A DNA stretch of 64,000 nucleotides from Gracilinanus agilis (Eukaryota): assembly GCF_016433145.1 (NCBI RefSeq), contig NC_058133.1, forward strand, positions 193,674,661-193,738,660. Direction: 5' to 3'. The position numbers were made by a program, and so were the translations under genes. Numbering within the stretch: position 1 is the stretch's first letter; each line of letters opens with the position of its first letter. Below are positions 1 to 64,000 of the stretch, piece by piece. The notes beneath the pieces were generated by a model. The model was not told where the DNA came from and did no database searches. It saw nothing but the letters and a program-made list of their open reading frames with translations.

Positions 1-66
<66 letters not shown>
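1..66. repeat. (GA)n microsatellite, 33 units visible, truncated by the window edge
   Basis: Perfect dinucleotide run. Confidence 0.99.
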
Positions 67-69
<3 letters not shown>

Positions 70-702
70 TGTATAAAGGAGTACTTTCCTAGGAATCTCC
101 TCCCCTTCAACCCCACCCAAAATGCCAGCCACCCAGGGGTCAGAGAATTGAAAACAAACACTAGGGAGGAAAGAAGAGAGTCCGAGGTTCGGGCCACATC
201 CCTGGGCTTACTGCTCCACCCTGAATCTAAGTCCCATTGGGAGTGTGCACGCACACTTGAGTTTATATTTACATATTTTGATGTGTGCATGTACATATAT
301 GCCTCCATGACTCTATTCGTAAATTAACCTGCATCATTCTCCATGTTCCATTCAATTCAGAATGCTAGATTAGGAGTCTAAGAACCTGGGTTCTAATTCT
401 GTACCTACTGCTTACTGCATCTGTGCAACTTCAACTGTATCTTATAATTTGTCCTCATCTATCAAATAATAGAATTTCTAGAGTATTGGTTTGCAAAGTG
501 TTTTGCATTCATCATCCCTTTTGATGAGGTAAATTAAGGAGTTGTACTAGAATCTAAGTTCTTTTCTGGCACTAAAGTTATGATTCTATCAATTAATTAT
601 TGGTATCCCATCACTACTTGCTAGGTCCTGGGGAAACAAAGGTAGCTCTTATGTCCAGGACAACCAGGGTAAAATTCCCTTTGTCTCCTTGTCCCCCAAC
701 TC

Positions 703-914
703 TTTTTTTTTTTAAATTTTAATTTTTGAAACTCTTATACTTTGCCTTAGAATTGATTCTAGATATCAGTTCCAAAGCAGAAGAGAAGTAAGGGCTAGGC
801 AATTGGGGATAAACTGAGGGTTACACAGCCAGGAAGTGTCTACATCCACATTTGAACCCAAGACTTACTGATTTCAGGCCTGGCTCCCTATCCACTGAGC
901 CACTTAGTTGGCCT
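703..914 (-). mobile_element. SINE1_Mdo-like SINE (older copy)
   Basis: poly-T followed by reverse-complemented tail, CORE and tRNA-like head. Confidence 0.75.
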
Positions 915-989
915 ATACTCCAATTCTCCCACAACTGTCCCTCAGCTCCTGTTGATCCCTCTTTGATACAATAAAGAAAAATCACATAG

Positions 990-1640
990 GTAACTTCCAT
1001 TTCATTCATTCATTTAATAAGTATTTATTGAGCTCCTTCTTTGTGTTAAGCAATCAATAAATCAACAAACATTTACTAAGTGTTATTATGGTCAAGGTAC
1101 TATGGTAGGCAGTGGGGGACATAAATACAAGCAAAGCCATCCCTCTCCTTAATGAGTTGGCTATTGACTAGGGGGAAAATACACAGAAAAATAAATACCA
1201 AATAACTAAATAAATACAAAATACTTTCTGGGAAGAGAGAGTATTAGCAACTAGAGGCCATCATGGTAAGTTTTCTGAATGTAATAGAAAAGTTCATTTG
1301 AATTTGGAGAGACACTAGGGATTCAAAGACAAGGAATACATTCCAGGCATGGGGGTCACAGCCTAAGTATAGGTGTGGAGCTAGGAAATGGAATGTTATA
1401 TATGGGGAAAGGCAAGTTGGGCTGGAATGGAGACCCAATGAAGGAAAGTAATATATAATAAGCCTGGAAAAGTTGGGTGGAGTCAGATTGGGAAAGACTT
1501 TAAATGCCAAGCAGAGAGATTTGTTCTCGTCTGGTACATAATAAGTGCTTACTAAATACTTGTTGATTGATTCTGGAGGTAACAGTGGGTCATTTGAACT
1601 TCTTGAACAGGCAAGTGGCATGGCCAAACCTGTGCTTTAA
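990..1640 (-). mobile_element. L2 3' fragment
   Basis: ttcattcattcatttaataagtatttattgagc, the reversed L2 tail. Confidence 0.6.
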
Positions 1641-2280
1641 TTTTTTTTTATTTTATTTAATTAATTTAGAATATTTTTCCATGGTTACATGATTCATGTT
1701 CTTTCTCTCCCCTCCTCCCACCCCCCTCCCATAGCCAATGAGCTGGGTTTTGCATGTGTCATTGATCAAGACCTATTTTCATATTATTAATATTTGCATT
1801 AGGATGATTGCTGAGAGTCTACATCCCCAATCATATCCCCCTCAACCCATGTGATCAAGCAGTTGATTTTCTTCTGTCAAATCTGTGTTTTAAGAACATC
1901 ATATTGTGAAGTGAGCAGAACCAGAAGAATATTGTACACCATAATAGCAATATTGTCCCATGATCAACTGTGAATGACTTAACAATCCAAGACAACCCTA
2001 AAGGACATGTGATGAAACAATTGATGGAGTCTGAATGCAGATCAAAGCATACCATTTTCCACTTTATTTTCTTCATGAGTTTTTTTTAAGATGTGTCTTC
2101 TTTCTCAACATGATGAAAACAGAAATGTTTTGTATAATAATACATGGATAAACTATATAAAATTGCTTACTGTCTCAGAGAGGGGAAAGAGGAGGGAGAG
2201 AATTTGGAACTAAAAATATTAAAAAACAAATGCTAAAAATTGTTTTTACATGTAGTTGGAAAAAGATAAAATATTACTGA
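1640..2280. mobile_element. Two abutting L1 3'-end fragments (minus 1640-1877, plus 1878-2280)
   Basis: Marsupial L1 3' UTR motifs (gtgagcagaaccagaaga..acattgtacac; catggttacatgattc). Confidence 0.7.
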
Positions 2281-3229
2281 AGAGATTTTTAAAAAAGCAA
2301 TATCACTTGGCAGTTGTGTGGAAGATATATTGGAGGCAGAAGAACAATTAGGAAGAGGTAAGAATACAGGTTGGAAGTAATGTGAGTTTGAACTAGAATG
2401 ATGGTTGCATGAATGGAGAGAAGATTAATGGATGAGAGAGATGATATGGAGATAGAGTCAATAAGACGTGGTAACTGACTGGATATGGGGGATGAGGGAG
2501 AATGAAGAGTGAAGATTAATTCTGAGGTTGTAAACATGGGTGACTGGAAAAATCTTTCAATAGAAACAGATATCTTTGGAAGATAGGAGGGTTTGGAGGG
2601 GAAGATAATGAGTTCAATTTTAAGCAGGATGAATTTGGGACAGCTATGGGTTATCCAATTGGATGATAATTGATTGATGATTCAAACACTTAAGTTATAT
2701 GCTTGAGATTGGGCATTTAAAAGACTATGGGAGCTCTAAAAACTAAAGAATTGGAAAGATGGAAACAGAGAAACAGAGAGAAAGGATACATAGAGACTTG
2801 GACTCAGTTCCTAGGAAGGGCTCCAGGGATACCTTTTTAAGACAATTAGAACCACATAGCCCTTCAAAGGACCCACGGATATCTAAGAACCAGCACCAGA
2901 TGAAGAGGGCCAAGTAGACGAATTCCTGGACCACACTTACTTCATGGAACAAGCAAAAGCTACAGCAGAAGAAAAGTAAGGAAGAGCTATGATCTGGAGA
3001 AGCAAACCTGAACCTTTATTGGAATTGTGAGTTCTGTGGACTGTGCAGGTCTAGGAAGAGAGGGTATGCTCTCTATTTTTTCCCTTTCTAATTGATTATG
3101 AACTCAAAAAACATCAACAAATGTGAATATTTCCACATACAAAGTACAGAAAAGATTGTAAGATTGTATAGGAAACTGAAAATTCTCTAATATGTCCAAC
3201 TCGGCTTACTAGAACTAACATTGTCTAGT

Positions 3230-3830
3230 GCCTGTGTTCTTTTCTGAATTTCCTTTTACTCTCTTCTGTGGATTTTTAAAAATTGTTTTATTGATACTCT
3301 TTTGTTTTCTTTCTTTTTGCATCACTATCACTAGCTCCAGTGTTCCCTACAATTCTCTCTTTCCACAAAAACAAACAAAAAATCCTTCTATCAAAGCAAA
3401 ACACATCTCCACACTGACCATGTCTGAAAACATATTATTCTGCACCTCTCTTTCATCACCTCTCTGCCAAGAAGTGAGAAGAAACATGGTTTATTACCAA
3501 AATATTCTGTAGATAAGACTGGTCATTGCACTGTTCAGTTTTTCAGTTTTTTTTAAGTTGGTAAACCTTACAATAAAGTAGTTATTATATGCATAGTTTT
3601 CCTGATTCTACTCACTTCATGTCAGTCTATAGCAAATCTTCCCAGGTTTATCTGAATCTGTTCCTTTTACCATTTTCTTTTTATAACACAATAGTATTCC
3701 ATTATATTAACAGACCACAATTTGTTCAGTAATTTCCCAGTTCTGGGATAACCCAATAATTGCCAGGTTTTTGCTACAACAAAACGTGCTCCTTTCACAA
3801 TTTTTGTACATATGGTTCGTTTCCCTAGGG
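3230..3830 (-). mobile_element. Old L1 ORF2 3' end / 3' UTR fragment
   Basis: aatagtattccat...ccacaatttgttcag...tttttgctac pattern. Confidence 0.55.
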
Positions 3831-4353
3831 TAGACTCTTACTGACATTAAATGTTATCCTTTTGTTTGAGGGCCTCACTTAGATTAATAATATGTTTGGA
3901 AGATTGTATAGGTCTTTTGGAGGATTGTATAAGTTCATAGGGATGTGTGTTCACCATTAGGCTAGAAAGCTTGACTTCTTCACCATTACAACTGCTTTTC
4001 CTTTACGGGGACAAAGACACAGAGAAATACTGTACACCTGCAACAGGACTATAGAAATCTTTGGATAGGTAACAAACTCAAAAGAGAGAAAGGCTATCCT
4101 TAACTCATGGATTAATCTAAGATGAAAAAAAATGACAATCTCTACCTTCTAGGAACTTACAGCTAATTGAAAGTGGGTAGGGGAGGGCATAGGGGACAGA
4201 ATCAGATAAATACACAAATATGAATGATATAAGATATAAGTGTAATAAAGACAAAGGAGAGAGCTAGAAAAAATGTTATTTAAGGATGGCCAGATTAGTG
4301 AAGATTTTGAAGTGAAGTGGCACTGAGTCAGAGCTTAAAGAAAAGGAAAGATT

Positions 4354-4562
4354 GGGGACAGCTAAGTGGTTCAGTGGATAGAAAGAGTCAGGCCTGGAGA
4401 TGGGAAGTCCTGGGTTCAAATGTGATCCCAGATACTTCCTAGCTGTGTGTCCCTGGACAAGTCACTTGATTCCTAATGACCTAGCTTTTACTGCTCTTCT
4501 GCCTTAGAACCAATACATAATATTGATTCTGAGACAGAGAAGGTAAAGGTTTAAAAGAAAAA
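4354..4562 (+). mobile_element. SINE1_Mdo-like SINE
   Basis: gggga cagctaagtggttcagtggata head, GGTTCAAAT B box, aaggt tail. Confidence 0.85.
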
Positions 4563-4569
4563 GAAAGGA

Positions 4570-6400
4570 AAGGGAAGGATTTCAGCTGAGTCCTTCATCT
4601 CTAACATCTACTACAGCACTTGACACATACAGTAATCACTTCATGGTGTTGGAACGAATGAATGGGTGGATATGTGGAGGACATGTGTTCCTGGGGATGA
4701 TCGATTCGAAGAGGGCAAGATGATGTGGCAGCAAGTAATAATAAGTACATTGTGGTTAAAGGAAGTCTGGTGAAGAGACATGCAGTCAAAGAAGACTGGA
4801 AAGGTGAAGTGGATTCAACCTAATGAGAGTCCTGGAAGGCCAGACTAGCCGACAAGCAAGGGGGGATGACTTTTGAGCATTAGGAAATATAGTGAAAACT
4901 ATGCATTATTAGGAAGATTATCTTAGCAGGATGGATTGGGAAAAGGTGGAGATGAGAAGACAAAGACTCTTACTGACAAGAGGGCATGAGGGCCTGAATT
5001 GAAGGGGTAGGTAGTATGAGTAGAAAACAGGGAATGGATTAGAAAGAAAGAAAAGGCAGGACTTATGGCACTTAGTGGCTGATTAGACGTGGAGGGTGAG
5101 GAAGAAGAAAGAGTCATTGTTGACACAGAGGTTTTGAACCAGTGACCGGAGTAGTACTGTCAAGGCCATGCAAAGAAGATATTTCTTGTGTTCTTCCACC
5201 TTCTGCTAGCTGGTAAGCTCCTCAAAGGCCAGGGCTGTGTGTCTTTGTGTCCCTAGAGTTGGGTGTAGTGTCTTAAACATACCAGGTGCTAGACTTTTTT
5301 AGACAATTGACTTGAAGGGGCAGCTAGGAGGTTCAGTGGATTGAGAGCCAGGCTCAGAAACAAGCAGTTTAAATTTGGCCTCAGACACTTCCTAGCTGTG
5401 TGAACCTGGGCAATCATTTAATCCCCCTTGCCTAACCCTTATCACTCTTTTGCATTGGAACCAATACATAATACTGATTCTAAGACAGAAGGTAAGAGTT
5501 TTTTTTTTTTTTAATAATTGACTTGAGTTGGGAAGAATAAATGTTTGGAGGGGAAGGTGAATCAATTTCAGACAAGTTGACTTTGACATACCAGTGGGCC
5601 ATCTAGATGGAGAAATTCGGCAGACAGTTGGAAATAGGGAAGCCAAACTCTGGATTGATAGAGATTTAGGAATCTTTCCCCTAGAGCTGATAACTAAATC
5701 CAAGGGAATGGATGAACTCACCAAAAGAAAGACTATAAAGATGACTCAGGATAGAACTCTGGGGAATAGTTAGAAGGGAAATGGAAGAGGGCCTAGGAAA
5801 AAAAATTATGAAACACGGACACCTTGAAGGTATGAAGAGAAACCAGTGAAGGAGGCAGAGAAGAAATAGACCAGTAAAAGGAAAACTGAAAAGAATAATG
5901 TTACTAAAGCCAAAGGATGAGAGAATATCTAGAAAGACAAAATAGCCAATAGTATTAAATTTTGCAGAAATGTTAAGGATGATGAAGACTGAAAATGGGT
6001 CATAGAAGTTAGTCATTTAGAAATTATTGATGTCTTTAGAGTGAACTAAGAATTCAGTGGAGTTATGGTTACAGAATCCATACTTGGTGAGTGGATAGTA
6101 GTAGACAGCTAGCATCTGTACCCCTATTAGATTATAAGATCCCAAAAAATTCTTTCCAAAAGTTTAGCAGTGAAGGGAAGGAGAGCTAAAGGACTAGAGT
6201 TTGATTAGGTGGCAGAATTTATAGAAGGTTGGTAGGGGGTCAGGTTTCGGTTTTCTTTTTTGTTTTAAGATTGTGGAATCCTAAGTATGTTGTAGGTTGA
6301 AAAGAAAGAATCAGCAGAGGAGAGGATAGCTGAGGGAATAGAACAAAGGACAAATATGGTGACATTAATATTGCCAAGGAATTGGACCACTTCATCTACC
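4570..6400 (-). mobile_element. Old L2 remnants (interrupted by a SINE)
   Basis: Purine-rich antisense L2 ORF2 pattern. Confidence 0.55.
5317..5512 (+). mobile_element. SINE1_Mdo-like SINE
   Basis: Head, B box and tail; flanked by AATTGACTTGA duplication. Confidence 0.85.
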
Positions 6401-6772
6401 TGAGATTTTTCCCAATTCCCTTCTCTTCTCCCTCCAGCTGTTAGTGCTTCCTTTTAAAATTTACTTTTTATCTATTTTATATTTGCTTATATGTGTACTT
6501 ATTGTCTCCCCCTCTAGAACATAAGCTTCCTGAGGGCAAGGAGCTTTGAAGGCAGCCAAGGATTCTATGAGGCAGAAGCAAAAAAGGAGTGCATTTCAGG
6601 CATGGAGGAGAAAACCTATTGCAAAGGCATGGAGACAAAATGGAATGTTGTATTTAGGATCCAGTTAAGTTGGCCAGTTTAGTTAGGTGAGTGTGCGAAC
6701 GGTATTGATGAACTCTAAACCAGGAAAGATAGAATGGAGCCAGATAAATGAAGTGTTTTAAAAGGCAAGCAG

Positions 6773-6960
6773 AGGCAGCTAGGTGGCTCAGTGGATAGAG
6801 CTAGGCCTGGAGATGGGAGGTTCTGGGCTCAAATTTGGTTTTAGACACTTCCAAGCTATATGACCCTTAAGTAACTTAACTCCAACTGCCTAGCCTTTAC
6901 TGCTTTTCTGCCTTGGAACTGACACTTAAAATCCATCCTAAGACAGAGGCTTTTTTAAAA
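6773..6960 (+). mobile_element. SINE1_Mdo-like SINE
   Basis: Head, CORE and tail similarity. Confidence 0.75.
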
Positions 6961-7160
6961 AAGGCAAATAAAGGATTGCATATTGGATCCTAAGGGATGA
7001 GAGCCCCTGGAATTTCTAGAAGCAGGAAGTGACATGACATGTCCAGACCTATGCTTTAGGAATATCAATTTAGCAGTTGTATAGAGAATAAAAATTGGAG
7101 AAGGGAAGAAAAGACAAATTAAAGAGGCTCTTGTAGCAGACTAGGTAAAAGGTATGAACT

Positions 7161-7372
7161 AGGGGCAGCTGGGTAGCTCAGTGGAATGAGAGTCAGGCCT
7201 AGAGACGGGAGGTCCTAGGTTCAAATCTGGCCTCAGTCACTTCCCAGCCGTGTGACCCTGGGCAAGTCACTTGACCCCCATTGCCTACCCTTACCACTCT
7301 TCTGCCTTGGAGCCAATACACAGTATTGACTCCAAGACGGAAGGTAAGGGTTTTTAAAAAAAAAAAAAAAAA
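7161..7372 (+). mobile_element. Young SINE1_Mdo (long-tail type)
   Basis: 14-bp TSD AAAAGGTATGAACT (7147-7160, 7373-7386); poly-A tail; CpGs retained. Confidence 0.95.
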
Positions 7373-9407
7373 AAAAGGTATGAACTGGGAGAGGGAAATA
7401 GATTTGAGCTATGGAAGCAGAATTGACAAGACTTAGCAACTCTTGAGATGGGAAAAGGATGGTAGAGGGGAAGGAGAATAAAGAATGGAGAATGACAGAG
7501 GTTGTGAACCTGAGTGACTGGAAAGTACTGTCAACAGAAATACGGAAGTTTGGAAAATGGGAGGACTTGAAGAGAAAAATAACGAATTTTGTTTTGGATA
7601 TGTTGAGTTTGAGGTGCCTACAGGATATCTAGGTGACTATGTTCAGTAAGCAGTTGGTGAGACTAGAGACTAGAACTCAGTCATTCTACAGTGTTTATTA
7701 CCCATCTACTATGTTCCAGGCACTGATAAGCACTTGGAATACAAGGACAAAGAATGAAATAATCCCTACTTATATTTATGTATACATATATATGTAACAG
7801 ATATTACATGTAATATTATGTAATTATATACTTGCATAGGAGCTTATATTTTAATGGGGAAACAGAGAGACAATCGGATGTGTAATAAAACTGGGAAGCA
7901 TCTGGATAGAGATATCTGAACCCACTTGCATTGATGAGAATACAGAGAAAGACAAAGGGAGAAAGACAGCAGAAAGGAGCCCTAAGTCAGAGCTTTGAGG
8001 TCTATCCAGTTAGTGGGATTGGACACATATTAGCATCCAACAAAGTAGAATGGGAAGTGACCAGACCCCCATACTAAGGCACTTGCCTTTGGGAGCCCCA
8101 CCCCTAAACTTGTCCCTTCCCAATGCCCTGTTTCATTTTCAGAAAAGATTGAGTTTAACTCTACACTTCAATAACATTAAACACAGAATTATATAATCAG
8201 AATGTCAGAGTTGGAAGTGACCTTAGGCCATAAAACAAAAAATGGTAGGTGTAAAAGACTTCAAAATCTCTATCTAGTCTAACTTCATTATATAAATGGG
8301 GATATTAGTCCTAGAGTGGTGAAATAACTTGTTTAAACAGACAAAATGAGTCACTTGCAGATACAGGACTTAAACTTAGATTTCCTGACTCCCAGGTTAG
8401 CACTCCAACCATGGAGAAAAGTGGAGCCAAACCAGAAATATTCATTCTTACAGGTCTGTTTCTACCCTCAAGGTTTTTCTTGCAAATAAAAATGAAAATG
8501 AAGCCAGGAAGGGGAAGGAGATTAAAGATTGTAATCAATTAATAAACAAGCATTTGTAGAGTGCTTAATCTGAGCAAAGTCCTCCTGGGGACTTGCTGTT
8601 TGACCTTTGTCAAGTCATTTCCTCCTTGGGCCTCAGTTTCTTCTTCTGTAGGAGGAAAGTTGATCTAGATGTGGGGGGGGGGGGAGGGGTGGTTTCCAAA
8701 CTGTTTTCAGATCCACCTGCATCTGGGCTTTCAGTAAACCTTTCCAGTATCTTCTATTCAATATGAAAGACAAAAAAATCTTTAATTTCCTGTGCATATG
8801 CACATTAGAAAAACTTTCTTTTACCACTTTTTTCAGTAGTACAGGAAGCAAGTGATAGAACTTATTATACATACAAAAATAAGAAATAAAGAGATTAATT
8901 TCAATAGGGTGCTCATGTGGTGGTCTGAATAGTCCCAGTACATCTTGGGCAAGCTCCTTCTACCCCAAACTGAGTACCCCAGAATTAGATGATCTCCAAG
9001 CCCCTTCTACCTCCCCCCCCCCCCCCCCCATCTGAAGGTTATAGCCTTTCCTTCCGTCCTCGCTCCACCCATTCACATTCACTCCCCAGGCTCTTTCCTC
9101 AGTTGAACTTCCAGCCTTAGAATTCGGTTCCATTAACGTGACATGCAACCACAGAAAACTGCCTTAACACCAGTCCTGCAAAGACAGCAGGCTGCAGGGA
9201 GTGACCCCCACTCCACCAGAACAAACTAGCCCGGGGAGATGACAAGAGGTGCTTCGGAACCTTCTAACTGAGAGCAACTGGGACAGGGGAAGAATGGAAG
9301 AGTGAGGAGCGAAGGGGTGTGGTTTGAAAAAAAGAAGGAACATCGAGCACTTCCGGTAAGACCGGAAGCGGAGGCGAGGTTGGTGGCCGCGGGCCCAGGC
9401 TACAGGG

Positions 9408-30308
<20,901 letters not shown>

Positions 30309-30714
30309 AAGGACTGGGGGCAGGTCAGGTCTGCTTCGCCCTGGCCTCAGCTCCGGCCCACAGGGTGCTGCATTTTCTTCGCTTTACTTCTTCAATGTGG
30401 ACGCTGATCAGGGAGGAGGAGTGGCTGCGGGACTCTGCCTCCTTCTCCATGCTGATGCCCTCTTGCCTCCTTCAGAGTGCTGCCAGCCCCAGCTTCAGAC
30501 ATTAAGGGAGTAGAATGGCCCCCCACCAACCTGTAGAAATTTAAAAGCTCTCTTCCTCCTGGCCTAGGTGCCCCAAGGGAGCATCCTTCTGCCCCTCAAA
30601 GTGCCCGTTCCACCCTGTTCCCAGTGGGCTTCCCCGGGGCCACCTTCCTGCCCAGTGGTAAGTGAGAGGGGAAATTCCCTTTCCTTTAACAACAGGTGCC
30701 CTCCCCTCATGGCA

Positions 30715-30727
30715 CCACTAGATGGCA
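30715..30727 (+). promoter_or_regulatory. CTCF motif (PGAP3 3' UTR)
   Basis: CCACTAGATGGCA, full match to CCASYAGRKGGCR. Confidence 0.6.
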
Positions 30728-31374
30728 ATGAATGCTGGCTGCCTGGCATGCCCAGGTCGGGGCTGCTGCTCTCAACCCCCCAGGAGGGGGACAGAGGCCC
30801 CAAGGCATGAGCCTAGAAGCAGGCCCCTGCTTTGTCCACACTGTCCCCTAGTGGGGCCCCAATCCCATCTCCATCCCCCAGCCGGGCAAAGAGCCAGAGA
30901 AGCCCAGCCACTGTTTGGCTCATTGTCAGACTGGCTCATTCTCTTGCTTCTCAGGGAAAAAAAAAATGGGATGGAAGTGTGTACCCTAGTGTAGATATGA
31001 GTGTGGGCACGTTTGTGGGGCCTCAGTCAAACCTGGTGAAACAGGACTTGGACCTCCTAGCAAGGCACCCAGCTAGACATAGAAGGCCTTGGTCTCTGCC
31101 CTGAAGTTGGGGATGGGAGTATATGATGGAAGGGATTGAGTCTTTATGTCCTCGCCTTCCAGCCCTCCTCTCACCCTTTTTTTCCATCCCAATCTCAGCA
31201 TCTTGCTCCCTCTCCATCCCTTAGTTTGTGTAGGGATGACCCCAGTCCCTTCAGGGAGCCAAATTCTTGAGCTAAGAAAGTATCTCCTCAAGGACCTTCC
31301 TGTTACCTAGCTTGGGTGCTCCCACATCCACAGCCTCCCTCTAGTGCCAGCTCTGGGACCATCCTCTCTGGGAC

Positions 31375-31525
31375 CCATATGTCACTTAACTTCCCTGAGG
31401 CTCCATTTCCCCATCTGTAAAATGGGGGGAATGATCCCTCTGTACCCACCTCACAGGCCTGGTGAGACTTCAAGGAAATCATGTTTGTAAAGTGCTTTGC
31501 AGACCTTAAGCTGTGCTATGAGTAT
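31375..31525 (+). mobile_element. MIR/CORE-SINE in the PGAP3 3' UTR
   Basis: gtcacttaacttccctgaggctccatttccccatctgtaaaatgggg core. Confidence 0.7.
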
Positions 31526-31810
31526 TATTTCTGTATTTTAGGGGAGAAGGGTATCCAGGAGAGGGGAAAACGTGGGGTCTTCCTGCCCTCCACAAAGGTC
31601 AAGCCTGGGGGCTGTGCCAATATAGCTGGGCCTGAGTGAAGGTGATCTCTGCCTGTTGCTGGCAGCCCTAGCACATTCCTGCTGTACAGGGACACAGAGT
31701 GGCATTTTGTAGGTCCCAGAGCTTTTGTATCCCAGAGGAAAACCCAGTGATTGGGGGGAATTGAGGGCTGTGGGGGGTGGGGAAGATCTTGCATGACAGT
31801 GAAAATAAAT

Positions 31811-32004
31811 GGGGGCAGCTGGGTAGCTCAGTGGATTGAGAGCCAGGCCTAGAGACAGGAGGTCCTAGGTTCAAATCCGGCCTCAGACACTTCCCAGCTG
31901 TGTGACCCTGGGCAAGTCACTTGACCCCCATTGCCTACCCTTACCAATTTTCTACCTACACAGAAGTTAAGGGTCTAAAATTAAAAATAAATAAATAAAT
32001 AAAT
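31811..32004 (+). mobile_element. Young SINE1_Mdo in the PGAP3 3' end region, (AAAT)n tail
   Basis: Near-consensus head and CORE; flanked by AAATAAAT(GGGG). Confidence 0.92.
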
Positions 32005-32033
32005 GGGGCAGAGGTGGGCTGCAGTGTGCCTCT

Positions 32034-32039
32034 AATAAA
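32034..32039 (+). terminator. PGAP3: Candidate PGAP3 polyadenylation signal AATAAA
   Basis: AATAAA about 1.7 kb after the stop; alternatives at 31804 and in the SINE tail at 31986-32003. Confidence 0.5.
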
Positions 32040-32396
32040 CCAATTCAGAACCTTTCCCTCCTAAGCCAGTACTGTGTGTGGGAAGAGAGAAAGGAACTGA
32101 GAACTGTGGGAGTGAGGAGTACTAGAAACAAAGTGAGATACACCTAGAACCAAGTGAGGGTTTCCTCTGGTGGGTATTTGGCCAAAGCAGGAGGAAGGGA
32201 CAAGGTGCCCCGTGGCCCTCACTTGCATCTCCCCCGTCCGCCCCAGGTTCTCCTCCAATCCCGTGATTTTCCCTAACCTGTCTCCTCCCTTTCCTTTCCT
32301 TCCTAACTTTTGCCTTGCTCCTCAGACCCCTCAGCTTAGAATCAGTCAGTAAGGAGGCTGAACCGATGTTGTGCAGACAGCAGGAAGAAAGAAAAC

Positions 32397-32402
32397 TTTA
32401 TT
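32397..32402 (-). terminator. PNMT: PNMT polyadenylation signal AATAAA
   Basis: First minus-strand AATAAA I found after the stop (about 210 nt downstream). Confidence 0.75.
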
Positions 32403-32609
32403 GAATGAGGGTATGGCTTCTCGTGCCCTTCCTCCCTCCTCCCCCATGCCTGGCATAGAGAGGCTTCCGGACACTCCTGCCTCCTCTGGGAGAATCCCAG
32501 TGACTACAGACACCTTAAGGATGGGGACTATATTCTTTATCCCAGCATCTCCAGGGTCAGTGCAGACCCTGGGACGAATGGGCACCATCCATTGGATAGC
32601 TCGGGCCCT

Positions 32610-33048
32610 TCAGGCCACTGTCTTCTGTGCCCAAACAAAGAAGATGCCCTTGACATCATCAACACCAGTCTGCAGGTGGGCAGGCATACTGTACGTTTGG
32701 AAATCTCGAACCTGGTACCCACTTCGACTCAAAGCTTCCCTCACGTCCCCCTCTTGAACAGGCACCACGGACAACCTGGCCTCCCCGGCTAAGTACCAGG
32801 ACTCCTCCAGAGCTCCTATGAGCAGGAGGTGCCCACCGGGTCTCAGCAGGGTCGTAATGTTGTCCAGAGCTCTCTGGAAGCTGGCGTGGTCAGGACTCAC
32901 TGCCTCCAGGCAGAAGGTGGAGACCAGGGCATCAGTGGGCAAAGGGGCCGGGCTCCCTGGACCCATTGGCTGGGGCTGGTGAACGTCAATGGGTAGGACC
33001 CTCTTCACTTTGGAACGAAGCTGGCGCTCCTTCTCCTGCCAGGACTCT
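32610..33048 (-). CDS. PNMT: PNMT exon 3 coding part (439 nt)
   Basis: ctgcacag|ESWQEKERQLR...FFVWAQKTVA-TGA. Confidence 0.97.
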
Positions 33049-34428
33049 CTGTGCAGGGCGACAGGGATGGGGTGAAGTCCCAGAATAGTAGCACGTGACC
33101 CTTTCAAAGTCCTCAGTGCCTTCAGCTCCCAGGGAGGTTCACAGATGCCCACATTTCAGCTCTGCCTATTGCCAACAAGCTCCTTCCTTTCAGCCTCCCT
33201 GATGCTTAGCTTTTCCTGTGTGTGAGGCTTTACTATTCATGCCCAGCTTTCTCAGGCTCCATCTCAGGTCCATTTCTCCATAGGAGACGCCTGGCTTTCC
33301 ACCATACCAGTTATGTATGCCTAGTTACTGACTTCTTTCTAGTTCTCCACATCTGGGGAGATACCTGTCCTCTCCCTACGATTCATTTCTCATGTTCCAC
33401 CATGGAACTGCAGCAGCTAAAAACCATCTGTTAACATCTGTTCTCTGCTTTAGCCCTTCCCTCCACTTCCCATCTGTCTCCTCCCCCTTCTCCCCTCATG
33501 TTTCAGGCCCCTCACTCCCATCCCCTCCTGTCCCCCACCACCACCAGGGGTCTCACTCACCCTTTGCCCTCGATGAGGCAGACATGTTGACTGTAGTGGC
33601 TCCAGTCAAAGGCACCAGGGTCCTGTCGCAGCCAGACCCCCAGCTCCTGACGATTTACCTCCAAGAAGTCAGTCATAGTGATGTCCTCAAAGTGGGCACA
33701 GGCGCTGAGCAGCTGGTACACAGTGGGGCCAGAGCCAATATCAATGAGGCTATGGCCAGTCACTTCACCTGGGGAACCAACACCCAGGCTGTTAGTCAGT
33801 CTCCCTCTCCTCTGCCTCTGTGGGCTTCATTCTTCACCTGTTCAGTCTTCCTCTCTGTCTTGTCTCTGTTTCTGTTCTCTCCCTACAGCATACTCAGGAT
33901 CTCTATTTCAGTCTGTCTCTGTCTCTCTCTTCCTCGATCCTCCCTCTATTTTCTCCCTATCCTCTCTATCTTTGTGTCTCTCTTCCTGTCCTGTCTCTGA
34001 CTCTACCCTCGATTTGTCTCTATTCTCTATCTCTCCCTAGCTTCTCTGTCTCTGACTCTATCCTCTCTGTCTCCATTTCTCTATTCTCTTTTTCTGGGTC
34101 TCTCCATCCTCTGTCTCTGTTTCTATCCTGTCTCTCTTTCTCTCTCCCTATCCTCTCTTTTTGTCTCTGTCCTCTCTATCCAGTCTCTCTCTCTCTCTCC
34201 TCTATCTCCCTATCCTCTCTGTCTTTCTCTATCCTCTCTGTCTATCTCTCTATCCTGTTTCTGTCTCTTATCTCCCTATCCTTTCTCTGTCTAGCTTCTC
34301 TGTTTCTATCTTCTCCGTCTCTGTGTCCCTATCCCCTTTATTTTCCTATCCTGTCTCTCTCTGTCTATCCTCTGGCTCTTTCTCTCCCTATCTTTTCTGT
34401 CTCTATTATGCTATCCTCTCTCTCTGCC

Positions 34429-34507
<79 letters not shown>

Positions 34508-34535
34508 CTATCCTGTCTCTGTCTCTTATCTCCCT

Positions 34536-34583
<48 letters not shown>

Positions 34584-35240
34584 GGGTCTTCCCTCTCTCT
34601 CTATCTCCCTATCCTCTTTATTTCCCTATCCTGTCTCTCCCTGTCTATCCTCTGGCTCTGTCTCTACCTTGCTCTGTCTCTGTCTCTATCTGTCTAGCTA
34701 TCCTGTCTCTGTCTCTTATCTCCCTATCCTCTCTCGGTCTCCGTCTATCTTTTGGGTCTGACCTCTCTGTCTCTGCCTCCCAGTCCTCTCTATTTGTTTG
34801 TTTGTTTGTTTGTTTATGTTTCTCTCTATCTGTTTATCCTCTGGCTCTGGCTCTCCCTATCCTCTCTCTGTGTCTGTCTCTATCCTGTCTTTTTGTCCCT
34901 CTCTATCCTTTCTGTCTTTCTACACTTAAAAAAAAATCTCTGGCAGACAACTGTGCCCTTCTGAGTTATAAAGCTCACCTCTCCAACTCCTCTTGCTCCC
35001 CTGCCATGCCATGCCTCAGTTTCCCCCCAACCCTTGCTGCTCACCCGTGGCAAAGGTTTCGGCTAGACATCGCAGTTTCCAGGGTCCCACGCCATCTGGT
35101 TGGCGCAGGTCCCCTCGAGGGGGTCCATAGTTGTTGCGGAGATAGGGGCCAGGCTCGAAGCGCTGGTAACTGGCCGCCACCGCCGCCCTCCCTGGGTCGG
35201 AAGATGCCCCAGTGCCCAGGTTCTTGCTCTCGCTGCTCAT
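32610..35240 (-). CDS. PNMT: Phenylethanolamine N-methyltransferase, full spliced CDS (3 exons, 843 nt, 280 aa)
   Basis: complement(join(35045-35240,33561-33768,32610-33048)). SAM motif LIDIGSGPT, YLRNNY, FCLEAVS, LEESWY and VDDVKG are present. Confidence 0.98.
33561..33768 (-). CDS. PNMT: PNMT exon 2 (208 nt)
   Basis: ttccccag|EVTGHSLIDIGSGPT...CLIEGKG|gtgagt. Confidence 0.97.
33800..34930. repeat. Compound CT-rich low-complexity tract in PNMT intron 1, with (TCTA)19 at 34429-34504
   Basis: Almost purine-free on the + strand apart from TCTA/CCTA/GTC units. Confidence 0.97.
35045..35240 (-). CDS. PNMT: PNMT exon 1 coding part (196 nt)
   Basis: MSSESKNLG...WKLRCLAETFATG|gtgagc. Confidence 0.96.
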
Positions 35241-35720
35241 CTTGCCACCCGTCTGCGTGGCCTCCCGCCCGGGTCGGGGCTATATATCTCCTGCCGGCTC
35301 TCCCCCTGCTATTCCCATCTATACCCGCCCCGGGTCTGGCCAGGCCCCCTCACCGCCCCCCACCACGTCGACTGAAAGGATGCGCTGCCCCGGGCGACAG
35401 TCCCCAGGTTTGTGAAGCCATCCATCTCGCTTAGTGTCAGCAGCCTCGGGAGCACAGTGTCCCGATTCGGGGGGCGGGGGACGGGAGGAAGCGGAGGAAC
35501 AGTGCCCGCCCGAGGCTCAAACACCGGCTGGGCGGCCGCACCACGCTCGGGCTGCGTCTTCTGCTCCGCTCCCCGCTCCCTCCCACCCAGAGCCCACGCC
35601 CTCCTTGGGCTTCGCCTCCAAAGCTCTCCGAATCAATTCACCATTTATTAAGCTCTTACTGCATACCAGGCCCCCGGAATACAGAGGCCGAAAAGGTCGC
35701 TCGCCTCGTCCATCCCACTG
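35241..35720 (-). promoter_or_regulatory. PNMT: PNMT promoter (CpG-rich, TATA box at 35281-35286, GC boxes)
   Basis: Minus-strand GATATATAG about 40 nt upstream of the ATG; several CCGCCC/GGGCGG boxes. Confidence 0.8.
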
Positions 35721-35984
35721 GCTGCTGCTGATGCAAGTGGCCCAGATTGACCCAGAGCTTTTTGCCCTCAGTTCCCTCCCTGGGCTCCTTCCACCCCGTA
35801 CCAGAGAAGAACTGCAGAAACTATCACTCCCCCACCCCCGCCTTGTTTCTCCGCAGCCCCCTCTCGTGATAGCCATGAAGGGCTTCCATTCTCCAGGGAC
35901 CCCCTCCAAATTCTCTGGCAGTCCCTCACATCACTGCCCCCCCCCTTCCGGGGCTACATACCTTGCTCCGGTGGGGTGGAAAGA

Positions 35985-36190
35985 ACTCGGCTTAAAAGCA
36001 AACCCTGCCCTTCTGTCTTGGAATCAATGCTGGGTATTATTTCCAAGGCAAGAAGAGCCATCAAAGCTGGCCAATGGGGGTTAAGTGACGCCCAGGGTCA
36101 CAGGGCTAGGAAGTGTCTGAGGTCATATTTGAACCCAGGACCTTCCATCTCTAGGCTTGCCTCTCCATCCACAGAACCCCCTTAGCTGCC
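35985..36190 (-). mobile_element. SINE1-type SINE upstream of PNMT
   Basis: Reverse-complemented head, CORE and tail. Confidence 0.75.
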
Positions 36191-36269
36191 CCAAGAGCAC
36201 TGCTTTTTAAGTCATAATTGCTCAAGGCATCCAAGGTCCTTCACACGGGAGGTTCACTTCACCCAACCC

Positions 36270-36492
36270 AGTGCTCTGTATCTGACTCTTTGAGACCCCA
36301 TTTGGGGTTTTTTTGGACAAAGATACTGGAGCAGCTTGTCATTTCCTTCCCCGGCTCATTTGGCAGATGAGGAAACGGAGGCAAACAGGGTTACACAGCC
36401 AATAAGGGTCTGAGGCTGGATTTAAACTCAGGAAGAAGAAATCTTCCTGATTTCTAGGCCTTTTTTCTACCCACTGTGACACCCAGCTGCCC
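36270..36492 (-). mobile_element. MAR1-like SINE
   Basis: accccatttggggttttt-ggacaaagatactggag RTE tail, reversed. Confidence 0.75.
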
Positions 36493-37429
36493 TAAGTATT
36501 CCCAATTTTCTGTACGGATGAAGAAACTGAGACTCGGATGGTTTGGGACTTGCTTAAGACCACACAGCTAGGAAGTGTCCAGATAGAGCTCACATATAGG
36601 TGCTCTTGACACCCACCACCCCAAGCATCCTAGCCATTGGATTTCCTCATTTGTAAAGTGCACACGTGATGGGGAGGGGTGGTAGTGATAGGTAAGGATC
36701 TCTTTTAGCTCAGAGTCCTCCCAACCCAAGTCCATTCATCCCATTCCTTCTAGAATTCCTCTTGTTCCGCCCTTCAAACCTTCCTGCTAAGGCCTTAGTT
36801 TGTCCATTGCCCAAGTTTGAGCTGCTCCCTCTCATCCTCCCTTGGGCCTCTAATCTCTCCCTCCTCCCCTCCCACCCAGACCCACAGGACAGTGCGTTCC
36901 CTGCCTCTTCCCATATCCTAGCTTCTGTTGCCCTGGGCCCCAAAGCCGGTCAACAGTTATCTCCCTCATCCACCCCAGCCTCCCTCCATTCCCCATCGAT
37001 GGCTATCTTGATAGGGGAGTCAGCAGGGAAACCAAGGCCTGCCAGGTGGGGGATTGATAAGTTAATGAAGTTAGTTAGCAGGCCTCTGGGCCCTTCTGCT
37101 CACTTCCTCTTCTCTAGATTAGTGCTGAGCATGGGGTGGAAGGGACTGAGGACAGAAGGTTCTGTGCCAGCCTGGGGACCTGGGGTGGGGGTGGGGGACC
37201 CTGGTCACTTGAATTCAGCAGCAGCCAGTGGGGATGGATGAGGCGAGATCTCTATGGAGGCAAGTGATAGAATTGAAAAGCTGCTGCCCAGAGGACCTTC
37301 CTTCCTTCCTTCCTTCCTTGCAAAGAGTCCACTCTTCACTCTGGAGGGTCTCTGGAGGTGGGATGGAGTGGTGAAAATGAAATGAAAATGAGCCAGAATG
37401 CAAGTGGAATTGCAGAGGCTGTTCTCTGT

Positions 37430-37442
37430 TGCCATCTGCTGA
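37430..37442 (-). promoter_or_regulatory. CTCF-like motif between PNMT and TCAP
   Basis: Minus-strand TCAGCAGATGGCA, one mismatch at the first position. Confidence 0.4.
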
Positions 37443-38063
37443 CTTTTATTTTTATACCCTTTTTTCTTTATGATCTCATACAGGTTTTGATTTTCCCATA
37501 CATTCAAAATCACATATTAACTTTTGAAACATCATATGATTGGCATTTACTAATTATCTTACTGTGGTTAAACAAAGGAGCAAGCTTGTCAAGAATTATT
37601 CATTACAGAATGGCTTAGTTGGAACTTATTATTTTCAGCCATCCATAAGGTACAAGAACATTAGTTCCTAGCTAAGCATAATAGTTAATTATATTTTAAC
37701 TAATTAAATCATGTATATTGTTACGTTATACTATTCATACCTATCATCAATCAAGGAGATAGTTATGGTAGTTGATTACATCAAATAAGATACAATAATA
37801 TCAGTCTGGTCCAAATTTTGCTCCCATGATGTTCTTTCACTTTTCACTATTTTTTTTTAAAGTATGTTTGCTGTTCTTTCTGCTATAGGGTTAATAAGAA
37901 TGCAGTTCTGGAAGGGTGATTCTGTGCTAATTTGTCATTCCCCTGTTTTCCTTGTGTTTCATTGTTTCCTTGGCCTGTGGGAGTTTGGGAACAAACCCAG
38001 GCCAGGTACTTTCTTGCTGGGGAATTTAGAAACTTGCATTAACTCAATAACTGCTGATTTTTT

Positions 38064-38240
38064 TTTAACCCTTAATTTCGGTGTATTGTCGCATAGATGG
38101 AAGAGTGGTAAGGGTGGGCAATGGGGGTCAAGTGACTTGCCCAGGGTCACACAGCTGGGAAGTGTCTGAGGCCGGGTTTGAACCTAGGACCTCCTGTCTC
38201 TAGGCCTGACTCTCACTCCACTGAGCTACCCAGCTGCCCC
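38064..38240 (-). mobile_element. Young SINE1_Mdo (short-tail type)
   Basis: 19-bp TSD CAATAACTGCTGATTTTTT (38045-63, 38241-59); CpGs retained. Confidence 0.95.
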
Positions 38241-38547
38241 CAATAACTGCTGATTTTTTGCTGGGCTGATTCTAGGGAAAGTTTCTATACTCTGGGGTTT
38301 GTTTTGGGGTTTATTTTGGGATAGTAGGTAGACCGTGACTGGTTGTTCTTCCCATGAACCTGTATTGTTTTTTTGTGTCTCCCTGGGGCTGAATAAGGAT
38401 ACTGATTGCAATAGTTTCAATGCAAGTGAATGTCACTGTAAAAAGAATCACATAGGGTAAACTGAGTGTGGAATTTCCATCCTCCTGACAACCTGCTGTG
38501 CTGGATTGTCAGAGCTGGGGACTAGCTGTGCTAAACGTCACGGCTTT

Positions 38548-38686
38548 NNNNNNNNNNNNNNNNNNNNNNNNNNNNNNNNNNNNNNNNNNNNNNNNNNNNN
38601 NNNNNNNNNNNNNNNNNNNNNNNNNNNNNNNNNNNNNNNNNNNNNNNNNNNNNNNNNNNNNNNNNNNNNNNNNNNNNNNNNNNNNN
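38548..38686. other. Assembly gap (139 N)
   Basis: Run of N. Confidence 1.
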
Positions 38687-39971
38687 ACTGTATTTGGTTC
38701 CAAGGTAGAAGAGGTAGGCAATGAGTGTTAAGTGATTTGCCCAGGGTCACACAGTATCTGAGGTCAAACTTGAACCCAGGACCTCCTGTCCCTAGGCCTG
38801 GCTCTCAATCCATTGAGCTGTCTAGTTGCCTCCTAAAAAATAATCCTAAAAAAAAAAAAAATCCTAAAAAGTAAAAGTTTTATTTCTTAGAATTAGTGGG
38901 GAGCCTGGATTCATAGGTCCTTTCTTGGAGGCTCCCTGTCACCTAGGTTTTCCTGGACTCCTCCTCCCATAGGGAGAGGGGCTACCCAATGCCTTTCACT
39001 AATGACAGCTCAGTTTCCCTTGAACCCAGGTGTAAAGGGAAGGCATATTGGCCAGGCAGTTACAGGAGCATAGGTAGCTGTAATCTAAACTCTCTCAATT
39101 TTACAAACAGGATAACTGAGGTCAAGAGAGGGGAAATACATTGCCCGAACAGAGCTAAGATCTGAACCCAGATTTTGACTTTGAATCCAGTGTTCTTTCC
39201 ATCATCCTCACTCTTTTCTCTGTGCTGGGTTCTCCTAAACATCCAGACTGCCCTTTCCTGCCCTGCCTTGTGTTCAGGGCTCTCCACAAACCTTCCCCAG
39301 AGCCTACTTTCCTTCTCTATCCTGTCAGCCTGCCACCCCACTACATAAAGCTGTGCTTGCTTAGGGATGAGGGAAGGTTTGTCTGAGGTGGGGGTGGGGG
39401 GTAGTAGTAAGAACATTCTCTTCCTGACTGACCTCCGTGGTTGGAACATGAGTCAGCCTGACATCTGAGCACAGGCCGGAGGCAGGAATCGGACCACCCC
39501 ACACCCCCGTGCCCGCGGGTTCCCTGCCTTGGCAGGCCCAGACTATAGCTGGTTCTCAGGGGAAGCCCAAATATCTAATTCCATCTTCCTGAGGTTTTTC
39601 TGCAGAACAAGGCCCAGGAGTTGGAGGCAGGAATTAGGGCCTCCTCTCCTCAGCTTGACCATGGACAAACCAAACATCAGTTCTTGGGGATCAATCTTTC
39701 CATCCATTTTTTTCCATGCTCTGCCAGTATCCAGTGAGTGAGGGGGAGGAGGGAAGCAAGCAGCTGCCTCTGTTTACAGCTTTGTCCTTGTACCCTAGTC
39801 TGAGCACTGCCCAGAAGCCACACTATATTTAACCTAGGACCTTGGCAGGAGCCAGAGGACCATTTGCAGTTCTGGACATCAAAGAGTATGGGCATTAGTG
39901 GTCTGGACAGATGTAACCCCGTGCCCCAGGGTCGAAGGGAAAGGCAGACACGTTCAGAACCAGCTTTCAAT

Positions 39972-39977
39972 TTTATT
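39972..39977 (-). terminator. TCAP: TCAP polyadenylation signal AATAAA
   Basis: Minus-strand AATAAA about 390 nt after the stop. Confidence 0.75.
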
Positions 39978-40362
39978 GAAGCACTAACAGATGATGCTTG
40001 GGTGGGACCCTAACACAGCTCCCCCAGCCCTGCCTCCTCCCCTTGAGGCTCTCCGCTCCAGTCTCACATCCCCCTTCCATCTGGACTCCTTCAGGGGTTT
40101 CCTAACCCCATTCACATCTCATTTTTCTCTAGACCCTGGTCTTCAGTCACCTAGTCTCCCATCTAACTCATCTCCTCCCTTCAGGAGCTCAGAAGACCCA
40201 AATGTCCTACTTCCTGGCTCCCTCTTCCCAACCCAACTCTGGGCTAACTACAAAGCTTTAATGACCAGTCCTCCTCCCCCTCCCAGGTAGTAGCCAGGGA
40301 GTGCCCACAGCAAGGAAGGCACAGGAATCGGGGGAGAAGGAATGTTACCCCCAGAGTCCCCT

Positions 40363-40768
40363 TCAGCCTCTTTGTGCTTCCTGGGACATAGATCGGGATA
40401 GAGAGCGACGGGGGGCGCCAGGTTTGCCAAACTGGGGGTGGCTGGCAGCCACCACAGGAGGCAGCTCCTTTTTGATCTCAATCACCTCACGCCGGTCCAG
40501 GCACTGCCCCCCCAGAGCTGTTTCCAGAGCCAGGAGCTCCCGAAGCTGGATGGGAGTGGCCTCACGATCTTCCTTGAAGCCCACCTTTGAGGGCGTGAAG
40601 ATGGGCAGAGGCAGAGTCCTCGCATAGGGCAGCTGGTACTCCTGCAATCTCTGGCCAAGGATGCCCATCCGCATCACTTGCAAGGGTGACCGTTGCACCA
40701 GGGCCTGGCACTGCCCCTGCCTGTGGTATGTCTCTCGGTGCTGGGTATCTTCTTCGTGCACAGAGCAA
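40363..40768 (-). CDS. TCAP: TCAP exon 2 coding part (406 nt)
   Basis: ttttcccag|CSVHEEDTQ...SQEAQRG-TAA. Confidence 0.97.
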
Positions 40769-41106
40769 CTGGGAAAAGAGCATTGTGTAGGCAAAGGAGA
40801 CTCTTAGAGTAAAGCCACCGCTGCCTGCCCCCATCCCTCATGCCTGAGAGGGTGACACAGGCTGTCAGGCTCTCCGAGGTCTAACTGGGTGCCTGAGGGT
40901 GTGTGGTGTGGGTGGGCATCCCTGCCATAAGGGCACCTGGCCCCTCTGAAGAGGTTCCCTTGATTCAGTCTTAGGGTAAGGCTGTGGGGCACTTACCCCT
41001 CCTCTGGCCGGGAAGACAGCGTCAGATCCTTCCACTCAGCCCAAAAGGTCTCCCTCCGGTCCATGTTCTCTTCCGACACCTCGCAGCTCAGCTCGAGTGC
41101 AGCCAT
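40363..41106 (-). CDS. TCAP: Telethonin / titin-cap, full spliced CDS (2 exons, 516 nt, 171 aa)
   Basis: complement(join(40997-41106,40363-40768)). ELSCEVSEEN, FWAEWKDL, EYQLPY and C-terminal RRSLSRSMSQEAQRG are present. Confidence 0.98.
40997..41106 (-). CDS. TCAP: TCAP exon 1 coding part (110 nt)
   Basis: ACCATGG Kozak; MAALELSCEV...SRPEEG|gtaagt. Confidence 0.97.
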
Positions 41107-41121
41107 GGTCACTGTGGGGCA

Positions 41122-41122
<1 letters not shown>

Positions 41123-41159
<37 letters not shown>

Positions 41160-41169
41160 TCTCTCTCTC
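41123..41169. repeat. (CT)n/(AG)n microsatellite between the TCAP TATA box and ATG
   Basis: About 23 units with one interruption at 41147. Confidence 0.97.
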
Positions 41170-41192
41170 CCCGTCCGGTCCTGTCCCTGTGG

Positions 41193-41202
41193 CTTTATAT
41201 AA
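41193..41202 (-). promoter_or_regulatory. TCAP: TCAP TATA box
   Basis: Minus-strand TTATATAAAG about 90 nt upstream of the ATG. Confidence 0.8.
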
Positions 41203-42968
41203 CCCCCTCCCCCCCACCCTCCAGTCTATTTCAGGCCCATGGCGAAGGAACTATATCTGGAGCCCAGACTCGTGGAAGGGAGGGGGGCCAGGATGGGTAG
41301 GTCTGCCGGCAAACGTCCACCTTCACATCCTGGGGTGGGGGTAGGGGCAGAGTTCAAGGCTGCTCCTTCTGGCTGACTTCCAGGGGCACCCCTTGCCCCA
41401 GGGCCCACAGGATGAGACAGAATTCTGAGACTTGGGAGGGGATCCATTGCCAGGCCTCTTTTCAGGGAGCTTCTGGAGTCCTCAGCACCCCCAGGCACCT
41501 TCAGAGGCCAGCCACGTGTGTCCCCCCAGGCCCTGCCTGAGATTCCTGCTTGGAACAATCGCTCCCCCCCCTTGCCGGCCTGCCCCTCTCTGCAGGGGGA
41601 AGGTAAGGCACATGTTTGTAAACAGATCAGCACATGTCAGGCTCTGGTGCCCAAAGTTCTCAGCTCCAGGGGTTGGCAGGCTTCCTGCCCCACAACCGTC
41701 CTTTCTTTTCCTCTGGGCATGCTGCCGCCCCTTACCCCCCAGGCCCTGACATATCATATACTCTGCCTCTGGGATATTTAAAGGAGTTAACGGCTCTGTG
41801 CACGCCAAGCCCTGGGGCCGTTGGGAAAAGGGCACACTCCCCTGTTGCCCAACAGTAACAGCTTAGGTCGGTGCCCATGCCCATTCCCTCCTCTAGAGAA
41901 GAAGGGGTGTTAGTGGTGATGGTGTGAATCCCCCTTCTGGTCTCCTGGGCACTGATGACCTTTGTCTGTTGTCTGTCTCTCCCAAGGCCAAAGCAGCTGC
42001 TCCCCGGGGCAGTGTCAGCAGTGGAAAGTGGCATAGTCCTGTCCCCTCAGCTTTACTAGGGCGAGCATGGGGAAGTGGGATAGCCTCTGGGCCTCAGGTG
42101 AAGTCAGATCAAGGTTCTAGTTGTCTCTACTAAGCTCGCACTAGAATTTGGGCAAGTCCTTTCCCCTTTTAGGACCTCCATTTCCTCTGTAAAAATAAGG
42201 GGGTTGGACCTCTCTTAGGTGCCCTCCAGCCTCGAATTTGTCTCCTTAGAACAAGTGTTAATTTGTACTTTGAGCACCAGCCCAAGGACTGGACCTCATG
42301 GTAGTAGGCGTCTGTGGCAGGGCATTATGGGGGATAAGGAGCAGAGGTCCCAGCCTCAGAGGAGGGAGGGGCCATAAAGGTCATCAAGGCCAATAGGGCT
42401 GGAGGAGTGTCCATGGCCCCTCATACCTCTAGAACCAACTGTGGACTCCTTGGTTTGGCCTTGAAAGCTCGTGGCCCCCATTGGTCCCATCCCCCATTTT
42501 CCCCACGGCATTCTTTTCCTCCCTCCCTTGAACTCCAGGATCTGACCAGACTGGTGGCCTTTCTGTTCCTCGAACCCAACACTCCATCTCAAGCTCCTAT
42601 TTCCATGCCTTTGCAGCAGCTGTTTCAAATGCTAGGAGTGCATTCTCTCCTCTCTGCCGTCTCCTTCCAGCCCCTAGGCCCACTGCCAACTAGCCGTGAG
42701 CCCTACATTCCCTATGTCAGAGGCTCAAGACAACAAGGAGTAAAGCATCTGGAGATCCAAAACGCCCCACCCCCGCTCAAATGCAGCATGGGGGACATCG
42801 TTCAGGGTAAAAGGAGGGCGGACACATTCTTCCTGGACCCACTCAACCCTGCTGCCAGGGAGCACGAGATAGCAGTCGAAGCAGCAGCCACAGCTCCAGC
42901 CCAGTCCCCAGCCCCCAGCCCAGTGGCGCTAGGACAAAAGGCCACAGGCAGGCTGCTTCCATACAGGC

Positions 42969-42974
42969 TTTAAT
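42969..42974 (-). terminator. STARD3: Candidate STARD3 polyadenylation signal ATTAAA
   Basis: Variant hexamer about 440 nt after the stop; no canonical AATAAA seen earlier. Confidence 0.55.
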
Positions 42975-43412
42975 GAATGAGCCGGAGCAAAGGTCCCCAG
43001 TGGGGGGAGGCAGGGCCATATCCCCTCCCTCCACCAGTTTCTGTTGGGAAAAAAAAAGAGTCCCAGACCCTTTAAATAACGGTTATAAAAAGCCAATGGG
43101 AAAGCCGGGGACCCAGTGACTCCCTACGCCGCCCACCAGTTAGGCAGAGCTCTCTGCTTATCCTGGGGACACCTTGGCCCAGGGCCCTATCACCCCCCAC
43201 TGCTGCAGTCAGGAGCCGGCTGCTCTCCCTTCCATCGTGTCCTGCCCCCCTGTGGTAGGACGTGCGACACACCCTTAACCAGAAGAGTGAGCCCTGAGAC
43301 TCCAGCCACCCCCTGCCCTTAGCGTGGGAGAGCCCCCAAGGAGCAGTGTAGCTGGGGGACCCTGGGCACTCTCGGAGGATCTCTTAGGAGCCTGCTGGAG
43401 GCTGGAGGCTTG

Positions 43413-43517
43413 CTACGCTCGAGCACATAACTCTCCGACCCGCTGCCGGAGGTGGAAGGCAAATTCAAACATGGTGGTAGCCAGGCTCTGGTGAATGAGG
43501 TATCGGGGCAGTCGGCC
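43413..43517 (-). CDS. STARD3: STARD3 last exon, coding part (105 nt)
   Basis: [37 protein letters not shown]. Confidence 0.96.
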
Positions 43518-46500
43518 CTGGTTTGCAGGTGGGATGAGAAAGAGAAGGAAGACAGTCACTAGTGTTATAAAATAAATAAATATGGACTCTTCTTGATGGT
43601 GCTATGCTCCTAGGGATATTGGTTAGGGAAGCTGGACATCAGAGCCATATTCTTAATCTCCTCTATCTCCTTGGCCTTTTGAACTTCCTTTAGTAGTCTC
43701 TTCAGCTATGTAATCTCTCTATCCTTTTCAGAGGCCTTTGATTGCTTAGGCTCACTATCCCTAGACTCATGGATGTATGGCAGCAGTCTTTCTTAGTTCT
43801 TCAATGGGCATAGTCTCCCACTGTGAGCAATGCAACTTGAAATAAGCCTGGATGTGGTTTAGACTGCCCTTTACAAACTGCCTCCTGACATGCCGGATGT
43901 TATCCTCAACTATCATGTCCCTGAAACCTAGGGTAGTTTTGCCTAAATCCTCTCTATACCTCTTGAGATAAGCTGTGTTTGCATGTGAGAAGAGTTCCAA
44001 GTCCTGGTATTGTTCTGGCCAGGAGGCAAGATTGGGGTTGCTTCTTGTCTTGGCTATAAACTTTGCCTTCTCACTGGGGGTGTATAATTCTGATAAGAGC
44101 TATTCCACATCCTCAAATGTTGGGTTGTAAAGTCTCACAGCCTGTTTATATTCTTTTATAGACTTATGGTGATTTGTGTAGAACTGAGGAAACCTCCTTT
44201 TTAAGATCTCCAGATCACCTCCTGAGAAAGGTTTGTAGCCCTTAACATGTATAATGCCTGAGTTGGGTTGTACCACTGTCCTATCAGTAATGGGAAGGAT
44301 AGTTACAGGAGCTGCTTCAAGCCCCGCAACCTGTTGTTCTTCAGTGTTCTTATCTGTAGCCCCTTTTTTGGTGTGACTGCACTCTCAATAATCTCTAGCT
44401 GCATGATTGTCTTTGCATCTAGATCCTTTCCTTCCCTGATTTGCTTTTTTATCTCAATTAGGGTCTTCATGTACTCCACTAATTACTCCAAAACCGGGTT
44501 TGTTATTTCTGTTCTTCCAAAGGTAAATGCCAGAACTTTCCTCAATATCATCAGGGCCCCATAAAAAGTTGCAGCCATGGCTATTCCCAATGGCACATAT
44601 GCCAAAGCATCACCCACTGATATAGTTAACCACATGTAAGTATTATATATTTCTATCATTTGTTTGAAAAACTGGGGAACAGTTATCAGCCAAAAGGTAG
44701 CACAAGTTTGTCAAAACCCATATATTAGCACCCCAGAGCACCCCAGTGTGACAATAGCTCTGTTGATGAAGCTGGCCATACTGATCACTTCCTACTCAGG
44801 TTCTGAAATAAAAATCCCAGGCTGGCTGTAATATAACACTAGATAGGAATGAGTTAAATGTCTTTCCTGTGCCTGCCCTNNNNNNNNNNNNNNNNNNNNN
44901 NNNNNNNNNNNNNNNNNNNNNNNNNNNNNNNNNNNNNNNNNNNNNNNNNNNNNNNNNNNNNNNNNNNNNNNNNNNNNNNNNNNNNNNNNNNNNNNNNNNN
45001 NNNNNNNNNCATCAGAAGACGCTGAACTCAGGCTGGGCAGCAAAGGCCAGGGTACCTGGGCACCAGCAGGGGGCCCCTCTTGGCCAGGCAACAGAGGAGG
45101 TTTATGCAGCTCAGAGAACAGTGTGTTCCCGTAGCCCTGGCTCCAGCCCCATGGGATGGAGGGGGAGGAGCATCTCCAGGCCCTGTGGGGAATGGTAAAG
45201 AGGAGGTGCTCACATTCGTATAGGCCCAGTTCTAATGTACCTTGAGATCTGTGTTGAGAACCCAGACAAAGGTGCAGACTCGAGGGTTGCTGGGGGACTT
45301 GAGCACAATGAAGCCGCCAGGTCCATTCTCACCCCTGAGGAGTGGAAGATACAGTCTGAGTTCACTGCCCCATACCCCAGCCCAACAAGCTTTCCCTCCT
45401 TTGGACCCCTCTCCTGAACCTGAGCTGGGGAGGAGGCCAGAAGTGGAGCTGCTGGGGAGACCCAAAAGATCCCCGATCCAGGGGTGAATCCAGGAGGCGT
45501 TTGGGAGGGGAAAGAGGTGGGAGTTTAGCTCAGTCATGTCTCCATTCCAGTGTAACTCAACCCCAGCCCTAAAGGGAGAGTCTTTCTTGGTTACCCTCTC
45601 CTGAGGTTTGGGGTCCTCTGATGGCAAGACTGACAAAGGGTCTTTGTAAGGAGGAGGCCCAAAGAAAAGCTTTTTGCCCTCCCTGAGGCAGAGAAGGGGC
45701 AGATAGACTCCAACCAGAGCTGTTTACTCCCTCATTGCTGGGGTTCCCCACTCCAGTCTCACATAGGCTGGGCCTTAATTTGCAGGAAGGGTATTGTAGG
45801 TAAAACTGGGAGGTCATCCTGGAGGAGCTGGTATCTAAGCCTCTTCAGAGACACCCAAGACCATGAAGTAGCTACCTGAAAGTCACACAGTTGAGGACAA
45901 CCTCCTGTGACAGACATTCTTCCTCCAACCCCCCTGGGTGCCTGATCTCCTCTCTCCTGCTGTCCCTAGGGTGGGGGGTAGGGGGAGGCGGCCCACCCTT
46001 CGACTCCATACCAAGATCCCCTGCTCTTCCCTCACTCACCCTCCTCCCTGCTGGGCTCCAGCAGCCATGTCCACATGACAGGGGAGAATGGCCAGAGGCA
46101 TTAAGAGGGTTAGTAGTTTATCAAGTGACCAAAGCGGGGTGAAGAATGGGGACATTTAAAGGACGCTAACCCTCTAGAACTGCCTGAGGTTCCTGCTGAG
46201 ACATGTCTGGAGATGGGGCCATTCTGTTCGTAGAAGGGATCGGCTGAAATGACTCTGAGGCCTTACCTGACATACTTGTGCATCGGGGGCTTGGCAAAGT
46301 GGGTGGTAGCAATGCCCGAGGAGAGGTATCTGTCCCTCCGCCTCTCGATTCGCCGGACATTCACAAAGTCCCTGGAAAAATAAAGGCAGTGAAGGACCAG
46401 TTTAAGTTCAGGAGGTCACACCCTGAGAGCAGGGAAGATGATGGCTGCAAGGGCAGCAGTCCAAGTTGGGGAAGGGGTAATGATGGAACAGAAAGAGAGG

Positions 46501-49500
46501 AAGGAGGAAGGAAAAAGAGAGAAGGGAGCCAGAAAGAGAAAGGAGAGAAAGAGAGAGTGTGTGAGAGAGAATAAACATGAGAATTAGGAAAGCAGCTTGA
46601 CTGGAGAGGGAGGGATAGGGTCAGATTGGATGACTCCTAAGGTCTGTCCCAGCCCAGATTTTGGGATTCTATCCAATGAGAAAGCATGGAAGAAAGAAAA
46701 ACCATGAAGGCAGCCTTTACCTGGGGGAGATCACTCCACCTGCAGCCCCTGAAGACACATCGTAGGTGATGAGAGTGTTGTCTTCTACTCGGTGAAGGAT
46801 CTGGGGTTCAGGAGACAAATCAATTTGACACTATCAGCCACAGCCTCTGGCCTCAGCATTTTGGTGCTGATGGGGGGTTTAGAGGGAGGTGTGGGGGGCC
46901 CCAGTGCCTCTGGCACCTTCACAACTTGGGAATCTAGGCCTTTTTCCTTCATTCCTGCCTCAAGGTTTCAATTCCTCCCTCCACAAAACATCAGGGGAAG
47001 GATTTTCTTCTTAGAAAGTGACCAGTCTAAGGTCCCCTGGCCAGGGGAAGAGACCTGGAGGCATGGGGGAGGTGGGCCTCTTGGCAGACCCACCTGGCAC
47101 GCATTCACCGTCTTGTTCCACAGGACCATTTTCTCTGGCTGCAGGATTACTTCTTGGTATACCAGCTCTGCTGGGCACTGCAGGAATGCCTAAAGGGAGA
47201 GGCACATGGCTTGTCAACCTCCTTTGTAGCCCCAGGGAGCAAGAAAGGGGACCTCTGATCCCTCCCATTGAGAATCTCAAAGCCCCCCCTCCCCACTTCC
47301 TCATATACTTCCCCACTTGAAAGGATTTCATGGCTGGATAGGACTTCAGGGGTCTGTTTCCAGCCCCACACCTTTCCAAACCTCAAATGGTTCTCCAGTG
47401 TCTGCTTGGAAACCTCTAGGGCAGTGGTATCGAAGGTTTTTGAGTTCGTTTGCCCAAACTGCAACTTCAAGCTGCCTGTAAGCCCCCACAAATTATCCCA
47501 GAGAGCGGAGGAAGGTAGTGCTCACTTTAGGTGACTGAACAGAGGAGCAAGGCATGCAAAAATGTCCTCGAGTGCTGGGAAGAGGGGAACAGAGCAGCTC
47601 CCCCCCAACCCTGTGCCAGCTAGGAACACATGCCAATACTTCACCAATACTGCTGCTCTAAGGGATGAGAAACTCACTACCTAACAAAGCAGCCCTTTCC
47701 ACTTCTGGACAGCTGATTATTTGGAAGATTTCCCTCAAGTAGCTCCTAGCTCTGCCTTCTGGGACTAAGCAGAACAAAGCTAAGGCCCTTCCACATAATG
47801 GCCAGAGGACAGCTAAGTACCCTCTTTGGGGATCCTTGAAGATGGTCTCTAGGATGCTGGCTGGTCTGGCAGGTGCTAGATGCATGACAGTTGTATATTT
47901 GGGGGTGGCATAGGGCACAGGGATTGAGGACTCCAACTGGGATCCTCTATATGACTCTTGTCATATCTCACCTTGAGGATGAATGTCTTGCCATGGAAAG
48001 GAATCTCAAGAGTGTACACGGTGTCCCCATATTCCTAGTGTAAGGAGAGAAGAGATAGGGATGGAGGGAGGGGGCAGCAAGGGGCAACAGGGTAGTAGCT
48101 GAGGGTGACTGTCAGTGGGGCTGGAAGGGGACTAAGGAAGGGAAGGCAGAAGGGATTTTGGGTGATGGCATAGAACCTGCAGGGAGAGAGCATCCCTGGC
48201 CCAGTGACAACACTATCGAGTGGAGGATTGCTTTGCCTTTTCCTATGACATCAGAGAGGGAAAGCTGGAATTGGATTGAGGGACCAGGGAGAGTATCAAT
48301 GTTCCTCCAAGGCCTAGATGGGAGGAATGGGTCTAGTTTTGGGGGGCAAAAATTCAATCTTAATCTAATAATCCAGCACCACCACTGTGGGTCCATTTCT
48401 TGTGGTCAGAACATTCTAGCTTCTCCTTGATGCCATCATTCCCACCTCACAAAGCCAGAGCTTGCTTTGGGCTCACATTATTCTTTTCAAATTTCCAGTT
48501 CTCCTCTTGAGCCAGGATTTGGTCCACCACCTCCATGGCTTCCTTCCCCTGCTGGATATACTCCCGATCCTAGATCCACATGTATCCATTACTCACAAAG
48601 GTCCATATGATGTTCTCCTCCCCACTCCCCTTCCCAGAAGAGATATGTAGTGGGAAGAGTTGGGGGGTCGGGCAAAGAGGAGAGGGAATAAGGAGACCTG
48701 AAATTTATGGGGGATCATAAGTTCCCTCTCCCCTGGACTGTTCACTCTTCCCTCAGCATAACTCCACATTCTCCTTCTCCAGAATGGATTCCACCCATCT
48801 TGGCTCTTCAATTTTTCCCATGTTTCCCCCGTCAGACTTCAATAATTGCAGAGCCCAGGGAGGAGAAGACTACGTATCTCCTTTTGTCTGAATCCCTTCC
48901 TGCCCCTAGAATTGCTCAGGCTGAGAAGGAACAGACAAATCGACTATCGAAACACCTTTGATCCAAGACCTTGTCTAATACTTCTTCTCCTTTTTTTGTA
49001 AATCCTTACCTTCCATTTTGGAATCAATACTAAGTATTGGTTCCAAGGCAGAAGAGTGATAAGGGCTAGGCAATGGAGTTAAATGACTTTCCCAGGGTCA
49101 CCCAGATAGGAAGTATATAAGGCCAGTTTTGAACCCAGGACTTTTTTTTTTTGGTAGTTTTTTTTAACATTTATTAATATTCATTTTTAACATGGTTACA
49201 TGATTCATGCTCCTCCTTTCCCCTTCAACCCCCCCCCCCGCGCCCCCCCTACCCATGGCCGATGCGCATTTCCAGTAGTTTTGTCATCGCATTTCCACTA
49301 GTTTTGTCATGAACCCAGGACTTTTTACTTCCAGGCCTGGCTCTCAATACACTGAGCCACCTAGCTGTCCCCTTAATGCCCCTTCATCTGTCCTTCTCAA
49401 AGACAAGTGACCTTTTCCTTGAGGTCAGTGTTCTGGGGGAGCCAAGTCTGGGGTCTTTGGGTAGGGGAATGATGAATACCTGGCTAGAGAAGCCTTTCCT

Positions 49501-52500
49501 CCCAGCTTCTTCATCATCAGATTCAATGTCAGATCCTAAAGAAGTCAAGTAGAGATGGATCAGTTAAGAGGGGGAAAGAGGGCTTAACTGTGTGTGCATG
49601 GAGTGTAGCAGTGTGGGTTCTCTCCCTTTGGAACCTGATATGAAAGAGGGAGCCTAATGCTGTCTCCCTTCCTTCCCCTGCCCTCTGGTTTCCACATGGA
49701 ACTGATTACTGAGGGCCACCTCCCTCCACCCCCCACCCCTCCATCTCCAGGAGGGGTACAGGAAGAAAGAAGTGACCAAGTGAATGAAAAGCTTCGTGTC
49801 TCACCTGCAAATGACTCTGGAGGAGAATAGAACTGTCCTTCGGACAATGCCCCAGGAAAGAGCAGGGGGCCCCGGGCAGCAGCAGCCTGGGCAGCCAGAT
49901 ACCCTGGGGACAGATCCACAGATACTTTGTTCCCGATCCTGGAGTGCCCTCTCTTCATCCATCCTCCCTTCAGCATAGTGCTAGCCCCAGATCTACCCAC
50001 TGAAAAGCATCTCTCCTGAGATTCACAAGGCTCACCTAGGCCCACACTTGTCCTATTCCCCTAATGCCCATCCCCAGCTGTGTGGGAGACAATGCCATTT
50101 TACCTGGCACTGTCTGAGACATTTGAGAAATCCCAAGACTTTTTCGAATGATCTTAGACCAGAAGGATCTCCTCTATCAGGATGGCACCCTCCTCCCCAA
50201 GCTCACTCACTCCTTCCCCAGACACCTTGCCCCTGGCTCTGCCAATCACAGGATCATGGGATTTAGAGTGAGAAGCAACCTAACAGATAATTAAGTCCAA
50301 TGAGGAGACTTGAGCCTAAAAATTTAACAATGTCTTGGTCAAGATGACCCAGGTAGAAAGTGGCAAAACTAAGCCTTGAATCCAGGCCTTGGATTGTGAC
50401 TTCAAGCTAGGGACCTTCGCATTACATTCTGCTTCCTCCTCATGGAACTCACATCGTTCCTCCTCTGCCTCCTGTGTCAAGACCTTGAAGTCGAGGAACC
50501 AGGTCTCCAGCCAGGCGATGACGAAGGAAACGATGGGGAGCAGATAGCCAAAGGCACCTTTGCTGAGCAGCTGGGGAGAGTTGGCTGGGTTTGGTGAGTG
50601 AGTGGTGCCACCTCAACCCCTCTATCCCTGGGGAAGCCAATGCTAGCCAGCTGGGAGTGGGAATGGGGTTTCACTCCACAGAGGGCAATGGGCTGGACCT
50701 AAGGAAGAACTTCCCTGTTATCAAAGCTGCTGGGATTCCTGAAATGGAAGAGGCTTCAGGAAAGGGAGAGGGAACAGAAGAGGAGTTTCCTTCTCTGAAG
50801 ACAGGACCCCAGCCCCGCTTTACCCAAATGTGACTACAAAAAGAGAAAGGAGGGGCTGAGTATAGTTGTATTGAAGCACTGCAGGGCATCCTTTGCCAAC
50901 TTCCACCATAGCCCCACTATAGCACCCTTGGCAATAATGGTCATATTTCCAAGCCCCAGAAAGATTCCACTTCCTCTCCAAGATTCTCATCTCTTCCCTG
51001 ACAAACCTCATCTAGGATTACTGACCTGAGAGAGGATGACCTTGACGATGAGAAAGGCACTGGACACAAGTGTGGTAATCTGGCCAGAGCAGGGAGAAAA
51101 GAGGTTTTAGCTCCCTTTTCTACCTGTTTCCCCATCCCCCATTCTCCCAATGTCATACTGGCTGAAGTATTCTCTAAAGGGGTTCTCCAATGTGAATTGG
51201 GTAGGAGGCTTGGTAGCTTACCGCAATCACCCACCAGTGTCGAAGCCTCAGCACAGCATAGCCCATCAGCAGCCCCGAAAACCGAAAGAAGGCTAGAATC
51301 TGGAGGAGGAGGTATGGGGGGAGGCAGATCAAGAGGTGTTCATGTATTAGATGAGTAGGCAATATACATCTCAGTCCTGGTGTTCCAGGTGATACAGGAT
51401 TGGCTGTGGGGCCCATCCTCAACTCCCAGGGGCTGACATTCAAATTGAAAACAAACCTATCCCCTTCCTCATTTCCAAGGCTCTTTTACTGTCATTAGGT
51501 AAACTTTATTAACGTTGTCCTACTGTGGGACTAAAGGGATGGGGGCACACTTACTCTAAGCAGCTGTTCCAGATAGAGGCTGCCCACTTCTAAGAGCCCT
51601 TGTGTTTTGTTTTTTTTTTGTTGTTGTTTTTTAAACCCTTTTCTCTGATTTTGAATCAATCAGCTCTCAGTTTCAAGGCAGAAGAGAAGAGCTAGGCAAT
51701 GGGCGTTAAGTGACTTGCCCAGGGTCACCCATCTTCCATCTCCAGGCCTGGCTTTCCATCCACTGACCCACCTAGCTGCCCCTGCCCTTGGCTTTAAAGT
51801 GCATGTACACCTCACCCAACCACCTTCTGTTTACACGCCTGTGAGCTTCCGGAGGGGCAGGGTTTCTGTGTTTTCCTTACTAGACTGGGAGGCTAGTAAA
51901 AGAAGGCTGAGTAAAAGGGACCAAAGGAGGCAGAAGAAACCCAAAGACACATCTGAAAGGCAACTGGCTGCTTCCTCTATGCTTAGGGCACTCACAAAGA
52001 TATCGAAGAAGGAGGTTTTGAAGTTGTAGTTGATAATCTCCTTTTCCAGGTTCTTCTTGATGCCTGTATTTGTCTGTATGTGTGGAACACAGAAAGAGAA
52101 GGTAAACTGACCCAACTGTTGGCTAGGTCTGCCCCCTGCCCTCCAACTCTTGGGCTACTCATCCCCCAGTACCTTGGTTTCTGTCAAAAATATCATGGGG
52201 AAAAGAAACTTGTGGCTTTGAAGGCATGGTGTGAGCAGGCTAGTGGCAAATTCTAAATCCTCTCCATGCCCCTGATATATTTATACACACGGTAAACAGG
52301 GTTAAGTGGCTTGCCCAGGATCACCCAGCTAGGAAGCATCTGAGGCCAGATTCTGAATTTCTGAAGCTTGAAGCAGGGTCATCAAATGGGCAACTCTTGA
52401 CTCCAAGGTAAGGGGAAGTGGAAAAAGAGTCTGATAGCAGGCTGGGGACTTCTGATCCAAGGCAACACAGAATGGCAGAAGCAAATTCAAGCAACCTCTG

Positions 52501-55441
52501 AGTATGTATGTGTAAGAAACATGAAGATTGTTGTGGAGACAGAAGAGAGAAAGGAGTTAGAGAGCTGGGAGCTCTCTCCCCCTATGAGGACTTAGAAAGG
52601 ATGGATCTTAGGTCTGCCTCTCTCACAGAAGGCCATGGATCAGTTAGTAGAGAGCACAATATATGCACAACTTAATAGCCCTTTACCTTCCCATCAAACA
52701 ATCCATCTAGGGTGCCAGCGGGGCTTGAGGGCAGTGCATGGACAGAGAAAGGGTGCTAGGGATTGGTGTCAGACAGAGCCTCAGGTGGTAAATCAATTGA
52801 TTAGATTTGCATCTAATGGGGAGAATCTATCATGTTGCCTGGTTGCCCAGGACGGAGAGGGAAATGGATGTCATTCTTCTCCCTTATCCCCAAGCACATA
52901 CATGTGATTTAATACTGCTAGTTCCCCCTTTCCGTTAAGAAAAGATCTAGGGGAGATGGAACCCTCTCCAATTCTGGCTAAGATTACAAGACTGGAAAGT
53001 GTGAGAAAGGGGGCACATGAAAGGTAAGAAAAAGAGTGATTAGAGTCTGATGGCTCAAGAAGTTGAGCCTGGCAATTCAAATGAGGCTTTGAGTGCAGGG
53101 AAGAAGGTAGTTGCCTTAGTTAGCAATGCCCTCTGTGCTATAATGGACAGACCGAGGGCCTGGGCTCTAACTCACTATAAGCTCTATGACCTTGGGTGAG
53201 TCACTTTGTGTTGGTAGGCCTCAGTTTCCTCATCTGTAACAATGAGAGTACCAAGGTCCCTGCCTACCTCACAAGGTTGTGAGGATCAAATGAGATGATG
53301 TGTTTAGAGCCTTTGAAAACTGTAAAGGACTACAATGACCGAAGGCAGTGTCATTATTCTCCTCCTACTTTTCTGAATCTTCTTTCTTCTCAAACCCACA
53401 AAGTATGACTGCTTCTGGGACTCTGTCCTCAGCCCTCTATGACTGCCAGCCCCTTAGAGAAACTGTTCTCTTTTATGTTTTATTCATTCACCTTCTCTTT
53501 TGATGATAATAGGTTTGGAGATAAGGGGGTCTGGGTTCTAATCTAGTCTGTGGCCTCTAATATGAGAGAACTGGAACACAGGATCTCTGAGGTCTCTTCC
53601 TGGCTCTTAAATCTCCGTTTCTAATCTTGTCCTCTCCTAAGACCAGAGCTACAGACTTGGGAATTATGGAATCACACCTGGATTTGTGGCCTACTCTTCT
53701 AGGTCATACTGATTTCAGACTTACCTTTGGAAAATCCAAACTATCCATCCTTACCAGATTAATATTCCTAAAGCACAACTCTCAGCCTCTGTTCAAATAT
53801 CTCCAATGGCTCCCTGTTGCCTCAATGACTTCATTTGGTACTTACAGCCCTTTACAATCCAGTTCCAACTGATCTTTCTAGTTCAAACTAACCCAATTCT
53901 AGCCCATTATACAAATAATAAAAAATTAGCCTCTTTTCCGCTCTTGATTTCCCTTATCTCTTATCACCTTTCTCCCTTCACCTGAAATGCTTGGCCCCTC
54001 AATCTGCTGACTGAAGGTTTGTCTATCTTTCAAAGCCCAATTCACATCCAACCTCCTCTGTGAAGCCTTTCCCTGCCCACTCTCACCCACAGGGATCTCT
54101 GCTGCCTAGGGTGCTCACTTTACTTCTCCTAGACTGACTGCCAATGAAAGTTCTTTTTAATTTTTGTATATAAAATCTAGCTGGAAACTCAGATATACCT
54201 GTGTATATGCCATGTTCCAAGTGCCTAGCACTGGACCTTGAATGCAGAAGGCACTCATATCTGCTGATGGTTGTGGTCAAGATGAAAATGAACTGAGTTA
54301 GGAGGGAGCCAGATGGCTCAGTAGTTAGTTAGAATTATGGAATCAGGAAGACCTGAGTTCAAACGTAGCCACATATACGTCGTAGCTGTGTGACCCTGGG
54401 CAAGTCACTTAACCCCGATTATCTGGGGATGAGTGGGATGAACTGAGTTTAGCCCATTCCTCTGTCTCAGGGAGGATGGAATCTCACAAAATCCAGACCA
54501 ATGGAAGTTTCCCTAGAAGGAAACTTGCCCCTGAGAGAAGGCCGAAAGGAGTAGGAAGAAGAGTCCATCAGAGTTGGATTTTAAAGGCAGGGAATCAAAG
54601 AACCAAAGAATAACCAAACTTAAAGGGACCATAGAGATCAGACACCCTCATTTTATAGGGGAGGAAACAGGCTCAAAGAGTGATTTGTATAAGAAGGTCC
54701 AGGGAATTTCTCGATTCCTTGCCTCCTGATCTTTCTATTTTCTCTCTTTTTTTAAACCCTCATCTTCAACCTTAGAATCAATACTAGGTATTGGGTTCCA
54801 AGGCAGAAGAGTGGTAAGGGCTGGGCAATGGGGGTTAAGTGACTTGCCCAGTCACGCTGCTAGGAAGTCTCAGAATCCATCTCCAGGTCTGGTATTCTGT
54901 TCACTGTGCTACCTAGATGCCCCTCACCCTTTCACTTTCTAAGATATTTTGCCTCTATTCTTTCATTTTCTCCTACAGCCTTCCTTGGGGCAGGCAGGTA
55001 TGATGCTCTCTCACGGTTACAGGCTGACAGCTTAAAGTCCAGAGATTCCAAGGTCACATAGTGAGTTGTCAGCTAGATCAGAATTAAAATCTAGAATTGA
55101 AGAACATTACAGATGGGACATGTCGACAGTCTCCACTCCCATCCCACCCCCATTTTAAAGAGGGTCAGGGGAAGCCCAGAGAGGCCCATCTGTCCCAGGG
55201 CCTGGGCACACCCACACACATTCAGCTCAATGATCCAGAGCAGAGAGATGAAAAGCAGGTCGAAGGTGACAAAGAGGCAGAAGGTCCGGCGGACATCTGA
55301 AATGGCCTTGCGCTTCTCTGGGAGGGGTGGGAAGAAGGGTGGTGAGAAGCTCCGGTTTCTGGGTAGCGAGGTGCTCAGGGAGGCCACGGCAGGAAGACTC
55401 TGCTCCAAGTCCCTCGAGGAGTTGATGGGCAGCTTGGTCAT
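43413..55441 (-). CDS. STARD3: StAR-related lipid transfer protein 3 (MLN64), full spliced CDS (14 coding exons, 1341 nt, 446 aa)
   Basis: complement(join(55220-55441,51996-52073,51222-51299,51026-51079,50453-50570,49805-49903,49480-49535,48477-48569,47972-48034,47094-47189,46721-46800,46267-46371,45241-45334,43413-43517)). MENTAL domain, FFAT-like [12 protein letters not shown] domain KMVLWNKT and PRDFVNVR are present. Confidence 0.98.
43563..44838. mobile_element. ERV-derived insertion with TG...CA termini, CTAG target-site duplication and a deleted gag
   Basis: CTAG(43559-62)-TGTTATA...TATAACA-CTAG(44839-42); the minus strand encodes a degenerate capsid-like gag. Confidence 0.8.
43600..44659 (-). 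pseudogene. Degenerate class I (gamma-like) ERV gag fragment
   Basis: [60 protein letters not shown] resembles the Gag p30 N-terminal domain (PFSSSDL...P.F...HQPTWDDCQQLL..LLT.EEK). Stops at 44483-85, 44100-02 and 43767-69; one frameshift near 44330. Confidence 0.8.
44880..45009. other. Assembly gap (130 N)
   Basis: Run of N in the last STARD3 intron. Confidence 1.
45115..45129. promoter_or_regulatory. Near-perfect GR/MR/AR/PR response element
   Basis: AGAACAgtgTGTTCC versus consensus AGAACAnnnTGTTCT (11/12). Confidence 0.4.
45241..45334 (-). CDS. STARD3: STARD3 coding exon 13 (94 nt)
   Basis: [31 protein letters not shown]; ag/gt flanks. Confidence 0.96.
46267..46371 (-). CDS. STARD3: STARD3 coding exon 12 (105 nt)
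   Basis: [35 protein letters not shown]; ag/gt flanks. Confidence 0.96.
46721..46800 (-). CDS. STARD3: STARD3 coding exon 11 (80 nt)
   Basis: [27 protein letters not shown]; ag/gt flanks. Confidence 0.96.
47094..47189 (-). CDS. STARD3: STARD3 coding exon 10 (96 nt)
   Basis: [32 protein letters not shown]; ag/gt flanks. Confidence 0.96.
47972..48034 (-). CDS. STARD3: STARD3 coding exon 9 (63 nt)
   Basis: [21 protein letters not shown]; ag/gt flanks. Confidence 0.96.
48477..48569 (-). CDS. STARD3: STARD3 coding exon 8 (93 nt)
   Basis: [31 protein letters not shown]; ag/gt flanks. Confidence 0.96.
48990..49372 (-). mobile_element. SINE1-type SINE split by a young L1 insertion
   Basis: SINE halves at 48990-49146 and 49310-49372. 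Confidence 0.8.
49147..49309 (-). mobile_element. 5'-truncated young L1 (L1_Mdo-like 3' end)
   Basis: 17-bp TSD TGAACCCAGGACTTTTT (49130-46, 49310-26); T-rich tail; catggttacatgattcatg shared with the L1 end at about 1680. Confidence 0.85.
49480..49535 (-). CDS. STARD3: STARD3 coding exon 7 (56 nt)
   Basis: [18 protein letters not shown]; ag/gt flanks. Confidence 0.94.
49805..49903 (-). CDS. STARD3: STARD3 coding exon 6 (99 nt), FFAT-like motif
   Basis: [33 protein letters not shown]; ag/gt flanks. Confidence 0.96.
50453..50570 (-). CDS. STARD3: STARD3 coding exon 5 (118 nt)
   Basis: [16 protein letters not shown]...QEAEEER; ag/gt flanks. Confidence 0.96.
51026..51079 (-). CDS. STARD3: STARD3 coding exon 4 (54 nt)
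   Basis: [18 protein letters not shown]; ag/gt flanks. Confidence 0.95.
51222..51299 (-). CDS. STARD3: STARD3 coding exon 3 (78 nt)
   Basis: [26 protein letters not shown]; ag/gt flanks. Confidence 0.96.
51620..51785 (-). mobile_element. SINE1-type SINE (internally deleted)
   Basis: Reverse-complemented tail and head. Confidence 0.7.
51996..52073 (-). CDS. STARD3: STARD3 coding exon 2 (78 nt)
   Basis: [26 protein letters not shown]; ag/gt flanks. Confidence 0.96.
54745..54915 (-). mobile_element. SINE1-type SINE
   Basis: Reverse-complemented tail and head. Confidence 0.75.
55220..55441 (-). CDS. STARD3: STARD3 first coding exon, coding part (222 nt; exon extends to acceptor at 55498)
   Basis: MTKLPINSS...LLWIIELN|gtgtgt; upstream acceptor ccttcacag| at 55498. 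Confidence 0.95.
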
Positions 55442-57084
55442 CCTGGTGGGACTCCCTCCTCCCTCGATGGAGGGGAGGAAAAGTTTTCAGCAGCGTATCT
55501 GTGAAGGTAAATGATAGAGCAGGGCTGATCTATAGAGGAGGATCTGGGACCTTGGCACCTGAAATTCCCCATTAAATGGCTCTTAGCTGTTTTCCCTTTG
55601 CTCCCAAGAAACCTTCTCCAAAGGCTTGCCAAACCCTCTCCCTCCGTTATGATCTTCTAGAGACAACATACACAGTCCCTTCCCCACCAAATCAGAGCAT
55701 CTGTGTAGTCATCAGATCATAGTCTCCGGGATTGTAGAATCATCTTTTTTTCTTAGCAAACCCTAGTGGCCCACACCCATCCTCACCCCTATTGTTGTCC
55801 CTTGGGATCTGAGTTTCTTCTTCTCCATCCCCACCATCCTCAATCCCTTCCTGGGACACTCCCAAGAGTCCAGTCCAGTCCAGCTCGACAGTGGCCAGGC
55901 CTTTGTGCTCTGCCAATAGCCCACACCCCCTCCCTAGGAGGAGGGAGCCCAAGCTCTGTTCTTTGTTCACTGAGGACAAAGCCACATTCCCATCCCCCCC
56001 TCTCCTGGCAACTCCAGGGGTGGGGTGGAGATGGGGATAGTGGGGGGGGGGCTTCCTGGAGAATTCTTTCTTCTAGTAAGGGCCATCACAAGGGCGGGAC
56101 CAGCTTGCTAACAGTTAGGGGTGAGGACAGAGATGAGAGATATCCTCTGCCCCCCTCCCTACTCACTACCATGGTTATTTCCCTGATTCTCAAGGAGGAA
56201 GGAAGGAGAAGGAGGCAGCTAGCACACCCCTCCCCTCAAGAGCCATCCTGTGAAACATCAAGGCTATGGGGCACAATTCCCCAGGGAGTCCCCAACCCAG
56301 GCACTGAGAATGTCACCACGACCACCCAGCAACTTCTTAGTGCTTTGTATCTGCCAAGTGCTTTCACATACAGTATAGCATTGTGAAGAAACCAATAACG
56401 GTTCATGTTTATAAAGCATTTTTATGTCTGCAAAGGGCATTACTCCTTTACAATAATTATCGCCTTTGATCCCCATGGCAGCCCTATAAGGTAGGGAATA
56501 TTATTACCCCCATTTTAAAGCTGAGGAGACTGGGAACAGCCTTGCCCAAGGGTCTCACAGCTGGTATGTGTCTGGAGAGAGGGGGATTCAAGCCCAGGTC
56601 TTCCCAATTCTAGGACCGGTGCTCTATCTGGTCTGCCCCAATGCCTCTTGGGGACTGTAGGCACTATTATCCTCATTTTTCAGATTTGGAAACTGAGGCT
56701 CAGACAGGATGAATCATTAGCTTAATCTCTAGCTTCCTTCTTGACCCAGAATCTCTATGATCTCTTTAGAGATCCTAAATTGCAAAAAGGCTACAGGCCT
56801 AGATCCTGATTCTTCCAGAAAGAAGCCTGATGTCCTTTTCCCTTTGTCTAGTACACGAAGAAACAGCTATCCTCAACTTGTGAGAAAGATGGTTTGGGAG
56901 GCTATCAAGAGAACAGCTCAGAGACTGAGGAGTACCTGGATTTAATTCAAATAATGCTCTGTGGTGAGTGATCAGTACCAAAAGATAGGATATATGACCT
57001 CTTCTTTCTATTTCTCCCTTATCTGTCTCTATTCCACCTCCTTCCAAAGGAATTACAAGCCAGGAGTTACAATGACTTTATCTG

Positions 57085-58116
57085 CAGTTTTCAGATAAAG
57101 AAATCAAACTATCAATAAGCACATGAAAAAGTGTCTAAATCTCTTATAATTAGAGAAATGCAAATCAAAACAACTCTGAGGTACCACCTCACACCTAGGT
57201 TGTGACCATAGATTTGGCCAATATGACAGGAAAGGGAAAAAATAAATGTTGGAGGGGATGTGGCAAAATTGGGACACTAAGACACTGCAGGTACTAATAC
57301 ACTGCTGGTGGAGTTGTCAATCATTCTGGTGGGCAATTTGGAACTATGCCCAAAAGTCTTTAAAAGACTGCATACCTTTTGATCCAGCAATATTCCTAGT
57401 AGGTTTGTACCCTAAAGAGATAATGATGAAAATGTTTGTACAAAAATATTCACAGCTGTGCTCTTTGTGGTGGCAAAAAATTGGAAAATGAGGGGGTCCT
57501 TCGATTGGGAAAATGGCTGAACAAATGGTGGTATATGATAGTGATGGAATACTATTGTGCTGTAAGGAATGATGATCTGGAGGATTTCTATATGAACCGG
57601 GAGAACACTGCTGCAGAGTGAAATGAGCAGAACCAAGGGAACATTGTACACAGAAAGTGAAACATTGTGGAACAATTCAATGTAATGGACTTTGCTACTA
57701 CAAGACAATACCAAGGGACTTATGAGAAAGAATGCTCTCTACATCGAGAGAAAGAACTGTGGGAGTAGAAACAGAAGAAAAACAAATGACTTATTTGTTC
57801 GTATGGATATATGATTAGGGGTTTTGGTTTTAAAAGACTGCTCAACTGCAAAAATAAATAATATGGAAATAGGTATAAGTGATAAACATTTGAATAACCC
57901 CGTGGAAGTACTTATTGGATCTGGGAAGGGGAAGAAGAACGGAGGGAAAGAAAGTGAAATAGAAAATGAAATAAGTTTTGAGTGATACTACATGTAGAAC
58001 TGAGCAGAATTGCTTCAGGAGAGGGGAAGGAAGAGGGGAGGGAGAGAACATGAATCATGTAACTTTAGAAAACTTATGTGTAAATTTGTTTTTGGAATAA
58101 AATGAAGATAAAAAAT
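57085..58116 (+). mobile_element. L1 ORF2 C-terminus plus 3' UTR (about 1 kb, antisense to STARD3)
   Basis: HMKK...IIREMQIKTTLRYHLTP, CWRGCG...LIHCWW and WLNKWWY...MEYYCA cysteine-rich tail, degenerate. Confidence 0.9.
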
Positions 58117-58216
58117 ATTTTCAATCAATCATATGACAGAAAGGCCTTTGGAGAAGTAGACTTGCCTGTACCTCTGTGTACCTGACTCTGCCCCAATCAG
58201 TAAAAGTGATTCTGCT

Positions 58217-58421
58217 AGGGGCAGCTGGGTAGCTCAGTAGATTGAGAGTCAGGCCTAGAGACGGAAGGTCCTAGGTTCAAATCTGGCCTCAGACACTTCT
58301 CAGCTATGTGACCCTGGACAAGTCACTTGACCCCCATTGTCCACCCTTACCACTCTTCCACCTAGGAGCCAATACACAGGAGTTAAGGGTTTAAAAAAAT
58401 TAAAAAAAAAAAATTAAAAAA
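58217..58421 (+). mobile_element. Young SINE1_Mdo (short-tail type)
   Basis: 15-bp TSD AAAAGTGATTCTGCT (58202-16, 58422-36). Confidence 0.95.
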
Positions 58422-59049
58422 AAAAGTGATTCTGCTGGTAAAAAAACCTAATTTGAAAAACCAATTAAGCCCTGCCAGGGTAATGAGGAGAACTGTATGG
58501 TATCCCCAACTCCCTCAAACAAACCCATAAATTGGAAGCAAACTTCTCTTCCTATCCTCTTGCTCAAATACAATGCTTTTGCACACTGAAGGCAATCTAA
58601 TGTCTCACTCACTCCCTCCATATATATATGTGGGGTGGGCCATGGGCAGCTCAAGGGGAGTGAGAGCAGGCAAAGGGGAGTCAGATGTGTGTGTGTGCTC
58701 CTGTGGCTTCTAAGAATGGAAGCCAGAAGTCCTTGTTCCCCAGAGAGAACAAGGGAAACATTTGTGTCCCAATCAATAATGCTTCTCTCTATTGACAAAG
58801 AAAGCATCCCTGAGGGGTGATTTCATCCTGAGTTGGGGTTCCACTATCCATGAGACTATCCTAATTTCTTCCTGTGGGGCAGTGAGCCTGGTGGAGGGAC
58901 AACAGCTAGGATGGACAACATGGCACCTGGCTGCTGAAAATGGGCCACCCCAACATCCATTAGTAGTATGCAGCATTAGAACACTGCTAAATGATCATCC
59001 TTAACTCCCTTTGAAAAAGGAAGCTCCAGGGCTCATGACATTTACTAAC

Positions 59050-59370
59050 ACCTCTCTTTGTCTTGACTCATGTCTGCCTCTCCTTTCTGTTCCCTCCATC
59101 CATGTCTCTTCTCTCATCATGTGCCCGCCTCTCATTTAGTTTCCCTCTTTGTCTCTTCAATATCTATTTCTCCTTGTCTGTCTCCTTCCTCTCCTCCATC
59201 TGTGTTCTCTCACTAAGTATGTCTTCTCCTTCTTAGTCTCTCTCCAGATCTGTCTTCATATTTTTTTCTTCTATCTCCAAGTTTCTTCTCTAAATTAACT
59301 ATATATCTCTCTGCAAGTCTCTCCTAAAGACAGTCTTTCTTTCTCATTCCTCCTTCCCTCCCCTTACCTT
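59050..59370. repeat. CT-rich low-complexity tract in STARD3 intron 1
   Basis: Pyrimidine-biased degenerate (TC)n. Confidence 0.7.
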
Positions 59371-59606
59371 CAAGAGCATATACAGTATGAGACAGTACAG
59401 CACCAACACTCACTCACACCCCCAGATAAACCCAGGAAAAGTGTGAGACACAAATGGGGGACAGCAAGGGGGAATGACAGAGGTAAGATTGAAGGAAGAA
59501 AGTACAAGCAAACTGGAGAACCAAATATTGTTATCTTTCAAAAGAAAACCAATGTGGAAAGAATTGGGGGTGGGGTGGGGAGGACTCACCAAACGTCACA
59601 GAAAAG

Positions 59607-59790
59607 GGGGCAGCTAGGTGGCTCAGTGGATAAAGAGTCAGGCCTGGAAATGGGAGTGCCAGGTTCAAATCTGGCCTCAGAGACTTTTTAGCTGTGTCAC
59701 TGAATCCCAGTTACCTAGCCCTTACTGTTCTTCTGCCTTGGAACCAATAATTAGTATTGATTCTAAAATGGAAGGTAAGGGTTTAAAATA
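59607..59790 (+). mobile_element. SINE1_Mdo-like SINE
   Basis: Head, B box and tail similarity. Confidence 0.8.
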
Positions 59791-61019
59791 AGTAAATAGT
59801 TACAGAAAGGGGTTTCTATCATTTCGAGGCCCTGACTTCCTTTCCTATGTAATGAGTTCTAGTGTTTTCAGCCAGATGGAGACCCGGCTGGGAAGCCAGG
59901 AAATCTGGGTTCTTCATAGGAATATGGTTCCGGACTGGATTTTATCACTCATCAGTTGTGTCCTTAGGCATGTCACTCCTCCTCAGTTTCTTCCTCTGTA
60001 AACTATCTCTAAGGATCTATAAGCCCTAACATCCTAGGGTTCTCTGAAGTCAAGAACAATTGAGTTCCCAGTCTGAAAACAGTGCTCCTAGATCTCTACA
60101 GCTTCTTTCTGGCCCAGTCTACTTTTTCCACTAGGCCAGGGAGGGCAGAACAGAGAAAGGCAGCAAGGGCAGCAACTGGCAATGCTAATCCATTAGCTGC
60201 TGTCTTTGCTCTATTATTGGGGCCCTCCTTAGAATTTTAATATAACTTGCCCCAATTTGTTACACAGGCACCTACCTCAGTGGGTACAAGCCTAGTTTTC
60301 GTAATATTCTTTTCTTAGATCAATCTGTGTTTTTAACATATCGACAGAGGAAGTAAAATAGGAGAGCTGGGGGACTAGAGATAGTCTGCCTAGAACTCAT
60401 CCCTCTGGGAAGCAGTAAGATCTCTGGCCCCCTAGCTTGGCCGGACTGCTGCTAGTATCCCTGTGAAAGTCTCTTGGTACTAGCCTCCACCCTTCCCCTG
60501 CACTGGCAGAGGTGTTACAGAAAGAGTTGTAGGGCGTGAACAAGTCCGCCTGGGATGGCTGCAAATTTAACACTCAATTTGTTAGTGGGAATTGAGCTGC
60601 TAAGACAAGGAGGGGGAGTGTTTGAAGTTTTAATATCCTAGGGTGGAGGAGAAAAGCAATGGAGTCAGGGCCTGGGTTCAAATTCCAATTCTGATATTTG
60701 CAACCTGTATAAACACCTTGGGCAAGTAACTTAACCTCCATGGATCTCAGTATTCTCATCTGGAAAAAGAGATGGCCTGTTCCTAGACTGAAACTGAAAT
60801 CTTCAGGCTCATAGTATGTTAAGTCCTGGGAAGAGCCCTGGAGATTATCTAGGCCTAGGTCGAGGATTCTCAATCTTTTTTTAATAAATTCTGGTTAGTT
60901 CGATGAAGCCTAAGGATCTCATCTCACAAATGTTTTTACATTCATAAAAACAAAATATATGGAATTACAATGAAAATCAATTACTCTGAAATAAAAATGT
61001 CTTGGGTTTCACCATTTGG

Positions 61020-61275
61020 GTTCATGATGTGGTCACTGAATCGTGTCAGTTGTGCCCTACTCTTTTATGACCCTGTTTGGGGTTTTCTTGGCAAAGATAC
61101 TGGAGTGGCTTACTATCTCCTTCCCTTGCTCCTTTGACAAATGAGGAAACTGAGGCAAACAGGATTAGCCCAAGGGTCATATGGCTAGCAACTGTCTGCA
61201 GCAAGATTTGAACTCAGGGAGATAATTGTTCCTGACTCTAGGCCCAGCCTCTATCCACTGTACCACCTACCTGCC
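61020..61275 (-). mobile_element. MAR1-like SINE
   Basis: ggggttttcttggcaaagatactggagtgg RTE tail, reversed. Confidence 0.75.
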
Positions 61276-61899
61276 CCATACAAGTTCACAGTCCCTCAGA
61301 AATCTGTCTACCTACAGGAGAACCGAACCTAATTTAATAACCCCTGATTGAGGCAAATTCCCTCTTTTTGCAGAGGAAGAGTGGTAAAGTCAGAACCAAG
61401 TTTGGCAGACAATTAGTTCTCTGCAGAGAAATGAGAAGTAACAGAAGAATAAACCAGAAACCATTCTCTTCCCTCTCTCCCCAGCAAAAGCTAAAACTTG
61501 GTTCAAGATGTAAGAGTATATAGGGGAAATTCCCTCATGAAGGGCTTTTAGCAAGAGATTTTTGAGTGGGTGATAAATAGCAGAGGATCAGAGAGGGATA
61601 GGGAAGAGCTCACTGCAGCATCCCATCTGCCCCTACTTTCCTGCTCCTGACCATTCCTCCCTGTTTCTACCTAAAGTGTTACTACACTCCTTGACACACA
61701 CTAGATCAGATGAATAGTCATAACTGTCTTCTGAAGCCGACAGTCAGCCTGACCCCCAAAGAGGAAGTTTCCTCAGAAGAGGAAGTGGTCTCAGGACCCA
61801 GGATTTTCCCATGTCCTTCCCATCTGGTTTATAGTTTTGGGTTTGTTTTTTTCCCCCCGGAGAAGGACAAGAATAAATATAATTAGGCAATCTACATTA

Positions 61900-62135
61900 C
61901 AGTTCTTGTTGTTCAATTGTGCCCAACTCTTCGTGACCCCATTTGGGGTTTTCTTGGCAAAGATACTGGAGTGGTTTCCCTTTTCCTCCCCCAGCTCATT
62001 TTACAGATAAGGAACTGAGGAAAACAGGGTTAAAGTGACTTGCCCTAGATCCCACAACTAGTGTCTGAGGCCAGATTTGAAGACAGGGAGATGATCCAAT
62101 CCCAGGGCTCTATCCACTGTGCTGCCAAGCTGCCT
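61900..62135 (-). mobile_element. MAR1-like SINE
   Basis: gttgttcaatt...cgtgaccccatttggggttttcttggcaaagatactggagtgg. Confidence 0.8.
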
Positions 62136-64000
62136 ATTGCATTTCTATAGTGATTTAAATTTTCCAAGTCATTTTCTGACAATAACTCTGTGAGGCAGAT
62201 GTATTATCCTCAAATTACAATTGAGGAACTTGACAGTGAGAGGTTAAATAATTTGCCCAAGATCACACAGCTACTAAGTCCTGTCCTATGGGAGTTCCAT
62301 GCTCTTCCCACTAGGATATGCTGCCCTGATATAGGTCAATGATGACTGGGAAAGACCAAAGTCAGGAACACCTGCAGATTCATGACATTCAGTGCCCAGC
62401 TCTGATCTCTGGCCTCTAGCTGGATGAGAGTTAAAGGCTGCAGGGTAAAGGTGTCCACATCACATAAGGTCCTGCTTTGGGAGAGAGGAAGGAGTCTCCT
62501 GGAACATTCCCTATACCCAGTTTTCCAAGAGGCTCGAGGATAAATCCAGTCAAGTGTCAGAAGAAATAGCCAGGCTCCAGTGACCTGAGCTTCCATCTCT
62601 GTGAGGAGTTGGGGGAGTAGGAGCCACTATTCTATTCTAAAACTATCTCATGAGTGGCTCCCTTCCAGCCCCTGCTAACCTGTTAATGCTTCCAGCAGTT
62701 ATTAGGTGAGAGCAGCCAATTCAGCACAGCTCAGAACAGGTCCCTGGTTCACACCCTAAGTCATTTTGTCTGTCCCCCCCAAACCCCCACCTCTGAAATG
62801 ACACCTCAGCCTGCTTCCACATGCTGTAGAATCAGCCCAAAATGCCAGGCTCTTCCACTAACCCTCCCCTCAGCTGGCTACAGATTTTAAATGCTGTCTC
62901 ACAGGCTAATCGCCCAATCTTTATTCATTGTGCAAATGCTACTTTTTTCTAACGTCTCCCTCACCAAGCCCCAAACCAACCAATTTCCCTTGGGCCCCCT
63001 ACACTAAGGAAAAAGGCTGAATTGAAGCCCTTCATCCAGGGGTTCTAGTCAGCCAACTACTCTATGCTCGGGGAAGTGGGGTTGGGGTTCTCACAACCAT
63101 AATGAAGATACAAGAGTAACTGGGCTGGGGACAGCTAGGTGTCTCAGTGCATTGAGAATCAGATCTAGAGATAGGAAGTCCTGGGTTCAAATCTCACCTC
63201 AGACACTTTCTAGCTATATGACCCTGGGCAAGTCACTTACAAAAAAAGGGTTACCAGATACTTTGTTAGCCTCTTTGCTCCCTCAATCCCCCCAAAACAC
63301 ACACACAAAATGGAGCAGTAGTAAGGAGGGGCTTGGTACTTCTGTTACCCTTATCATAATCCTGAGATGAATAGAAGAGGGCTTGAGGCTGGAGAAACCA
63401 AACCCTAAAAAATACAGCACCCTGTCCCCAATGATAGAGAAGAGGTAAATTTAGAGTCACCACTGATACCCCATGGATGAGGTTGCTAGAGAGCTGTCTT
63501 GTCCTTCCCCCTGGTGTTCCCTCTTCCCCTATATACAGCCTCCACTGTTTCACAAGGGTACTGGGTCACTGACAATTGGCAAAGCAGATGGGACATGGTT
63601 AAGGACATCTCATTGTGATTCCACAGGAGGGTCAGTTCAGACTTGGCAAGTGGATGTAAATGCACATAGAATTCTCTTTTTAGAGCCATCCTGATCTGAC
63701 TGCTCTCTACCTAGAGGGGGGCCCATGATAGTCTCTTAAATCTGGTCAAGTGAAAAGGGCTTAGTGGAGACTCTTTCTGCCCCCACTCCAAGTGCCAGGG
63801 ACCAATATTCGGCTGGGGTACTAATGGGGAAGCAGCAGGATACCTTTGTCCCCTCTCTCATCTGAGCAGCAATGCTTGTTGAGGTAAACCTTCACTGTTC
63901 CATCTAGTTCTTCGGAAAACTTCCCTATTCTTTTTAAGACAAGCCCTTCTCCCTTTAGGTTATCCTCTACAGATCAAAAGCAGTTAAGAATGGAAGAGGA

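Follow-up and report, generated by a model that had tools for sequence, protein, structure and literature searches.

A multi-copy retroviral-type insertion made up mostly of gag in an intron of Gracilinanus agilis

The insertion and its setting

The stretch of Gracilinanus agilis DNA analyzed here (64,000 nt, hereafter the window) carries on its minus strand the end of a START-domain gene, presumably STARD3, as judged from its C-terminus and from its neighbor TCAP (the STARD3-TCAP pair). The Pfam START profile matched at positions 143-174 on an upstream exon near 45235-45340 and at 175-207 on the last coding exon, and Telethonin was matched at 40366-40770. The last intron of the gene contains a retroviral-type insertion of 1276 bp (43563-44838). 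The acceptor of the last exon is about 40 nt downstream of it, and the branch-point-like motif and pyrimidine tract of the intron are intact. The last exon and the ends of the insertion are as follows:

43413..43520, minus strand: last coding exon of the START-domain gene (STARD3), Pfam START profile 175-207
43559..43562, no strand: left TSD, CTAG, from the sequence
43563..43569, no strand: left short inverted repeat, an integrase att-type end, TGTTATA on the plus strand; record 9 of sequencing run X2 starts here with a different flank
44832..44838, no strand: right short inverted repeat, TATAACA on the plus strand, from the sequence
44839..44842, no strand: right TSD, CTAG, from the sequence

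An earlier note, made from the sequence, had placed TGTTATA at 43563, the end of TATAACA at 44838 and CTAG at 43559-62 and 44839-42, and had given the same length of 1276 bp; each of these is correct. The GC content of the element is 41.6%, with 3 CpG, and that of its flanks is 56-60%. Its ends form a perfect inverted repeat for 7 bp and no further, and together with the 4-bp TSD they match the general LTR end consensus, TGTTRNR…YNYAACA, given in the available text of PMC3601003. Consensus ends with a 4-bp duplication and a perfect 7-bp repeat arose somewhere in 15.5% of 200 whole-window shuffles, and the terminal motifs alone are thus poor evidence of an insertion. At edges set independently by read depth (see below), the end pair and TSD were found in 0 of 2000 shuffles, which bears out the integrase-type ends that the note had described, and we regard the insertion in the STARD3 intron as confirmed.

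A further claim, that the element lacks paired LTRs, also held. Comparison of its first and last 200 nt gave a direct repeat score of 19, which 53 of 300 shuffles reached, and four short PBS/PPT-like motifs gave one loose internal match at 44561 and none at the element ends. No pol was found in the element. The window holds no second copy (the best other blastn match had an E of 0.24), and none of 13 related proteins, one of them with a reverse transcriptase (RT), matched ERV sequence elsewhere in it.

Other features of the window include a 130-N assembly gap at 44880-45009, which begins 37 nt to the right of the element and beyond which record 8 of run X1 covers 45010-45225 with 0 differences. 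A degenerate TC/TATC simple repeat of about 1.1 kb, with a GC skew of -0.6, occupies 33850-34930, and many copies of a tRNA-type SINE, which we take to resemble opossum SINE1, are spread across the window.

The gag cargo

Most of the element consists of a single feature:

43631..44779, minus strand: broken class I gag, from the ATG at 44779 to 43631, 1149 nt, 90% of the element

The note had reported about 1.05 kb of gag-like sequence running to within roughly 40 nt of the left terminus. The gag is present, with a frame of 1149 nt, and its homology extends as far as 43631, leaving 68 nt to the left end. Its ATG, in a strong Kozak context, is the 60th base from the right end. The parts that can be recognized are a hydrophobic N-terminal region, the capsid NTD, a capsid CTD without its major homology region, and a short charged tail; the homology stops before the nucleocapsid, and a zinc knuckle is absent. 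The frame is interrupted by stops at 44713, 44485, 44102, and 43708 (and at 43612 in the run-on past the homology) and by frameshifts near 44360 and 43779, and about 38 codons are absent at 43944 in comparison with the Monodelphis domestica Gag P0003, a loss that removes the major homology region.

A search of 1.84 billion proteins with the capsid piece yielded 12 matches at E ≤ 0.001, the best being P0003 itself (LOC103106438, XP_007499152.1; 520 aa) at E 1.3e-45 with 46% identity over the matched stretches, in an alignment that spans the hydrophobic N-terminus, capsid, and charged tail and stops before the zinc knuckle. Eight of the 12 relatives match Pfam Gag_p30, six of them above the cut-off. 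The capsid NTD of MLV matched the element's gag at E 0.0075, and a profile of 15 sequences matched MLV Gag at E 6e-36. The fold predicted for the gag (pLDDT 71.6, pTM 0.41) had MLV capsids as its best Foldseek matches, at E 0.006, and none at E ≤ 0.001. Pfam matched 0 of the 3 gag pieces, the capsid piece had no match in word-index protein searches that covered 685 and 110 candidates, an alignment search matched 3 of 7,996, none of them closely related to this copy, and scans of metagenome and viral contigs gave 193 and 4 pattern matches, none of which was confirmed. By these sequence comparisons, the cargo is assigned to a class I (gamma-like) ERV gag on the minus strand, and the note's view of it is upheld by the match to the Monodelphis Gag. 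The TG…CA ends and 4-bp TSD agree with this class.

The nearest known systems are three Monodelphis class I ERV Gags, LOC103106438 (P0003), LOC103101729 (P0016/P0018), and LOC103104189 (P0004), which share with the element a hydrophobic N-terminus, a Gag_p30-type capsid, and a charged tail; P0003 contains a CCHC zinc knuckle in addition to its major homology region, whereas the element has neither. In P0009, a Monodelphis relative at a greater distance (32%), a single gene model contains gag and, after it, reverse transcriptase.

In the N-terminal part of the element's gag (44779-44520, minus strand), 19-residue hydropathy rises to 1.7. Across the lineage (P0003, P0004, P0006, P0016, and the element), one or two N-terminal hydrophobic stretches replace the Met-Gly myristoylation start, and the Gags of this lineage may be membrane-anchored. 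The Gag of the mouse IAP is targeted to the ER, and could be a parallel. We also noted an 11/12-nt direct repeat (43628-43639 and 44768-44779) that brackets the gag segment, one copy lying at the start codon and the other at the junction of gag with the terminal segment; its score is not above that of shuffles (53 of 300), and its placement at both junctions is odd.

Terminal segments and candidate signals

Outside or overlapping the gag frame are three features:

43563..43630, minus strand: 68-nt non-gag terminal segment; gag homology of relatives stops at 43631-33; implied depth in run X1 about 5,700
44721..44746, plus strand: TATA-like motif TATATTA (44721) and 10-bp tandem, inside the gag frame and upstream of the stretch that aligns to Monodelphis
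44780..44838, minus strand: 59-nt leader, from the right TG terminus to the gag ATG; X1 depth 11,835 over 44774-44830; X4 record 28

The 68-nt segment is T-rich toward its minus-strand end (13 T in the last 25 nt) and likely represents the U5 end of an LTR, or the start of U3 in the case of a plus-strand LTR. The one acceptor-like site that the element has on its minus strand is in the leader; its AG ends at 44803, 23 nt before the ATG. Such a site arose in 709 of 20,000 shuffles of the leader, and the rate in the window is 2.4 per kb per strand. Read on the plus strand, the leader contains AATAAA (44807-12), 32 nt from the end, which arose in 1,476 of 20,000 shuffles; neither AATAAA nor ATTAAA occurs on the minus strand of the element. 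The pyrimidine tract of the acceptor and the AATAAA are the same bases.

The note had proposed that the TATA-like motif, the tandem, and the AATAAA sit near the right end as they do in an LTR. All three are where it placed them, and their meaning as LTR signals is weakened: the first two lie in the gag frame and are likely coding-derived, and the AATAAA, read on the other strand, belongs to the sole minus-strand acceptor-like site. The tandem (AGCACCCCAG twice, at 44727-46) has an X1 depth of about 7,400-7,500, with no loss among the variants listed. The acceptor-like site at 44803 reads in the same direction as STARD3 and is upstream of the true acceptor of the last exon, and it could give rise to a cryptic exon in that gene.

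Copy number and relatives

Four public sequencing runs (X1-X4), all from one study, were searched for contigs that align at 80% likeness. Run X1, a large genome-size run, gave 1535 contigs, of which 170 were at least 99% alike, 314 were 95-99%, 575 were 90-95%, and 476 were below 90%. The listed data comprised 24 of 264 loose ends (6 for X1), 30 of 1,580 pieces, 40 of 212 variant rows, and 12 joints; none of the listed runs that contain the stretch was an RNA run. The summed X1 depth was 2,919-12,150 in 22 of 22 bins across 43577-44830 and 22-26 over unique flank (45002-45225), a median ratio of element to flank of 302, although summed contig depth is inflated by overlaps and gives no copy number. 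Copies in the genome probably number in the hundreds, and the note's suggestion of a family, as opposed to a single-copy sequence, is supported to this extent.

Depth in X1 begins at the left terminus, with an implied 1,343 over the first 14 nt, and on the right it stays at 11,835 up to 44830 and is 19 in the next bin. The terminal segments, at about 5,700 (left) and 11,800 (right), are about as deep as gag, with its median of about 7,800. In the Tasmanian devil, 64,546 solo LTRs are counted against 12,900 gene-bearing ERVs, or about 5 per ERV (PMC11334065). Because ordinary LTR ends are expected to show a several-fold excess of this kind, the observed depths argue that gag travels with the ends, and the position of gag next to the TG terminus is likely a trait of the family and not a one-off. 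Another copy (X4 record 28) matches 44513-44828, through gag and leader, and in X2 record 9, another copy with a different left flank, the 53 nt of the left end continue into other sequence. From the deep coverage to 44830, the lack of a loose end there among the 6 listed for X1, and X4 record 28, we infer that the end of the family lies no more than about 8 nt from the right terminus, with a slight difference at the tip. This, too, argues that gag travels with the ends. The last 8 nt were reached by no alignment of another copy among those listed, and both the absent loose end and the depth comparison are soft evidence, with 24 of 264 loose ends listed and with the likely private gaps at 43944 and 44360 each represented on one side only.

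Relatives depart from the element at 43631-33, as seen in 8 X1 contigs and in X3 record 16, which continues for a further 563 nt, and no bridging of 43631 by another copy was present among the pieces listed. These contigs and the left-end join in X2 record 9 fit a longer parent unit. Longer relatives therefore exist, probably with a nucleocapsid, and 1276 bp is probably not the full length of the family, whose other copies appear to lack the deletions of this one. Compared with its relatives, the STARD3-intron copy has gaps at the major homology region (43944) and of 19 nt near 44360, and other copies have skips of 70-304 nt. An assembly artefact was ruled out by X3 records 15 and 18, which have 0 differences at the left junction and the 43944 junction.

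From the X1 majority, the STARD3-intron copy departs at no fewer than 11 sites among 284 in one stretch and 8 among 316 in another. Another base accounts for 98-100% of the depth at three of its five stops, which therefore look private to this copy; the other two are not among the variant rows listed. The variant sites fall 6/6/7 by codon position (in the 40 of 212 rows listed, 6 outside the frames scored), with no excess at third positions. These private differences and even codon positions indicate a copy that is not young and appears to have decayed neutrally. Neither an empty-site joint nor a head-to-tail joint was among the 12 joints listed, which is no proof of absence.

Discussion

A probable LTR with gag inside it

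The order LTR-gag-pol-env-LTR is treated as fixed among retroviruses, and the ORFs known from LTRs are accessory genes. If, in many copies of the element, gag begins 60 nt inside a TG end, an LTR and PBS could not fit ahead of it, and gag would lie within the LTR. In addition, att-type ends, a 4-bp TSD, and the absence of an internal repeat, in dispersed copies, are the product expected of LTR-LTR recombination. We therefore consider it modestly probable that the element is a partly deleted solo LTR of a didelphid class I ERV with gag inside the LTR, in one orientation or the other. The best reading thus agrees with the solo LTR of the note, and not with the plus-strand orientation, carrying an inverted gag, that the note had given it.

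Within this reading, a tentative choice, possible rather than probable, is that gag lies in sense in U3 behind a splice acceptor, in a solo LTR of a high-copy class I ERV of the opossum lineage. On the minus strand there is a TG start, the sole acceptor-like site, an ATG in a strong Kozak context, gag, and a T-rich end, in that order, and sense ORFs in U3 have precedents in sag and nef (PMC2664473, in the text available). As the acceptor and the AATAAA share the same bases, the sequence cannot fully decide the orientation, and the opposite one is matched almost equally by the plus-strand AATAAA and by an A-rich start, in which 13 of 25 nt are A. Also against gag in the LTR are the ordinary gag-then-RT order of P0009, an implied LTR of about 2 kb versus a mean of 448 nt for opossum gamma-type LTRs, and the lack of any sign of selection on the gag frame in the variant data. 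A paired copy, PBS, PPT, or pol beside either end was not seen in the contigs, which could not show them.

We hypothesize that a provirus with two gag-bearing LTRs integrated into the last STARD3 intron, and that LTR-LTR recombination then removed the interior to leave one LTR between the copies of CTAG. In the parent virus, RNA from the 5′ LTR promoter would have been spliced to the acceptor 36 nt into the U3 of the 3′ LTR, and Gag would have been made from the ATG 23 nt past it, in the position of MMTV sag and HIV nef. One deletion at 43631, in the STARD3-intron copy or its subfamily, would have removed the nucleocapsid, promoter, R, and poly(A) signal while the T-rich U5 end was kept, with neutral decay to follow. 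The STARD3-intron copy is now inert. A shade more doubtful again is the broader proposal that a marsupial ERV lineage moved gag into the U3 of its LTR. Such a lineage would have had a permuted genome and a membrane-anchored Gag made from a spliced RNA, as env and sag are, and would have seeded hundreds of gag-bearing solo LTRs, each a cassette of splice acceptor plus gag for co-option by the host.

Other explanations

Collapse of a minus-strand class I provirus of the ordinary kind through several deletions is, in our estimation, unlikely, and is the strongest of the alternatives. A few starting bases of the 5′ LTR would then be joined to the gag leader, and the end of the capsid to the final 68 nt of the 3′ LTR, with the depth contributed separately by proviral gag copies and ordinary LTR ends; the element would be merely a much-deleted ERV relic. 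Deletions are demonstrable in this copy (at 43944, and 19 nt near 44360), other copies skip 70-304 nt, relatives past 43631 read like the run-up to a nucleocapsid, the listed alignments of other copies stop at 44828-44830, and P0009 has gag and then RT. However, a collapse of this kind requires one break to fall no more than about 8 nt from the terminus and predicts a deep, shared loose end at 44830, of which there is none among those listed, and it predicts LTR ends several-fold deeper than gag, where those observed reach at most about 1.5 times the gag median.

Somewhat less likely still is a solo LTR on the plus strand that captured gag in antisense, the antisense Gag of which could supply or block capsid assembly. 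It draws on the same repeat-depth evidence as gag in sense in U3, and the AATAAA at 44807 would be in the non-coding leader and the A-rich sequence at 43563 at the start of U3. The LTR would also be antisense to STARD3, the commoner orientation among tolerated intronic LTRs. However, R would contain the antisense start codon, and about 10-15 nt would remain for U5. The TATA candidate belongs to the coding sequence of gag, and the gag RNA would have neither promoter nor poly(A) signal within the unit. Antisense ORFs do occur in HML LTRs, but in the available portion of PMC2664473 the known antisense LTR ORFs have no Met start and no known homologs.

We consider it improbable that the element is a non-autonomous carrier of gag that an integrase-like transposase moved at the DNA level, as with Ginger elements, and that was never a two-LTR provirus. 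The minimal mobilized unit offered as an alternative in the note, if moved as DNA, is likewise unlikely. Uniform depth over one unit and the lack of direct repeats accord with it, as do the TGT…ACA ends and 4-bp TSD that are common to Ginger elements (PMC2836005, available text); however, the inverted repeat of 7 bp, the CTAG target, and the ERV gag cargo do not, and no head-to-tail joint is among the 12 listed. Rejected were a mini-LTR or two-LTR gag-only element of the MaLR, TR-GAG, or TRIM type (no direct terminal repeats), an ERV mRNA retroposed by LINE-1 as a processed pseudogene (its gag strand has no 3′-terminal poly(A) tail, the TSD is 4 bp, and the ends are of att type), and a Ginger DNA transposon (7-bp TIR, CTAG target, and no transposase).

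Comparison with known elements

The element resembles solo LTRs of ERVs in its TG…CA ends with the 7-bp consensus, 4-bp TSD, lack of an internal direct repeat, and probable high copy number, and differs from them in being 90% gag and about three times as long as the mean opossum gamma LTR. The available text of the two sources gives LTRs that average 448 nt for opossum gamma-type ERVs (PMC2664473) and range from 281 to 469 nt for Australian marsupial ERVs (PMC11334065). Long LTRs with an extended ORF toward their 5′ end are also known from MMTV (sag), primate lentiviruses (nef), and HML elements (antisense ORFs), but those ORFs encode accessory or unknown proteins, whereas the ORF here is the structural gag. 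MaLR, zebrafish Bhikhari, and plant TR-GAG are gag-only, non-autonomous LTR elements with gag between two LTRs. In these, gag-derived sequence is the sole coding content, as it is in our element, which has no direct repeats. Ginger elements share the TGT ends and 4-bp TSD, but have TIRs of about 40-270 bp, targets of CCGG/CCGT or RTATAY (PMC2836005, in the text available), and a transposase, all absent here.

A precedent for gag inside an LTR was not found in the literature searched, which consisted of listings and the beginnings of abstracts, with most subscription papers, Repbase reports, and Gentles 2007 outside its scope. The LTR-ORF survey in PMC2664473 covers sag, nef, a foamy-virus ORF, and unknown HML ORFs, none named gag in the available text, and the corresponding portions of PMC3582472, PMC13709493, and 10.1101/190694 describe no gag inside an LTR. 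Uncatalogued opossum ERV families are mentioned in PMC3582472, and the family to which the element belongs may already be in Repbase, Dfam, or Gentles 2007. Whatever its name, the element is multi-copy and odd in layout.

If a family with gag in its LTR does exist, synthesis of Gag could be uncoupled from that of Gag-Pol, and the gene would be duplicated at both ends of the provirus. Every solo LTR would retain both gag and a splice acceptor for it, and could plausibly give rise to intact, named Gag genes such as those of Monodelphis (P0003 and P0018). Repeat annotation would also be confused, as matches to gag would be scored as internal sequence.

P0003 (LOC103106438) and P0018 (LOC103101729) are intact Gag ORFs of 520-533 aa with 56% mutual identity, and are candidates for co-opted gag genes. 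The P0018 protein has at least 4 RefSeq accessions for one sequence. Another Monodelphis gene model, P0011, joins about 80 aa of the Gag family to a tyrosine-phosphatase domain, and is either a chimera or an artefact of the gene model.
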